NCBI GenBank assembly: GCA_023269235.1 | Contig: JAHFTW010000002.1 | Location: forward strand, 6,067-70,066 | DNA length: 64,000 bases | Direction of reading: 5' to 3' | Source of the DNA: Thermoplasmata archaeon | GTDB lineage: Archaea > Thermoplasmatota > E2 > JACPAO01 > JAHFTW01 | Part shown: piece by piece, positions 1-64,000 of the stretch | Layout of the letters: the number at the start of each line of letters is the position of its first letter | Numbering within the stretch: the stretch's first letter is position 1 | Translations under genes and position numbers: made by a program | Notes under the pieces: generated by a model | What the model was told of the DNA's origin: nothing | The model's database searches: none | What the model saw: only the letters and a program-made list of their open reading frames with translations

Positions 1-1
1 G

Positions 2-811
2 CGCATCCCGACGCTGCTCATCCAGGGGATGCCGGACACGCTGTTCCCGCTCAACCAGGCCGTCGCGAACCTGCGCATCCTCGAGGCGAACAACGTCTCC
101 TCCTCCCTCTACACGCATCTGCGCGGCCACATCGCCAACACCGCCTCGCTGAAGCCGGGCACAGCCCCCCACGACGTCGGCCTGCAAGGCCTCCCCGGCG
201 GCGACCCGTGCGGCAAGGTCGTGGACCTCAGCATCCGCTGGCACCTCAAGTACCTCCTCGGCCAGAACGTCACGCCGATGCCGCGCGTCTGCCTCGCCCT
301 GGAGGATGAGACCACCGTGACGGGCGCCGCGTTCCCGCTCTCGGGCACGGAGATGCGCCCCATCGCCCTCGCCGGCCCGACCCCCATCGTGGAGGCGCCC
401 GCCGGCGCGAGCGTGAACCTCCCCTTGTTCACTCCGGACAAGGAGACCGTTGTCGCGGGCATCCCGCATCTCAAGGGGACCATCACGGCGGCCGGCGCGG
501 ACGCCATCGTCTACTTCAGCCTCCAGATCCCGGGCCGCAACGACCCCATCGAGTCCATCGTGGACGACCAGGTCTTCCCCATCCGCATCGCGGGCCCGGT
601 CGTCAACCAGCCCTTCGAGCTCGACCTCGGCGGCGTCGGCGTCCGGCTTGCCGCCGGCGAGGCGCTCGTCCTCACGGCAAGCACGGTGACGCCGATGTTC
701 TTCGGCAACGCGGAGCGCGAACCCGGAGCGGTCGTCCTTGACGGCCTCACCCTCGAGCTGCCCATCGTCCCCGCCGACGCGCCCGCGATGACGGCGACCG
801 CAGCGCCGTAG
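2..811 (+). CDS. C-terminal part of a CocE/NonD-like (X-Pro dipeptidyl-peptidase-type) hydrolase; 5' end outside the window
   Basis: Frame open from position 2 (RIPTLLIQGMPDTLFPLNQA...GH), typical of the hydrolase C-terminal half, followed by a beta-sandwich-like region. Confidence 0.55.
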   Translation, partial: RIPTLLIQGMPDTLFPLNQAVANLRILEANNVSSSLYTHLRGHIANTASLKPGTAPHDVGLQGLPGGDPCGKVVDLSIRWHLKYLLGQNVTPMPRVCLALEDETTVTGAAFPLSGTEMRPIALAGPTPIVEAPAGASVNLPLFTPDKETVVAGIPHLKGTITAAGADAIVYFSLQIPGRNDPIESIVDDQVFPIRIAGPVVNQPFELDLGGVGVRLAAGEALVLTASTVTPMFFGNAEREPGAVVLDGLTLELPIVPADAPAMTATAAP

Positions 812-836
812 GTTCACTCCCCCGGCGCCCTTTCAA

Positions 837-2303
837 GTGGCCCTGCGCCCTCGCGACATCGTGGAGTTGCCCGCTCCGTTCGCCGCCCGCGCCGCCCAGG
901 GCGCGGCCTGGGTGCGCGAGCAAGGAGCCGCCGGCCGCGCGGTCACGGTCGTCCACCACATCGACGCCGACGGGGTCACGGCGGGCGCCATCGCGGCCGA
1001 AGCGCTCGCGCGGACCGGCGTCGCCGCGCGGATGCGGCCGGTGAAGTCCTTGGACCAGCACCACGTGGACCAGCTTGTCGCCGAAGACCACCAGGCGTTC
1101 TGGTTCTGCGACCTCGGCTCGACGGCCTACATGCACTGCCCTGCGACGCCGAAGCTGGTGTGCGACCACCACCAACTGGTGCGCGACGGCGCGGAGGACT
1201 CCTTCCCGCACGTCAACCCCCTCCTCGACGGCCTCGACGGCGGCGAGGTCTCCGGCGCCGGCTGCTGCCTCGCCGTCGCCTTGGCCCTCGACCCCCGCAA
1301 CGTCGACCTCCTGCCCATCGCCCTCGTCGGCGCCACCGCCGACCGGCAGGACCGGCCCTTGCACGGCATCAACGCGCTCTACCTCGCGGCCGCGCAGAAG
1401 GTCGGCCTCGTCGACGCCGCCGTGGACCTCTCCTTCTTCGGCCCGGAGACCCGCGGCCTCGTGAAGTTCCTCACGCTCGCCAACGAGCCCGCCATCCCTG
1501 GCGTCGCCGGCGACGCGACGGGGGCCCAACGCCTCCTGCGCGACGCGGGAGTGGACGTGGACGCCGCCCGGACCTGGGGCGACCTGACCGAGCCGCAGCG
1601 CCGCGCGGTCCGCACCGCCCTCGTCACGCGTCTACTCGACGCCGGGCTCGCCGCGGAGATCCCGCGGCTCTGGCGCACGGTGGTCCGCATCCGGCGCGAG
1701 CCGCGCGGCCCGACGCGTGAATTGCAGGAGTTCGGCACTCTGCTCAACAGCACGGCGCGCTACGACCGCCCCGACGTCGGCATCGCCGTCGCACGCGGGG
1801 ACCGTGGGACCATGCTGGAGGAGGCGCTCGACCTCCTGGACGGCCACCGCAAGCACCTCGTCGGCGCCCTCGACGCCCTCGCCAAGAAGACCGTGCGCGA
1901 GACGGCGGCGCTGCAGTGGGTGGACCTGGAGGACGCCGTGCGCGACACCGTCGTCGGCATCGTGGCCGGCATGGCCCTCGGAAGCCTGGGCCTACGGCAG
2001 GACAAGCCGCTCATCGCCTTCGCGTGGACGCCGGACGGCCGCACCAAGGTCTCGTCGCGCGCCCCCCAGCAGCTCAAGGGCCGCATCGACCTCAGCGTCG
2101 CCGTCCGGGAGGCGGCGGCCGTGGTGGCGGGACAAGGGGGCGGCCATCCGGGCGCGGCGGGGGCGACGATCCCCCGGGGCGCGGAGGCGCGGTTCCTGGC
2201 CGCGCTCGACACGACTCTCGCAGGGCAGCTGGGACTCGCCTCCCCTACGGCCGCCCCTGCGGCGCCACGCGGGCCAAGCCGGCAAGCCAAACTGGCCGTC
2301 TAA
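837..2303 (+). CDS. DHH/DHHA1 phosphoesterase, archaeal RecJ/GAN (Cdc45-like) family
   Basis: Motifs HIDADG, CDLG, CDHH, SGAG, ADRQ, SSR and GGGHPGAAG; central insertion typical of archaeal RecJ homologs. Confidence 0.85.
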   Translation: MALRPRDIVELPAPFAARAAQGAAWVREQGAAGRAVTVVHHIDADGVTAGAIAAEALARTGVAARMRPVKSLDQHHVDQLVAEDHQAFWFCDLGSTAYMHCPATPKLVCDHHQLVRDGAEDSFPHVNPLLDGLDGGEVSGAGCCLAVALALDPRNVDLLPIALVGATADRQDRPLHGINALYLAAAQKVGLVDAAVDLSFFGPETRGLVKFLTLANEPAIPGVAGDATGAQRLLRDAGVDVDAARTWGDLTEPQRRAVRTALVTRLLDAGLAAEIPRLWRTVVRIRREPRGPTRELQEFGTLLNSTARYDRPDVGIAVARGDRGTMLEEALDLLDGHRKHLVGALDALAKKTVRETAALQWVDLEDAVRDTVVGIVAGMALGSLGLRQDKPLIAFAWTPDGRTKVSSRAPQQLKGRIDLSVAVREAAAVVAGQGGGHPGAAGATIPRGAEARFLAALDTTLAGQLGLASPTAAPAAPRGPSRQAKLAV

Positions 2304-2357
2304 AGACCGAGCAGCGCCCCAGTGGGACGCCAAGGAAGCGCTCCCTTTCCCCGAACG

Positions 2358-2374
2358 TATTCCTTTTTACGAAG
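2358..2374 (+). promoter_or_regulatory. putative archaeal TATA box for the proteasome gene pair
   Basis: AT-rich TTTTTA about 26-30 nt upstream of ATG 2395 in a GC-rich context; GGAG at 2388-2391. Confidence 0.45.
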
Positions 2375-2394
2375 TCCTGACCTAAACGGAGCCG

Positions 2395-3012
2395 ATGACA
2401 ACCACGGTCGGCATCAAGACGCCCGAAGGCATCATCCTGGCGACGGACCGCCGCGCCACGATGGGCTACTATGTCGCGGACAAGGACGTCGTCAAGATCG
2501 AGCCGCTCGACGACGACTCCGCCATCACCATCGCGGGCTCGGTCGCGCAAGCCCAGGCCTACGCCCACCTGCTCCGTCTCAACCTGGAGCTGTTCCGCAC
2601 GCGCCGCGGCTGGCCCCTGTCGCCCGCCGAGCTGGCGAAGCTCGCCTCCTACTCCATCCAGCGCTCCGGCGGCGTGTACGGCCAGTTCATCCTCGCCACG
2701 CGCGGTGCCGACGGCACCCACCTCTGGGACGTCGGCGGCGACGGCTCGCTCATCACCAAGAAGGACTTCACCGTCACCGGCTCCGGCACCGGCCCCGCCG
2801 TGGGCGTGCTCGAGTCCGCGGAGTGGTCCAAGATCAAGGGCCTGAAGGACGCCACCGAGCTCGCCAAGCGCGCCGTGCGCGCCTCGACCCAGCGCGACGT
2901 CGCGTCGGGCAACGGCTTCGTCGTCTACACGCTCCCCAACTCCGGCCCCTCCAAGCTGCAGACCTTCACGTTCAGCACCGAGGTCACCGAGGACACGGAG
3001 GTGGCCAAGTGA
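2395..3012 (+). CDS. proteasome beta-type subunit (Ntn threonine peptidase) without a propeptide
   Basis: Begins M-TTTVGIK; has D17, K33, TGSG and RDVASG; in-frame TAA at 2383-2385 excludes an N-terminal extension. Confidence 0.88.
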   Translation: MTTTVGIKTPEGIILATDRRATMGYYVADKDVVKIEPLDDDSAITIAGSVAQAQAYAHLLRLNLELFRTRRGWPLSPAELAKLASYSIQRSGGVYGQFILATRGADGTHLWDVGGDGSLITKKDFTVTGSGTGPAVGVLESAEWSKIKGLKDATELAKRAVRASTQRDVASGNGFVVYTLPNSGPSKLQTFTFSTEVTEDTEVAK

Positions 3013-3674
3013 AGCCCCCCGTGGACATGGCGTACCTGCACTTCGACGAGTCCGGCGCGGTGCCCGCCATCAAGTTCGCCCGCATCGCCGTCGCGATGGG
3101 CCTCCCCATCCTGGCCGCGAAGACGGACAAGGAAGTGGTCGTGGCGACCGTCAACCGCGACGGCGCCCAACTCTTCACCGGCGCGGAGAAGTCCATCCAG
3201 GTCAGCAAGGACTGCGTCGTCCTCGTCACCGGCCACGGCGGCGACACGAACCAGATCCGCCAGACCCTGCGCGACCTGGCCGTCAACCACAAGTTCGTCC
3301 TCGGCTCCGAGGTCTCCCCGAAGGAGGTCAGCCTCGCGCTCAGCGACTACCTGCACCAGCTCGGCATGAGCTACCGCCGCCCGCTCGGAGTCGGCATCAT
3401 CGTCGCCGGCTTTGACCGCTCCGGGCTGGCGCCCGTCATCTATCACTGCGACGTGGACGGCAACGCCACGGACCGCGTCGGCATCGCGCTCGGCAAGGGT
3501 TCCAGCGAGGCCGAGCATGTTCTCGCCGAGGCGCTCAAGGCGAAGAAGCCCCTTGAGGCCGCCATCAAGGCCGCCGCCGAGGCCACCATCAAGGGCATGA
3601 AGGAGTCCAACGTGGACATCGCGTCCCAGAGCTTCCGCGTGGACGTGGAAGTGCTGAAGTCCTCGATGAAGTAG
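3009..3674 (+). CDS. divergent proteasome alpha-type subunit
   Basis: GTG overlaps the beta stop (GTGA). VDMAYLHFDESGAVPAIKFARIAV aligns to the alpha H0 signature [24 protein letters not shown]; also RPLGVGIIVAGFD, CDVDG and ALGKG. Confidence 0.8.
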   Translation: MKPPVDMAYLHFDESGAVPAIKFARIAVAMGLPILAAKTDKEVVVATVNRDGAQLFTGAEKSIQVSKDCVVLVTGHGGDTNQIRQTLRDLAVNHKFVLGSEVSPKEVSLALSDYLHQLGMSYRRPLGVGIIVAGFDRSGLAPVIYHCDVDGNATDRVGIALGKGSSEAEHVLAEALKAKKPLEAAIKAAAEATIKGMKESNVDIASQSFRVDVEVLKSSMK

Positions 3675-3736
3675 GCCACCCCGCGCACCGTTTCGCTTCG
3701 CAAGCCTGAAGGGCGCGCCTCGGCCTGGAGCATCCC

Positions 3737-4393
3737 ATGCAAGAGGGCATCGGGCGCGGCGGCTACCGCGTCCTCGCGACCGTCTTCCTCGGCCTCGGGC
3801 TCCTCGGGCTCGCGAGCCTCATCCTGGCCTGGGCGCGCGATTCGGTGCCCGCCCTCGTCCTCGGCATCGCCCTCGTCAGCGTCGCCTTGGTCGTGCTCTT
3901 CGTCCTTGCCCTGCGCGCTTTGGCGGGCGCCAACCCCGGCCCCGCCAGCGCAGGCGTTCCGCCCAGCAGCCGCGTCCTCGACCTCGACTACCTCGAAGCG
4001 GACGAAGGCCTGGAGGCCGACGGCGCGAGTCCGGCCGAGCCCGGCGAGCGCATCCCCGTCCCCCCGAACCGCAACCTCGTCGCCGACACGAAAGGCTGGC
4101 CCTCCCGCAAGGGACCCACCGGCGTGACGCGCGGCGAGGCGAAGAAGCGCGAGGCGGGCCGCCCCGTCGAGTTCGCGCCGGTCCCCGGCCGGGTCGCGGT
4201 CCCGAAGGCGAGCCTGCGCAGCCCGAGCGAGCCTCCGACGGTGCTGGCGCGCGAGACGAGCCGCAACGCCAAGGCCCCCGAGGGCATGGCGAAGGGCCAG
4301 TGCGGCACCTGCGGCATCATCCTGCTCGCCCCCAAGGTGCGCCCCCTCAAGCTGCGCTGCCCGAAGTGCCAGAAAGTGACGACGCTGTCCTGA
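3737..4393 (+). CDS. two-TM membrane protein with a C-terminal zinc ribbon
   Basis: Two N-terminal hydrophobic helices; C-terminal CGTC...CPKC. Confidence 0.7.
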   Translation: MQEGIGRGGYRVLATVFLGLGLLGLASLILAWARDSVPALVLGIALVSVALVVLFVLALRALAGANPGPASAGVPPSSRVLDLDYLEADEGLEADGASPAEPGERIPVPPNRNLVADTKGWPSRKGPTGVTRGEAKKREAGRPVEFAPVPGRVAVPKASLRSPSEPPTVLARETSRNAKAPEGMAKGQCGTCGIILLAPKVRPLKLRCPKCQKVTTLS

Positions 4394-4438
4394 GGGGCAG
4401 GCGTCGCGGCTAAACCGGGGCGCCGCGTCGCACGACGT

Positions 4439-6223
4439 GTGAGCCAGGTCCAGGTCACGCTCGACGTCACGCGCCCGCAGACGCACCTCGTCCGCGTCAC
4501 CCTGCGGCTCCCCGCCGCCCCCGGCAAGGAGCGCACCCTCCTCATGCCGGCGTGGGTACCGGGCTCCTACAAGATCCGCGACTTCGGCCGCAACGTCCAG
4601 AACCTCACGGCCACCGTCGCGGGGAAGCCCGCCAAGGTCCAGCACCCGACAAAGGACTCCTGGGTCGTGCGCGCCGACGGGGAGGCCGTCACGCTCCAGT
4701 ACGCGGTGTACGCCCGCGAGCTCGCCGTCCAGGAGAGCCACGTCACCGCCGACCACGCGCACCTCTTCCCCGCGACGATGGTCCTGTACGACGCGCACAG
4801 CCGCGGCCTCCCGCACAAGCTCACCGTCCGCCGGCCGAAGGGCTGGTCCCTGTGGTCCGGCCTCGAGACCGCCCGCCTCGACGGCACGCTCGCCGTCGCC
4901 ACGGACTTCGACCATCTCATCGACTGCCCCGTCGAGTGCGGCCCCGCCTCCGACTACCAAGTGCGCCGCTTCATGGTGCGCGGCAAGCCGCACCGCCACG
5001 TCGTCTGGCGTGCCCCCGCCGGCGTGGACTGGACGCGCGTGGACCGCGACATGGCGGCCATCGTGAAGGAGACCGTGGCGCTCTGGGGCGAGGCGCCCTA
5101 CCCGCACTACACGTTCCTCAGCCTCGTCGCCGTGGACGGGGGCGGCGGCCTGGAGCACCGCAACTCTACCGTGCTCGGCGTGGACCCGAGCCACCTGCTG
5201 GCTGAGGAGAAGCTCGTGACGCGCTTCCTGCCACTGGTCGCGCACGAGTTCTTCCACACCTGGAACGTCAAGCGCATCCTCCCTGCCGCGTTCCAGCCCT
5301 ACCCGCTGCAGCGCGAGGCGTACACGGACCTGCTGTGGCTCTTCGAGGGCTTCACCAGCTACTACGAGATCCCCCTCCTGCACCGCGCCAAGGTCGTGGA
5401 GCCCGAGGCGTGGACGAAGATCGTCGCCGAGGACCTGGAGGCCTACCACAAGGCGCTCGGACGGCGCCGCATCAGCGTCGCCGAGGCGAGCCGCCTCACC
5501 TGGACGCTCCTCTACCAGCCGCACGAGCACAACGTCAACCGCAACGTCTCCTACTACACGAAGGGGATGTGGGTGGGGCTCTGCCTGGACGCGGAGCTGC
5601 GCCGCCGCGGCGTCCAGGACGGCCTCGACGCCGTGATGCGGCATCTCTGGCGCAAGCACGGCAAGACGGGCGTGGGCGTCACGGACGACGCGTTCCCGGA
5701 CGTGGTGGAGCAGGCGACCGGCGTCAATTTGCGCGCCAAGCTCGCCGCGTGGACGCAGGGCACGGAGGAGCTTCCCCTCGTGGCCTCCTTCAAAGTCCTT
5801 GGACTCGACCTCATCGCCGACTGGAAGGACCCGAAGAAGCGCCTCGGCCTCGGCCTGGAGTTCAAGCCTGGCGGTTCGGTCATCGCGCGCCTCTGGGAGG
5901 ACCGTCCTGCCGCAGTTGTCCTGCAACCCGACGACGAGGTCGTGGCGGCGCTCGGGTACAAGTGGAACGCCGAGGCCTTCGCGGAGCGCGTGGCCGCCAA
6001 GAAGCCCGGCGAGGTCGTCGAGATGGCGGTCTTCCGGGAGGGCCGCCTGCGCGCGTTCCAGGTCCCGCTCTCCGAGGCACCGAAGGAGAAGTTCACCCTG
6101 AAGCCGCGCAAAGGCGCCGCCGCGACGCGCGCCCGCAAGGCCTGGCTTGGCGAGGGCCGACCGTCCTCCGGGAAGGCGCCTTCGGGGCCCGCGAAGCCGC
6201 GCGGCCGCCACACCCGCTATTGA
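4439..6223 (+). CDS. M61 family (glycyl) aminopeptidase with a PDZ-like C-terminus
   Basis: PAWVPGSY, GGGLEH, HEFFHTWN, LWLFEGFTSYY and SYYTKG motifs. Confidence 0.9.
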   Translation: MSQVQVTLDVTRPQTHLVRVTLRLPAAPGKERTLLMPAWVPGSYKIRDFGRNVQNLTATVAGKPAKVQHPTKDSWVVRADGEAVTLQYAVYARELAVQESHVTADHAHLFPATMVLYDAHSRGLPHKLTVRRPKGWSLWSGLETARLDGTLAVATDFDHLIDCPVECGPASDYQVRRFMVRGKPHRHVVWRAPAGVDWTRVDRDMAAIVKETVALWGEAPYPHYTFLSLVAVDGGGGLEHRNSTVLGVDPSHLLAEEKLVTRFLPLVAHEFFHTWNVKRILPAAFQPYPLQREAYTDLLWLFEGFTSYYEIPLLHRAKVVEPEAWTKIVAEDLEAYHKALGRRRISVAEASRLTWTLLYQPHEHNVNRNVSYYTKGMWVGLCLDAELRRRGVQDGLDAVMRHLWRKHGKTGVGVTDDAFPDVVEQATGVNLRAKLAAWTQGTEELPLVASFKVLGLDLIADWKDPKKRLGLGLEFKPGGSVIARLWEDRPAAVVLQPDDEVVAALGYKWNAEAFAERVAAKKPGEVVEMAVFREGRLRAFQVPLSEAPKEKFTLKPRKGAAATRARKAWLGEGRPSSGKAPSGPAKPRGRHTRY

Positions 6224-6297
6224 GCCTCCCGCCCCCCTCCCCCACATTTGCAGGGCTCCGCCACAGCGTTTATCCTCCCCCCGCCGACGTTCCGGTC

Positions 6298-6894
6298 GTG
6301 CTTGCCCGCCTTGTGGCCCTTCTCGCCTTCACGGCCCTCCTGGCCGGCTGCGCAAGCGCGCCCGCCGAGCCCGTGGCCGACGCCGTGGACGGAGCCTCCG
6401 TCACGGCCGTGCGCGTCGTCCCGGTGAACCACACCGTCGACTGGCAAGGTGCCCTCACGTCGCAACCCTGCGACCCGCGCGGCGGCAACCCCTGCGACCA
6501 CCCGCGCGCGACCCTTCCCGGCTCCCAGGTCGGCTTCCAGGCCGCGAGCAGCACCCGCATCGTCTCCGACAAGCAGGCCTTGCTGTGGCGCATGCACGGG
6601 AAGCTGCGCATCGAGGCCTCCACGCCGCAGCCGGAGGTCGGCCTGAAGGTCTTCGTCACCCGCCCCGACGGCGGCCACGAGCGACTGGTCCTGGAGGCGT
6701 CCGGCACCGACGAGATCCTCGTCAAGAGCCAGGATCTTTACCTCGAGGAAGGGGAGCGCGATTTGCACCTGGTCCTCGAGATCGCCCAGGACTACGAGTC
6801 CACGGCCGCCAAGCCAGTCCGATTCGACGGGATCCTCGTCGCGCAGGCCTTCGTGGACGCCGGAGACGCCCCCATCATCATCCGGCAAGAGTAG
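6298..6894 (+). CDS. putative lipoprotein
   Basis: GTG start, hydrophobic stretch ending in LAGC lipobox; TTTATC about 25 nt upstream. Confidence 0.65.
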   Translation: MLARLVALLAFTALLAGCASAPAEPVADAVDGASVTAVRVVPVNHTVDWQGALTSQPCDPRGGNPCDHPRATLPGSQVGFQAASSTRIVSDKQALLWRMHGKLRIEASTPQPEVGLKVFVTRPDGGHERLVLEASGTDEILVKSQDLYLEEGERDLHLVLEIAQDYESTAAKPVRFDGILVAQAFVDAGDAPIIIRQE

Positions 6895-6966
6895 CTCTCT
6901 CGGGACCTCTCCCCGCCCGCCCCCACCCCGCCTCGGGCGCGCTCGGTCTCCCGTTCGCCAAGCCTT

Positions 6967-8697
6967 TTGTCGCCCACGCCGAACCACGTTCACGTGAGCC
7001 TCCCCCCCGGCATCTCCTGGCAGCCCTGGGAGGCGGCCAGCTTTGCCGCGGCAACGCGGGAGAGGAAGCCCATCTTCGTCAACGTCGCCGCAGGCTGGTG
7101 CCATTGGTGCCACGTCATGGACGCGGAGACCTTCTCCGACCCTGCCGTCCAGGACGCCCTGGCGGCGTTCGTCGCCATCCGCGTGGACGCCGACGCCCGC
7201 CCCGACCTGGCCGAGCGCTACGCCGACTGGGGATGGCCCGCCAACGCCATCTTGACGCCCGACGCCCAGCCCGTGGTGGAGCTGCGTGGCCACCAGGAGA
7301 AGAAACCGTTCCGCGACCTCCTGCTCGACGTCGCCGGGAAGGCGCGCGCCGGCTCGCTGACGGGCCGCATCGCGCCGCCTTCACCCCCGCCCGTCACGGG
7401 CGAGCTGGCGCTCCTGCGCGAGCGGATCGAAGAGCAGCTCGCCTCCTACTACGACCGGCAGGCCGGCGGCTGGGGCGGATACCAGAAATACCCGCACCCG
7501 GGCCCGCTCGAGCACGCCTGGCTCCAGCATTCCCGCGGCGAGCAGGTCGGGCGGCGGCGCGGCGGGCACACCCTCGACGGGATGATCCACCTCGTGGACA
7601 CGGTGTGGGGCGCGTGCTATCAGTACTCCACCGACCATGACTGGAAGCACCCGCACTACGAGGCGATTGCGCCGGTCCAGGCCGCTGCCCTTGCCTCCTT
7701 TACGCAGGGCTGGCAACGGCGAGGGCACCCGATGTGGCTGCGCTGCGCCGAGGCTGTGCGTGGCTACATCCTCACCTGGCTCGCCTCCCCGGAGGGCCCG
7801 TTCTACACGAGCCAGGACGCCGACGCGACGCGCCCCGACGGCACCACGATGAAGGGGTCGCGCTACCACGCGCTCGACGACGCCGGCCGCCGCAAGGTGG
7901 GCCTCCCCAAGCTCGACCGGTCCGTCTACGCGGACTGGAACGGCCTCCTCGTCCACGCCCTGGCCCGCCACGCCGACGCCACCGGTGACGCGGCCAGCCT
8001 CACGGCCGCCCTGCGCGCCGCGCGCGGCGTCCTCGCGACGCACCGCGAGCCGGGCGGCGCGTTCCGCCACGCGGCGGGGCCCGACCGGGTCCTCCACCTG
8101 CGCGACAACGCCGCGATGGGCCGCGCCTTCCTCGCTCTCGCCAGCTCGACCGGCGACGCGGCGTGGCTCGCCGAGGCCGAACGCGTCGCGCGCTGGCTCC
8201 TGCGCGACCTCGCGGCGCCCGACGGCGGGTTCTGGGCGCACACGCCCGACCCCGCCGCGGCCGGTGTCTTCGCGCAGCGGCGCCGCCCGCTCGAGGACAA
8301 CGGCCTCGCCATCCGCTTCCTCGTCGAGCTGTCCTGGCGCACCCAGGACGAGGCGCTCGCCGCCTCCGGCTTCGCCGCGGCCGAGCAGGCCGCCCGTGCC
8401 CTCGGGGACTCCCGCACGGTCGCGCCGGAGGCGAACCTGGTCGGCCAGTTCCTCCTCGGCATCGAATGGCTGCTGCTCGCGCCCGCGAAGGCGGTCGTTG
8501 TCGGCGCCGGCGCGGACCACCCGCTCTGGAAGGCCGCCCTCGCCCTCGACGCGCCGGCCCTCGTGGTGCGCGCGGCCCATCCGGAAGAGTATCCCGCCAC
8601 GCCGTCGCCGGCGGTGTACCTGTGCCGCGGCAACGCCTGCAGCCGCCCCGTCACCACGCCTGCGGCCCTCGGCGACGAGCTGGCGCGCCTGCCGTAG
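6967..8697 (+). CDS. thioredoxin-domain protein, YyaL/SSP411 (DUF255) family
   Basis: WCHWCHVM, GWPAN, SQDAD, DWNGL, DNA motifs and C-terminal YLCRGNACSRP. Confidence 0.88.
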   Translation: MSPTPNHVHVSLPPGISWQPWEAASFAAATRERKPIFVNVAAGWCHWCHVMDAETFSDPAVQDALAAFVAIRVDADARPDLAERYADWGWPANAILTPDAQPVVELRGHQEKKPFRDLLLDVAGKARAGSLTGRIAPPSPPPVTGELALLRERIEEQLASYYDRQAGGWGGYQKYPHPGPLEHAWLQHSRGEQVGRRRGGHTLDGMIHLVDTVWGACYQYSTDHDWKHPHYEAIAPVQAAALASFTQGWQRRGHPMWLRCAEAVRGYILTWLASPEGPFYTSQDADATRPDGTTMKGSRYHALDDAGRRKVGLPKLDRSVYADWNGLLVHALARHADATGDAASLTAALRAARGVLATHREPGGAFRHAAGPDRVLHLRDNAAMGRAFLALASSTGDAAWLAEAERVARWLLRDLAAPDGGFWAHTPDPAAAGVFAQRRRPLEDNGLAIRFLVELSWRTQDEALAASGFAAAEQAARALGDSRTVAPEANLVGQFLLGIEWLLLAPAKAVVVGAGADHPLWKAALALDAPALVVRAAHPEEYPATPSPAVYLCRGNACSRPVTTPAALGDELARLP

Positions 8698-8728
8698 CTT
8701 CATCCGGAGGGTCGGCCTGCCGCGCCTG

Positions 8729-10198
8729 ATGTCGCACGCCCCCAGCACCGTCCGGGCCCTGATCGCCGAGGCCAAGCGCGGCGGCCGCCCGACCGCCATC
8801 CTGCTCAAGGAGGCCCGCTCCATCCCCGAGCCCTCGCACGCCGCGGAGGCGCTCTTCGGGCTCTCCGAGTTCGTGCAGGACAAGCAGGCCGGCCATGTGC
8901 TCGACGAGGTCGCCGACCTGGTGGGCACCATCGAGCGCGGCTGGCGCAAGGCCGAGGTGCTTTCCATGCTCGCGAAGAAGGGCCCGACGTGGCGTGACGG
9001 CGACGTGGGCCTCGACGAGACGCTCGCGCGCTTCCAAGACCGTGTCGTCCGCATCGCGTTCACCCTGGACGGCAAGGAGCTGCTGGAGGCGCTCCCGGCC
9101 GTGGCGCGCTGGTGCCCGCCCGAACTGATGCCCGAACTCCTACGCCACGCCCTCGAGAAAGGCTCCGACCCGCTCGAGGCCGGCAAGCGCGTGCTCGGGC
9201 TCGGCGAGGCGCCCGGCGTCGTGGAGGCCATCCGCTCGTGGCCCGACGCCTCCCTGCGCGCCCGCCTGCTTGCCTACCACCACAACCACAACCCGCAGCC
9301 GCTCCTGGAGGAGGCCATCGGCATCGCCGGGACACTGCCCGCCAAGGACCAAGTCGAGGTCATCCGCGGCATCGTCGCGAGCCTCGCCGGCGACGACCTC
9401 ACCATCGTGCACGAGGCCCTGGGTGACGACCCCGAGGTCCGCGCCCGCCTGCTGGCCGCCCTCGCCGCCCGCGCCGACAAGGTGGACCTGCCCGACCTGG
9501 CCGCCGCCTGGTTCGCGGAAGGCTTCGAGGTCGCCAAGACCGTGGCCGACCCCAAGGCCCGCGAGGCCATCGCCGGCAACATCTCCAAAGGCGCCGAGCG
9601 GCTGCGCACCGGCAAGCCCGCGCCCGCCTCCGCCCCCACGCCGCCCACGCCCGTGACGGCGATTCGCGCGGCGGCGCCGTCGAGCAAGCGCCCCATCCTC
9701 GCCATCGTGGACACCTACGACGGCAAGCTCGGCGAGACCCACTTGCGCGCCGTCGGCCGCGCCGCGCCCCTGTGCTGGGCCTTCGGGCTCGACCTGGCGC
9801 TCGTCGGCTTCCCCGGCGGCCTCGACCAGACCGTGCGCAAGGCCGCGAAAGAGACCCACATCGGCGAAGGCGAAGGCTACGTCTCCGAGCTCGCCGCGGC
9901 CGGCCGCATCCACTGGATCCCCGCCGGCGAGGACGGCTCGATGCCCACTTGGCCCGGCCTTCCCATCGCCACGACGCCGTCGCCGGACGTCCTCAAGGCC
10001 CTCGACTTCGCGACCGCCGCGGAGCGCGCCCACGGCCGCCCCCTCGTCGTGCTCATGGGCCTCGGAAAACGCGGCCTCCCCGCCTCCTGGCTCAAGGGGA
10101 TCCCCCACCATTTGGAGCTCACCGGAAAGCGCGTCAGCCTCGAGACGGCCACCGCCATGGGCATCCTGGCGGAGCGCATGCGCCTCCTGGCAACGTGA
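8729..10198 (+). CDS. helical-repeat N-terminal region fused to a DUF531 (predicted SPOUT-class RNA methyltransferase) domain
   Basis: C-terminal DTYD..ETHLRAVGRAAPLCWAF, ATTPSP, GLGKRGLP, HLELTGKRVSLETATAMG match archaeal DUF531; about 300 aa alpha-helical N-terminus. Confidence 0.72.
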   Translation: MSHAPSTVRALIAEAKRGGRPTAILLKEARSIPEPSHAAEALFGLSEFVQDKQAGHVLDEVADLVGTIERGWRKAEVLSMLAKKGPTWRDGDVGLDETLARFQDRVVRIAFTLDGKELLEALPAVARWCPPELMPELLRHALEKGSDPLEAGKRVLGLGEAPGVVEAIRSWPDASLRARLLAYHHNHNPQPLLEEAIGIAGTLPAKDQVEVIRGIVASLAGDDLTIVHEALGDDPEVRARLLAALAARADKVDLPDLAAAWFAEGFEVAKTVADPKAREAIAGNISKGAERLRTGKPAPASAPTPPTPVTAIRAAAPSSKRPILAIVDTYDGKLGETHLRAVGRAAPLCWAFGLDLALVGFPGGLDQTVRKAAKETHIGEGEGYVSELAAAGRIHWIPAGEDGSMPTWPGLPIATTPSPDVLKALDFATAAERAHGRPLVVLMGLGKRGLPASWLKGIPHHLELTGKRVSLETATAMGILAERMRLLAT

Positions 10199-10255
10199 AA
10201 CAAACCCCCCAAAAGAGTCAAAAGCCAGGAGCGAAGTGGGAGCTTGGTTGTCGCC

Positions 10256-11449
10256 ATGACCCGCCAAGCCCTTCTTGTCCTGCCCCTCCTGGTCGCTCTC
10301 TTCGCCGGTTGCACCGGCGTCGGGGGCGCCACCGCCCTTGGCCTGCGCTCGGTCGCCGATGGCGCCGCCGCTGACTGGGACTCGAACGCCCAGCTTGTGA
10401 GCGTCTTCGGACTCGAGGCCAACATCACCCTCCCCCCCGCCGCCCGCGAGGCCATCCGCGAGCAGGCCCAGAAGCAGGCCGACACCAACCCGGAGGCCAT
10501 CCTCGCCATCCTCTCCGACCCCGCCGTCGGCGACGGCGTCGCGCCCGGCTGGGGCTACGCCTACCTCTCCTCGAAAGGCGTTTACGGCGTCCTCGTCGGC
10601 GCCGACCGCTCCATCCTGTACAGCAAGCAGGTGGCCAACAGCACGGAGGCCGAAAGCGGCATGGCCCAGATCGAGAAGTCCGGCATCGACTTGCGCGCCG
10701 CGCTCAACGCATGGACCATCGACTCCGACAAGGCCTCCGCCAACCTGGCGGCCGCCAACTCCACCTTCGCCCAGCAGGTCGGCAAGCCGAACCAGGTCGC
10801 CACCTGGTTCCTCAACCCCGAGGACCGCACTTGGAACGTCCTACTCGCCCCGGCCAAGGGCCGCGGCGTCAGCCTGATGGCGAGCGTCTCGTACGAGGAC
10901 GGCACCGTCAAGTCGGTCCGCGTCATGGGCGCCAGGAACCTCAACATCAACGGCGTCAACGTCGACGTGCCGGACCAGTCGGCGTCCAAGCCGGCCGCCC
11001 AGGCGCCGAAGATCAAGCAGGAGGCCGGCACCGTCCAAGGCACCGTCTCCACGCTCTCGAACACGGACTCAGGCTCGTTCGACATCTCCAAGGTCCACAA
11101 AGACGGCGTCCTGGTCTTCTCGGCCCGTGACAGCGCCGCCGGCACCGGCCTCGGCACCATCACCATCACCGTGACGGACCCCAACGGGATGGAGTACCGT
11201 CAGACTCTGACCCCGACGTTCGGCTCACAGCAGAAGTCGCTGCCCTTCGATCCGACGACGGGCGACTGGAAGGTCCAGATGGTCTCGAGCGGCGTGACCC
11301 TCGGCCTGGACGGGACCGTCGCCTGGTGCACGGACGGCGTCCCGACGGCGGACTCCTCGCAGAACGAGGCCTGCCAACAGCTTTCCACGGAAGGAACTGC
11401 CTCGTCGGCGTCCCTCAGCGCGTGGCTGCCTTTCGCAGCCGCTCCATGA
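10256..11449 (+). CDS. putative lipoprotein or secreted protein
   Basis: Lipobox FAGC after a hydrophobic leader; Ser/Thr-rich beta-strand C-terminal domain. Confidence 0.65.
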   Translation: MTRQALLVLPLLVALFAGCTGVGGATALGLRSVADGAAADWDSNAQLVSVFGLEANITLPPAAREAIREQAQKQADTNPEAILAILSDPAVGDGVAPGWGYAYLSSKGVYGVLVGADRSILYSKQVANSTEAESGMAQIEKSGIDLRAALNAWTIDSDKASANLAAANSTFAQQVGKPNQVATWFLNPEDRTWNVLLAPAKGRGVSLMASVSYEDGTVKSVRVMGARNLNINGVNVDVPDQSASKPAAQAPKIKQEAGTVQGTVSTLSNTDSGSFDISKVHKDGVLVFSARDSAAGTGLGTITITVTDPNGMEYRQTLTPTFGSQQKSLPFDPTTGDWKVQMVSSGVTLGLDGTVAWCTDGVPTADSSQNEACQQLSTEGTASSASLSAWLPFAAAP

Positions 11450-12386
11450 CGGCGGCGCCCAAGCCGTCCTCCGGGATCGCCTCGACGACGATGGCGTCGT
11501 AGCCGACGTCCGCGTCGCGTAGCGCCGCGAAGAGCCGGTGCGCCCACGCTTTGGGGTCGTGGCGGGAGGCAACCACGGTGACGCCGTCGCCGCGCAGCCC
11601 GGACTCGGTGCTGACGAGCCACGCCGTGCGCGTGGCGCGGCGGCGCTCCTGGTCCCACAGCGCGCGCAAGGCGCCAGACGCGACGAGGCGTAGCGGCGTC
11701 TCCGGCGCGTAGTGGCGGTACTTCATCCCCGGTGCCAACGGGGCGGCTCCAGGAGCGGCATTGGCGAGCGGGCCCGCCACGGCCGCAATCTGCTCGGCGG
11801 GGACGCCGCCTTGCCGAAGCAGGGTGAGCTTGCCGCCGGGCCAGCCGACGACGGTGGACTCGAGGCCGACGTCGCAGGGGCCTCCGTCGAGGTACAGGGC
11901 GGCCCGCTCGCCGAGGTCGGCCACCGCGTCCGCGACGCGAGTCGGGCTGGGAAGCCCGCTGCGGTTGGCGCTCGGGGCCGCGATGGCGAGCCCGCTCGCG
12001 TGCAGAAGGGCCTGGGCGACGGGGTGGGCCGGCACGCGCAAGGCGACCGTGTCCAGGCCTGCGGAGCAGGTCGGCGCGGTGGCCCTCGAGCGCGGGACCA
12101 CGAGGGTGAGGGGGCCCGGCCAGAACCGCTTCGCGAGCTCCAGCGCGCCCTTGGGCCAGGGGCCGCTCACGGCTTGGGCGTGGGCGATGTCACGGCAGTG
12201 CACGATAACGGGGTTGTCCGCCGGGCGGCCCTTGGCGGCGAAGATGGAGCGCACGGCGTCGTCGTCGGCCGCGTCCGCCCCGAGTCCGTACACCGTCTCG
12301 GTGGGGAAGACGACGAGGCGGCCCGCCCGCAAATGGGCGGCGGCCTGCTGGACGGCGGCAGGGTCGCGGCCGTCGCGGACGTCCAC
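11415..12386 (-). CDS. sua5: L-threonylcarbamoyladenylate synthase, Sua5 type
   Basis: [36 protein letters not shown] and [10 protein letters not shown] linker. Confidence 0.93.
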
Positions 12387-12387
12387 G

Positions 12388-12858
12388 CTACTCCAGCTTC
12401 TCGGCGAGGACCTTCTGCATCTCGCTCGCCCGGTGCTCGACAAGCTTCTTGGCGAGCGCCGGGTCGGCGACGGCGAGCATCTGCGCGGCGAGGAGGCCGG
12501 CGTTGCCGGCGCCGTTGATGGCGACGGTGGCGACGGGGACGCCCTTGGGCATCTGGACCATGGCGAGCAACGAGTCGAGGCCATCCAGGTACTTGCCCGC
12601 GATGGGGAGGGCGATGACGGGGCGGGTGGTGAGGCTCGCGACCACGCCGGCAAGGTGGGCGGCGCCGCCGGCGGCGCAGATGAAGACCTTGGCGGGGGAG
12701 GCGTCCACGTAGGTGTGGAGCGGCCCGGGAGCGCGGTGCGCAGAGAGGACCTTCGCCTCGGTCGTGACGCCGAGCGCGGTCAGCTGGTCGCGGGCGGCCT
12801 TGACGACCTCCCAGTCGGACTTCGAGCCCATGAGAATAGAGACCTGGACGGTGCTCAT
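12388..12858 (-). CDS. purE: N5-CAIR mutase
   Basis: [31 protein letters not shown]. Confidence 0.95.
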
Positions 12859-12921
12859 CGGGTCGGGCACAGGGCCGTCGGAGAAAAGGGTTGGCGGCCC
12901 CTCCTCCTGGTGCTCCCAGGC

Positions 12922-14367
<1,446 letters not shown>

Positions 14368-14392
14368 GGTTGTCTCGGGTCGGGGGCGGATA

Positions 14393-14461
14393 GCGCCGCC
14401 CTGGCCCGGGATTGCGTCCCGATGTGCAAGCGTGCCTTGTCGCGGGGACAAAGGGCGGCGC
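14393..14461 (-). ncRNA. candidate structured 5'-leader RNA of the DEAD-box helicase
   Basis: Perfect 10-bp stem (14393-14402 with 14452-14461) enclosing two 5-bp hairpins; lies between a TTAA box (14513-14516) and the ATG. Confidence 0.45.
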
Positions 14462-14934
14462 CGCTTGCGGCCACTCCGTTCTGACTTGGACTGCGCCGCA
14501 GTGGGCGAGGTGTTAAGGGTGCCGGTCGCGGCGACGGGGCCCACGTTTCGGGCAGTCCGCTGCGGAACGCTGTGGGCGTCGGCACCGCACTCTTGGTCCA
14601 GAGGACCCCTGGTCTGTTTTCCGGATTTTGGGATGCGAGTCAAGGGGCCTGGCATGTGTCGGGAACGAAACGGGGTTCCAGACGCGACGAGCCACTCCTG
14701 TGGTTCCTTGGCCCAGACGTCCTTCACCGTGCTGCGCTCGACTTCGGCCACGGCGACCCCGCGCCATCGCGGCGCGGGCGTGCGGGTTGGTCCGGGAGCC
14801 GATGTCCCGGACGGGGACAAGCCACGGCGGCATCCACGATCCTCAGAGTGCCGGCGGTGAGGACGGAGGCGGCATGCTGTCCCTCGTGACGACGACGAAG
14901 CCCAGCAAGACGCGCGGGCGGCAGCTCACCTCGC

Positions 14935-16749
14935 CTAGGCCGTCGGCGAGCGGAACGAGGCCGGGCTCGCACGATGGACTTCAGGCGCGCGCCTGGTGCG
15001 GGCCGCCTGCAAAACGCCCGCCAAATCCGCGCGGGTCACAAGACCGACCAGCCGCCCTGGCTCATCGCCTGCCACGACGGGCAAGGCGTTCAGGTTCCGT
15101 TCCAGGAGCGCCGAGAGCGTCTGGAACAGGTCGTCCTCCGGTCGGGCCACCACCAGGTCGCGGGCCATGACGTCGCGCACCGTTCGGTTGGGCCGATCGG
15201 CCTCGGGGACGCGCTGCAGGTCGCGCAGCGCCGCGATCCCGATGAGCTTCCCATCCTCCAGGACCGGGAGTGTCCAGATGTCGGTCTTCTGCAGGAAGAC
15301 CAGGGCGTCGGGAAGCGGCGTGTCGAGGGAAACGGTGGGAGGATTCGGGTGGAGCACGTCGCGGACGCGGTGCTGGTGCAGCACGAGGGCCTCGAACTCG
15401 TCCGCGTGCGCGGGGGACGCCAAGCGGTTCTTGACTTGGCTGGCGAACATGCTCTTGTGCCCGGAAAGCAGGAAGGAGAACATGACGGCGACCATGGAGG
15501 GTCCGAGCAGACCGTAGCCGCCCGTCATCTCGACGACCATGATGATGGTCCCAATGGGCGCCTTGGCGGCCCCGGCGAAGTAGGCAATCATCCCGACGAT
15601 GGCGAACGGCGCGATGTCGGGGACGACGCTTGGCCACACCGAATACGCCACGCTTCCGAAGCCGGCGCCCAGGAACCCTCCGACCACCAGGCTCGGGCCG
15701 AAGATGCCGCCCGATCCGCCGGACCCCATGGTCAACGTGATTCCGATGAGCTCCGCGGCGGCGGCGACGAGGAACAAAACCGCGGTGGGCACAAGGGTGC
15801 TCGTGGAGATGGGCTGGTGCAACAGCGCGAGCTGGAGCCACCCCGCACCGGTGCCCAGGACGTTCGTGAACCCGAACGCCTCGAACGTCGCCAGCGCCAC
15901 GAGCCCCACGAGAAGCCCGCCGACGGGGGCCGTGAGGTAGAGTGGGAACCGCTTGAAGAACGACTGCGTCGGGTAGAAGATCCGGATGGCCAGACGGGCC
16001 GCCAGCCCGCACACGGTCCCCAGGACCGCATAGAGGAGCAACGTGATCGGCGCCCCGAAGCTGAAGGGGTCCACTCCAGTTTGGAAGATGGGTTGCCATC
16101 CGGTCGCGAACCCAACCACACTGTATCCGACGACGGAGGCGACCAGCGTCGGAACGAGCGCGTCGACCTCGAAATCCTCCCGGTAGAACACCTCGGCGGC
16201 GATGATGGCCCCCGCGAGCGGGGCCTTGAACATGGCGGAGATTCCGGCCCCAAGGCCGGCCGCCATCGCCAGCCCATGCTCCTGGGCCGAAAAACGGAGC
16301 TTGCGTGCGATCCAGGACCCGGTGCCCGCGCCCACTTGGGCGATGGGGCCTTCGCGACCGCTGGTACCGCCGCTGCCGATGGTCAGCGCGCTGGAGACGA
16401 GCTTGACGAGCGTCGTCTTGACCGAGATGGCCTCCTGGCGATGGAACGCGCGGATGGCGGCATCGGTTCCGATGCCCGCGGCTTGCGGGGCCAGCTTCCA
16501 GACGAGCAAACCGGCCAACAGGCCGCCGAGGGCCGGGACGAGCGGGAGGAGCCACGGATGGGTGAGGACGGCAGCGTGGCCCCCCTCGGGAGCCTGGTAC
16601 CCGGCGATGGATTCCAGAAGGAAGTGGGAGGCGGTGCGGATGGACCACAAAAACAGGATGGCGGCGCCCCCCGCGGCGGCTCCGACGGCCGCGCCCATGA
16701 GAACCCATTTGCGAAGCGTGCGCGTCTCTTGTTCGACCTGGACGGGCAC
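14935..16749 (-). CDS. CLC family chloride channel/antiporter with tandem CBS domains
   Basis: GxGTD, GREGP, FKAPLAG and GGIFGP motifs; C-terminal CBS pair; start uncertain (16749 or 16806). Confidence 0.9.
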   Translation of the reverse strand: MPVQVEQETRTLRKWVLMGAAVGAAAGGAAILFLWSIRTASHFLLESIAGYQAPEGGHAAVLTHPWLLPLVPALGGLLAGLLVWKLAPQAAGIGTDAAIRAFHRQEAISVKTTLVKLVSSALTIGSGGTSGREGPIAQVGAGTGSWIARKLRFSAQEHGLAMAAGLGAGISAMFKAPLAGAIIAAEVFYREDFEVDALVPTLVASVVGYSVVGFATGWQPIFQTGVDPFSFGAPITLLLYAVLGTVCGLAARLAIRIFYPTQSFFKRFPLYLTAPVGGLLVGLVALATFEAFGFTNVLGTGAGWLQLALLHQPISTSTLVPTAVLFLVAAAAELIGITLTMGSGGSGGIFGPSLVVGGFLGAGFGSVAYSVWPSVVPDIAPFAIVGMIAYFAGAAKAPIGTIIMVVEMTGGYGLLGPSMVAVMFSFLLSGHKSMFASQVKNRLASPAHADEFEALVLHQHRVRDVLHPNPPTVSLDTPLPDALVFLQKTDIWTLPVLEDGKLIGIAALRDLQRVPEADRPNRTVRDVMARDLVVARPEDDLFQTLSALLERNLNALPVVAGDEPGRLVGLVTRADLAGVLQAARTRRAPEVHRASPASFRSPTA

Positions 16750-16938
16750 CCGGATGCGCGGCGTTGGGATCCGGAAAAATGCCCGCCCCCGTGCGGGGGC
16801 GTCCATTGCTCTCGTGGCCCGGCTAACCGCGGCGAACCTTAACGTTGTGTTCGAGTCGCGGCTCGGGATTCCTTCTCTGGAAAACGGGCTTGACATGTTC
16901 AGGGGAAAGCCCCTTAGGTGCCACACGCATCCAGCACC

Positions 16939-17397
16939 ATGAGCCAGTTCAGCTGGGCCAAAACCGTGCCGCTTCCGCCGCACGAAGTCTTCGCCGTGTT
17001 GTCCGACACGGACAAGCTCCAGGATTGGAATCCCATCATGGAGGAGGTCGAGCATGTCTCGGATCGCCCCCTGATGCCGGGCGCGGCCTGGATCGAGAAG
17101 AAGAAAAGCCCGGACGGTCACGGCACGTATCGGGCGGCGGTGCGCGTCGTGGAGTTCGACGAGGGGAAGACCCTGTCCTGCATGTTCGAAAGTGACCGCG
17201 CCACGGTCCAGCGCCGCTATGACCTTCATCCCAACGAGCGGGGCACGCGGGTGTCGTACACGTTGCGCGTCGCGCCGCGTGGCTGGATTCGCCGGTTCTC
17301 GGGCGCGTTCGAGACCGCGCTCGTCCGGCACGAGGAAGGCGCCCTGTCGCGGTTCGCCACGTTCATCATGCGCAACCGCGACCCCGTCGATCCCTGA
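16939..17397 (+). CDS. SRPBCC (polyketide cyclase-like) protein
   Basis: PPHEVFAVLSD...WNP and GTRVSY pattern, 152 aa. Confidence 0.75.
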   Translation: MSQFSWAKTVPLPPHEVFAVLSDTDKLQDWNPIMEEVEHVSDRPLMPGAAWIEKKKSPDGHGTYRAAVRVVEFDEGKTLSCMFESDRATVQRRYDLHPNERGTRVSYTLRVAPRGWIRRFSGAFETALVRHEEGALSRFATFIMRNRDPVDP

Positions 17398-17405
17398 TCG
17401 AAGTC

Positions 17406-18860
17406 TTAGGTCCGATCGCGGTCCTCGTCGGGGGCCGGCTTGTCCTTGCGGGCTTGCCGCGCCGCGAAAGGCCAGGCCATCAGCTCGACCGAGTAGGAGA
17501 CGGCGTGGATGAGCCCGCGGATGCCCGCGACGGAGGACATCTGGTGGACCTCGCGGCGCATGGCGCGCGCGACATCGACGATGCGCCGCCCCTGCGGGTC
17601 CTGCATGCGGGCCACGGCCAGGCCGGCGGCGAGGCAGAGCCCGAGCGACACGACGCAGAGGAGCTGGAATCCCCGGAACTCCCATCCGCCCAACCCAGGA
17701 ATGGTGCCGGTCCAGAGGACGCCCGCGCCGATGGATTGCCAGATGGCGCCCGCGGCCAGGACGCCGACGCCGCTGGCCGCCGCACGGACGAACGAGATAC
17801 CCGCCAAATGGGCCGCCTCGTTGCCTGACGGTGCGGAGCGCAGGAGCAGGTTGGTGCTTGCCAACTCGATTCCGCCGAGCGCGAAGCCGGCCAGGAAATG
17901 CAGCACCAGCAAGGCCGCGAAGAGGCTGGGACCCGCGCTCCAGCCCGCGAGGGACCACCCTGCCATCGTGAACGCCAGGATGCCCATGGAGATGGACAGC
18001 AAGCTCCGGTCGCCGTGCTTGTCCGAGATGAGCGCCCAGCCCCGCAAGCCGGCCAGGTAGGCAAGCTGACTCGTGACGGCCATCGTGGTGACCGCGAGGA
18101 AGCTATACCCAACCCCGCGCAGCAGGTACACGGCCGTGAAGGGGAGCGCGAAGGTCGCGGCCACGCTGGCCATCGAGAGGGACGTCACGAGAAGGCGGGG
18201 CGCGCTCTTCAGCGCCAGGGGGATGCGCCGAAGCGACCCGGCCGCCGACGGACTGGGGGGAGGACGCACGTGCGGCGTTCGAGCCAGGGCGACGAGACCC
18301 AGCAGGCCCGCCAAGCCTCCTGCCCCGAAGAGCACCGCGTAGCCCCACGGCGAGTGGCCGCCCTGGATGAACCGGTCCAGCATGGCCCCCGCAAGAAGGA
18401 TCGTGCCCAGCGTGGCGAAGGTGGCGCCGCGCAGACGCTGCCCGAAGAAGGAGCCCAGTTCCCGGGTCGGGATGAGGTCGCGAATCCACCAGTTCCAAGC
18501 GGCGGTGGCGACGACCGTGAGCAGGGCGGCGGCGCCAAGCACCCCGATGAGCAGCGTCTCGGTCACGGCGGCGGGCGAAGCCACCAGGAGCAGCGCGATG
18601 ACCAGGAGCAGGGTCCGCGATGCACCGGCCGTCCACAGCACGATGCGGCGCCGGTCGGTCCACTTGAGCAAGATGGCGACGGCGGGCAATTGGGCGACTT
18701 GCGCCAGGAAGGGAAGCGAGGCGAGCACCGCGAGCCCGAGATTGTCAGCCCCCACCAGCAGGCCCAGCCCGGCAAGGAACGACCCGCCCGTGAGCGCGTC
18801 CATGAGGCGGGAGAAGACCGCGTCAGCCAGAAGGGGCCGGCGAATCGCCGGATCGATCAT
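17406..18860 (-). CDS. MFS transporter
   Basis: About 12 TM helices, WALISDKHGDR loop; start overlaps the upstream stop (ATGA). Confidence 0.8.
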   Translation of the reverse strand: MIDPAIRRPLLADAVFSRLMDALTGGSFLAGLGLLVGADNLGLAVLASLPFLAQVAQLPAVAILLKWTDRRRIVLWTAGASRTLLLVIALLLVASPAAVTETLLIGVLGAAALLTVVATAAWNWWIRDLIPTRELGSFFGQRLRGATFATLGTILLAGAMLDRFIQGGHSPWGYAVLFGAGGLAGLLGLVALARTPHVRPPPSPSAAGSLRRIPLALKSAPRLLVTSLSMASVAATFALPFTAVYLLRGVGYSFLAVTTMAVTSQLAYLAGLRGWALISDKHGDRSLLSISMGILAFTMAGWSLAGWSAGPSLFAALLVLHFLAGFALGGIELASTNLLLRSAPSGNEAAHLAGISFVRAAASGVGVLAAGAIWQSIGAGVLWTGTIPGLGGWEFRGFQLLCVVSLGLCLAAGLAVARMQDPQGRRIVDVARAMRREVHQMSSVAGIRGLIHAVSYSVELMAWPFAARQARKDKPAPDEDRDRT

Positions 18861-20230
18861 GGGGCCGGAGACCCCGAATCGGCGCCCAGGACGTGCGCGC
18901 GGAAGCCGGCCAGCGCCTCGTCGAGGACCTCCTTGATGCGGGGGCCGGCGGCTTGCGCGGTGAAGTTGGGGAGCGTGACGTTCCCGGTTTCTCCCATGCG
19001 CCGCGTGGCCTCGGGGTCGCTCAGGACCCGGTCCATCGCGTCCGCGAAGGCCGCCTCGTTGCCGGCGGGGAACACCAGTCCGTTCACGCCGTGGTTGACG
19101 ATCTCGCTGGCCCCGATGCCGTCGGAGATGATCGCCGGTCGCTTGTAGATCCAGCCTTCGAGGGGCGTCAACCCGAAGCCTTCGATGTCGCTGGGCAGCA
19201 AGACGGCCGTGCAGCGGGCGTACGCGGCGGCCAGGAGGTCGTCTGGCACCCAATGGGCGAACACGACGCGGTCCCGGAGTCCCAGCTTCTGCGTCTCCGC
19301 CTCGACCGTCGCTCGCCACCGATCCGCCTTGCCCGGTCCGGTCGTGGCCCCGAGCTTTCCGCTGAAGCTGCCGTTCCCGATGAACGCGATCCTCGCCGTG
19401 GGATGCTTCTTGGCGACGCGGGCGAAGGCGCGGACGGCCAGGTCGTGGCGCTTCATCGGATCCATGCGGGCCACCATGAGGAACAAGGGGGCGTCCTCCG
19501 GCAGATGCCACGCCTCCTCGAGGCGTCGCAGGCCTTCTTGTGTGGCGGAGGGCCAATCCTGGGGGTCGATGTGGGGGTAGATCTGGCGGACCTTGCCATG
19601 GAAGCCGGCGTCCATCAGTCCTTGCAGGTCGCGGCGCGTGCTGACGATGACCGCGTCGAAGTCCTCCATCGCCCGGAGCAGGAACTGCCGCGTGTACGGG
19701 GGCATGCGCTTGGGGTCCCAGGGGACGTGCCAACGCAACACGCAGGGCGCGGCGGGACCAATGAGGCCGCCCACTTGCATGAGCTGGAAGTCGTGGATGT
19801 ACGCGAGCTCCAAGTCGCTTCCGTGCTCAAGGAGCGCGTCCGCCGTGCGCGCATTGTAGCGGGCGTATTGGCGGAAGTCCTCCGCCTGGAGGGGCGCGTG
19901 CGGGAGCCCGTGGATGTCGGCCCACAGTTTCTCCTTGCTCCGTCCGTAGGCCTCGAGGGCCACGGGGTTCATGTCCAGGTGGTGCAGGGTCACGTTCCCG
20001 CCATCCATCGGGACGACGGAGGGGGCGCCGGGGTTGAGGGAATACCAGTGCGCGTGGTTGAGGAACCCGGCCGCTCGCAGGTGCTGCAGCGTGGGGAGGA
20101 CCATGCGGCAGACGCCGCCAGGGGACAGCCGGTGGGGCGGCAAGCCGGGGCCGGCGGGCCCGGGCTGGCTTCCTTTGGCATCAAAGCGCAGGAGCGGGGT
20201 CTGCGTCGAGACGACCATGTTGATGCTCAC
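18857..20230 (-). CDS. GT4 glycosyltransferase, trehalose synthase (TreT)/TPS-like
   Basis: SPGGV, IHDFQ, RWHVPW, ARMDPMK and EGFGLTPLEG motifs. Confidence 0.82.
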   Translation of the reverse strand: MSINMVVSTQTPLLRFDAKGSQPGPAGPGLPPHRLSPGGVCRMVLPTLQHLRAAGFLNHAHWYSLNPGAPSVVPMDGGNVTLHHLDMNPVALEAYGRSKEKLWADIHGLPHAPLQAEDFRQYARYNARTADALLEHGSDLELAYIHDFQLMQVGGLIGPAAPCVLRWHVPWDPKRMPPYTRQFLLRAMEDFDAVIVSTRRDLQGLMDAGFHGKVRQIYPHIDPQDWPSATQEGLRRLEEAWHLPEDAPLFLMVARMDPMKRHDLAVRAFARVAKKHPTARIAFIGNGSFSGKLGATTGPGKADRWRATVEAETQKLGLRDRVVFAHWVPDDLLAAAYARCTAVLLPSDIEGFGLTPLEGWIYKRPAIISDGIGASEIVNHGVNGLVFPAGNEAAFADAMDRVLSDPEATRRMGETGNVTLPNFTAQAAGPRIKEVLDEALAGFRAHVLGADSGSPAP

Positions 20231-20961
20231 GCGAACACCTCGGGGAAGGCGGCGTAGACGGCTTCGACGAAGCCCTTGGCGCACTCGCCCCGCGTGGTCC
20301 ACTCGGCCACGTCCCGCAACTGCGGAACCGCGTTGCCGACGGCGATGCGAACATCGGCTCTGAGGAGGAGCGGGACGTCGTTCTCGCCATCGCCGACGGC
20401 GACAATGCGCCGCGGCGAGATCCCGGCGTAGTCCAGCCAAGCGGAAACCCCGGTGCCCTTGTCAATGCCGAGCGGGAGGACGTCAATGGAGTCCCGGTTG
20501 GGCTGCACGGAGCAGGACCCCATGTCGCGCAGGGTCTTCTCCCAGTGGCGATCCACGGAGAAGGAGGCCGTCCGACGTCGCACTTGAGCCCCCGCGGCTT
20601 CCAAGACCGAGGCGGCGTCCATCACGTGCGGGGCGCCTGCCGCGCAGGCCAAATCGTCGTGGGCGCCCCAGCGGGCCCCTCCTTCCAACACGAAGCCATC
20701 GAAGAGGTTCGTCAACGGGTCAATGGGGAGCTCCGGAAGCCAACGCCCGGTGGCGAGGACGCAGACGATCCCCTCCTCTCGCAGCAAGGCGACCGTCGCC
20801 AGCGCGTGCGCGTTCAGGGACAAGTCGGGGTTGCTGAACGTGCGGTCCAGGTCGGTGACCAGGACGTCTCTTCGGGAATCAGTCGCCGCGGAATCAGCAG
20901 AAAAACGGGACGTAGGCGGGCTTGGACGTGGCGCAACGGCGCCGATCACGGTGGAGGTCAT
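20227..20961 (-). CDS. HAD-IIB (Cof/sugar-phosphate phosphatase-like) hydrolase
   Basis: DLDRT, LATGR, DKG and GDGEND motifs. Confidence 0.85.
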   Translation of the reverse strand: MTSTVIGAVAPRPSPPTSRFSADSAATDSRRDVLVTDLDRTFSNPDLSLNAHALATVALLREEGIVCVLATGRWLPELPIDPLTNLFDGFVLEGGARWGAHDDLACAAGAPHVMDAASVLEAAGAQVRRRTASFSVDRHWEKTLRDMGSCSVQPNRDSIDVLPLGIDKGTGVSAWLDYAGISPRRIVAVGDGENDVPLLLRADVRIAVGNAVPQLRDVAEWTTRGECAKGFVEAVYAAFPEVFA

Positions 20962-21063
20962 TCGGCAACACGGAGGGTCAGTACGAGGGCCAACGCCTCA
21001 CGCGATAACAAGGTTGCGGAGAGCCGGGGCGGACCCTGTGCGATCGTTCGCGCGCCTCGGACC

Positions 21064-21882
21064 TTAGAACGCCGCCGACAATGGTGCGGGCCCTGCCCGT
21101 TTCGGGCGTGCCGCCGAAGGCCTCGAGTTTGGGCAGAGGATGCCGAGCTTGCGCAGGTCGCGCAGGCTCGCGCGCACCGCCTTGGCCGTGAACTTGGAGG
21201 CGAGCTTCGCCACGACGGCGTCGTCGCCGAGGCGCCCTGTCGCGGCCTTGAACAGCGCGATGGCGACGGGCTCGAGCTTGTAGACCTCGATGTCGTCCTC
21301 TTCGCGGGCGAGGACGGTCGGGAAATTGCCCCTGGGCGCCGCGAGCGTGTCGCCATGCAGCAGCTCCTCCGGGTCGTGGCGGAGCGCGAGGAGAGCCATG
21401 CCGGACGCGCGTTTCACGGTCTTGGACTTCGCCGGCTTCGCGTACGCCTTGTCCATGAGGAGCATGCCGCCGGCCTCGATGGCGACGAGGTCGGCGACCG
21501 GTGCTGGAAGGGTGCCCTTCTTCGCGGCCGCGAGGGCCCAGGCGCGGAACTGACGCACTTCGTCGCGCGGGTCCTCGAACGCGTACGGCTTGTCCGCGAA
21601 GTAGGTGGCCGCGAGCCCGACGGCGTGGTCCACGGCGGCGACGGAGCGCGGCAGGTCGCCGCTCAGGTAGCTGAAGCGGTCGATGACGCGGCGGCTCGCG
21701 AAGTAGGCGGCCCCTTCTGGCGGGAGGCCGGCGAGTAGGGCCGCGGTGTCGCCCGTGAGGCCAAAACGGCGCGCGTACGCCTTCGGGTCGTTCTGGAACG
21801 CCTCCAGGCGGCCGGGCTCCATCAGGAGGGCCGCGAGCGCGGACTGAAGTTTCGCGAGCTGGCTGGAACCGGCAGCAACCAT
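21064..21882 (-). CDS. MNIO partner protein (DUF2063/HvfC/BufC-like)
   Basis: Directly downstream of DUF692; N-terminal LAKLQSALAALL, central E..QF..W and DLVAIE patterns, C-terminal winged-helix-like L.DL..LGIL. Confidence 0.65.
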   Translation of the reverse strand: MVAAGSSQLAKLQSALAALLMEPGRLEAFQNDPKAYARRFGLTGDTAALLAGLPPEGAAYFASRRVIDRFSYLSGDLPRSVAAVDHAVGLAATYFADKPYAFEDPRDEVRQFRAWALAAAKKGTLPAPVADLVAIEAGGMLLMDKAYAKPAKSKTVKRASGMALLALRHDPEELLHGDTLAAPRGNFPTVLAREEDDIEVYKLEPVAIALFKAATGRLGDDAVVAKLASKFTAKAVRASLRDLRKLGILCPNSRPSAARPKRAGPAPLSAAF

Positions 21883-21883
21883 C

Positions 21884-22723
21884 TTAGGCCCCTGCCGCGC
21901 CCTGCATTAGCCTGTCGGCTTTGCGCACTTCGGCCTCGAGGCGCTTGAGGCTGCCGAACGTCTGGTCGCGCTCGATGAGAAGAGCGCGCACATGGCTCGC
22001 GTCAATGACCTGCTTGGTGAGCTTCCAGACGTCGGGGTGGACGGCGGCGCCGTGGGTGTCGAGCAGCTTGCCCGCGACCCACTCGGAGCCCGCGAGGTGG
22101 AACTGGACCAACCGATTCAGGGGGAACTCGGCGAGGTAGCGCTGCGGGTCCCAGCCCAGGTTGGCCGCGTTGTTGCGGAGGTTCGTGACGTCGAGGAGCA
22201 CACCGCAGCCGGTCTTGGCGGCGACCTCGGCCATGAAGGCGGGCTCGCTCAGGGTGTTGCCGGGGAACTGGAAGTACTGGCTGATGTTCTCGATGAGGAA
22301 CGGGACGCCGACGGCCTTCTGCACGATCTTGACGTTCGCGACGACGGCGGCGAGCGAGGCGTCCGTGTATGGGATGGGTGTGAGCTGGCCGATGCGCTGG
22401 CCGCCGATCTTGGTGAAGCAGAGGTGGTCGCTGCACCACGGCACTTTGTAGCGGCGGTTGACGCGCGCCATCTTGGGGAGGAAGCGACCGTCGGGGCCGG
22501 TGGCGGTGCCGATGCTCAGGCTGATGCTGTGCGTCACGACGGGGCGGTTCGCAGTGTCCTCGGCCAGTTCGGCTTGGGACTGCGCGCTGGCGTCGAAGAT
22601 GTGCTCCGGCATCAGCTCCAGGAAGCCGAGCGGGAGCCCCGGCTGGTCGTAGAAGGAGCGGATGGCGCGGCGGTAGCCGAGGCCGGCTCCAAGAAAGGGA
22701 AGGGAAGAGGGAGAGAGGGGCAT
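21884..22723 (-). CDS. DUF692 family multinuclear non-heme iron oxidative enzyme (MNIO)
   Basis: GLGYR, ELMPEH, HSISLSIG, SDHLCF, ENI, LLDVTN, HLAG, DTHG and IERD motifs; AGGAG SD upstream. Confidence 0.92.
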   Translation of the reverse strand: MPLSPSSLPFLGAGLGYRRAIRSFYDQPGLPLGFLELMPEHIFDASAQSQAELAEDTANRPVVTHSISLSIGTATGPDGRFLPKMARVNRRYKVPWCSDHLCFTKIGGQRIGQLTPIPYTDASLAAVVANVKIVQKAVGVPFLIENISQYFQFPGNTLSEPAFMAEVAAKTGCGVLLDVTNLRNNAANLGWDPQRYLAEFPLNRLVQFHLAGSEWVAGKLLDTHGAAVHPDVWKLTKQVIDASHVRALLIERDQTFGSLKRLEAEVRKADRLMQGAAGA

Positions 22724-22745
22724 TGTTCTCCTGAAGGAGAGGGCC

Positions 22746-22964
22746 TTACTTGGCCTTCTTGGCGGGGGGCGCCGGGGCCGCGGGGGCCTTGGCGCTGCCA
22801 CAGCTCTTCGCGGAGCCGCAGGACTTGTCGCCACCCTTCATGCTGCCGCAGGACTTCGCCGAGCCGCAGCTCTTGGCGTCGCCCTTGGCCGAACCGCAGC
22901 TCTTCTCGGAGCCGCAGGACTTGTCGTCTGCCTTCTTCTTTTTGCCGATACCAAAGAGTCCCAT
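22746..22964 (-). CDS. Cys-repeat RiPP precursor peptide (72 aa, six KSCGS motifs)
   Basis: MGLFGIGKKKKA followed by DDKSCGSEKSCGSAKG, DAKSCGSAKSCGSMKG, GDKSCGSAKSCGSAKA and PAAPAPPAKKAK; ends 22 nt before the DUF692 gene. Confidence 0.85.
   Translation of the reverse strand: MGLFGIGKKKKADDKSCGSEKSCGSAKGDAKSCGSAKSCGSMKGGDKSCGSAKSCGSAKAPAAPAPPAKKAK
22785..22928 (-). repeat. three imperfect 48-bp tandem repeats in the precursor gene
   Basis: Recurring GCCGCAG(C/G) units encoding three 16-aa repeats. Confidence 0.8.
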
Positions 22965-23236
22965 TGTGGTCACATCCGTGTAGTCGGCCCGTTTCCGAGG
23001 AAGCAGGCCGGCAGAACGTTCGTCTGCAATGAAACGAAGTCGGGGGGGTATGAAAGGCTTGAGGCGTGGGAGCGGATTCCGTAGGCTATTTTCTCCTGTC
23101 GAATGGCCAGAAAGGCACAAGTTGCGGCGAATTTCGTGCCGTGCCGGCCAGTCCATTGGGCTTTACCATGCAATCGGCGGCCGAGGGGCGACGGGCGTCC
23201 CCAAACCCTTCATGGAACCCCCCCTTCGGCGACGCG

Positions 23237-24409
23237 ATGACCTGGGGCACCCCCCTCACGGCGACGGCGAAGAAGCTCCTGCTCCTGGGCTCCGGCGAGC
23301 TCGGCAAGGAGGTCGTCATCGAGGCGCAGCGGCTGGGCATCGAGACCATCGCGTGCGACCGCTACGCCAACGCCCCCGCCATGCAGGTCGCTCACCGCAG
23401 CCACGTCCTCGACATGACGGACCCCGCCGCCCTGCGCCGCGTCATTGAGGCCGAGGACCCCGACTGGGTGGTCCCGGAAATCGAAGCCATCGCCACCGCG
23501 GAATTGGAGCGGCTGGAGGGCGAAGGGTTCACTGTCATCCCCACCGCGAAGGCCGCTCGCCTGACGATGGACCGCGAAGGCATCCGCCGCCTCGCCGCCG
23601 AGACGCTCAAGCTGCCGACGAGCCACTACCGTTTCGCCTCGACGCTGGAGGAGTTCAAGGCCGCCGTCGCCGTCATCGGGATGCCCTGCGTCGTGAAGCC
23701 CACCATGTCGAGCAGCGGCAAGGGCCAGAGCGTCGTGCGCACCGAGGCCGACGTCGTGACGGCTTGGGAGCACGCCATGAAGGGCCGCGTCAAGACCGGG
23801 CGCGTCATCGTGGAGTCCTTCATCCGCTTCGACTACGAGATCACGCTTCTGACCGTGCGCCACGCCGGCGGCACGCTGTTCTGCCCGCCCATTGGCCACG
23901 TCCAGATTGACGGCGACTACCGCGAGTCGTGGCAGCCCATGGCGATGAGCCCCCAGGCCCTGGCCCGTTCGCAGGAAATCGCCAAGAGTGTCACCGACGC
24001 GCTGGGCGGCCGCGGCCTGTTCGGCGTCGAGCTCTTCATCGCGGGCGACGAGGTGTGGTTCAGCGAAGTGTCGCCGCGCCCGCACGACACCGGCCTCGTC
24101 ACGCTGGGCTCCCAGGAGCTCTCCGAGTTCGCCCTCCACGTCCGCGCCATCACGGGCCTCCCCATCCCCGACGTCGGCGCGAAGGGGCCGTGGGCCTCCG
24201 CGGTCATCCTCGCCCAGGGCGAATCCGGGACACCGCGCTTCGAAGGTGTCGAGGCCGCCCTCGCGGAGCCGGGAACGCTCCTTCGCCTCTTTGGAAAACC
24301 GGCGGCGCACAAGAACCGCCGCATGGGCGTCGTCGTCGCCTCCGGCAAGACGACCGCCGAAGCCCGCGAGCGCGCCAAACGGGCCGCCGCCAAGGTTCGT
24401 GTCCTCTGA
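23237..24409 (+). CDS. purT: formate-dependent phosphoribosylglycinamide formyltransferase
   Basis: [46 protein letters not shown]. Confidence 0.95.
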
Positions 24410-24453
24410 GCGACCGGCGGCAGGCCTATGAGCCACCGCCATGCTGGCTAGGC

Positions 24454-25236
24454 ATGGTTTCCGAGAGGCACGACCCGGAGTGGCCGGACAAAGCGATGTT
24501 CGCGGCGCTGCTGCTCATCGTCGGGGGCGCTCTCGGCATCCTCGTGGAAGGGCTGCGGCAGATCGCTACGGTGAAGAGTGGCCTGCCTGCCGGCATCCTC
24601 GACCAGTATCCGTCCTGGCTCTCGCTCCTCATGTCGGCCGCGACCCTGGTCTTCGGCATCCTATCGTTGCGCGCCCAGGCGGCGTTGTGGGGTTATCTCG
24701 GAGCCCTCACTGGCCTCTTCTCCCTCGCCTACGCCGGCCTGGTGCCTGGATTGTCCCTGCTTGCTATCTCCATGCTTATCAAGAGCCGCATGGAGGGTGA
24801 GGAGACGCGCGACGACGGCGTGACCCTGCACCCGTCCATGTGGCCGGACAAGGCCATGGCCGCGAGCCTCTTCCTCTCTGTCGGCGCCGGAGTCATCCTG
24901 GTGCAGGGCGTCTCCATTGCACTCAACTCGTTCCAGCCCATCCTCCTGCCCGACAGCCTCTCTTGGCTGGCGGCGAGTTTGGACATCGTCGCCGCCATCG
25001 CCATGCTGGTGTTCGCGCGCGAGATCTATCTCATCCGCCGCCCTGTCCTGGGCACCGTGGGGGCCGTGCTGGGCATCGTGACGCTCGGCCTCTACGCCCT
25101 TGGCCCTGTGCTGGCGCTCATCGCGCTCTTCCTTCTGCGCCTGGCGCACAAGGAGAACGAGTTTGTCAAGCACGCCGCTGACGTTCCAATCCCCACGTCG
25201 GCCCCGCGGGCCCGTCGCGAGCGGTCGAAGGCCTAG
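24454..25236 (+). CDS. membrane protein with an internal duplication
   Basis: Two halves each starting H..xWPDKAM, followed by 3-4 TM helices. Confidence 0.7.
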   Translation: MVSERHDPEWPDKAMFAALLLIVGGALGILVEGLRQIATVKSGLPAGILDQYPSWLSLLMSAATLVFGILSLRAQAALWGYLGALTGLFSLAYAGLVPGLSLLAISMLIKSRMEGEETRDDGVTLHPSMWPDKAMAASLFLSVGAGVILVQGVSIALNSFQPILLPDSLSWLAASLDIVAAIAMLVFAREIYLIRRPVLGTVGAVLGIVTLGLYALGPVLALIALFLLRLAHKENEFVKHAADVPIPTSAPRARRERSKA

Positions 25237-25550
25237 GTCCGCTTTTTCTGGCGTTCCTGGCCAGTTTTCCGGCGCCGGCTGAACTCCCACCACGGCTGCT
25301 CCTCGCCGGTGCGGAGATTATGGATGGCAGCGGTGTAGGTGTCGAGCACGCACGGGTCGTGGGCCACTCCATCGAGGTGCCCGATCCGGTCGTACAGGGT
25401 CTGCGCGTCGGAGCCCTCCAAGTCCTCGAGCGTACGCAGTCCGAGCCGGATGAAATCGTGCGCCATCGCAGGGCCGATGTTGGGGAGTTCCTGGAAGGCG
25501 AGCCATGCCGTGCGGGCGGCGGGGTCGGCGGGAGGCTTTGGACGGGTCAT
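25233..25550 (-). CDS. helix-hairpin-helix protein (Cdd1/mitomycin-resistance-like family)
   Basis: LPNIGPAMA, HDPCVLD and PWWEFS motifs. Confidence 0.8.
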   Translation of the reverse strand: MTRPKPPADPAARTAWLAFQELPNIGPAMAHDFIRLGLRTLEDLEGSDAQTLYDRIGHLDGVAHDPCVLDTYTAAIHNLRTGEEQPWWEFSRRRKTGQERQKKRT

Positions 25551-25572
25551 GCGAGACGACCTCCCGCAGGGC

Positions 25573-25977
25573 TCATGACCGATTCGCGGGGGTCGGTGAA
25601 GGTCGGTCCTGCCCGAGGGCGCCCGGGCGACTATCCTCGAAGAGGGCCAGTTCGTTGCCGCTCGGGTCCTTGAACATCCGGCACGGCCCGTTGGGGATGC
25701 CGAAGGGCGGTCCTTCTGGTTCCCAGCCCGCGTCGATGAGCGCCGGGACCGTAGGCTTGAGTTCCGCCACCTCGTAGACGGGCATCATCGTCCCCGCCTC
25801 GCGATGGTCGGCAAGGAGAAGGAGCGGGCCAGGGCCGACGTCGAGGGCGGCGACCTCGGCGCCGAACTCCTTGTAGTGCCAAAGGAGCTTGGCGCCGCCT
25901 TGGACATACCACGCCGCGTCACGCTTCGTGTCCTTCGTGCCGACGTAGAGGAAGCGCAGCGTCCAGCCGGCCGTCAT
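25573..25977 (-). CDS. VOC/glyoxalase family protein
   Basis: IPNGPC..FKDPSGNELAL C-terminal motif. Confidence 0.75.
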   Translation of the reverse strand: MTAGWTLRFLYVGTKDTKRDAAWYVQGGAKLLWHYKEFGAEVAALDVGPGPLLLLADHREAGTMMPVYEVAELKPTVPALIDAGWEPEGPPFGIPNGPCRMFKDPSGNELALFEDSRPGALGQDRPSPTPANRS

Positions 25978-27074
25978 CCCGCCGTGGCCTCGCGGACCTC
26001 GAGCTCGATGCGGCCCGCTTCCTCCAGGCTCAGTCCCAGCCGCTCCCGCAGGTTGCGCAGGATGGCGCGCTCCTTCGGGCCGACGGTGCCATCCTGCCAC
26101 GCGAGGGCGACCTGCTCGCGGTAGAAGTCCGTGCGGTGGCCTGCCGGCTGCTCCGCCGTGGGCCTCGCTCCGGGCACGAGACGGTTGGCGACCCGGTTCG
26201 TCAACTTCTGCATCGGATCGCGCAGGAACACCAGCACCCCGGCCATCACGACGCCGACGACCCAGCCGAACTCCGCGTTCAGCCAGTGCTGCGCGACCTG
26301 CGTGGCGACGACGAAGATGGCGACGACGAGGGCAGTCATCGTGCCTTGCGACACGGTGGCGCGGACCTTGAGGTCGAAATCGAGGATCTGGCCACGCAGA
26401 AGACCCACCGCCAGGGCGCCGAGGAAGAGGAAGAAGTAGGCGGCCCACGCGAACAGGACCAAGTCGCGCATCCCATCATAGGCCGGCCCTTCAAGGCGGT
26501 CGTAGGCGTAGAGGAGCATGACGTTGGTGAAAATCATGCCCAGGTCGCGCGCGGCGAAGGCGACGAGGTAGTTGCCCAGGCGCTTCTTCTCCAGCGTCCC
26601 CGGCGTGGCGGCGCGGTAGGCGAAGAACGTGAGGAGGAGGCTCCCGGCCGAGACGACGACCATGACCCACGAGGCGTCGTCGATCCAGGCGTCATAGTGG
26701 ACCTCCTTCGTCGCAAGGTACCCCGCCCATGCCAGGACAGTGAGAAGCACCGCAGCCCAGCCCACACGTTTCCGGCGCATCGCGCGCGTCCAGCGAGTGT
26801 CCACGGCCCACAACGTGAAGAGCAGGGACAGGGCGGGGATGGCGAGGGTCGAGAGGGCGAACAGGTCGGTCAGAGGCTGGAGCCACGGCCCGTCCCCGAT
26901 GGGCGTCAGCAGGCCCGAGGCGATGCCGCCCCACCCGAGGCCCTCGACGAGCAGGAGCGCGCCGAGCCACCCGTTGACGGGGCGCCGGCCCCCCACGGCG
27001 AGGACGGCGATGCCCAGCGCGATGGCAAGGACCCCATAGAGCACCTCGAGCATCCAGGCCCAGTGCAGGTCCAT
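25974..27074 (-). CDS. polytopic membrane protein (7TM sensor-like) with a C-terminal TerB-like helical module
   Basis: About 9 hydrophobic segments; C-terminal Y...AWQDG.V...ER..L..LRERLGLS. Confidence 0.6.
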   Translation of the reverse strand: MDLHWAWMLEVLYGVLAIALGIAVLAVGGRRPVNGWLGALLLVEGLGWGGIASGLLTPIGDGPWLQPLTDLFALSTLAIPALSLLFTLWAVDTRWTRAMRRKRVGWAAVLLTVLAWAGYLATKEVHYDAWIDDASWVMVVVSAGSLLLTFFAYRAATPGTLEKKRLGNYLVAFAARDLGMIFTNVMLLYAYDRLEGPAYDGMRDLVLFAWAAYFFLFLGALAVGLLRGQILDFDLKVRATVSQGTMTALVVAIFVVATQVAQHWLNAEFGWVVGVVMAGVLVFLRDPMQKLTNRVANRLVPGARPTAEQPAGHRTDFYREQVALAWQDGTVGPKERAILRNLRERLGLSLEEAGRIELEVREATAG

Positions 27075-27165
27075 TCGACCCTTGACCAGGTGACTTGGAT
27101 TTGGACCTTGTCAGCCGGGCTCACGCTGGGCGGTGAGGCTTTTGCCGGACGAGGGCGGTCCTGGC

Positions 27166-28608
27166 CTAGTGGGCCTTGACCGGGGTTCCAGCCTTCTTGT
27201 ACTTGGGGTGGAATTGTTCAATGGTCTTCTTGTCGATGCGGGTGAGCAGCTTCTCGTCCACGGTGGCAAGGAGTTCCCAGCCCAAATCGAGGGTGTCCTC
27301 GATGCTGCGGTCCTCGTCGCGGCCCTGGCGGACGTAGCGGTTCTCGAACAGCTCGGCGAAGTCCAGGACCTGCAGGTCGCGGCTCGACAAGGCGTCCTTG
27401 CCGACGATGGCGACGAGGCCACGCAGGTCGCGGCCCTCGGCGTAGAAGGCGTAGCACTGGTCGCTGACCTTCTTGTGGTCGTCGCGGGTCTTGTGGCCGC
27501 CGATGCCGGCGTTCATCAAGCGCGACAACGAGGGGAGCACGTTGATGGGCGGGTAGACGCCCTTGCGGTGCAGCTCACGGCTGATGACAATCTGGCCCTC
27601 CGTGATGTAGCCCGACAGGTCGGGGATGGGGTGGGTGATGTCGTCGCCGGGCATCGTCAGGATGGGGAACTGCGTGACCGAGCCCTTCTTGCCCTTGATG
27701 TTCCCGGCGCGCTCGTAGAGCGAGGCCAGGTCGGTGTACATGTAGCCGGGGTAGCCACGGCGGCCAGGGACTTCCTCACGGGCGGCGCCGATCTGGCGCA
27801 GCGCCTCGCAGTAGTTCGTGACGTCCGTGAAGATGACCAGCACGTGCATGCCGAGGTCGAAGGCGAGGTACTCCGCGGCCGTGAGGGCCAGGCGGGGCGT
27901 CAGCAGGCGCTCGACGGCGGGGTCGTCGGCCAGGTTCTGGAAGATGACCGCGCGCTTCAGGGCACCCGTGCGCTCGAACTCGCCCATGAACTTCTTGGCT
28001 TCCTCGTTCGTGATGCCCATCGCGGCGAACACGACGGCGAAGGCCTCGTCCGTGCCACGCACTTTGGCTTGGCGGGCGATCTGGAGAGCGATGTCGTTGT
28101 GGGGGAGACCGGAGCCCGAGAAGATGGGGAGCTTCTGGCCGCGCACCAGCGAGTTGTTGCCGTCGATGGTCGAGATGCCGGTCTGGATGAAGTCGTGCGG
28201 CGACGCGCGGCTGTACGGGTTGATGGCGGCACCGATGATGTCGCGGTAGTCGTCCGGGATGATCTCCGGCCCGCCGTCGATGGGGGCGCCGGCGCCCGAG
28301 AAGACGCGGCCCAGGATGTTCTTGGAGACGCCGAACTTGATGGTCTCGCCGAGGAACTTCACGGTCGTCTTGTCGTTGTCGATACCGGTGGTGCCCTCGA
28401 AGACCTGCACGACGACGTGCTTGCCGGAGGTGTCGAGGACCTGGCCGCGGCGGGTTTGGCCGTTGGGCAGGCGCAGCTGGACCAGCTCGCCGTAGCCGAC
28501 CGCGTGCGTCTTCTGGACGAAAACGAGGGGGCCCTTGACGTTGGAGATGGTGCGGTACTCTTTCTGCGTCGTCTGCGCCGCGGGGGCGGCGGGGGTCTTG
28601 GCGGCCAT
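27166..28608 (-). CDS. atpB: A/V-type ATP synthase subunit B
   Basis: [42 protein letters not shown]. Confidence 0.97.
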
Positions 28609-30374
28609 TAGGCAAGCACCTCGTGCTTCTTGGCCTTCGCGGCCATCTCGGTGAACGCATTCTCCAGGCCCTTCATGGCGGCGGCGTAGGCCTCCTCGAA
28701 CTTGGCCTCGAAGCGGGCGCGGGCGAGGTCGGTGACCGCGGCCAGGCCCGTGAGCTCCTTCGTGGTGGCGCCCATCTTGAGGGCGGCGCCGGAGAGGGTC
28801 TGGTAGCGCAGGATGGCCTTCCAGAGCTTGTAGTCCTTCTGCAGGCTGGAGTAGGCGTCGACCTTGTCGTACGCGTTCTGCTGGAGGTAGATCTCACGGA
28901 TGAGGCGGGCCGTCTCGAGGGTGACCTGCTGCTCGGGCGGCAGGGCGTCGGAGCCGACGAGCTGGACGATCTCCTGCAACTCGGCCTCCTTCTGAAGGAT
29001 CTCCATGATCTGGGCCTTCGTCTCGTTCCAGTCGGGGGCCGCGTGCTCCGCGTAGTGGCTGGCGAGGTATTCGGGGTAGAGCGAGTAGGACTGCAGCCAG
29101 TTGATGGCGGGGAAGTGGCGGCGCTGGGCCAGCTTGGCGTCGAGGGCCCAGAAGACCTTCACGATGCGCAGCGTGGCCTGCGTGACGGGCTCGGAGAAGT
29201 CGCCGCCGGCGGGGGAGACTGCACCGATGACGGAGATGGAGCCTTCGCCGCCGTTGAGGACGGTGCAGCGGCCGGCGCGCTCGTAGAACTCGCTCAGGCG
29301 GGCCGAGAGGTAGGCAGGGTAGCCCTCCTCGCCGGGCATCTCCTCGAGGCGGGAGCCGATCTCACGCATGGCTTCCGCCCAGCGCGAGGTCGAGTCGGCC
29401 ATGAGGGCGACGTCGTAGCCCATGTCGCGGTAGTACTCCGCGATGGTGATGCCGGTGTAGCAGGACGCCTCACGGGCGGCCACGGGCATGTTGGAGGTGT
29501 TGGCGATGAGGCAGGTGCGCGCCATCAACGGGTTGCCGGTCTGCGGGTCCTCGAGGACGGGGAACTCGGTCAGAACTTCCGTCATCTCGTTGCCGCGCTC
29601 GCCGCATCCGATGTAGACGACGACCTGGGCGTTCGAGTACTTGGCGAGCGACTGCTGGGTGACGGTCTTGCCGGAGCCGAAGGGGCCCGGGATGGCCGCG
29701 GTGCCGCCCTTGGCGATGGGGAACAGCCCATCGAGGATGCGCATGCCGGTGATGAGGGGGATGGTGGGCAGCTGCTTCTCGGCGAAGGGGCGCGGCTTGC
29801 GCACGGGCCACTTGTGCATCATGGCGACCTTGGCGCCGTTGTCGAGCGTGAGGATGGTCTCCTCGATGGTGAAGGAGCCGGCCTTGACGTCCGTGACCTT
29901 GCCGCCCTCGACGTTCGGGGGCAGCATGATCTTGTGCAGGATGGAGGTGGATTCCTGGACCGTGCCGATGACTTGGCCGGGCTTGATGGCGTCGCCCTTC
30001 TTGACGAGGGGCTTGAACTCCCACTTCTTGCTGTGGTCGAGGCCGGGGACGTCGACGCCGCGCAGGATGAAGTGGCCCATCTTGTCCTGGAGGACCTCGA
30101 GGGGGCGCTGGATGCCATCGTAGATGGACGTCAGGAGGCCGGGGCCGAGCTCGACGACGAGCGGGAGGCCGGTGTTCTCGACGGGCTCGCCGGGCTTGAC
30201 GCCGGACGTGTCCTCGTAGACCTGGATGATGGAGTACTCTCCCTCGATCTGGATGACCTCGCCCATCAGGCGCTCATCGCCCACACGCACGATGTCGTAC
30301 ATGGCGGGCTTGATGCCGGTGGCGGTCACGACGGGTCCGGAGACGCGGTACACAGTTCCCTTGAGGTTTACCAT
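28608..30374 (-). CDS. atpA: A/V-type ATP synthase subunit A (no intein)
   Basis: [34 protein letters not shown]. Confidence 0.97.
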
Positions 30375-30667
30375 AGATCGACACCAACTGCTTGCTTGAT
30401 CTTCTCGCGAAGAGTGTTGTCCTCTTCCAGGCCGACGGCGACGACCGTCGGCGAGACGCTCGACACCAGCTCGCCGCGGGTGCGGGGGCTGATGCGGGTC
30501 ATGTCCCGGGTCTCCAGGACGAGAATGGAAACGCCGTCGTCACGGCGGGCGAGGGCGATGGCGCGCTCGAGCTCCTCCTCGGAGCCAGCGTCCCACACCT
30601 TGCGGATGCCCGCGAGGCGGAAGCCCAAGGTGAACTCGGCGCGGCCGACGACAGCGAGCTCGCCCAT
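30368..30667 (-). CDS. atpF: A/V-type ATP synthase subunit F
   Basis: [20 protein letters not shown]. Confidence 0.92.
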
Positions 30668-31740
30668 TAGACGATCAACTCCTTGAGCCGGTCCGGGGCG
30701 AGGCCGGCCGCCTTGCCGCGCGCGATGGCGCGCAGGGTGGCGACCTCGCGGTGCTTGCGCACCAGGAAGAGAAGGATGGGCACGAGGCTGAGGGGGTTAG
30801 TGTGGCCGAGGCGGTCGAGCGCCTTGAGGTGCGCGCGCCAGACGGCGGCCTGGAAGGCGCCGAGCTTGCCGGCCTTGGCGGCGGCGTCGGCGGCCTCCTT
30901 GAGATCATCGGCGACCTTGGTGGCGGCGAGGGCCTCCGCGAACGCGGGGAGGTCCTTGGCCTTGGAAAGGGTGAGGGTGTCGGCGATGCCGAGGTGGCGG
31001 CCGCCGGGGACGACGTAGGGCGTGAAGTCGCCTGACTCACGCGCGGCGACCCAGCGGGCGGCGTTGAGGAGGTTGCGGGTGTCGATCTCGCGGCGCACGA
31101 ACTCGCGCACGACGTCGGCGCCCTTGGCGCTCGCGGCGTCGAGGCCGAGGAGGAGGCGGTTGTAGTACGCCTTGTCGAGCGCGTCCTCGTAGCGCGGGAG
31201 CGGGCTGCCGGCGGGGACCTTGGCGAGGATGGCGGCCCAGGCGCGCGCCTCGCCGGACTGGTTGCCCAGCGCGGTGAGGACGTCGGCGAGGGTCTTGACC
31301 TCGTCCGCGAGGAGCGGGGCGAAGAGCGCGTAGGTGGCCTGGTTCTCCAGGACCATCTCGCGCAGCAGCTCGGCCCGGCTCGCGCCGGCGGCCTTGCCGC
31401 GCAGGAGCGTCTTGAGGTCCTCGAAGTGGTTGCGCTCGAGGTAGAGGTTGACCAGCGAGCCGGCCTCGCCGCCCAGCATGCGACGGACGGCCTCGAAGGT
31501 GCGCTCCTCGTTGACGGTGAGGGCAGCCTCAAGGAGGTCAAGCCCGCTGAACTTGGTGGCGAGCTCGTCCACCTCGGCCTTGTACGCGGACTCCTCCACG
31601 AAGCGCGTGATTTCGGCCACGTCCATCTGCAGGGCCTTCTCGTAGTCGCTAGCGTCGAGGAGCTTCGAGCGCTTGGCGGCCACGCGGGCCACGGCGTAGG
31701 GGTAGTTGCTGGAACCCTTGCGCAGCAGTTGGAGAGCCAT
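30667..31740 (-). CDS. atpC: A/V-type ATP synthase subunit C
   Basis: NYPYAVARV, LDKAYY, E...LRAIARGK; operon position. Confidence 0.9.
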   Translation of the reverse strand: MALQLLRKGSSNYPYAVARVAAKRSKLLDASDYEKALQMDVAEITRFVEESAYKAEVDELATKFSGLDLLEAALTVNEERTFEAVRRMLGGEAGSLVNLYLERNHFEDLKTLLRGKAAGASRAELLREMVLENQATYALFAPLLADEVKTLADVLTALGNQSGEARAWAAILAKVPAGSPLPRYEDALDKAYYNRLLLGLDAASAKGADVVREFVRREIDTRNLLNAARWVAARESGDFTPYVVPGGRHLGIADTLTLSKAKDLPAFAEALAATKVADDLKEAADAAAKAGKLGAFQAAVWRAHLKALDRLGHTNPLSLVPILLFLVRKHREVATLRAIARGKAAGLAPDRLKELIV

Positions 31741-31749
31741 GGAGGACCT

Positions 31750-32304
31750 TTAGGCGAAGAGCCCGGCCTCGGCGCGCAGGACGGTGCGCCACTGGTCGTC
31801 GAGCAGCGTCTCGTAGGAGAGGTCGAGGCGGGCGTCGCCGGACTCGGACTCCACGATGATGCCGCCCGCGATGGCGGTGGCGCCGGCGTAAGCGTACGGC
31901 TTGGCCTTCTCGAGCGTGGCGGCGTCGGCCGCGTTGCCCCAGACCTTCCCGGCGGGGATGATCTTCTGGGCGCGCGCGACGAGGGCGGTGAGGTGCGCCT
32001 GGCGGTTCTTGGCCGGGGCGTCCTTGAGCGCCTTCAGGATGGCGGCCTTCAGCTCGGCGCGCAGGTGGGCCTCGCCGGAGAGGACGGCCTTGCGGGCGTC
32101 CGACTCGGCGCGGCTCGCGACCATCGCGGACGCCGCCTTGGCCTGGCGCTCGGCGTCGGCGAGGCGGGTCGCCTCGTACGCCTTGGCCTGGCCACGCGCT
32201 CCGTCGAGGAGGGTGGCGGCTTCCTTGCGGGCCGCGGCCAGGATGGCCGCCGCGCGCTGCTCGCCGTCACGCTGGACGTCGGTGATGACCTCCGAGAGTC
32301 CCAT
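31750..32304 (-). CDS. atpE: A/V-type ATP synthase subunit E
   Basis: MGLSEVI coiled coil, GGIIVES..G...D.SYE; operon position. Confidence 0.88.
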   Translation of the reverse strand: MGLSEVITDVQRDGEQRAAAILAAARKEAATLLDGARGQAKAYEATRLADAERQAKAASAMVASRAESDARKAVLSGEAHLRAELKAAILKALKDAPAKNRQAHLTALVARAQKIIPAGKVWGNAADAATLEKAKPYAYAGATAIAGGIIVESESGDARLDLSYETLLDDQWRTVLRAEAGLFA

Positions 32305-32320
32305 GGGGATCGCTCTCGGG

Positions 32321-32545
32321 TTAGGCCATCTTGCCCATGAGCAGGAAGGCGATGACGAAGCCGAAGAGAACGATGGTCTCCGGGATGACGGTGAGCGTCA
32401 GGCCCTTGCCGAAGTTCTTCTCGTCCTCGGCGGTCGCGCCGACGGCGGCCGCGCCGATGCCGTACTGGGCGATGGCCGTGCCAATGCCCGCGAGACCGAC
32501 CGCGAGGCCGGCGCCGATGCCGATGAGTCCAGATTCGATGGCCAT
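32321..32545 (-). CDS. atpK: A/V-type ATP synthase subunit K (c, single-hairpin proteolipid)
   Basis: GLAVGLAGIG...AQ..IG...IPETIVLFG; AAGGAG SD. Confidence 0.92.
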   Translation of the reverse strand: MAIESGLIGIGAGLAVGLAGIGTAIAQYGIGAAAVGATAEDEKNFGKGLTLTVIPETIVLFGFVIAFLLMGKMA

Positions 32546-32655
32546 TGTGGTGTGCTCCTTGTGTGGTGGGGGGAAGAGGGTGGGAGAGAGGTGGGGAGGA
32601 GGGGGTGGAATCGGTGGGGGGAAGGGTCCGTTTTGGGCTCCGGTGAAGGAGTCCA

Positions 32656-34761
32656 TTAGGAGGCTTGTTTCGCGCGACGGCCGAACGGTACATAAGGCCG
32701 TCCGCCGCCGGTGTAGAACTTGCCGAAAAACTCGACGAACTGCAGACGCAGGGACTGCAGCGTGCCCGCGATGATGGCGAGGACAAGAATGAGGCCGAAG
32801 GCGGCCAGATACACGAGCCAGCCGACGATGCTGCCCGTGTTCGCGACGCCGTCGTGGCCGGCGATGACGACGAAGGCGATGTTGCCGAACGCGATGGCCA
32901 TGCCGGCTTTCGAGGCGCCGATGGCGGCGAGACGCGTGTAGGAGAGGATGTTGCCGACCAGGCCGGGGATCTCCAGGAGCGCGATGAAGCCGACGCCGAT
33001 GACGTGCTGGGCGCCCATGTAGAGGAGGACGACCGAGGCGACGGCGAGGCCGATGCCGGCGTAGCTCAAGGGGGCGGGGGCCAGCAGGGCGACGGCGCCG
33101 CCGGCCATGAGGGACAGCCAGGCGCCCTTCTCCTGGATGGCGAGCTTGAGGCCGTGCGCCTTCGCGACATTGCGGAAGCCGAGCAGGAGGCCGAGGATGA
33201 CGTGGACGAGGCCGATGAGCATGCCCCAGACGAGGAGCGCGAGGACGTCGTGCGTCTTGGAGTACCAGCCGAGGACGATCGGGCCGGCGGCGAGGTGGAC
33301 GTCGGTGTGCGGCGCGAGGAGGGCGCCGAGGCCGCTTCCGGCCGCGTGGGCGGCCTCCGCGACGTCCGCGTGCGTGAGGTGGAAGAAGCCGGTCGTGTCG
33401 AGGTGGAGCCCCAGGATGTTGGCCCAGGACAGGTCGCCTTCGAGGGCGGCCTCGTGGGGGACGACGAAGTGGATGCCGAGCGCTTCGCCGAAGACGAAGA
33501 GGCCGACGAGGGCACTCATGACGCCGCCCATGAAGATGCCACGGCCGACGGCGGGGCCACCAATGCCGAAGACCTTGTTGGTCTTGAGGAACCAGCCGAC
33601 CGCCATGATGAGGAGGCCGACCGCGACGTCGCCGACCATGAGGCCGAAGAAGAGCGGGAAGAAGACCAGCATGAGCTTGCTGGGGTCCACCTCGTTGTAG
33701 CGCGGCTTGCCCAGTAGGCCGAGGAAGAACTCGTAGGGCTTGGCGGGGCCCTTGTTGCTGAGGTGGACGGGAGGCTCCTCGGCGGCCGTGGAGGCGTGGT
33801 GCTCCTCGTGGGCGCCGGCCGCATGCTCGGTAGCGTGCTCGCCGTGCTTGTGGTGTTCGGCGTGGACAGCCTCCATGGGGGCGTCGCCGAGGTTCTCCAG
33901 GTAGAGCTGCTCGCCGAAGCGGGCCTTCAGGGCCGAGCGGACGGCGTCGAGGTGGCCGGCGGGGACCCAGCCCTCGATGTGGAACGTGGTCGCGGTGACG
34001 CCGAACTGAAGCGGCGCCTGCGTCTGCTCGACCGTGGAGGCGAGCGTGGCCTCAAGGGCGGCGAGGCGGGGGCCCCACGCGGTGCGCAGGGCGACGAGGT
34101 CGGCCTCGGCCTTAGCGAGGTCGGCCTGGAGGCTCGTTCGCTGGGCCGCGAGCTGGCTAAGGCGCTGGGCCGGGACGCCGGTGCCGGCGGGGACGGTGAT
34201 GGAGTTGAAGCCGGCCGCCGCGAGCGCCTTCTCGGTGGCAGGGGCCTGGGCGAGGGGGGCGACGACGGCGAGGACGGAGCCGGAGCGGCTTGCCTCGACG
34301 CCCGCCGGGAGGACGGGCTCGGTGCGGGACGTGCCGACGAAGAGGCGGACGGAGCGCAGCGAGGCGGCGAGGCCGAGGTCGAGGCCCAGGCCGGCGAGCG
34401 GCTGGAGGGAGGACTCCTCGGAGTCCAGGCCGGCAAGCTTGGAGCGCAGGCCAGTGGCGCGGTCGAGGGCGGGTTGGAGCGCCTTCTGCGCCTCGCTGAG
34501 CGACACGGGGGTGCCAGCCGATGGGGCACGGCCGAAATCCTCGGAGCCGAGCGCCTTGACGAGGCCGCGCAGCGCGACGAGGTCGGCGCTCGCCGCGTCG
34601 CCGGCGGGAAGGGGGGTGCCGATGCGGGTCGTGCCCGTCGGGTCGGCGTAGTCCTCGATGTGGAGGACACCTTGGGCGTGGAGGGTGGCGATGGCGCCGG
34701 CGAGATGGCTGGAGTGCCCTCCGATGAGGAGACGAGCCATGCGGGCCGGCAGGAACGCCAT
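32656..34761 (-). CDS. atpI: A/V-type ATP synthase subunit I (a)
   Basis: P.Y.EVDPS, FFGLMVGD, LSYTRLAA, LRLQFVEFFGKFY.GGG. Confidence 0.93.
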   Translation of the reverse strand: MAFLPARMARLLIGGHSSHLAGAIATLHAQGVLHIEDYADPTGTTRIGTPLPAGDAASADLVALRGLVKALGSEDFGRAPSAGTPVSLSEAQKALQPALDRATGLRSKLAGLDSEESSLQPLAGLGLDLGLAASLRSVRLFVGTSRTEPVLPAGVEASRSGSVLAVVAPLAQAPATEKALAAAGFNSITVPAGTGVPAQRLSQLAAQRTSLQADLAKAEADLVALRTAWGPRLAALEATLASTVEQTQAPLQFGVTATTFHIEGWVPAGHLDAVRSALKARFGEQLYLENLGDAPMEAVHAEHHKHGEHATEHAAGAHEEHHASTAAEEPPVHLSNKGPAKPYEFFLGLLGKPRYNEVDPSKLMLVFFPLFFGLMVGDVAVGLLIMAVGWFLKTNKVFGIGGPAVGRGIFMGGVMSALVGLFVFGEALGIHFVVPHEAALEGDLSWANILGLHLDTTGFFHLTHADVAEAAHAAGSGLGALLAPHTDVHLAAGPIVLGWYSKTHDVLALLVWGMLIGLVHVILGLLLGFRNVAKAHGLKLAIQEKGAWLSLMAGGAVALLAPAPLSYAGIGLAVASVVLLYMGAQHVIGVGFIALLEIPGLVGNILSYTRLAAIGASKAGMAIAFGNIAFVVIAGHDGVANTGSIVGWLVYLAAFGLILVLAIIAGTLQSLRLQFVEFFGKFYTGGGRPYVPFGRRAKQAS

Positions 34762-35078
34762 CAGAAGGTCCCCTCAAGGGTCTTCACGGCGCGCTCGGCG
34801 GCGGCGGGCAGGCCGGCCTCGACGCGCTTCTTGGCGTCCGCGGCCTTCTTCTGGCCGGCGGCGACGGTCCGCGCGGCCTCGGCCTCGGCGGCCTTCCGCG
34901 CGGCCTCGACGCGCGACTGGTGGGCGAAGTCGGCCTGGGCGCGGCCCTCGGCGAGGATGGCCTCGGCCTGGCGGCGGGCGTCGGCGACGATGGCCTTCGC
35001 CTCGGCCTCGGCGGTGGCGACGCGCTTGTCGGCCCCCGTCTCGGCGTCCTTGATCTTGAGCAGCAGGTCGCTCTTCAC
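34761..35078 (-). CDS. atpH: A-type ATP synthase subunit H (G)
   Basis: LLKIKDAE and Ala-rich coiled coil, first gene of the operon; stop overlaps the atpI start. Confidence 0.8.
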   Translation of the reverse strand: MKSDLLLKIKDAETGADKRVATAEAEAKAIVADARRQAEAILAEGRAQADFAHQSRVEAARKAAEAEAARTVAAGQKKAADAKKRVEAGLPAAAERAVKTLEGTF

Positions 35079-35226
35079 AGGCCCTCTCCAGGGCGCGCCA
35101 GAGAGGGGGGTTATTTCAGCGCTTGGCCGCGCGCGGCGCCGCTTCCGGTGGAAGGCCGTCCATCGGGTTGGATGGAGGAGAGAAGATCGGCCGAGGGCAC
35201 CGCTCGGCACGTTGCTCCAGCCGGCG

Positions 35227-37542
35227 TTATTCCGGTTGGAAGTAGCGCTGCACGGTGAGCATGCGGCGCGCCAGCCAATGGCTGCTGCCGCGCTCGGAGG
35301 CGACGCGCATGAGGAGGACGTTGCCGGGGGCGCGGTCGGCGATCTCCTGGGTGCGCGGCCCAAGCAGGCTGCGGCGCCATGGGCGCGGTGCCATGCTCGC
35401 TCCCAGGACGAGGAGGTCCTGGCCGCGGCTCGCCTCGAGCACCTTGGCCACGGTGGGGCCGTTTGCGAGCTCGGTGTCGAGGACGGCGCCGGGGACCGCG
35501 TTCTGGGCGACGGTGGCCTGGGTCCGGGCGCGCTCGCCGTCCGTGTCGCTCCCGGTCAGGACGTGGAGGATCTTGGCACGGCCGCCCCAGCTCTTGGCGA
35601 TGGCGGTGCCGACCCGGATGCCCAGCGACGCCTGGGCGCCCGCGGTGACGAGCACGCGCCCGCCCGCGACCTCCGGGGTGCGCAGGCGCAGAAGCCCGAG
35701 GTCGCAGGGCGGGTACGCGAGCAGTCCGCTGGTGGGCTGGCCCACGGTGGCGCGCGCTTGGCCGCTCATGAGGAGCAGGCTGCTGCCCTCCTCCTTCGCG
35801 GCGTCGCGCACCATGGCGTCGAGGTTGTGGCCGATGCGCACCATCGTCGTGGCGGGGACGCCCGCCGGAAGCGCGGCGCGCGCCTCGGCGAGCAGCGTGC
35901 GGTCGCGCTGGAAGGCCTGCCCCTCGGCGAGCGGGGTGAGCTCAGGGACGAGGATGGGTTGCAGGAAGACGACCTCGCCGTCGAGGCTCTGCGCGACGGC
36001 GCCGGCGGTGCGTGACAGGGCGCGCGCCATGCTCGGGGCGGGGCTCAGGAGCAACACGAGGATGCGGTACGCGCGGCGGTCCTGGCGCACCATCGGGAGG
36101 GGGATGAGCGGCAGGGGAGTGGGCGGCGCGCTCGTCTCCCGGGGCCGAACGTAGAGGTAGTACGCGAGCAGGCCCACGCCGAGCCAGGCGAGCGTGACGT
36201 ACCACGCGAGCGGGGAATACTTGAACAGATAGACGGCGAGGAAGAATTTCGTCAAGATGCCGACGATGGGGACGATGGGAAAGAGCGGCGCGCGGAAGCC
36301 GAAGCGTTCGGCGGGGATGACCTTGCGGAGCTTGATGTAGGCCAGGTTCACCAGGAGGAACAGAAGGAGGAACATCACGTCGGCGCTGGCGGCGACGGCC
36401 TCGATGGGGAACACCGTCATGATGAGCGTCAGGACCCCGGAGCCGAGCACCGCCGTGTGGGGGGTGCGGCGTTTCGGGTGGACCTTGCCGAAGACGCGCG
36501 GCAGGTTGCCGTCGCGGCCCATCGCGAAGCTGACGCGGGAGCTGGAGTAGATGGTGGCGTTGAGCGCCGTGAGCTGAAGCAGCAGGGCGGCCCCCGCGAT
36601 GAGCACGGTGCCGTACGGCATGATCTGCGCCGCCACGGTGGCCAGCGCGCGCTCCTTAAGGACGCCCAGATAGACCCAGCTTGGGCCGCCATCGGGCGCC
36701 GCCGTCGTCCCCAGCGCGATGAAGGCGATGAGGAGCATGATGACCCAGGCGATGAGGAAGCTCGCCCAGATGGCGCGCGGGATGTTGCGGCGCGGGTTTT
36801 GGATCTCCTCGGAGGTCTGCGAGATGATCTCGTAGCCCTCGAACGCGATGAACGTGATGCCCATCGCGAGGAAGACGTTTGACATTCCCGTGAGCGTGCT
36901 GGAGCCGCCGAAGAACGGGAACAGGTTGGCGTTCACGAGCTCCGGCTGGTGCGCGACGCGCCACAGGCCGAAGCCGATGAACACGATGACCAGCAGGAGG
37001 ACGAAGCTGTTGACGACGTTCTCCGTCTTGATGCCGATCTTGACGCCGACGTAGTTGAGGCCAACGAAGAGCGCGCACAGGCCGAGGGCCAGCCCCTTGA
37101 GGAGCCAGAAGGACTCGCCCTCCAACCAGCCGGCGTAGTGGGCGAGGGTGAGGATGAAGGCGGCGCTCGCGATCGAGTAGAGGGCGCACGCGATGACGTG
37201 ACTGAACCAGCTGAACCAGCCGCCCAGGAACCCGTACGGCTGCCCGAGGCCCTGCTTGACCCACAAGTAGCCCCCCCCGGCGTCGTCGGAGGCGGAGCCG
37301 AGCTCGGCGTACACCAGCAGCGTCGGGATGGTGATGAAGCCGTTCAGGAAGAGCGCCAGGATGATGGCAGGCCCGGCGACGCCCGCCGCGAGACCGAGGA
37401 GGACGAACACGCCACCGCCCATCAGCGCCCCGACCCCCATCATCGTGGCGTCGAGCAGGGTGATCTCGCGCGCCAGCCGGACCTCGCCCTCGCCCGACTC
37501 CCCGGACGGGGCTGGGCTGGGTGCGTTCGCGGGCGGCTCCAC
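35227..37542 (-). CDS. APC family amino acid permease with C-terminal universal-stress-protein domains
   Basis: GALMGGGVF, GGGY, AFEGYE, EEIQNP, SSRVSFAMGRDG; USP-like tail; start uncertain. Confidence 0.88.
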   Translation of the reverse strand: MEPPANAPSPAPSGESGEGEVRLAREITLLDATMMGVGALMGGGVFVLLGLAAGVAGPAIILALFLNGFITIPTLLVYAELGSASDDAGGGYLWVKQGLGQPYGFLGGWFSWFSHVIACALYSIASAAFILTLAHYAGWLEGESFWLLKGLALGLCALFVGLNYVGVKIGIKTENVVNSFVLLLVIVFIGFGLWRVAHQPELVNANLFPFFGGSSTLTGMSNVFLAMGITFIAFEGYEIISQTSEEIQNPRRNIPRAIWASFLIAWVIMLLIAFIALGTTAAPDGGPSWVYLGVLKERALATVAAQIMPYGTVLIAGAALLLQLTALNATIYSSSRVSFAMGRDGNLPRVFGKVHPKRRTPHTAVLGSGVLTLIMTVFPIEAVAASADVMFLLLFLLVNLAYIKLRKVIPAERFGFRAPLFPIVPIVGILTKFFLAVYLFKYSPLAWYVTLAWLGVGLLAYYLYVRPRETSAPPTPLPLIPLPMVRQDRRAYRILVLLLSPAPSMARALSRTAGAVAQSLDGEVVFLQPILVPELTPLAEGQAFQRDRTLLAEARAALPAGVPATTMVRIGHNLDAMVRDAAKEEGSSLLLMSGQARATVGQPTSGLLAYPPCDLGLLRLRTPEVAGGRVLVTAGAQASLGIRVGTAIAKSWGGRAKILHVLTGSDTDGERARTQATVAQNAVPGAVLDTELANGPTVAKVLEASRGQDLLVLGASMAPRPWRRSLLGPRTQEIADRAPGNVLLMRVASERGSSHWLARRMLTVQRYFQPE

Positions 37543-37685
37543 CAGGCCCGGCCACTTGGGTCTTGGACGTAAGGGTGCTGGTGGCGTTTCCAGAGGAGAA
37601 AGGGCACCGGTCGGGGTCCAGGGGGCCTCAGCCCCCTGGCGGGAGATAGCCTTGAGCGCAGGAGCGCTCAAGGCGCAGCGACTGC

Positions 37686-37720
37686 CTTTTGCGAGGGGTC
37701 GCGAAGCGACCCCTCAAAAG
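37686..37720 (-). terminator. stem-loop directly downstream of tRNA-Leu
   Basis: GAGGGGTCGC-GAA-GCGACCCCTC perfect 10-bp inverted repeat flanked by T4/A4. Confidence 0.55.
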
Positions 37721-37804
37721 TGCGGGAGATCGGATTTGAACCGATGAACCACGAAGGACTAGCACCTCAAGCTAGCGCCGTTGGCCAAGCTTGGCAACTC
37801 CCGC
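37721..37804 (-). tRNA. tRNA-Leu(GAG)
   Basis: Cloverleaf GCGGGAG/CTCCCGC, anticodon arm CTAGC-TTGAGGT-GCTAG, long variable arm, TTCAAATC; CCA not encoded. Confidence 0.93.
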
Positions 37805-37843
37805 GGGGGCGAATGGGGGAAAAGGTGCCGGGGGACCGGCCAG

Positions 37844-37927
37844 CGCGAGGAGAGAGATTTGAACTCTCATGCCCAAGAGGGCACGGCCTTAGCAGGGCCG
37901 CGCAATACCAGGTTATGCGATCCCCGC
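37844..37927 (-). tRNA. tRNA-Ser(GCT)
   Basis: GCGGGGA/TCCTCGC acceptor, CGGCC-CTGCTAA-GGCCG anticodon arm, long variable arm, G discriminator; TTAAAT box about 30 nt upstream. Confidence 0.93.
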
Positions 37928-37984
37928 ACGCGGCGAACCGCGCGACTTAGGGTGCCCATTTAACCGTTCTTGGCCGGCTTCTCC

Positions 37985-39028
37985 TTAGGCGGGCGGCGCG
38001 GAGCCCGGCGTGTAGCCCGGAAGGTCATGCGGCGCGAGGGGGGCGCGCAGGCTGTTGTTGCGCAAGCCCTGGACGACTTGGCCGATGGCCTGGGCGTCCA
38101 CGCCGTAGTGGCGGTAGAGGTCTTTCGGGTCGCCGGACTGCGTGAAGCCGTCCTGGACGCCGACGCGCCAGAGCTTGGCGGCCACGCCTTCGCCGGCGAG
38201 GCACTCCGCGACGGCGGAGCCGAGGCCGTTGTGGATGAAGTGGTCCTCGGCGCTCACGACGTAGCCGGTCTCGCGGCCGGCCTTGGCGATGAGGGTGCGG
38301 TCGATGGGCTTGACGGAGGCCATCGCGATGACGCGGACGCTGAGGCCCTTGGCTTTCAGGTCCTTGGCGGCGATGAGCGCCTCCTGGACCTGGGGGCCGT
38401 TGGCGATGATGGCGGCGTCGGAGCCGTCCTGGAGGACGTGGCCCTTTCCCCACTGGAACTCGTAGTCCGAGTCAAAGAGGACGGGGGCTGCGGCGCGCGT
38501 GCTGCGCATGTAGGCGGGGCCGGGGCGGAGGTACATGGCGAGGACCGCCGAGGCGGCCTCGACCGCGTCGCAGGGGGCGACGACGCCCATGTGCGGGAGC
38601 GTGCGGAAGACGCCGATGTCCTCGAGGGAGTGGGCGCTGCTGCCATCTTGGCCGGTCATGAGGCCGCCGTGGGAGCCGCAGAACTTGACGTTCAGCTTCT
38701 GGCGCGCCACGCAGTTGCGCACCTGCTCCCAGCCGCGCTGGAGGAAGATGGCGAACGAGCTCGCGAACGGGGTCTTGCCCATGTGGGCGAGGCCGGCGGC
38801 GGTGACGACCATGTCCTGCTCGCTGATGCCCATCTGGTAGAACCGGTGCGGGTATTCCTTGGCGAACCAGTGCGAGCGCGTGGACTCGGCCAAATCGGCG
38901 TCGAGCGCGACGACGTCGGCGTGCGTGCGGCCGACCTCGAGGAGGCCCTTGCCGTAGCCGTCGCGGATGCTGACCTTGTCGCCGAGCTTCCATCCGTGCG
39001 GGACGGAGCCCGCGGAGCCGGCAGCCAT
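37985..39028 (-). CDS. transketolase, C-terminal subunit
   Basis: DADL..ST, GISEQDM, GQDGSSAH, SVKPID, EDH. Confidence 0.92.
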   Translation of the reverse strand: MAAGSAGSVPHGWKLGDKVSIRDGYGKGLLEVGRTHADVVALDADLAESTRSHWFAKEYPHRFYQMGISEQDMVVTAAGLAHMGKTPFASSFAIFLQRGWEQVRNCVARQKLNVKFCGSHGGLMTGQDGSSAHSLEDIGVFRTLPHMGVVAPCDAVEAASAVLAMYLRPGPAYMRSTRAAAPVLFDSDYEFQWGKGHVLQDGSDAAIIANGPQVQEALIAAKDLKAKGLSVRVIAMASVKPIDRTLIAKAGRETGYVVSAEDHFIHNGLGSAVAECLAGEGVAAKLWRVGVQDGFTQSGDPKDLYRHYGVDAQAIGQVVQGLRNNSLRAPLAPHDLPGYTPGSAPPA

Positions 39029-39912
39029 TACGCAGCCACCTCCGGGGTCCACTTCTCGCCGAGCTCAGCCATCGCCTTGACCATCTCGTCCTTGGTGAGG
39101 GCGCGGCCGTGGAACTCGGGCTTGCCGACCATGAAGCTGACGCCGTGGCCTTTTTGGGTGTCCATGACGAGGCACTGCGGCTGGCCCTTCACGGCGTCGG
39201 CCTCGTCGAAGGCCTCCAGGATGGCCTTCATGTCGTGGCCCGGGACGTTCTTCGTCCAGAACCCGAACGCCTTGAACTTCGCCGCGATGTCGCCGAGGTC
39301 CTTGACGTCCTTCGTCCAGCCGTCAATCTGGATCTTGTTGGCGTCCACGATGACGGTGACATTGTCGAGCTTGCGGTGGCTGCTGGTGAGCGCCGACTCC
39401 CAGATGTTGCCTTCTTGCAGTTCGCCGTCGCCGAGGACGACGATGACGCGGCCGGCGCGGCCGTCGATGCGCTTGGCGAGGGCGCAGCCGTTGCCGTAGC
39501 CGAGCCCCATGCCGAGGCTTCCCGTGCTCATCTCGATGCCGGGGATCTTGCGGTCGGCATGGCCCTGGAGGAGACTGCCGAAGCGGCGCAGCTTGCCGAA
39601 CTCGCTCTTGGGGAAGAAGCCCAAGTCACCGAGGATGGCGTAGAGGCCGGGGGCGCAGTGGCCCTTGCTGAGAATGAAGATGTCACGGTCCGGGTCGCGC
39701 GGGTTCTGCGGGCTGATGTTCATGCGGTTATGATAGAGCGCGACGAGGAATTCCGCCATCGAGAAGGAGCCCCCCGGGTGGCCGGAGCCTGCGCCGAACG
39801 TCATCTTGAGGGTCTCGACGCGCAGGAGGCGGGCCTTCTCTTGGAGCTCGGGAATCGTGAGGAGCTTGCGCGCCGGGTCCGCCACGAGTCCAGCGACGGG
39901 GGGGTCGGGCAT
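39028..39912 (-). CDS. transketolase, N-terminal (TPP-binding) subunit
   Basis: SGHPGGS, LSKGH, LQGH, STGSLG, GDGELQEG. Confidence 0.93.
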   Translation of the reverse strand: MPDPPVAGLVADPARKLLTIPELQEKARLLRVETLKMTFGAGSGHPGGSFSMAEFLVALYHNRMNISPQNPRDPDRDIFILSKGHCAPGLYAILGDLGFFPKSEFGKLRRFGSLLQGHADRKIPGIEMSTGSLGMGLGYGNGCALAKRIDGRAGRVIVVLGDGELQEGNIWESALTSSHRKLDNVTVIVDANKIQIDGWTKDVKDLGDIAAKFKAFGFWTKNVPGHDMKAILEAFDEADAVKGQPQCLVMDTQKGHGVSFMVGKPEFHGRALTKDEMVKAMAELGEKWTPEVAA

Positions 39913-40005
39913 AAGGCTTCATCCCGCCCGGCGGAGAACGCGGGGGGTCCGGCCGGCCACCCCCTTACAGAAACCTCTTGAAGAAACGGTGCTGGTCGGC
40001 TCTTC

Positions 40006-40830
40006 ATGCGCGCTTTGCTGCTGACTGGACTCCTGGTGGCCCTCACCTTGGCCGGCTGCGCCTCGAAGGACACGACCTACGTCTGCACGACGGGCCCGGC
40101 GGCGGGCAAAACCATCGACCTCGCCAATGTCACCGGCAGCGACGCAAAGGGCTTCGACCCGGAGAGCGCCTGCCCCAAGCCGGTGCCGCCAAGCGTCGTC
40201 TTCAAGACCATCCCCGCCGCGATGACGGCCTACTTCCCCGCCAAGGTCGAGTGGACCGTGCTCCCCGGCACCTACGCCGAAGGCCACTCGATGCTGACCG
40301 TGGTCGCCGCGAGCCACCACCCCATCACCAGCGCGACCCCGACGCTTGCCGACTACGCATTCCAGTACGGCAAGAAAGAGCACCAGGAGGTTCCCCAGAC
40401 CTTCTCGACCACCCTCACCTTCACGGAGGAGGGCGCCCGCTACATGCGCCTCTTCGCCAACGTGCGCGGCGCCGGCCTCGCCGAGACGCCCTACTACAGC
40501 GACGAGGTCAAGATGACCATCCTGCCCGTGCCCGCCACCGGCAAGACCGTCGTGGCCACCCAGGCGCTCGGCGACCAGGTGGGGGGCTTCAAGGCGGACA
40601 GCACGAACCTCCAGCTCGGCGACGCCGTCGTCCTGCACAACGCGGATGCCCGCGGCCACGTCTTCACGTTCGCCGAGGTCCCCGCCGGCTTCCACAAGCC
40701 CGACCCCATGACGGTCGCGATGGGTGGCGACTCCCCGAGCGTCCTGCTGAACATCCCCGGCAGCTACCGCATCACGGTGGACGACGCGGTGGTCCAGCAG
40801 GTCACCCTCAGCGTCGCCGCCCCGGCCTGA
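40006..40830 (+). CDS. putative lipoprotein with a C-terminal cupredoxin-like fold
   Basis: LAGC lipobox; GD.V..HN.D...H.F and PGSY; the type-1 copper Cys is not evident. Confidence 0.6.
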   Translation: MRALLLTGLLVALTLAGCASKDTTYVCTTGPAAGKTIDLANVTGSDAKGFDPESACPKPVPPSVVFKTIPAAMTAYFPAKVEWTVLPGTYAEGHSMLTVVAASHHPITSATPTLADYAFQYGKKEHQEVPQTFSTTLTFTEEGARYMRLFANVRGAGLAETPYYSDEVKMTILPVPATGKTVVATQALGDQVGGFKADSTNLQLGDAVVLHNADARGHVFTFAEVPAGFHKPDPMTVAMGGDSPSVLLNIPGSYRITVDDAVVQQVTLSVAAPA

Positions 40831-40872
40831 GCGCGGGCGCAGGTTGAAGCCCGGGAACGTCCTCGGCCCAGC

Positions 40873-41718
40873 GTGGCCGGCCCCCTGGTGTCGTGCGAAG
40901 AGTTGGCGCAGCACCTGAACGACCCGTCCTGGCTCATTCTTGACTGCCGCTACGAGCTGGCGGACAAGGAGAAAGGGATCCGCGACCATGCCGCCAGCCA
41001 CATCCCGGGCGCCTACCACGCGCACGTGGACCGCGACCTCTCCGGGCCCGTCGGCGACGGCCGCAAAGGGCGCCACCCCCTCCCGCTCCCCGGCGCGTTC
41101 CCGCGCTTCCTCGGCGACCGCGGCGTCGGCCCCGACACGATGATCGTCGCCTACGACGATGCTGCCGGCCAATGGGCCAGCCGCGTCTGGTGGCTCGCGC
41201 GCCACCACGGCCACGCCAACGTCGCCGTTCTCGACGGTGGCTTGACCCGTTGGAAGGCCCTCCGCCTGCCGCTGCGCGCTGGCCACGAAAAACCGCGCCC
41301 CCCGACCCAGTTCAAGGGCGTCCCCGGCGCGATGCCCACGACGGACGCTGGCGCCATCGCGGCGGGCGGCATCACGCTGTTTGACGCGCGCGCGCCCGAA
41401 CGGTTCCGCGGCGAAGTCGAACCGGTGGACAAGCGCGCCGGCCACATCCCTGGCGCCCGCAGCATTCCTCTCGCAGGGAACGTCGGCCCCGACATGCGTT
41501 TCCTCCCAGCGGCCACGCTTCGTGCGCGCTTCGAGGCCGCCTTGCCCCCGGCCGGCGGGTCGGTTGCGTGCTACTGCGGCTCCGGCGTCACCGCGACCCA
41601 CAACGTCCTCGCCATGGAGGTCGCCGGCCTGCCGACGCCCGCGCTCTACCCGGGCTCCTGGTCCGAGTGGAGCTGGCCCGACGCAAAACGGCCCATCGCG
41701 ATGGGGCCGGAACCCTGA
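40873..41718 (+). CDS. sseA: two-domain rhodanese / 3-mercaptopyruvate sulfurtransferase
   Basis: HIPGA twice, GRHPLP, DAR..RF.G, CGSGVTA, LYPGSWSEW. Confidence 0.9.
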   Translation: MAGPLVSCEELAQHLNDPSWLILDCRYELADKEKGIRDHAASHIPGAYHAHVDRDLSGPVGDGRKGRHPLPLPGAFPRFLGDRGVGPDTMIVAYDDAAGQWASRVWWLARHHGHANVAVLDGGLTRWKALRLPLRAGHEKPRPPTQFKGVPGAMPTTDAGAIAAGGITLFDARAPERFRGEVEPVDKRAGHIPGARSIPLAGNVGPDMRFLPAATLRARFEAALPPAGGSVACYCGSGVTATHNVLAMEVAGLPTPALYPGSWSEWSWPDAKRPIAMGPEP

Positions 41719-41744
41719 AGCCCGCCACTTCATCGCGTCCTTCG

Positions 41745-42653
41745 ATGGCAAAGACGCCGGCCAAGAAGGCCGCGCCGCACGCGACGAAGGTCAAGCTCGG
41801 CCTGCTCCAGACGCACGCGTCCGACAAGGCGACGGACAACCTGGCCCGCACCCTGAAGCTCATCGACCAGGCCGCCAAGAAAGGCGCCAACGTCGTCTGC
41901 ACGCAGGAGCTGTTCCTCGGCCCATACTTTTGCCAGGAGGAGGACGCCGCTAACTTCGACCTCGCCGAGCCCATCCCCGGGCCGACGACGCAGGCGCTCG
42001 CCAAGAAGGCGAAGCAGCACGGCATCGTCATCGTGGCCTCGCTGTTCGAGAAGCGCGCGAAGGGCCTCTACCACAACACGGCCGTCGTCTTCGACACGGA
42101 CGGCACGATGCTGGGCACATACCGGAAAATGCACATCCCGGACGACCCGCGCTTCTACGAGAAATTCTACTTCACGCCGGGCGACGCCGACGCGAAGGGC
42201 GGCCCGTGGCGCGTCTTCGACACCAAGTTCGGCCGCATCGGCGTCCTGATTTGCTGGGACCAATGGTACCCGGAGGCCGCTCGCCTCACCGCGATGCAGG
42301 GTGCGGACATCCTCGTCTATCCCACGGCAATTGGCACCTGGACGGGCGAGATGGAGTACAAACCCATCCAGCACGACGCGTGGCGCACCATCCAGCGCTC
42401 CCACAGCGTCGCCAACGCCTGCTTCGTCGCCGCCATCAACCGCGTCGGCACCGAAGGCGACCTGCTGTTCTGGGGCGGTAGTTTCGTGAGCCGCCCGATG
42501 GGCGTCGTGGCCGCCGAGGCCGGCGACAAGGAGGAGGTTCTCGTCGTCGAGTGCGACCTGGCCGACATCGAACTCGCCCGCCGCGGCTGGCCTTTCTTTA
42601 GGGACCGTCGCGTGGACGCCTACGGCGGCCTGACGAAGCGGTTTGGTCACTGA
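41745..42653 (+). CDS. aguB: N-carbamoylputrescine amidase (carbon-nitrogen hydrolase)
   Basis: QELF, YRKMHIPDDP, ICWDQWYPEAAR, YPTAIG; adjacent to agmatine deiminase. Confidence 0.88.
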   Translation: MAKTPAKKAAPHATKVKLGLLQTHASDKATDNLARTLKLIDQAAKKGANVVCTQELFLGPYFCQEEDAANFDLAEPIPGPTTQALAKKAKQHGIVIVASLFEKRAKGLYHNTAVVFDTDGTMLGTYRKMHIPDDPRFYEKFYFTPGDADAKGGPWRVFDTKFGRIGVLICWDQWYPEAARLTAMQGADILVYPTAIGTWTGEMEYKPIQHDAWRTIQRSHSVANACFVAAINRVGTEGDLLFWGGSFVSRPMGVVAAEAGDKEEVLVVECDLADIELARRGWPFFRDRRVDAYGGLTKRFGH

Positions 42654-42697
42654 CGCGCCAGCGTCGCCTTGAAGTCCCGCACGCCTTCGCCGGAGCG

Positions 42698-43774
42698 ATG
42701 AGCCTGCGCGGACCGACCCCGACCCCCAAGGACTTGGGCTTCCGGATGCCGGCCGAGTGGGAGCCGCAGGAGTCCGTCTGGCTCGTGTGGCCGCGCGACC
42801 CGCTGACGTGGCCCGACCGCGTCGAGAAGGCGCGCGCCACGTTCCTCGCAGCGATGCGGCACATCACGCCGAGCCAGCGCGTGGACCTCGTCGTCCACCA
42901 CGACCTCCTCGCCGACGCGAAGAAGGCGGTCGCCGACGCCAGCCTGCGCAACGTCGCCTTCCACGCCGTGGATCATCAGGACTCCTGGATTCGCGACTAC
43001 GGGCCGCTCTACCTCGTCCGGCAAGGCAAGACGCCGGGCGCCGCGCGGGAACGGATGGCGGTGCGCTTCGGCTTCAACGCGTGGGGCAACAAGTACGAGT
43101 CCCTCCTGAAGGACCAGGGCGTCATCGCGCAACTGGGCGCCGCCATCGCAGCCCCGCTCCAGGCGGTCGAGATGGTGCTCGAAGGCGGCAGCCTCGACGT
43201 GGACGGCCAAGGCACGCTGCTCACCACGAAGCAGTGCCTCCTCAACGAGAACCGAAACCCGGACATGGACCAGGCCGCCATCGAAGCGAACCTCCGCGCC
43301 TACCTCGGCGTGGAAAAGGTCCTCTGGCTCGGCGACGGCATCGAAGGCGACGACACGGACGGCCATGTGGACGACATCACGCGCTTCGTGGCCCCCGGCG
43401 TCGTGGCGACCTGCGTCGAGGAGGACCGGAACCATCCCAACTTCAAGCCCCTCGACGAGAACCTGTGGGCCCTCCAGAACATGACGGACGCCCACGGCCG
43501 CCCGCTGCGCGTGGTCGAGCTTCCGATGCCGAAGGACATCCTCGCCGAGGGCGAGGTCCTGCCCGCGTCGCACGGCAACTTCCTCATCACGAACGGTGCC
43601 GTGCTAATGCCCGCGTTTGGGGGCCCCAGCGACGACGTCGCGCAGCGCCGCCTGCAGCAGTGCTTCAAGGACCGCCCCGTCGTCAAGCTCCCCTGCGCCG
43701 ACCTGGTGTGGGGCATGGGCGCCATCCACTGCCTGAGCCAGCAAATGCCAATGGGTCGTCCCGCCTTCCTGTAG
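42698..43774 (+). CDS. aguA: agmatine deiminase
   Basis: MPAEWE, WIRDYGP, FNAWG, LEGGS, DDTDGHVD, GAIHCLSQQ. Confidence 0.93.
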   Translation: MSLRGPTPTPKDLGFRMPAEWEPQESVWLVWPRDPLTWPDRVEKARATFLAAMRHITPSQRVDLVVHHDLLADAKKAVADASLRNVAFHAVDHQDSWIRDYGPLYLVRQGKTPGAARERMAVRFGFNAWGNKYESLLKDQGVIAQLGAAIAAPLQAVEMVLEGGSLDVDGQGTLLTTKQCLLNENRNPDMDQAAIEANLRAYLGVEKVLWLGDGIEGDDTDGHVDDITRFVAPGVVATCVEEDRNHPNFKPLDENLWALQNMTDAHGRPLRVVELPMPKDILAEGEVLPASHGNFLITNGAVLMPAFGGPSDDVAQRRLQQCFKDRPVVKLPCADLVWGMGAIHCLSQQMPMGRPAFL

Positions 43775-43827
43775 GGCCGGCCCCGGCAACGGACGATTTC
43801 AAGAACATCCTCCCCGTCGGTCGTGGC

Positions 43828-45279
43828 ATGGCCCACCTGAGCGCTTCCTACTCCATCACGCTGCGGCTGCAGATTGACAACAAGCCGGGCATGCTCGGAA
43901 AAATTGCGACGCGCCTTGGCGAACTGGGCGGCTCCATCGGCGCGATCGACATGGTGCGCACCGAGAAAGGCGGCGCCGTCTTGATTCGCGACATCACGGT
44001 GGACTGCTCCTCGGAGGAGCACGCGCAGAAGGTCCAAGCCGGCGTCAACGACATGGAAGGCGTGACCGTGGCGGCCGTGAGCGACCGCGTCTTCCTGGCC
44101 CATCTCGGCGGCAAGATCACCGTCAACTCCAAGATCCCGCTCAAGACGCGCGACGACCTCAGCATCGCCTACACGCCGGGCGTCGCCCGCGTCTGCTGGG
44201 CCATCGCGAAGGACAAGTCCGCCTCGCACAACCTCACCATCCGCAAGAACACGGTCGCGGTCGTCTCCGACGGGTCCGCCATCCTCGGCATCGGCAACCT
44301 CGGCCCCGAGGCCGCGATGCCGGTCATGGAGGGCAAGGCGCAGCTCTTCAAGGAGTTCGCCGGCGTGGACGCCTTCCCGCTCTGCATCGACGTCCACGAC
44401 GTGGATGGCATCGTCAACTTCGTCAAGGCCATCGCACCCACGTTCGGCGGCATCAACCTGGAGGACATCGCGGCCCCCAAGTGCTTCGAGATCGAGCGCC
44501 GCCTCAAGACCGAGGTGGACATCCCGGTCTTCCACGACGACCAGCACGGCACCGCCATCGTCATGCTCGCGGCGCTCACCAACGCCGCCAAGATCGTGAA
44601 GAAGGACCTCAAGGGCCTCAAGGTCGTCGTCAACGGTGTCGGCGCCTCCGGGACCGCCTGCTCCAAGATCATGCTCGCCGCGGGCGTCAAGGACGTCGTC
44701 GGCTGCGACACGAAGGGCGTCGTCCACAAGGGCCGCACCGACTTGAACCCGGAGAAACTCGAGTACGCGAACCTCACCAACCCCCGCAACGTCACCGGCA
44801 CCGTGCGCGACGCCCTCAAGGGCGCCGACGTCTTCGTCGGCCTCTCGTCGGCGAACCTCCTCAAGCGCGCCGACATCCAGTCCATGGCCAAGTCGCCCAT
44901 CGTGTTCGCGATGGCGAACCCCGACCCCGAGATCACCCCCGAGGAGGCCGGCGACGCCGTGGCCGTCATGGCGACCGGCCGCAGCGACTACCCCAACCAG
45001 ATCAACAACGTGCTCGCCTTCCCCGGCGTCTTCCGCGGCGCCCTGGACGCGCAGGCCACCGACATCAACGAGGAGATGAAGGTCGCCGCCGCCAAGGCCA
45101 TCGCAAGCCTCGTCCTCCCCGAGGAGCTGTCGCCCGACTACATCATCCCCAGCACCTTCAACCCGAAGGTCGGCCCCACCGTCGCCAAGGCCGTCAAGGA
45201 GGCCGCCATCGCCACGGGCATCTGCCGCAAGAAGTCCAGCACGGGCGCCCCCGTCGCGCTGGAGCACATGAACGGCTAA
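43828..45279 (+). CDS. NAD(P)-dependent malic enzyme with an N-terminal ACT domain
   Basis: NKPGMLG (ACT), YTPGVA, VMEGKA, NLEDI, HDDQHGTA, NQINNVLAFPG. Confidence 0.92.
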   Translation: MAHLSASYSITLRLQIDNKPGMLGKIATRLGELGGSIGAIDMVRTEKGGAVLIRDITVDCSSEEHAQKVQAGVNDMEGVTVAAVSDRVFLAHLGGKITVNSKIPLKTRDDLSIAYTPGVARVCWAIAKDKSASHNLTIRKNTVAVVSDGSAILGIGNLGPEAAMPVMEGKAQLFKEFAGVDAFPLCIDVHDVDGIVNFVKAIAPTFGGINLEDIAAPKCFEIERRLKTEVDIPVFHDDQHGTAIVMLAALTNAAKIVKKDLKGLKVVVNGVGASGTACSKIMLAAGVKDVVGCDTKGVVHKGRTDLNPEKLEYANLTNPRNVTGTVRDALKGADVFVGLSSANLLKRADIQSMAKSPIVFAMANPDPEITPEEAGDAVAVMATGRSDYPNQINNVLAFPGVFRGALDAQATDINEEMKVAAAKAIASLVLPEELSPDYIIPSTFNPKVGPTVAKAVKEAAIATGICRKKSSTGAPVALEHMNG

Positions 45280-45289
45280 CCCGTTCGAC

Positions 45290-45817
45290 TCAGACGGACG
45301 GCTTGCCCGGCTTCGACAGCCACCACGCGACAGCGGCCGCCAACATGGCGACGACGGCGATCTCCCACCCGACATGGGGCGCGCCGCTCACGAGACTAGG
45401 GTTCCCGGTGACGTTGTCCACATAGGAGCGGGAGCCCCAGAACGGGAACTCGACGGGCCAGAGCCAGCATGACGCGCACGCGGCAAGAAGAACGAGGGTG
45501 GAGCGGCCCATGTCGCGACGGAAGCGGGCTGGCTCGTGGCGCCAGCTCGAGGCCGCGACGCGGAAGAACAGCACCAGGATGGCCAGGGCGAGGAGGGCGA
45601 TGGTAAGCCACTGCGCCCAGACGCGCGCGACCTCCCCGGTCTGGTCCCAGAGCCAGACCGGCTCCACCAGGTCGCCGCTGACGCCGTCGAGAGTCGCGTT
45701 GAGCCCCCACCAGGGCGTGATGAGGCTGGTCGCGGCGAGGACGAACGCGAGGAGGGCGAACCAGTTTGCGCGCCGCAGGCCAGGCTCCTCGGGGCGCTCG
45801 ATTTGCGTCTCCTCCAT
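45290..45817 (-). CDS. hypothetical membrane protein (about 4 TM)
   Basis: Hydrophobic segments, PWW motif, GGAG SD. Confidence 0.6.
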   Translation of the reverse strand: MEETQIERPEEPGLRRANWFALLAFVLAATSLITPWWGLNATLDGVSGDLVEPVWLWDQTGEVARVWAQWLTIALLALAILVLFFRVAASSWRHEPARFRRDMGRSTLVLLAACASCWLWPVEFPFWGSRSYVDNVTGNPSLVSGAPHVGWEIAVVAMLAAAVAWWLSKPGKPSV

Positions 45818-45886
45818 GCTCCTCCCAGGAGGGGCTTGGGCATGAGGGTTGCGAAACCCCAAGAGGGCCCCGTCCCTTGCGGGGGC

Positions 45887-46117
45887 ATGGGCAACGAGCT
45901 GACGGGCAGCCTCACCGGCACGGGCGCGAAGATGAAAGCCGAGATCGGGACCGGCGTCGTCGTCTTCCGCGGCGCCTTCAAGGCCGAGGTGCCGTTCAAG
46001 GAGATCGTCGCCGAGGCCCGCGGCACCCTGCTCATCCTCTCGACGCGCGGCCACGTCGTGCAGCTCGCCGGTGGCGCGAAGGCGGCCTCGATGGCGGCCA
46101 AGATTCGGGCAGGATGA
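45887..46117 (+). CDS. small hypothetical protein
   Basis: 76-aa ORF with host-like codon usage filling the gap between genes. Confidence 0.55.
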   Translation: MGNELTGSLTGTGAKMKAEIGTGVVVFRGAFKAEVPFKEIVAEARGTLLILSTRGHVVQLAGGAKAASMAAKIRAG

Positions 46118-46121
46118 CGCC

Positions 46122-46505
46122 GTGAAATTTCTTGTTCTCGTGTGCGTGTTCCTGGTGCTGGCCGGCTGCGCGACGCCGAGCGGGACTCCGACGTCCGGGG
46201 GTGGCGGAGTGCGCGGGACGGTTTGGTACGGTGCCACCTGTCCCGTCCAGCGCGATCCGCCGGACCCAAACTGCGCGGACCGTGTGTACCAGACCACGCT
46301 CGAACTCACCACTGCGGAAGGGACGTTGCTGCGGACCTTTGGCTCCGGCGCCGACGGGGTGTTCCAAGTGGAGGTCGGACCTGGGACCTATGCGATTCGC
46401 TCGCCGCCGCAACCTAGTTTGCCCAGGTGTTCCGCGGGGCCGTTCGAGGTCGTCGCGGGGAATTACACGGTCGCAGACGTCCATTGCGATTCTGGAATTC
46501 GCTAA
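46122..46505 (+). CDS. putative lipoprotein, carboxypeptidase-regulatory-like beta-sandwich
   Basis: LAGC lipobox; TCPV...PPDPNCAD; PGTY; CDSGIR. Confidence 0.7.
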   Translation: MKFLVLVCVFLVLAGCATPSGTPTSGGGGVRGTVWYGATCPVQRDPPDPNCADRVYQTTLELTTAEGTLLRTFGSGADGVFQVEVGPGTYAIRSPPQPSLPRCSAGPFEVVAGNYTVADVHCDSGIR

Positions 46506-46855
46506 GCCGCGACGGGTTCAGCACTCTTTTGGGCGGCCGCGACGACGGCGAGGATGCCCGCGCCGTAGCGTTCCGCCTTGCTCGCACCGATGCCGCGCAC
46601 CGCCTGCAACTGCCCCAGCTCGGCAGGGCGGGCCTGCTCGATGGCGCGCAGCACGGCGTCGCTCGCGATGATGTAGGGCGGCACCTGCTGCGTCCGCGCT
46701 TCCTGGGTGCGCCACTGGCGCAGCGCGGCGAAGAGCGGGCCGCCGGCGCGCGGGAGGGCGTTGGTGCGCAGGGCGCGCTGGAACGTGGCGAGGGCGGTCT
46801 CGAGGTCGGTCGTGGCTTGCGCCAGGTCGGGCGTGGATGCTCCGGGGTCGGGCAT
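46502..46855 (-). CDS. stand-alone HRDC domain protein
   Basis: LFAALRQWR..EA....VPPYII.SD..L; V.GIG..K.ERYG..IL. Confidence 0.85.
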   Translation of the reverse strand: MPDPGASTPDLAQATTDLETALATFQRALRTNALPRAGGPLFAALRQWRTQEARTQQVPPYIIASDAVLRAIEQARPAELGQLQAVRGIGASKAERYGAGILAVVAAAQKSAEPVAA

Positions 46856-46910
46856 GGGGTTTCCGAAGACTGCTCACGGGATACGCTGGATGGACAGGTC
46901 TTGGCCTGTC

Positions 46911-47279
46911 TCAGGCCGGCCAGTCCTTCCGGAGAGGGTCGCCATCGTCGAGGGTCGCGATCTGGCGCGCCCCGCAACGTCGGGCGTGTTCCTGCCACGC
47001 CGGGCCATGGTCCTCGTCCTCGTCGAACAGGAGGGCCGCCGCGTGGGCCACCTCGTGCCGCGCCGCCTCCAGCAGCAGGTCGCCTTGGACGTGGGCGGAG
47101 AGCAGAAACGGCCTGAGCACGCGCCATGGTCCGGCCCCGTGCGTCCGAGTCATGGAGAAGATGTCTTTCCGGTCCACCACCTCGACGCCGGGGAAGGCCG
47201 GCAGTGTCCCACGGTACACGTCGTGGTTGAGCCGCTCGTATTCCTGCCGGAAGCGGGCGGCGGCGTCGGGCACGGTCAC
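46911..47279 (-). CDS. SprT-like zinc metalloprotease
   Basis: HEVAH...HGPAW motif; Y..LN..VY.G.LP N-terminus. Confidence 0.75.
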   Translation of the reverse strand: MTVPDAAARFRQEYERLNHDVYRGTLPAFPGVEVVDRKDIFSMTRTHGAGPWRVLRPFLLSAHVQGDLLLEAARHEVAHAAALLFDEDEDHGPAWQEHARRCGARQIATLDDGDPLRKDWPA

Positions 47280-47318
47280 TTGGCCGACGCGAGGCGTGCG
47301 CCCGCCTTGAACGCCACG

Positions 47319-48797
47319 CTAGTGGACGGGCATCGCAGCGGGGCCGGCCGACGGGGCCTTGACGCGCAGCAGGAAACCGGCGAGCAGGGCGGCCACGATG
47401 GCGCACGCCGCGCCAGCGACGAAGGCGGCATGGTAGCCGCCGTTGAGGGCCGCAACGGGGCCGAATCCTTGGCCGGTGAAGACCGCAGACCGTGAGGCGG
47501 CGAGGCTTGCAAGCCCGGCGAGGCCCAACGCGCCGCCCATCATGAACGAGGTGTTGACGAGCCCCGACGCGAGGCCGGCTTCCTCCGGCTTGGCGTCACT
47601 CATGGCCGCCAGGAAGAGCGGGTTGAACGCCATGCCGGCGCCAACACCGAGGATGAGCATGCCCGGCACAACGTCCACCCACACGTCGCCGCCGACGGGG
47701 GCGCGCGCGAAGAGCAGGAGGCCGACCGCGGCAAGCAGGAGGCCGACCGCCATGGGGCCGCGGATGCCGAACTTGTTGACCATGCGCGCGGAGAGGCCGA
47801 CCGAGAAGGCGGCCATGATGGCGTCGGCGGGCACGAACGCGAGGCCAGTCGTCTGCGCGTCGAGGCCCAGGACGCTCTGCATGTAGAGCGAGATGAGGAA
47901 GAACCACGCGAACATGGCGGCGGCCCACAGGACGCCCGCGATGTTGGTGACGACGATGTTGCGCGACTTGAACAACGACAGCGGGACGAGCGGGTTGGCG
48001 ACCTTCTTCTCGATGGCGATGAAAAGGGCTACGAGCGCCACCGCGCCGGCGAAGCGCAGGAGGGTCGCCTGCGAGGTCCAGCCTTCGTCCTTGGCCTGCA
48101 CGACGGCGTACACGGCGAGCAGGAGGGCGCTCGTGATGGTGGCCGCTCCGGCGACGTCGAGGCGGCCGGACTTGACGCCCTTGATGTCGGGCACCGTCGC
48201 CATCGTGCCGAAATAGACCGCGATGCCGATGGGGATGTTGATGAGGAAGTTCCAGTGCCAGTCGAAGTGCGCCGTGATGTAGCCGCCCACGACCGCGCCG
48301 AGGGCGCCGCCGCCGGAGGCGATGAAGGCGAAGATGCCCATCGCCTTGGCGCGCTCCGGGCCGTCCGCGAAGAGCGTCATGATGATGGAGAGCGACACGG
48401 CCGCGACCACGGCCGCGCCGAGGCCTTGGATGGCACGCGCCACGATGAGGACGACCTGGGAGTGCGCGACGCCGCACAGCAGCGAGGCGCCCGTGAAGAC
48501 CGCGAGGCCGACGAGGAAGACGCGACGCGGTCCGAACAGGTCGCCCATGCGGCCCGCGAGCAGCAGGAAGCCGCCGAAGGTGAGAAGGTACGCATTGACG
48601 ACCCACGCGAGGCCGGCCTGCGAGAAGCCCAGGTCGGCGCCGATCTTGGTGAGCGCGAGATTCGCGATGGTCGTGTCGAGGACGTTCATGAGCGTCCCGA
48701 TGCCCATGACGGCGAAGGCAAGCCAGCGGATGCGGTTGCTCAGGCCGTGCGCGGCGGACGGCGCCGCGACGGGCGTGGGGACAGGAAGCTCGGTCAT
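47319..48797 (-). CDS. DHA2 (EmrB/QacA-like) MFS efflux permease
   Basis: LD.TI.N.AL, WVVNAY.L, GRMGDLFG.RR, W.FLINIPIG; 14 TM. Confidence 0.92.
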   Translation of the reverse strand: MTELPVPTPVAAPSAAHGLSNRIRWLAFAVMGIGTLMNVLDTTIANLALTKIGADLGFSQAGLAWVVNAYLLTFGGFLLLAGRMGDLFGPRRVFLVGLAVFTGASLLCGVAHSQVVLIVARAIQGLGAAVVAAVSLSIIMTLFADGPERAKAMGIFAFIASGGGALGAVVGGYITAHFDWHWNFLINIPIGIAVYFGTMATVPDIKGVKSGRLDVAGAATITSALLLAVYAVVQAKDEGWTSQATLLRFAGAVALVALFIAIEKKVANPLVPLSLFKSRNIVVTNIAGVLWAAAMFAWFFLISLYMQSVLGLDAQTTGLAFVPADAIMAAFSVGLSARMVNKFGIRGPMAVGLLLAAVGLLLFARAPVGGDVWVDVVPGMLILGVGAGMAFNPLFLAAMSDAKPEEAGLASGLVNTSFMMGGALGLAGLASLAASRSAVFTGQGFGPVAALNGGYHAAFVAGAACAIVAALLAGFLLRVKAPSAGPAAMPVH

Positions 48798-48809
48798 GCG
48801 GAAATCCGG

Positions 48810-49601
48810 TTACGTGCCTGGCTTGAAAGCCTCGACGAGGGCGAGGCGCATCGGCTCCGGCTTGACGGCGTGCGTTTGGCCAGGGACGACCCTGTGCTGG
48901 GCCTTGGGGACGGCCTTCGCGACGGCCTCGGCGGCGGCCTTGAGGTTGGGCGCCGTCTTGCCGCCATTGGCGACGAGGGTGGGCACCTTGACCTTCGCGA
49001 GCACGGCGGTGGGGACGACGAAGCGGTCCATGATGGCCGCGTCGTAGGGCAGCGTGTGGGCGACCGACTTCATGGTCTTCCACATCGGCAGGAGTTTCAT
49101 GAACGCGACGCCGATGGCGGGGACGCCGACGGTGCGCATGAAGTACGCCACGGCCTCACTGCGCTGGTCGTTGGCGCGGAACGCCTCGAGCTTGGGCTTG
49201 AACTCCGTGTCCGGCTTGCCTCCGGGGGCGGCGGCCACGAACGGCGGCTCGTAGGCGTAGAGCTGCTGCATCGGGACCCCGCCGGCCGCTGCATGGAGTG
49301 CGAGGGCCGCGCCCGACGAGAACCCGACGACGAACGGCTTGCCTCCGGCAGCGGCGCAGACGGCGGCGAGGTCGTCAATCTCTTTTTGGACGGTGTACGT
49401 CGGGTTGTCGCCGGAGTCGCCGCGGCCACGGCGGTCGTAGCTGTACACGGTGAACGATTTGGCGAGGTTCTCGGCCATCTTGCGGGCGAAGACGAACGTG
49501 CGAATGGCGAGCGCGCCGGGCACGATGACGAGCGGCGGGCCGCTTCCGAGTTTGTCGTAGCCGATCTGGGTTCCGTCCTTGCTGGTCACGAAGTTGGTCA
49601 T
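48810..49601 (-). CDS. alpha/beta hydrolase
   Basis: SKDGT.I, YDRRGRGDS, GFSSG nucleophile elbow, GQTH. Confidence 0.88.
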   Translation of the reverse strand: MTNFVTSKDGTQIGYDKLGSGPPLVIVPGALAIRTFVFARKMAENLAKSFTVYSYDRRGRGDSGDNPTYTVQKEIDDLAAVCAAAGGKPFVVGFSSGAALALHAAAGGVPMQQLYAYEPPFVAAAPGGKPDTEFKPKLEAFRANDQRSEAVAYFMRTVGVPAIGVAFMKLLPMWKTMKSVAHTLPYDAAIMDRFVVPTAVLAKVKVPTLVANGGKTAPNLKAAAEAVAKAVPKAQHRVVPGQTHAVKPEPMRLALVEAFKPGT

Positions 49602-49990
49602 GCGGATTCCTCCTTGGCGATGGCGACGGCCTGCTTGAGCAGACGCACCAGTTTGACCTTTGGCACGGCGCCGGGCTTCGTGAGCTTGACGGCGCGGTAC
49701 GTGGCACTCGTGCTGGGCTCGAAGAGTCCGTCCGCGTCGTCGATGCGGGCGCCGCGCGTCAGGCCGAGCGAGGCGTGCCTTGTGAAGATGGAGACGTGCG
49801 CGAAGCCGACGCCGTCCTTCACGGCCCACGTCGGCATCTGGTGGTACAGGTCCTCCTCGGCGTCCTTCACGGTGGAGCGGATGAGGTCGGCGAGCCAGCG
49901 GCCAGCTTCTCCGGGCTCGCCGAGCCCGGCCTCAAGAACGCGCTCGACCTTGGGATTGCGTTTTTGCGGATCCTTGAGGCGGAACGTCAT
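49598..49990 (-). CDS. DUF1801 (YdhG-like) protein
   Basis: MPTW, H.SLG..RGA.I.D..GL.E pattern. Confidence 0.7.
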   Translation of the reverse strand: MTFRLKDPQKRNPKVERVLEAGLGEPGEAGRWLADLIRSTVKDAEEDLYHQMPTWAVKDGVGFAHVSIFTRHASLGLTRGARIDDADGLFEPSTSATYRAVKLTKPGAVPKVKLVRLLKQAVAIAKEESA

Positions 49991-49999
49991 GCGGACACC

Positions 50000-50458
50000 T
50001 TAGAACGGAAGTTCTTGCTCGACGAGGCGCTGCAGATTGTCGAGGCTCTGGCCCCATCCGATGGGGGCGCCGTCGGCGGCAGGGCCGGGCGGGATGCCTT
50101 CCTGGACGACGGAGACCTCGGTGCCGCCCTTGACGGGCTTGAACGTGATGGTGGTCCGCATGTCGCCCTGCATGGCGGGGTCGTCGGTCTCGAAGAAGTT
50201 CGTGTGGACGAGGCGCTCGAAGGGCTTCATTTCGATGTAGCGGCCGCCGAACGTCTCGCTCCAACTGCGGTTGATGGTGGAGAACGACATGCGGAAGCCT
50301 CCGCCGACCTTGGCGTCCATGTTGTGGACCTTGCCGGTGAAGCCGTGCCGCGGGAGCCACTTCGCGTACGCGTCGGGGTCGGTGAAGCAGTGCCAAATCC
50401 GTTCGGGCAGGGCCTTGAAGACCCGGTTAAGGTGAACGGTCACGGTCGTCGGTTGCAC
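50000..50458 (-). CDS. SRPBCC/AHSA1 domain protein
   Basis: RVF.A.PERIW..FTDP...KW, VGG.FRMSF, GW.QSL..L. Confidence 0.85.
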   Translation of the reverse strand: MQPTTVTVHLNRVFKALPERIWHCFTDPDAYAKWLPRHGFTGKVHNMDAKVGGGFRMSFSTINRSWSETFGGRYIEMKPFERLVHTNFFETDDPAMQGDMRTTITFKPVKGGTEVSVVQEGIPPGPAADGAPIGWGQSLDNLQRLVEQELPF

Positions 50459-50498
50459 ACGCTTCGTTTTGGATGCGATGGCTTTGGGTGGCAAACGG

Positions 50499-50894
50499 TC
50501 ACGTTCCTGTTGCAACGGGCAGGAGGGCACGGACGCGGGCATCGCGCAACCACAAGCCGCCCCACAAGAAGAACGCCAGGTAGATTGGGAACAGCACCGT
50601 GCTGAACAGTGGCTTCTCCACGCGCATGTTGATCGCGATGGCGCCGCCGAAGTACGCCGTCAGCAAGACGGCCCCGAGGGCGGCGGTGCGCGGGATGAGA
50701 CTCACCGCGAGGAAGATAGCCTCGAGAATGCCGACCACGACGAGCATGTCTGCGGGCAGCCCGAGCTCCCCCGCGGTGGCCACGGCGTGTTGCTCTTTCG
50801 TGACGTGAAGGACGGTATCGAAGAGCATGAACGAAGCGAACAGACCCGTGAGGACCCAGCTCGTGATGCGGACTTGTTTGCGGTCGAAGTTCAC
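50499..50894 (-). CDS. DoxX family membrane protein
   Basis: IPRTA.LGAVLLTAYFGGAIA; LWLRD. Confidence 0.8.
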   Translation of the reverse strand: MNFDRKQVRITSWVLTGLFASFMLFDTVLHVTKEQHAVATAGELGLPADMLVVVGILEAIFLAVSLIPRTAALGAVLLTAYFGGAIAINMRVEKPLFSTVLFPIYLAFFLWGGLWLRDARVRALLPVATGT

Positions 50895-51847
50895 GCAGTT
50901 TCCCCCAACACTTTGGCCATGTGTCCAAGATTGCTGATGACGCCGTCGCGGCTGCCCTCGGTGAACTCGACGCTTGCCATGGGGCCCTGGGTGAAGGTCA
51001 TCTTGGTGCCCATCACGCCGGGTTGCATGGTTGGGCATTCCTCCAATTCGATGGTCACCGAGATCGGGTATGGTTTCTCGCCTGGACCAAGGAAAATGTC
51101 GAACATCCATTCCTGCACGAGGCGCTGATTCGCAACGACTTCGAGGTAGGTGCCGTGGTTGTGCAACTCTCCGTGCTCGCGATTGGACATGGTGATGTCG
51201 TATTTGCCGCCGACTTTGACGTCCAGCGTGTTGACCTTGAATGCGTACCCCATCGCCTGCGCGCCGGGGCCCCACCACTTCGCGAGGCCCTCCTTCGTTG
51301 TCCACATTTGGTAGACCTTGCTCGTGGGGGCGTTGAAGTAGCGCACCAAGCGGAAGCCCTCGCCCGGGCCGGGCCGCTCGATTTCTTCCGCCAAACGATC
51401 GGCCACCATCGCGAAGCCGGCCGCGGCACCTTCGGGCTGGTAGGGCCCTTGCTTGGGGAAGGGTCCGTGCGTGACTTTGAGGCGCGTGCCGCCGTTTTCC
51501 GGGATGAACTCCAAGGTCCCGGTGGCCTCCAGCCCGGACCCGTCCGGCCAGATGTCGCGCGTCACGATTTTCTTGTTGGGGACGATTTCGACGTAGGTCC
51601 AAATGGCCGTCCAGGGTTGGGTGCGGTGGCTGATGCGCAACTGGCCGCCGACCTTGAACTCCAAACGGTCCACCTTGCCCTCTCCAACGGGCCAGAAGAA
51701 CTTCGGGAGCAGGGCGGGGTCGGACCACGCCTTGAACACCTTCTCCGGGCTGGCCTTGAACCAACGCTCGACGTGCACCGTGCGGTCCTTGACCTGGCCT
51801 TTCGCGGGCTCAGTGATGCCCTGGATGTGCTGCTTGCGCGCGACCAC
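50891..51847 (-). CDS. tandem double SRPBCC/AHSA1 protein
   Basis: Two copies of the R.F.A...KV...W / VGG / Y.E.V.N motif set. Confidence 0.82.
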   Translation of the reverse strand: MVARKQHIQGITEPAKGQVKDRTVHVERWFKASPEKVFKAWSDPALLPKFFWPVGEGKVDRLEFKVGGQLRISHRTQPWTAIWTYVEIVPNKKIVTRDIWPDGSGLEATGTLEFIPENGGTRLKVTHGPFPKQGPYQPEGAAAGFAMVADRLAEEIERPGPGEGFRLVRYFNAPTSKVYQMWTTKEGLAKWWGPGAQAMGYAFKVNTLDVKVGGKYDITMSNREHGELHNHGTYLEVVANQRLVQEWMFDIFLGPGEKPYPISVTIELEECPTMQPGVMGTKMTFTQGPMASVEFTEGSRDGVISNLGHMAKVLGETA

Positions 51848-51849
51848 GA

Positions 51850-52308
51850 TTAAGCCTCCAAGCGTTTGGCGAGCTTGTCAAAGCAGGCGCCCCACCCGGC
51901 GGTGGCCCCGGTGTGATGCTCGCTGGGAACGCCATCCATGACGACGGTCATGCGCGTCTGCTTGGTCCCCACGGGCGTGAACGTGACATCGATGAGGAAC
52001 GACTTGTCGGGGGCGCCTGACACAAGGCGGCGCGGTTTGTCGAGGACGTGGAAGACGCCGCTGTTCGGCATCTCCTGGCCGTTGTCGAGCGGCATGAAGA
52101 ACGCGACCTTGCCTCCGACGCGGACCTCGAAGGTTTGAATCTTCAAGTCGGCTTTGCCCGGGTTCATCCATTTCGCGTACCGCGTCGGATCCGTCCACTG
52201 CTCCCAAAGACGCTCCGGAGTGGCGTCGAAGACCCGCTCGAGCTTGAGCTTCGGCGGTTTGGCGGGGACGGTCTTGGTCGGGGCGGCGGGCGGGGTCTTG
52301 CTCGTCAT
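51850..52308 (-). CDS. SRPBCC/AHSA1 domain protein
   Basis: ERVFDA.PERLW..WTDP, VGG, GWGACFDKL. Confidence 0.85.
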   Translation of the reverse strand: MTSKTPPAAPTKTVPAKPPKLKLERVFDATPERLWEQWTDPTRYAKWMNPGKADLKIQTFEVRVGGKVAFFMPLDNGQEMPNSGVFHVLDKPRRLVSGAPDKSFLIDVTFTPVGTKQTRMTVVMDGVPSEHHTGATAGWGACFDKLAKRLEA

Positions 52309-52619
52309 GATTCATCATCCTCCAGGGCTTGCTCGAGGCGGTCGAAGGCGGCGTTCCAGCGGGCCTTGGATTCTTGAATCCACTTGTCCGCGCGTTCTAG
52401 GCCGTGGGCCCGCAGGCGAACGTGCCGGCTTCGACCGTGCTTGCGTGTTGCCACAAGACCCGCCTCCTCGAGGACCCGGACATGCTTCTGCACCGCCATG
52501 AGGGTGATGGGGAGCGGCGACGCGAGGTCGCTGAGCGTCCTCTCGCCCGCCTCCAGCGCTGCCAACAGGTGGCGGCGCGTGGGGTCGGCGAGCGCGGAGA
52601 AGGCCCGGTCCAGATCCAT
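52305..52619 (-). CDS. ArsR/SmtB family transcriptional regulator (SRPBCC-associated)
   Basis: F.ALADPTRR, AVQKH..VLEEAGLV...K.GR, W...FDRL. Confidence 0.92.
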   Translation of the reverse strand: MDLDRAFSALADPTRRHLLAALEAGERTLSDLASPLPITLMAVQKHVRVLEEAGLVATRKHGRSRHVRLRAHGLERADKWIQESKARWNAAFDRLEQALEDDES

Positions 52620-52620
52620 G

Positions 52621-52638
52621 CTAAACCGTTAGGTTGAG
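52621..52638. promoter_or_regulatory. palindromic operator, likely bound by the ArsR protein
   Basis: CTaAACC-N4-GGTTgAG (6 of 7 bp per arm) between a TTACAAA box (minus strand, 52642-52648) and the arsR ATG. Confidence 0.6.
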
Positions 52639-52681
52639 CTTCTTTGTAAGCCTTTTCGTGGGGCTCCCTGCTGCCGATATC

Positions 52682-53137
52682 GTGGCAACCAGCAAGAAGA
52701 CCGCGAAGCCGAAGGCCAAGGCCATCCCGGTGCGCGGAGGCGGAACGGGCGGCACCGGAGCGACGTCCGGCGTGAAGGACGGCATGGACACCACCTACTA
52801 CCCCAATGGGCAAGTGAAGGAAGTCGGCCAGCGCGTCGGGGGCAAGAAGCAAGGCCCGTGGACGGTGTACCACCAGGACGGAACGGTGTGGAGCACGGGC
52901 ACGTACGACCACGGAGTCGAGCATGGGCGGTTCATCTGGAACGCCAAGAACGGAGTCCTCCGGCAAGCGGGCTCCTTCGACCACGGCGTCCAGACCGGTC
53001 TGTGGAAGCGCTACCGCGGCGGAACCGGCGTCCTCTACGACTCCGGCACATGGGAAAACGGCAAGCGCGTCGGCAAGTGGACGACGTACGACAAGGATGG
53101 CGCCGTCAAGAAGATTCAGACGTTCAAGCCGAAGTGA
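52682..53137 (+). CDS. MORN-variant repeat protein (YwqK-like)
   Basis: Repeated YY.NG / G.W..Y / G.Y..G units. Confidence 0.8.
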   Translation: MATSKKTAKPKAKAIPVRGGGTGGTGATSGVKDGMDTTYYPNGQVKEVGQRVGGKKQGPWTVYHQDGTVWSTGTYDHGVEHGRFIWNAKNGVLRQAGSFDHGVQTGLWKRYRGGTGVLYDSGTWENGKRVGKWTTYDKDGAVKKIQTFKPK

Positions 53138-53143
53138 ACCGCT

Positions 53144-53545
53144 TCAACGCTTTTTTGCCGCCCTGCCGCCCATGTCTCTCGCCACGTCCTGCATCATCGC
53201 AAGCCGCAACTTAACGAGCCGCATCACGAGCGCGACGGGGATGGGTTTGTCGTGCGGGAACTGGATGGAGCCGACGCCCAACTTGTAGCCCTTCACGGCG
53301 GCGGGGTGGGCCTGGAAGAAGGCGGGACCGACCATGTGGAGCGTCGCATGCTGCGCGGCGGCGCCGAAGAAGACGACCGGTTTCCCGCCCAGCTTGTAGA
53401 CGGGGACGCCGTAGCTGATGCCCTCGACCGCCTCCGGGGCGGCGGCGAGGATGGCGGACCGCAGGACGTCAAGCTGGTTCTGCACAGGCCTTGGCCACTG
53501 GGCGAGGAACCGCGCGACGTCGGGCGAGGGCGTCGTGGAACTCAC
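53144..53545 (-). CDS. DUF1801/YdhG-like protein
   Basis: AAPEA.E.ISYGVP.YK; SIQFP.DKPIP..LV. Confidence 0.82.
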   Translation of the reverse strand: MSSTTPSPDVARFLAQWPRPVQNQLDVLRSAILAAAPEAVEGISYGVPVYKLGGKPVVFFGAAAQHATLHMVGPAFFQAHPAAVKGYKLGVGSIQFPHDKPIPVALVMRLVKLRLAMMQDVARDMGGRAAKKR

Positions 53546-54111
53546 TTTGTCTTGCCGCCCACGCGGTCGTAGGCGGCCTGTAGCCCCTTGACGTCCAATT
53601 TGACCATGCCCATCATGGCCTGGAAGACGGCGCCGACCTTCTTCGGGTCGGGGTCGCTGGTCAGGCGCAGGAACGCCTCCGGGACGATCTGCCAGGTGAG
53701 GCCGAACTTGTCGTCAATCCAGCCGCACCGGCTTGGCGTTCCGCCGTCGCCCTCGAGGGCGTTCCACAAGCGGTCCACTTCCTTCTGGTCCTTGCAGACG
53801 ACGAAGAAGGAGAACGCGGGGCTGTGCTTGTACATCGGGCCGCCGTTGAGCGCCATCACCTTCTGGCCGGCGAGCGTGAACGTGCCGCCCATCGGCCCCA
53901 TGCCATCCACGCGCGAGCCGGGGAACAGGCCGACGTAGTAGCGGGCGGCTGCCTCGCAGTTGTTGTCGAACCAGAGGAACGGGGTGATGCTGCGCACGGA
54001 GGACCCCGCCGGCGCTGGTTTGGCCTTCGCGACAAAGCTCGGAGGAGACGCCTTGGTTTTCTTGGCGACGGCCTTGCGCGCCGTCTTCTTGGCGGGTCGC
54101 TTCGTCGCCAT
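53542..54111 (-). CDS. VOC family protein (PhnB/3-dmu-9_3-mt-like)
   Basis: ITPFLWFD, ALNGGP, QKEVD.LW, CGW..DKFGL.WQIVP. Confidence 0.88.
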   Translation of the reverse strand: MATKRPAKKTARKAVAKKTKASPPSFVAKAKPAPAGSSVRSITPFLWFDNNCEAAARYYVGLFPGSRVDGMGPMGGTFTLAGQKVMALNGGPMYKHSPAFSFFVVCKDQKEVDRLWNALEGDGGTPSRCGWIDDKFGLTWQIVPEAFLRLTSDPDPKKVGAVFQAMMGMVKLDVKGLQAAYDRVGGKTK

Positions 54112-54597
54112 CTACTTTCCTCCCGACAGGCCGATGAGCATCCCACCCGGCTCGCGCACGGTGGCGATGACGACGCCCGGCATGATCTCGTTGGGCGCCA
54201 TGATGGGCTGCGCCCCGGCGCGGACAGCCTTCGCGAAGGCGGCTTGGCAGTCGGCGACGTGCACGGTCGGTGTGCTGTGCGGCACCTCACCCGGTCCGAG
54301 GCCGCGCACGCCGCCTCCGCCCTGCTCGGAGAACGCGAACAGGTGGTAGTCCCCTGCAGGGGACGGGAACGCGGGGCGGAACGTCCAGCCGAACGCCTTC
54401 GCGGCCCACGCCTTGGTGGCGAGCGGGTCGCTGGTGGCGAGCTCGGTGTGGGTAATCCATCCATAAAGGCCCTGCGTCGGCGTGTGCCGGCCAGGCGCCT
54501 TGGGTTGGGGGACCTTGCGGGCTGGCGCCTTTCGCACGGCGGCCTTGGCCGGATTGGTGGTCTTCTTCGCGCTCTTGCGGACAGGGGTCTTGGCCAT
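54112..54597 (-). CDS. VOC/glyoxalase-bleomycin resistance family protein
   Basis: HTEL...DP, FGW.F, V.D......A..AGA, EPGG..IGL. Confidence 0.82.
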   Translation of the reverse strand: MAKTPVRKSAKKTTNPAKAAVRKAPARKVPQPKAPGRHTPTQGLYGWITHTELATSDPLATKAWAAKAFGWTFRPAFPSPAGDYHLFAFSEQGGGGVRGLGPGEVPHSTPTVHVADCQAAFAKAVRAGAQPIMAPNEIMPGVVIATVREPGGMLIGLSGGK

Positions 54598-54815
54598 GGT
54601 GCGCCGGCGCCGGCGGGGCCGGCAAGTAGCAAGCCGGCTTTGGTGCTTGAACCTGACTGACCCCTGCGACGGGTCGTCGGCACGGCGACCTCGACGGGTC
54701 CTCTTCCAAGCCAGCGACGCCCGCAGGTGCATGTGACGGCAACGGAATGGCCTTCGCCCTCGACGCCCTGCTCAGCCCGCCCACGGACCCCAATCGCGCC
54801 GCTGGGTCGCGACGG

Positions 54816-56120
54816 TCATCCGGCCGGCTCGGGCCCCTTCGTTCCGCCGATGGGCTCGTCCCCCGGCTCCGGAGGCGACGCCGTCGTGTCCTCGGGGACA
54901 TCCGGCTCCACCGGCTTCGCCGACGAGGCGCCTGCCAGCGTGGATCGCTTGGCGAACGGGCGCGCGAGCGGGGGTGCCGCATCGCGCAAGGCGAGGTGCT
55001 CCGGACTGGTGATCTCGATGCCGGCTTCGCCGAACAGGTCGAGCACGCGCTCGATGAGTTTGGAGCGGATGGCGACCATGACGCGCGGGTCGGCCACGAA
55101 GGCGTGAAGCGTGTAGGAGACTGCGAAGTCGCCCAGCTCCTCCTGGAAGATGCGCGGTTCCGGATCGGCGAGGACGCCCTCCTGCTTGGCCGCCTGCTTC
55201 AGGAGGCTGTGGACCTCGCGCCACGGGACCTCGTAGCCCAGCCCGATGCGGACCTCGACGGCCACGCCATTGCCGCCCGCGTCCGCGCTGTAGTTGGTCA
55301 TCGGCCCGGCCATGACGAGCTGGTTCGGGATGGCGATCTCCTCGTTCTTGATGGTGCGGACGCGGGTCACGAACAGGGTCCGCTCGATGACGTCCCCCGT
55401 GATGTCGTGGATGCGCACCCGGTCGCCGCGGTCGAAGCCCCTCGTGTAGGTCAGGACGATGCCGGCGACGGCGTTGCCGATGGCGCTGCTGGCGCCCAAG
55501 CTCACCAGGGCGCCCACGAAGATGGCGATGCCCTGGAACCCAGAGGTGCCGCTGCCGGGCAGGAGCGGGAAGATGAGGATGGCGACGAGGATGACGATGG
55601 CCATGCGCACCAGGCCGTAGGTCTGGCGGGCCCAGCTTTTGTCGAACTTGGGAAGGCGGATGCGGCCCTTGCGGATCTCCTCAAACATCCACCGCACGGC
55701 GCCGAGGAGAATCCGGAACACGACGACGAGGAGCACGATGTTGGCCAAGTTCGGCAGGAACGCGACGAAGCCTGCCCCCAGCCCGCGCGCGGAGGCGGTG
55801 AAGAAGCTCCAGGCGGCGTCGAGGAGGACGTCTCCGCCGGGGAGCACGAGGGCGAGGAGAAACGGCCAGGCGAGCAGAAGCACGAAGCGCCACATCCACA
55901 GCGCCGCGCGGTTGCCGAGTTTCCGCAGTTCGAGAAGCCACCCCGAACCCATGATCTGCATCGACCCGAGGCGCAGCGGCTTCGCGGAGCCCGGGCCCTC
56001 CTTGACCACCGCCTCCTGCCAGTGGCGAAACAGGATGGAGCCAAGACGCCACAGGGCCGCGAGGGCAGCCGTCATCGCCGCCGCCAGGAGCAGGCCGATG
56101 GGCCAGGAGAATGCGACCAT
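54816..56120 (-). CDS. MscS family mechanosensitive channel
   Basis: N.VAGIVL.Y.R.F..GDRV.I, IPN, NYS, V.IGLGYEV. Confidence 0.88.
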   Translation of the reverse strand: MVAFSWPIGLLLAAAMTAALAALWRLGSILFRHWQEAVVKEGPGSAKPLRLGSMQIMGSGWLLELRKLGNRAALWMWRFVLLLAWPFLLALVLPGGDVLLDAAWSFFTASARGLGAGFVAFLPNLANIVLLVVVFRILLGAVRWMFEEIRKGRIRLPKFDKSWARQTYGLVRMAIVILVAILIFPLLPGSGTSGFQGIAIFVGALVSLGASSAIGNAVAGIVLTYTRGFDRGDRVRIHDITGDVIERTLFVTRVRTIKNEEIAIPNQLVMAGPMTNYSADAGGNGVAVEVRIGLGYEVPWREVHSLLKQAAKQEGVLADPEPRIFQEELGDFAVSYTLHAFVADPRVMVAIRSKLIERVLDLFGEAGIEITSPEHLALRDAAPPLARPFAKRSTLAGASSAKPVEPDVPEDTTASPPEPGDEPIGGTKGPEPAG

Positions 56121-56176
56121 GCCGGGGCATGGCCCAGGTGCCGGTTAAAGACCTCTGAACCCCGGGAGACTCGCCG

Positions 56177-56671
56177 CTACGTCCTGAACTCGGGGCTGCC
56201 CGCGCCCCACCCGGGCAGGTCGCATGACTGCCCCAGCCAGGAACGCAGCTGCGCCTCGTCGTACTCCGCGTCGTTGTGGATGTGGAGACCCCGCGCCTGC
56301 ACGAAGGCCGTGACGGGCGGCGCCGGGTCGAGGCCACGGGCGTACAAGGCGACAGCGACGTAGCCCTTGAACGACCAGAGCGCCATGAGCCAGCCCTGGC
56401 CAGGCCGACCGTAGAAGGGGACGCCCAACGGCTGCGACGGCTTGCGCCACTTGGCGTGGCGCTGGATGCCGGGGATGGTCTTGCCGATGAGGGCGTCGAT
56501 GCGCTTCACGAGGGCCTTGTGCTCCGGCTTGACCGCGTCGAGCCAAGCCTGGACGTCGGCGCCGCCGTCGGCCTTGGCAGGCTTGGCCTTCTTGGTGGCC
56601 TTCGCGGCGGCGGGGCGCGCGACTTTCTTCGCGGACTTCTTTGCGGCGGGCTTGCGGGATGGAGAAGCCAT
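56177..56671 (-). CDS. DUF1801 domain protein with a basic N-terminal tail
   Basis: KW....G.PFYG..GQGW pattern; paralogous to the next gene. Confidence 0.75.
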   Translation of the reverse strand: MASPSRKPAAKKSAKKVARPAAAKATKKAKPAKADGGADVQAWLDAVKPEHKALVKRIDALIGKTIPGIQRHAKWRKPSQPLGVPFYGRPGQGWLMALWSFKGYVAVALYARGLDPAPPVTAFVQARGLHIHNDAEYDEAQLRSWLGQSCDLPGWGAGSPEFRT

Positions 56672-56724
56672 GGCGCCGGCCAACCGTGGCTCCGGCTTGA
56701 ACCTGTCCTCGCGCTGCGGAGAGA

Positions 56725-57231
56725 CTACGACTTGCCCCAGCCTGGGATGGCGGCTGCCTGCTTGAGCCACGTCGCCATCTGCGCCTCGTCGAGGTCGCCT
56801 TCGTGGACGTCGATCCAACGTCCGGCTTTTCCTTCGCCGCCAGGCGGGACCGGCCGCAACGACGTGCCGAGGAAGAAGGTCGCCTTGACGGCGTTCGTAA
56901 ACACGTGGAACGCGAAGAACCAGCCCTGGCCCTCCACGCCATAGAAGGGCGAGTTCCACTTCACGGCCTTGCGGACCCCAGGGACATGCTTTACGACGAG
57001 GGCATCGAGCCGGCGCGCGACGTCGCGCTTCCAGCCCGGGATGGCCGCGATGTAGGCCTGCACCGGGGCGTCGCCGTCGGCCATCTCGACCTGCGGGTTG
57101 CCGCCCGCCAGGAGACGAGGCTGGGCTACTGCTTTGGCCGGCGTCTTGGCCATCGCGGCGCGCGGGACGGACGTCTTCGCCGCGGCCTTCGCGGACGTGG
57201 CAGCCTTCTTGGTCGTCTTCTTGGCGGGCAC
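56725..57231 (-). CDS. DUF1801 domain protein with a basic N-terminal tail
   Basis: LAGGNPQ, GDAPVQAYIAA.PGWK, KAVKWNSPFYG. Confidence 0.82.
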   Translation of the reverse strand: MPAKKTTKKAATSAKAAAKTSVPRAAMAKTPAKAVAQPRLLAGGNPQVEMADGDAPVQAYIAAIPGWKRDVARRLDALVVKHVPGVRKAVKWNSPFYGVEGQGWFFAFHVFTNAVKATFFLGTSLRPVPPGGEGKAGRWIDVHEGDLDEAQMATWLKQAAAIPGWGKS

Positions 57232-57328
57232 GCCAGGAGACCCGGGCCTCGCCAGATGAACCTCACGGCCGAGGCGGTCGTGCACGTCCCCGAAGCCCTT
57301 ATCGCGGCGCCCCAAGGTCGGTGCCCGC

Positions 57329-57778
57329 ATGCGCGTCACCTCCTACGTCGACATTCAGGCTCCCCCGAAGGCGGTGTGGGCCGTCGTGAGCGACATCGAG
57401 CGCCTTCCCGGCCGCGTCAAGGGCATCCTGAAGGTGGAGGCCGTGGACCGCCCCAAGACAGGTCTGGTAGGGTTCAAGTGGCGCGAGACGCGGAAGCTGT
57501 TCGGAAAAGAAGCCACCGCCGTCATGTGGATCACGGACGCCAAGGCCCCCAGCCACTACGAGAAGCGCGGCGAGGAGCGCGGGGTCGTCTACACGACGCG
57601 AATCGGCGTGTCCTCCACCCCGGACGGGTCGCGGTTGACCATGTACTGGCAGGGCATCCCGCAAGCGTTCGGAGCGAAGGTGATGCTTGCGCTCATGGCG
57701 CCCCTCATCAAGAGCGCCACGCGCAAGGCCCTGCGCGACGACCTCGCCGACATCAAGGCCGCCGTCGAGGCCGCGTAG
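57329..57778 (+). CDS. SRPBCC family protein
   Basis: I.APP..VW.VVSD, WRETR..FGKEAT, DL.DIK.A.E. Confidence 0.82.
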   Translation: MRVTSYVDIQAPPKAVWAVVSDIERLPGRVKGILKVEAVDRPKTGLVGFKWRETRKLFGKEATAVMWITDAKAPSHYEKRGEERGVVYTTRIGVSSTPDGSRLTMYWQGIPQAFGAKVMLALMAPLIKSATRKALRDDLADIKAAVEAA

Positions 57779-58028
57779 CGCACTTGGCGTCGCGGCAAAC
57801 CGGAAGCTGGCCCGTGCGCCGACGAAGGCCGGGTTTACCGCACCTTGTAGTGAGTGTCGGCGCCGTTGCTGACAATTCGCCTACAACACGGTCACTGATG
57901 GTCGCTTGCCCGGGTCCTTGTTAGGGGCAAGAACTACCGAACCACGTGGAAGGTAAATGGCTGATGCCGTACAGACTATGCAAGTAGCGATGCTGCAATT
58001 TCGACGCCGTTTCCATTGTCTTAGCCAG

Positions 58029-58934
58029 TCACCTCGGCTGGACGTTGATCTTGAAATTTGCGCCATTGGAAGCCGGAAACCAGTTTTTTTCCATTAGCTT
58101 GCGCTGCACAAATTCGCTGGAGGCTTTGGGTGTGAAGCCGGGCTTGGCCCTGCCGCATACCACGACGTAGGCGGGACCATTCCATTGTGCAAACAAACGC
58201 ACCATGGCAAGCACCGTGGTGTCGTTGATCTTGAGCTGAACATGGTGGACCATCCCCGCTGGGACTGGGGGACTTTCTTCGGGCGTGAGGCTTCCGACCC
58301 ATTGGCCAATATCGTTGGAAATGCCGAGCAAGGCAGGTACAATGGGCGATTCCAACACGTTTTCTGCGCCGTATTGTGCGCAAGCGAAAGCATACCCAAC
58401 TTTTCCAATCAAGCGGAGCCAGTCTGAGGGGACAACCTGCAGTTCTCCTTTAATTTCCGTTGCGCCGTGCTGTTTAACCAGTTTTTCGGCGGCGCTTGTG
58501 TCAAGCAGCGCTGTCGAGACGCCGATGATTCTCACCTGTTCGGGATTTGCATCAGGAATGCCAATCCCTGCCGGTCCAATTTCCGGGAACGAAATTACAA
58601 CTGGTATATCGTTCATGTTGCCGGTCACGTCTTTCGTGGACCCGTCTGCAAAGCCCAGAGTGATCGTATGGCTCGGTGGCTGCGTTTTTGGCGTCCGACT
58701 TGGTGCCTCAAGCTTGTCTCTCATTGGCCCCAAGAACCGTTTCAGGATGCGGCTTTCGAACGGTTTGAACTTGTCCTGACAAACACGACAGGTGGCTTTG
58801 CGATATACCCACGGGCCAGCGATAGAGTATGGGACAACGTGTTCGTCTGTGAGCTCTTGTTTACTGCCGCAGAAAATGCAGATTGAAGATCGCCCCATTT
58901 CGACCGGTTCCATGCCCGGTGCATATTTGCCCAT
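58029..58934 (-). CDS. HNH endonuclease domain protein
   Basis: CIFCG....LTDEHVVP..I.G.......C..C; start uncertain. Confidence 0.75.
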   Translation of the reverse strand: MGKYAPGMEPVEMGRSSICIFCGSKQELTDEHVVPYSIAGPWVYRKATCRVCQDKFKPFESRILKRFLGPMRDKLEAPSRTPKTQPPSHTITLGFADGSTKDVTGNMNDIPVVISFPEIGPAGIGIPDANPEQVRIIGVSTALLDTSAAEKLVKQHGATEIKGELQVVPSDWLRLIGKVGYAFACAQYGAENVLESPIVPALLGISNDIGQWVGSLTPEESPPVPAGMVHHVQLKINDTTVLAMVRLFAQWNGPAYVVVCGRAKPGFTPKASSEFVQRKLMEKNWFPASNGANFKINVQPR

Positions 58935-59147
58935 GTCTCCAACAATTGCAGAGGGGAGATGGTCTTTGGGGCTAGTTTGGCCTAAAGATGCTGCCGCGGC
59001 TGCAAATTTCCATCCGAGAAAGGCGGTCCCCCGACTTCGGAACTCTAAATCCTGGATTCCAGCCACCGCGCGGTTGGTATTCCCCTTGGCTTAGCCAATG
59101 CCCATGTCTCGGACAGGCGCCAAGGCCAGTCTCAGAGGTCGATCCGG

Positions 59148-60059
59148 ATGACTTCCTCCTTTGCGGTTAGCAACAAGGACCATGAGAAGGTCGTCGCCCA
59201 ATGGGAGCTCGAGTACCGGATCCCGGAATCAAAGGGGAGCTCCGTGCTGTCGGCCCAAGCTCAATTCTCCCAGATTTGTAGTGCCTTGAAGGGAATTGTC
59301 AGCCCCGGCAAAACTGCGGTTCCCTTCTCACGTGTCCGCACGGTTCAGGGAGGCGTGCTGCTGCACGGGCCTCCCGGCTGCGGAAAGACCCATTTGGTTC
59401 AGGCCGCCGCTGGCGAACTTGGTCTGCCGCTGTTCGTTGCGCAACCAGCGCACGCAGTGGGAGTCTACTTCGGTGAGACCGGACGTGCATTGACATCCCT
59501 GTTTGAAGCTGGGCAGCGGGTCGCTGCCAAAGGGAAGGGGGCCGTTCTTTTCTTAGACGAGCTGGAAGCGTACGGCCGCAGGAGCGCGAATCCAGATGCC
59601 ATCGCGTACAACATGATGATGGCGAACGTGCTCAAACTCATCGACTTAGCCTCGGCTGCCGAAGGAGGCAATCGATTGGCCATCGTGGGTGCCACGAACA
59701 TGCCGGATGCCTGCGATCCCGCCCTGCTCAGCCGGATGTCAACCCGTCTCGAAATCCCAATTCCGGATTCAATCTCGCGTCGGGCCTTCTTTGAAGGCAA
59801 CATCGCGGACGCCCGCGCTGCGGGGTTCGACATCGACCCGCAAAATCGAATGGAAGCCCTCGTGTCCGCGACTGATGGCTTGAGCACGCGCGCCCTGAGT
59901 CAACTCTTGGACGCCGTGAACGCTCTGGTCCTGTCGGGCGACGGCGCCGCCTCGCTGGGACGCATGGACCTGCTGGACGCGCTAACCATTGTCGTAGAAG
60001 CAAAGGGATCGACTGAAGCGGATCGCCGATTGCGGGAAGGGTTTGGGGGTTACACCTAG
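59148..60059 (+). CDS. single-module classical-clade AAA+ ATPase
   Basis: Walker A GPPGCGKT, pore loop YFG, Walker B LFLDE, SRH ATN....DPALLSR; C-terminus GFGGYT. Confidence 0.88.
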   Translation: MTSSFAVSNKDHEKVVAQWELEYRIPESKGSSVLSAQAQFSQICSALKGIVSPGKTAVPFSRVRTVQGGVLLHGPPGCGKTHLVQAAAGELGLPLFVAQPAHAVGVYFGETGRALTSLFEAGQRVAAKGKGAVLFLDELEAYGRRSANPDAIAYNMMMANVLKLIDLASAAEGGNRLAIVGATNMPDACDPALLSRMSTRLEIPIPDSISRRAFFEGNIADARAAGFDIDPQNRMEALVSATDGLSTRALSQLLDAVNALVLSGDGAASLGRMDLLDALTIVVEAKGSTEADRRLREGFGGYT

Positions 60060-60967
60060 TGTTGCTTCACCGCTTCCCCGACTTCCAACCTCTCCAATTG
60101 CACCATCGAGCCGACGTCGAACTAGCGCTTTCACGCACGAGCGCGTATCTGCCGCCATCTGATTTCCATCCCACCTCGCTCCTGGTGTGGGGAGGAAGCG
60201 CAGCCGGAATCGCGAAGCTCGAGCATGGAATCGTGGTCCGACTCCCCGCCTATATACACGGCCGATCAGATGTTCTCACTTGGTTGGCACCCCACACAAG
60301 CCACGATGAACTTGATGCTCTGACGAAATTTGCTGTCACGGAGGGTTTGTCACTGGAGTTGCTCCCGGAAGCTACCGCTGCCGGTCTGCCTGCCAAAACC
60401 GTCGTGCTTCTGGACACTCCAGGTCACTCCGATTACATTTACGAGACGACGGAGACCGCAACTCTCGTAGGCAATGAATGGCGCAAGAAACGGCGTGATC
60501 TCGAACGGTTCATCGGCGGTGCTGGCCGCAGCGCGCGCACCGGGTTGATGGATCTCGCCAATCCAAAACACCGAAATGAATGTCGCCAACTTTTTGTGGA
60601 GTGGATGTCCCACAAAGGGGGAAAAGCCGCCAACGCCAATGAGTGGCAAGCCTTCGAACGGTTTTCACAAATCGCATACAGCCTGAATCTAACTACGATT
60701 GGCGTATGGCTCAATGGGGCACTCAGTGCATTCTCCATTGGGGAATCCTTCGGTCCAAGCGGAGCCACGTTCCACTTCGAGAAAGCCATGCCCGGAGTAG
60801 CCGGCCTAACCACGCATCTCCGAACCACCCTTTGCCGCGAGCTGGCAAAGAATGGAGCAGACTGGATCAACGGTCAACAAGACCTTGGCGTTCCAGGCCT
60901 CAAGCACTCAAAGCGCTCATGGCAGCCCACGACAATGCTGCAGAAATTTTCCCTGCCGAACCACTAG
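60059..60967 (+). CDS. DUF2156 / phosphatidylglycerol lysyltransferase-like (tandem GNAT) protein
   Basis: SDF...L.VW, DYIY....A.L.G.....KR, HFEKA...V.G, IN..QDLG.PGLK.SK.SW.P. Confidence 0.8.
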   Translation: MLLHRFPDFQPLQLHHRADVELALSRTSAYLPPSDFHPTSLLVWGGSAAGIAKLEHGIVVRLPAYIHGRSDVLTWLAPHTSHDELDALTKFAVTEGLSLELLPEATAAGLPAKTVVLLDTPGHSDYIYETTETATLVGNEWRKKRRDLERFIGGAGRSARTGLMDLANPKHRNECRQLFVEWMSHKGGKAANANEWQAFERFSQIAYSLNLTTIGVWLNGALSAFSIGESFGPSGATFHFEKAMPGVAGLTTHLRTTLCRELAKNGADWINGQQDLGVPGLKHSKRSWQPTTMLQKFSLPNH

Positions 60968-61107
60968 CGGTTAGTCGGCTGCGCGGAAAAGGTTGAAATT
61001 ACTCAAAGTGCCCTCAGACCAGAAAAACACGGAATTTTTCTGCCATTAGAGTGGCGTCTTACAAATTCGTCGACTGGTGCCGTGCTCGTTTTGACCTTTC
61101 GCATACT

Positions 61108-61545
61108 TCAGGGAATTTCGTGATTATTGAGTTTCGCCGCCAGAGATTCTGTAGTTTCCCAGCCTTGTGGTGCCTTCCTACCGTGGGCCTTGTTCCGATG
61201 GCACTGCAACAGCACGGCTTGCTCGAGTTGCAGATTTGGATCGAGCTTCGGATCCAGGAGGTCGTGCGCTTGATACTGGTGAATATCATTCAGGTTGAGT
61301 TGCACGCACTGGACCAAATCTTCCTCCGAGAAGTCAGTTGGCTCCACTGCGCGTTGGGCTTGAACCACGACGAAAAGCAGATTCTCGTTTTCCTTGTGGC
61401 GCACGATTGAACCGGGGGCGAACGACGGCCGAACATTCGTCTTCGAGGCCGGGGTGGCGGGCGAAGGCGTAACAGAATGGCGAGCTTCTTTGGGCAAGGC
61501 TTTGGAGGGCCGCCGGACGGGGATCTTCTTTGTTATTTCAGGCAT
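61108..61545 (-). CDS. hypothetical protein
   Basis: 145-aa ORF, AGAGAAAAGG upstream; F.PG.IVRHK is SH3-like. Confidence 0.5.
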   Translation of the reverse strand: MPEITKKIPVRRPSKALPKEARHSVTPSPATPASKTNVRPSFAPGSIVRHKENENLLFVVVQAQRAVEPTDFSEEDLVQCVQLNLNDIHQYQAHDLLDPKLDPNLQLEQAVLLQCHRNKAHGRKAPQGWETTESLAAKLNNHEIP

Positions 61546-61604
61546 TTCTATGGCCTTTCTCTTGGCAGTCGATTTCTGTCCTCGCTTGGCCGAGGGTTTC
61601 GCCG

Positions 61605-61772
61605 TCAGTCGTCGTAGAGTTTGTCCCGGAAGTCAGCCTCTGCCTCTTCCTTCGTCTTGCCGAACCCCTTGACGAGGTTGCCTTCCTCATCCTTGCCTCG
61701 GGCCACGTAGTAGTCGTGGCCGAAACCGAAGGCTCCGTTCTCCATGCGGATTGATGGGCGAGTTGGGCTCAT
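61605..61772 (-). CDS. small HicB-like protein
   Basis: 55 aa with Y.A......V.G.GKTKEEA motif; GGAG SD. Confidence 0.45.
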   Translation of the reverse strand: MSPTRPSIRMENGAFGFGHDYYVARGKDEEGNLVKGFGKTKEEAEADFRDKLYDD

Positions 61773-61930
61773 GTCATGCTCCAGACAGCATGAATGCATT
61801 CGCAGCATTCAGGATTTCGGCAACTGCAATGCCAGATAACTTCCCGGTAGCGAGATTGGGCCCTCTGGGCGGGACCCAATTGGTCGTTGGGCGCAAGAAA
61901 TGAGTTGAGCCCATCTCTAGCATTCAGTCC

Positions 61931-64000
61931 TTATTGCATCAATTGACGAATCGCTTGATTAGCAAGAAGAATTTCCACGAGTTGCGGCAATTCTTTTTCC
62001 TTTTTCATTGCGAGGCTAACAAGCTGTGCCGAGAGAACCTTATCGCCGCCCTTGGCAGCGAGTACCGCATGCACAAGCATGAGGCCGGGGCTGCACGTCA
62101 GAAGAAGGTCGTTGGCTGGAAGCGCCGGGAGCTTTTGCGCAAATTCCTGCTCAGCTCCAACAAGGATGCTCGCGGCCACGAGTTCAGTCCGCCACCCAAC
62201 AGTGTCCCGCCCCGGTTCTTCGCCCATTTTTTCAATCAATTCTCGAGCGCCCCTCAGAAGCTCCAATGCCGGGGGTAGCAGTTTGGGCGACTGCCCGATT
62301 GCCACGGCAAGAAGCATATCGGCCCCCGGATGCAACGGCGCGTTCTGGTCTGTAGCGTGCTTTTTGCCTTCGGTAACGACGCGGTCCGCACTAACAGGGT
62401 CGCCAACCCGAAGGAGGAAAGCCGCATACTTCGAGCGATATCCAAATGGATTTCCTGCAATTACATCCCCGGCCTTGATCGCATTGCGGAAAGCTGCATC
62501 CGCCTTGAGCCGCATGTGGCCCAACACAATTGAGGTCGAATTGGGAGGCGCTCTCAAGAAACCCGGGGCCACAAATTCGGAGTATGCGTTTGCGTAGGCG
62601 CTATGGAAACGAGTTTCGTTGATTTCCCTGCGACGGGCGTCGTTTGCAAAACAGTGTTGCAAACCGGCAATCGCTTCTTGCGGCCTTCCTCTAAGCGTAA
62701 GGAAGTTTGCAAACTCGACCGCAGTCCCGCCCAGCATCGACGCATGGACTGTCCCGAACTCCAAGCCCTTGCCACCCGGCCAGGCGCTACCCAAGATTTG
62801 CCGGAATAAAGGCTCGGCTTCCGTGGTTCCCGCCAAGTCCCCTCGCTTGGCGAGGGCCTGCGCTAGTCTACGGGCGTTTGCTGCGGTTCGTTGGTTTTGA
62901 AAGGTCTGTCTTATTTCGTCAATAGCTTCGGTTCCCCGAACGAATTGCGCCTTGAATAACTTCAATTTATGTTTGATGGCGGGACTTTCTGGATTGGCAA
63001 CTATAGCCTCGTCAAGGCGGTCAGATGCCTCTTTTTTTCGACCGCGTTCCTGAAGGTGATGAACATGCTGTTCCCACAGGGATTGCGCGGAAGGATGGTC
63101 TTTTAGCCAGGTGTATACGGCTTTCAACACCCCGTTTTTCTGTTCGGCTGATATGGCCAATTTGTCATGGCGACCAAGACTCCAGCCTGCCCATGCAATC
63201 CAGGTCTGCTCCCCCATGTCATCTTGGTTCCGCGTGGTCCAGTCGTTGACCGTCGTGAAGACCTTGCTTGCAAGGTTGAGCAGCGTACTGCGTTCGGCAA
63301 GCTTCAGAGTTGCAACGACCTCCGGCCCGCCTCCATCGTCTTTTTCGAGTCTTTTCAAGAATGCTTCAAGGACCCGCCGTTGATCCGATTCAAGCGGGAG
63401 TACGTCCACGGCGACCTGCCATGCCCCATATGGCAAGCGATAGATGTTGTCTTGCAGGAATGATACCCAGGTTCGGCGATGCCGCAAGCTCGCCTGCATC
63501 GTAGGCTTCGGCTGTCCGTCCTTGTTGGTGTCGCTACAGCATTCGTGGAGCAAAACCGCTGTGGTGCCATCGAGCCCCTCGCTGTTCGCAAGCTCCAAGA
63601 GTTCTGCAAAGGCCTGATCCACATCGTCCTGCACACGTTCGCGTCTCGCGTAATTCAAAATCGCGCTTAGCACAGCTCGATCGTCTGGATGACTGTATAG
63701 CCAGGCCTTTGCGGCGTTTTTGGCAATCGACTTCTCATGGTCTGACCCTTCTCGGCCGTGCGCGGCTTTCAACTGGAGCAAAACATCTTCTGTTGTCTTT
63801 GGAGTCGTTAGCACTATGCGGAGCACCAACTCCTTCGGCGATGCCTCGACGGGAACGGCCGAAGGTGCCATGGCCGCAATCGCACTCGGCGTAATTTGGG
63901 CAACCTCCACTTCCCTCAATTTTATTCGTGATTTCTGCACTTGTTCAGCAGGCAACTCCATCTCAATTCCCTGAAGAACATCTTTCGCCAGTTTACCATG
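61931..64000 (-). CDS. large alpha-helical/TPR-like protein; 5' end outside the window
   Basis: Frame stays open from ATG 63961 to position 64000; TPR-like A..L...G...EA segments. Confidence 0.65.
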   Translation of the reverse strand, partial: HGKLAKDVLQGIEMELPAEQVQKSRIKLREVEVAQITPSAIAAMAPSAVPVEASPKELVLRIVLTTPKTTEDVLLQLKAAHGREGSDHEKSIAKNAAKAWLYSHPDDRAVLSAILNYARRERVQDDVDQAFAELLELANSEGLDGTTAVLLHECCSDTNKDGQPKPTMQASLRHRRTWVSFLQDNIYRLPYGAWQVAVDVLPLESDQRRVLEAFLKRLEKDDGGGPEVVATLKLAERSTLLNLASKVFTTVNDWTTRNQDDMGEQTWIAWAGWSLGRHDKLAISAEQKNGVLKAVYTWLKDHPSAQSLWEQHVHHLQERGRKKEASDRLDEAIVANPESPAIKHKLKLFKAQFVRGTEAIDEIRQTFQNQRTAANARRLAQALAKRGDLAGTTEAEPLFRQILGSAWPGGKGLEFGTVHASMLGGTAVEFANFLTLRGRPQEAIAGLQHCFANDARRREINETRFHSAYANAYSEFVAPGFLRAPPNSTSIVLGHMRLKADAAFRNAIKAGDVIAGNPFGYRSKYAAFLLRVGDPVSADRVVTEGKKHATDQNAPLHPGADMLLAVAIGQSPKLLPPALELLRGARELIEKMGEEPGRDTVGWRTELVAASILVGAEQEFAQKLPALPANDLLLTCSPGLMLVHAVLAAKGGDKVLSAQLVSLAMKKEKELPQLVEILLANQAIRQLMQ

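Follow-up and report, generated by a model that had tools for sequence, protein, structure and literature searches.

An archaeal MNIO cassette with a KSCGS-repeat precursor resembles bacterial copper-binding thiooxazole peptide systems

A compact cassette of three genes in an uncultured archaeon of the Thermoplasmatota encodes a small peptide, rich in lysine and carrying six KSCGS motifs, together with an iron-dependent MNIO (DUF692) oxidase and a partner protein. It resembles the systems behind the copper-binding thiooxazole peptides of bacteria and seems to be their archaeal counterpart, probably one that works inside the cell. The cassette lies in a window of 64,000 nucleotides (the whole stretch of DNA that was analyzed), and its interpretation in a first-pass annotation, made from the sequence alone, was supported wherever computation could check it. 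To our knowledge, all characterized MNIO peptide systems are bacterial, as that annotation had stated. The main texts of the literature searched likewise describe no archaeal MNIO system, though archaeal entries may stand in the supplements to Antoine et al. (2025) and to Gadgil et al. (2026).

Results

Three tightly packed, co-oriented genes had been annotated, and in the ORF listing and the sequence they fill positions 21064–22964 of the minus strand exactly, in the order peptide, MNIO, partner. The precursor peptide gene (22746..22964; 72 aa plus stop) is separated by 22 nt from the MNIO gene (21884..22723; 279 aa plus stop), which is followed after 1 nt by the partner gene (21064..21882; 272 aa plus stop). 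The ATG at 22723 was taken as the MNIO start because orthologues begin at the same MxxLSPSSLPF and AGGAGA lies upstream of it; the longest ORF would use a GTG at 22834.

In translation the peptide runs from MGLFGIGKKKKADD through three units of the form xxKSCGSxKSCGSxKx to a tail ending in APAAPAPPAKKAK. Tandem Repeats Finder reported a period of 48 nt with 2.8 copies and 74% matches at 22794–22926, which together with the translation confirmed the predicted 72-residue peptide with three 16-aa repeats and six KSCGS motifs. By this repeat analysis, a codon table and motif counts, the six motifs occupy the core (residues 15–57; 22794..22922, minus strand), and all six cysteines of the peptide sit inside them. 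Comparison of 13 precursors delimited the leader (residues 1–14, MGLFGIGKKKKADD; 22923..22964, minus strand), which is short, has no hydrophobic core and is the proposed recognition sequence. Comparison of precursors likewise defined a basic Ala/Pro/Lys tail (residues 58–72, AKAPAAPAPPAKKAK; 22749..22793, minus strand). By inspection there is no Sec signal peptide, since only 14 residues precede the motifs and their longest uncharged run is five (LFGIG), followed by KKKK. The expectation of a core motif other than EGKCG was borne out: EGKCG is absent from the whole peptide, and each Cys has Ser before it and Gly after it, with Lys at −2.

The serines of the six motifs are encoded by TCC or TCG as well as by AGC. 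A single substitution cannot convert a TCC or TCG codon into AGC, and the presence of both codon classes within the motif thus indicates that the repeat is maintained at the protein level. The peptide matched no Pfam or NCBIfam family, including DUF2282, BufA2 and TIGR04222, and a word-indexed protein search with this short, biased query returned 503 candidates, none of them, the peptide itself included, at E ≤ 0.01.

The small ORF was found beside the orthologous DUF692 gene, the conservation on which the first-pass annotation had staked its reading, in five of five same-genus loci, in all eight archaeal loci of the named genome collection and in the five closest metagenome loci among the matches listed. 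The metagenome scan was queried with the MNIO alignment, and its counts are lower bounds. With L111 (whose precursor is the same as that of L021) and L004–L008 (the same loci as L014–L017 and L019) counted once, there are at least 13 distinct precursors, each next to an orthologous MNIO gene. The three-gene arrangement recurs in all of them, and its repetition in 13 distinct loci is far beyond chance. Peptide, MNIO and partner stand together in 13 of 13 loci whose MNIO belongs to the KSC clade, with peptide-MNIO gaps of 6–47 nt, and the genes flanking the cassette differ among relatives.

All 13 leaders are short and Lys-rich and share the pattern MG[LIF][FLIM]..KKK, extended as MG[LIF][FLIM]...[FW]G.KKK. 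They are followed by 3–15 copies of [KMQ][ST]C[GSA][ST] and then by a basic tail, which in the relatives measures 6–44 aa; the C-terminal residue is almost always Lys. The numbers of cysteines and of motifs agree in 11 of the 13, the other two carrying one near-motif Cys each, and the residues that follow Cys are small throughout the family (Gly, Ser or Ala, then Ser or Thr). The members are free soluble peptides of 41–154 aa in which only the 5-mer motif, not the paired 16-aa repeat, is family-wide, and this motif persists across MNIO identities of 45–84% and DNA of 63–75% GC. Because no Pfam or NCBIfam model exists for the family, standard annotation misses it. Related archaea also have a second type of MNIO, next to which no Cys-rich ORF lies. 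The KSC precursor family is small.

An alignment of 12 loci revealed a conserved region upstream of the peptide gene (22965..23060, minus strand), its pattern visible in 10 of the 12. On the same strand it contains a TATA-like element, CCTTTCATAC (23048–23057), a palindrome, GCAGA-N7-TCTGC (23011–23027), about 25 nt downstream of that element, a putative hairpin with a variable stem (22986–23009) and a Shine-Dalgarno-like GGATGTGA (22970–22977), of which GGTGA is conserved before the peptide ATG in relatives. The TATA-like element may serve as the promoter and the palindrome as an operator. A wider palindrome regulon was considered and rejected, as the four genome-wide matches include one inside the 16S gene and none that is obviously linked. 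A sigma-70 promoter and terminator scan, with models unsuited to archaea, returned no promoter and one terminator-like site on the wrong strand. None of the eight flanking ORFs is a DoxX, copper or other metal gene; they encode MFS, glycosyltransferase, HAD, PurT or Cdd1 domains or nothing recognizable.

The host of the cassette is an archaeon of the Thermoplasmatota. An archaeal SSU rRNA (1453 bits) and an LSU rRNA lie on the cassette's own contig (C9), ∼206 kb away, TBP is found in the genome, and the completeness of the bin is 92.6% and its contamination 0.34%, which answers the concern, raised with the original annotation, that the contig might be bacterial or chimeric. The GC content around the cassette (0.67–0.69) equals that of its neighborhood, and a separate 9,448-nt contig, which may stem from the source sample, spans the whole cassette stretch with no differences. 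The cassette also occurs on long contigs (340, 187 and 449 kb) of other Thermoplasmatota MAGs. A single metatranscriptome run from the same study gave no contigs on the stretch, which speaks neither for nor against expression.

We found the DUF692 assignment secure by HMM search (PF05114, MbnB_TglH_ChrH; E 2.2e-77; score 260.3 bits, the cut-off being 25; model positions 1–262 of 263). The iron-ligand motifs described as intact are all present (H65, S98-D99-H100, E145-N146, D178..N181, H209, D222-T223-H224 and E251), and their columns show no variation among 20 of 20 homologues or among nine of nine KSC-type MNIOs. The best NCBIfam models were BufB (218.8 bits; cut-off 310) and HvfB (182.5 bits; cut-off 360), both below their cut-offs and both well above ApyH (127.4 against 400), MbnB (42.9 against 325) and ChrH. 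The nearest PDB chain was 3BWW (E 3.8e-30), described as a close homologue of HvfB, followed by TglH. In the alignment with 3BWW, residues N181, D222 and H224 fall on the positions that correspond to N175, D242 and H244 of HvfB, three residues reported to be essential in thiooxazole formation.

In a tree the archaeal KSC MNIOs formed one clade (SH-aLRT 100, stem length 0.76) that adjoins bacterial TIGR04222/PME2 systems, outside the HvfB/BufB clade, the joining branches being weak (SH-aLRT 84). This tree left out L107 (a 153-aa partial MNIO) and the metagenome loci and lacks characterized HvfB, BufB, FonB, MbnB, TglH, ApyH and ChrH. Both the KSC clade and the TIGR04222-linked clade retain H41, where PME1 clades have Asn. 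Gadgil et al. relate the residue that follows the catalytic Asp to the substrate, Phe going with Lys-Cys and Asp with Cys-Lys; this residue is Gln in the KSC clade (8/9) and in the SCK clade, so that the rule yields no prediction.

The description of the partner as DUF2063-like was supported. No Pfam family, neither PF09836 nor PF22106, was matched at E ≤ 0.1, so that the term denotes remote homology only; the relation itself emerged from profile-profile comparison with 28 PME1 partners (hhalign 95.7%, E 9.3e-9, 231 columns) and from an Atlas model, whose predicted fold over residues 4–253 resembles clusters carrying PF09836 and PF22106 (TM 0.67–0.73). Two relatives of the C-terminal domain match PqqD/RRE (P0164, E 1.9e-5; P0166, E 0.0028). 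The partner itself matched ApyI weakly (E 7.9e-6, 25.3 bits against a cut-off of 200), showed no MbnC-type match among the NCBIfam models and in a profile search of the PDB gave a marginal LigA match only (E 0.26). It is conserved in eight of eight archaeal loci, where its gene overlaps or abuts that of the MNIO. Taken together, the partner is a remote DUF2063/NGO1945_C (RRE-type) relative with a DUF2063-like N-terminal and an RRE-like C-terminal domain, which makes it a PME-type 2 protein: it directly follows the MNIO, lacks the Pfam DUF2063 signature, is remotely related to NGO1945 and accompanies a signal-less precursor. Antoine et al. (2025) reported that precursors without a signal peptide pair with PME-type 2 partners.

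We compared the cassette with the described systems. It resembles those of oxazolin (HvfABC) and the related EGKCG captophorins, among them fontiphorin (FonABC), of Pseudomonadota in its precursor-MNIO-partner order and in a Lys-rich precursor with repeated five-residue Cys motifs and a small post-Cys residue; oxazolin-type repeats are given as 17 residues with two motifs, the archaeal ones being 16 residues with two motifs, and 3BWW links the MNIO to HvfB. It differs in having no Sec signal, a PME2 rather than a PME1 partner, no nearby DoxX, KSCGS in place of EGKCG, an archaeal host and an MNIO that scores below the HvfB cut-off and lies on the other side of the tree. The earlier attribution of 5-thiooxazoles to HvfBC agrees with the 2026 reassignment. 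Bufferins (BufA1/DUF2282 or BufA2 with BufBC) share BufB as the top NCBIfam model, a Cys-targeting MNIO, a two-domain partner and a proposed role in copper buffering, but are Sec-exported and periplasmic and have PME1 partners, whereas the archaeal peptide lacks DUF2282 and BufA2 and its MNIO scores below the BufB cut-off. Captophorins (Gadgil et al., 2026) are MNIO-PME1 thiooxazole metallophores whose precursors fall into a DUF2282, a Lys-Cys and a Cys-Lys group. The cassette has neither a PME1 partner with Pfam DUF2063 nor a pass of the BufB or HvfB equivalog, and its peptide, with Ser rather than Lys before Cys, fits none of the three precursor groups, which counts against a thiooxazole product.

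The TIGR04222 MNIO/PME-type 2 systems (Antoine et al., 2025) are nearest in the tree, on a weakly supported branch, and share a signal-less substrate, H41, a partner without Pfam DUF2063 and a Ser/Gly-rich substrate region with SCGS- or SCSS-like strings. Their substrates, however, are membrane proteins of 300–350 aa with a TIGR04222 domain (E 1e-22 and 9.9e-24), whereas the archaeal substrate is a free soluble peptide that has a leader of its own and is built of regular repeats; no TIGR04222 domain was detected in the peptide or two relatives, the positive controls L026 and L023 scoring 80.9 and 84.2 bits. Partners in those systems are often short (∼130–190 aa), whereas the archaeal one is full length with both domains. 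Melainabacteria/Obscuribacterales precursors with GKE[GS]SCK motifs are similar in their short S-C repeats, their Lys content and MNIOs 35–40% identical, but carry an N-terminal hydrophobic signal-like segment of their own, have Pfam-positive DUF2063/NGO1945_C partners (2/2 tested), and their MNIOs group with those of DUF2282 systems in a clade apart. To the PME2 users ApyHI (aminopyruvatide) and TglHI (pearlin) the cassette is linked by the ApyI and TglH matches above, the scores against the aminopyruvatide models ApyH and ApyI being far below their cut-offs. The substrates of these enzymes are modified at a C-terminal residue, Asp or Cys, whereas the archaeal peptide has Lys at its C terminus and its repeated Cys residues lie within the chain. 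As for methanobactin synthesis (MbnABC), the MbnB score is below its equivalog cut-off and there is no MbnC-type partner.

Discussion

We give somewhat better than even credence to the view that the cassette is a self-contained archaeal RiPP-type set, in which leader/RRE recognition would lead to conversion of Cys to 5-thiooxazole and to an intracellular, lysine-rich, Cu(I)-buffering peptide. The 72-residue peptide would be the substrate, its short conserved N terminus (MGLFG..KKKK) being recognized by the partner through the RRE-like C-terminal domain, and the partner would dock onto the MNIO with its DUF2063-like N-terminal domain. Each Cys would become a 5-thiooxazole, at −4 Da apiece, as in oxazolin, bufferins and fontiphorin, and the product, with up to six soft-metal ligands, would buffer Cu(I) and be used at full length within the cell. 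We infer these domain-binding roles, the reaction, the metal and the location of the product; the lack of a signal sequence and of a protease, exporter or DoxX gene retained beside the cassette suggests that the product is probably full-length and intracellular.

Several lines of evidence argue for this view. The MNIO has its ligands intact, with N181, D222 and H224 matching the essential HvfB residues, and its best NCBIfam matches, BufB and HvfB, are both thiooxazole-forming equivalogs. The 13 precursors restrict Cys to the motif, 11 of them strictly, and the small residues after Cys agree with the preference of FonBC, which is reported to favor a small residue there and to fail on charged ones. 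The view is also supported by the relation of the partner to DUF2063/NGO1945_C over both domains, by the tight gene order amid varying flanks and by the pairing of a signal-less precursor with a PME-type 2 partner, as in the rule of Antoine et al. (2025). Among the conceivable outcomes, conversion of Cys to a copper-binding 5-thiooxazole is the likeliest. A thiooxazole is nevertheless the leading guess rather than a transfer by orthology, because the MNIO groups with the TIGR04222/PME2 branch and misses both equivalog cut-offs.

The same two observations, the MNIO scores and a tree position off the PME1 clades with known products, speak against a thiooxazole, as the absence of an adjoining metal gene speaks against copper. 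It is possible, if on balance doubtful, that the same enzymes act on the same peptide by another chemistry, converting Cys, for example, to the oxazolone/thioamide of methanobactin or by an undescribed reaction, with a function that may not be copper buffering; binding of other metals, redox activity, or nucleic-acid or membrane binding through the basic tail would be possible. The separateness of the KSC clade, whose nearest MNIOs have no known product, and the shared H41 would fit such a reaction, as would a partner type unlike that of the proven thiooxazole systems, all of them PME1 users, and the great variety of reported MNIO reactions. On the other hand, thiooxazole formers provide the closest named models, a described hallmark of thiooxazole peptides is a short, repeated motif in which a small residue follows Cys, and the similarity to MbnB is weak.

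A quite improbable alternative is that the peptide is a plain, unmodified metallothionein-like binder, or that the enzyme pair acts on some other protein. Modification is itself a prediction, and the second archaeal MNIO type, with no Cys-rich neighbor, indicates that adjacency is not universal; yet the three genes stay closely spaced in every KSC locus while the flanks vary, in the order described for bufABC. An artefact, whether a small ORF that arose by chance in repetitive, GC-rich DNA or a stretch of bacterial or chimeric origin, is largely refuted already and scarcely credible: such DNA is rich in spurious ORFs (61 of at least 40 aa overlap a 7-kb span) and the word-indexed search found no match, but the serine codons switch within the motif, the GGTGA and the motif itself are conserved across divergent relatives, and the rRNA genes, local GC, the identical 9,448-nt contig and the long contigs of other MAGs also speak against an artefact.

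The genomic setting adds to the case for a Cu(I)-buffering MNIO product, with a reservation. The host genome encodes a heme-copper oxidase, indicating that O2 is available and copper needed, and neither an HMA domain nor a P-type ATPase was found in it at 92.6% completeness. An HMA match was absent from seven of nine cassette-bearing genomes, whereas G006 and G152 have both, and it was also absent from four genomes of the genus (g1) without any MNIO match and from one with only the second MNIO type. The absence of HMA is a genus-wide trait, which weakens the argument, and the pattern could have arisen through one or two events in evolution and through incomplete genomes. We offer tentatively, and think rather unlikely, a broader scenario in which aerobic Thermoplasmatota acquired a bacterial MNIO/PME2 pair and evolved their own leader and KSC-repeat peptide, giving an intracellular multi-thiooxazole or new Cys-heterocycle copper buffer that became the main means of handling Cu(I) where CopA/CopZ-type export was lost.

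Its minimal design of three genes, in which the leader is very short, the repeated core simple and an export signal missing, makes the cassette a convenient study system, useful for PME-type 2 recognition, for the products of MNIOs of the TIGR04222/PME2 branch and for the intracellular action of thiooxazole peptides. Large thiooxazole families are Sec-exported and periplasmic. The cassette would extend MNIO peptide systems to the Archaea, and under the broader scenario its product would be the first MNIO natural product from an archaeon and the first of thiooxazole type in the cytoplasm. A heme-copper oxidase without a detectable HMA domain or P-type ATPase yields a concrete and testable hypothesis on the physiology of copper handling in uncultured groundwater archaea.

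Organization of the cassette

The peptide, MNIO (DUF692) and partner genes are tightly packed and co-oriented, as the first-pass annotation had described, and all lie on the minus strand. The ORF listing and translation gave a peptide gene of 72 residues at 22746–22964, an MNIO gene at 21884–22723 encoding a full-length PF05114 protein (Pfam, E 2.2e-77) and a gene for a 272-aa partner at 21064–21882. A gap of 22 nt separates the peptide and MNIO genes, and the partner gene starts one base past the MNIO stop. In the window, the flanks encode an MFS transporter, a GT4 glycosyltransferase, a HAD phosphatase and PurT. Among these neighbours, the cassette has no attached gene for a protease, an exporter or DoxX. 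Because the flanks vary among relatives, the three genes are the unit.

Translation bore out the three 16-aa repeats and six KSCGS motifs reported for the 72-aa peptide: MGLFGIGKKKKADD is followed by three 16-residue units (xxKSCGSxKSCGSxKx) and a tail ending in APAAPAPPAKKAK. Tandem Repeats Finder detected a 48-nt period (2.8 copies) at 22794–22926. The Ser codons of the six motifs (two per motif) are TCC, TCG or AGC, a mixture that indicates selection on the protein rather than a DNA repeat. The peptide matched no Pfam model.

A precursor family in related archaea

As the first-pass annotation had suggested, KSCG-type ORFs were sought beside archaeal DUF692 genes. A protein search of 61 related genomes gave 11 MNIO matches, five of which are same-genus orthologues (58–84% identity), and a small ORF of the same kind lies upstream in all five. 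In the collection of named genomes, the best 8 MNIO loci are all archaeal-type (47–84% identity) and all carry such an ORF; the next 72 are bacterial (≤40% identity). The ORF was also present at the 5 closest metagenome loci among the matches listed. Removal of duplicates left 13 distinct precursors of 41–154 aa, with a leader beginning MG[LIF][FLIM] (MAIF in one) and KKK within about 12 residues, a core in which [KMQ][ST]C[GSA][ST] (KSCGS, MSCGS, KSCSS, KSCST or KTCST) occurs 3 to 15 times, and a basic tail nearly always with Lys at its end. Cys is essentially confined to the motif. Only the 5-mer, and not the 16-aa paired repeat seen in the window peptide, is general.

Alignment of 12 loci revealed conservation of the non-coding region ahead of the peptide gene (22965–23060, minus strand). 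Ten of the 12 (the window and loci L014–L020, L109 and L110) share a TATA-like box followed by a palindrome, a hairpin and, last, a GGTGA-type ribosome-binding site. The palindrome lies ∼25 nt downstream of the TATA-like box and reads GCAGA-N7-TCTGC in the window (23011–23027) and is of the CGAACGTTCG type in two lineages (L018, L020 and L110); the hairpin stem is lineage-specific, its sequence differing among loci. No conserved regulator gene was found near the cassette in the loci compared. From its sequence, the region looks like a putative promoter, with an operator where transcription would begin, or a 5' leader.

The MNIO and its partner

The iron-ligand motifs noted in the first pass proved intact: H65, D99, H100, E145, N146, D178, N181, H209, D222, H224 and E251 are invariant in 20 homologues (43–100% identity) and in all nine MNIOs of the KSC clade, the enzymes adjoining precursors of this family. 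N181, D222 and H224 align with residues of the nearest PDB chain, 3BWW, that match HvfB N175, D242 and H244, whose replacement is reported to abolish thiooxazole formation.

The partner has no Pfam family and only a weak ApyI match in NCBIfam, and its claimed likeness to DUF2063 held as remote homology. Residues 4–253 of its ESM Atlas model (pTM 0.71) gave TM scores of 0.67–0.73 against clusters with PF09836 (DUF2063) and PF22106 (NGO1945_C). When a profile of 14 archaeal partners was compared by hhalign with 28 partners of bacterial SCK and DUF2282 loci (4 of 4 tested Pfam DUF2063-positive), the probability was 95.7% (E 9.3e-9; 231 columns across both domains). Among 1.84 billion representative proteins, the partner profile matched 430 at E≤1e-3 and just 23 at E≤1e-30; many weaker matches are ∼190–210 aa and cover the N-terminal domain only. 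Two of eight matches checked against Pfam score as PqqD (RRE), one within the part aligned to the partner C-terminal domain and the other at its protein's C-terminal end. The window protein is a PME-type 2 partner in the sense of Antoine et al. 2025.

One library protein, P0164 (697 aa), is a glycosyltransferase (GT1/GT4 domains) fused to a partner-like domain (residues 415–685) whose end scores as PqqD/RRE, which hints at glycosylating RiPP systems reusing the partner's recognition module.

Phylogeny of the MNIOs

In the phylogeny that the first pass had recommended, a quick maximum likelihood tree of 87 sequences (LG+G4, SH-aLRT support alone, unrooted), the nine KSC-type MNIOs formed one clade with support of 100. 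They grouped, through weak branches (84), with a second archaeal MNIO type, Sericytochromatia, Methylocystis and a large Pyrinomonadaceae group. The proteins tested upstream of MNIOs in the last group (L026, Pyrinomonadaceae; L023, Cyanobacteria) belong to the TIGR04222 membrane proteins and bear Cys/Ser/Gly tails. Opposite the KSC clade, Melainabacteria GKE[GS]SCK systems, which differ in having signal-bearing precursors and Pfam-positive PME1 partners, fell together with DUF2282 bufferin-like loci. Few genomes of the phylum carry PF05114: it was detected in 14 of the 401 sampled. Tree and rarity are compatible with acquisition from bacteria, a direction that we only infer because the tree is unrooted.

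Other MNIO loci were also observed. The second archaeal type (L009, L098–L101 and L104, in genomes G001, G156, G012, G017, G025 and G011) is 36–39% identical, forms its own clade, has Ala or Ser instead of His at position 41 and has its own partner (start ...LLTD..Y..RFF...GL..EEF); upstream of the MNIO at these six loci, small Cys-rich ORFs are absent. On metagenome contigs, MNIOs L113 and L114 (42–45% identical to the window enzyme) are preceded by ORFs of roughly 80–150 aa with alternating Cys strings at the end (..SCACVCVCACIISAA, ..SCACACLCACGI), apparently a different, undescribed precursor type. Obscuribacterales/Melainabacteria loci, including L024, L028, L033, L077, L078 and L090, encode precursors with signal-like N-termini and 2–8 GKE[GS]SCK repeats; their partners, adjoining the MNIO, are Pfam-positive for DUF2063/NGO1945_C. 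Two such precursors tested (L028 and L078) matched no NCBIfam model above cut-off. Precursors of this kind are probably members of the 'Cys-Lys' group already published.

Archaeal host and copper handling

The first pass had named a bacterial or chimeric contig as grounds for refutation. The window (C9:6067–70066) belongs to a 1.96-Mb genome, G000 (26 contigs, 92.6% complete, 0.34% contamination), and two archaeal rRNA genes share contig C9 with it, an SSU gene that matches the full model at 1453 bits and an LSU gene represented by its start; a tRNA lies there too. TBP is present in the genome, and its model matches only the 4 archaeal genomes among the controls. GC near the cassette (0.67–0.69) is like that of its surroundings. 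Archaeal rRNA, TBP, matching GC and low contamination thus rule against such an origin. Orthologous cassettes, carried by contigs as long as 449 kb, occur in same-genus public MAGs submitted as Thermoplasmatota/Thermoplasmata, two as Halobacteriales and one as 'bacterium'.

Elsewhere in the window, adjacent Leu(GAG) and Ser(GCT) tRNA genes lie at 37720–37927 (minus strand). The segment at 58000–64000, which may be an acquired island, has a GC of 0.55–0.57, down from ∼0.68, and among its ORFs are ones for proteins resembling an HNH_5 endonuclease and LPG_synthase_C and for an AAA ATPase.

G000 has COX1, a heme-copper oxidase. In this 92.6% complete genome, neither HMA (PF00403; positive in 13 of 14 controls) nor the P-type ATPase domain (PF00122; 14 of 14) was matched. 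Within the host genus, 3 of the 12 other genomes gave an HMA match, versus 18 of 19 in the family's other genera, and 7 of 9 cassette-bearing genomes gave none. Members of the host genus without the cassette also lack HMA. With relatives non-independent and several genomes 65–90% complete, the association of cassette and HMA absence is a lead only.

Relation to known MNIO systems

The cassette belongs to the MNIO superfamily and has the PME2 partner type. The NCBIfam ranking of its enzyme (BufB 218.8 bits, HvfB 182.5, ApyH 127.4, MbnB 42.9, ChrH 36) lies throughout under the equivalog cut-offs. It is neither an aminopyruvatide system, with ApyH under cut-off and ApyI weak, nor a methanobactin system, with MbnB under cut-off. 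It is not a TIGR04222 system; the three precursors tested (window, L014 and L021) matched no NCBIfam model above cut-off. Nor is it a bufferin, oxazolin or captophorin system. The heterocycles of oxazolins are reported to have been reassigned to 5-thiooxazoles in 2026. Archaeal MNIO systems go unmentioned in the main texts of the papers on the MNIO landscape and on captophorins and of an archaeal RiPP survey, and full-text literature searching found none.

Taken together, these data indicate that the cassette is a real, conserved archaeal MNIO/PME2 unit with a new precursor family. Its product most likely acts like a thiooxazole metallophore but would do so inside the cell.
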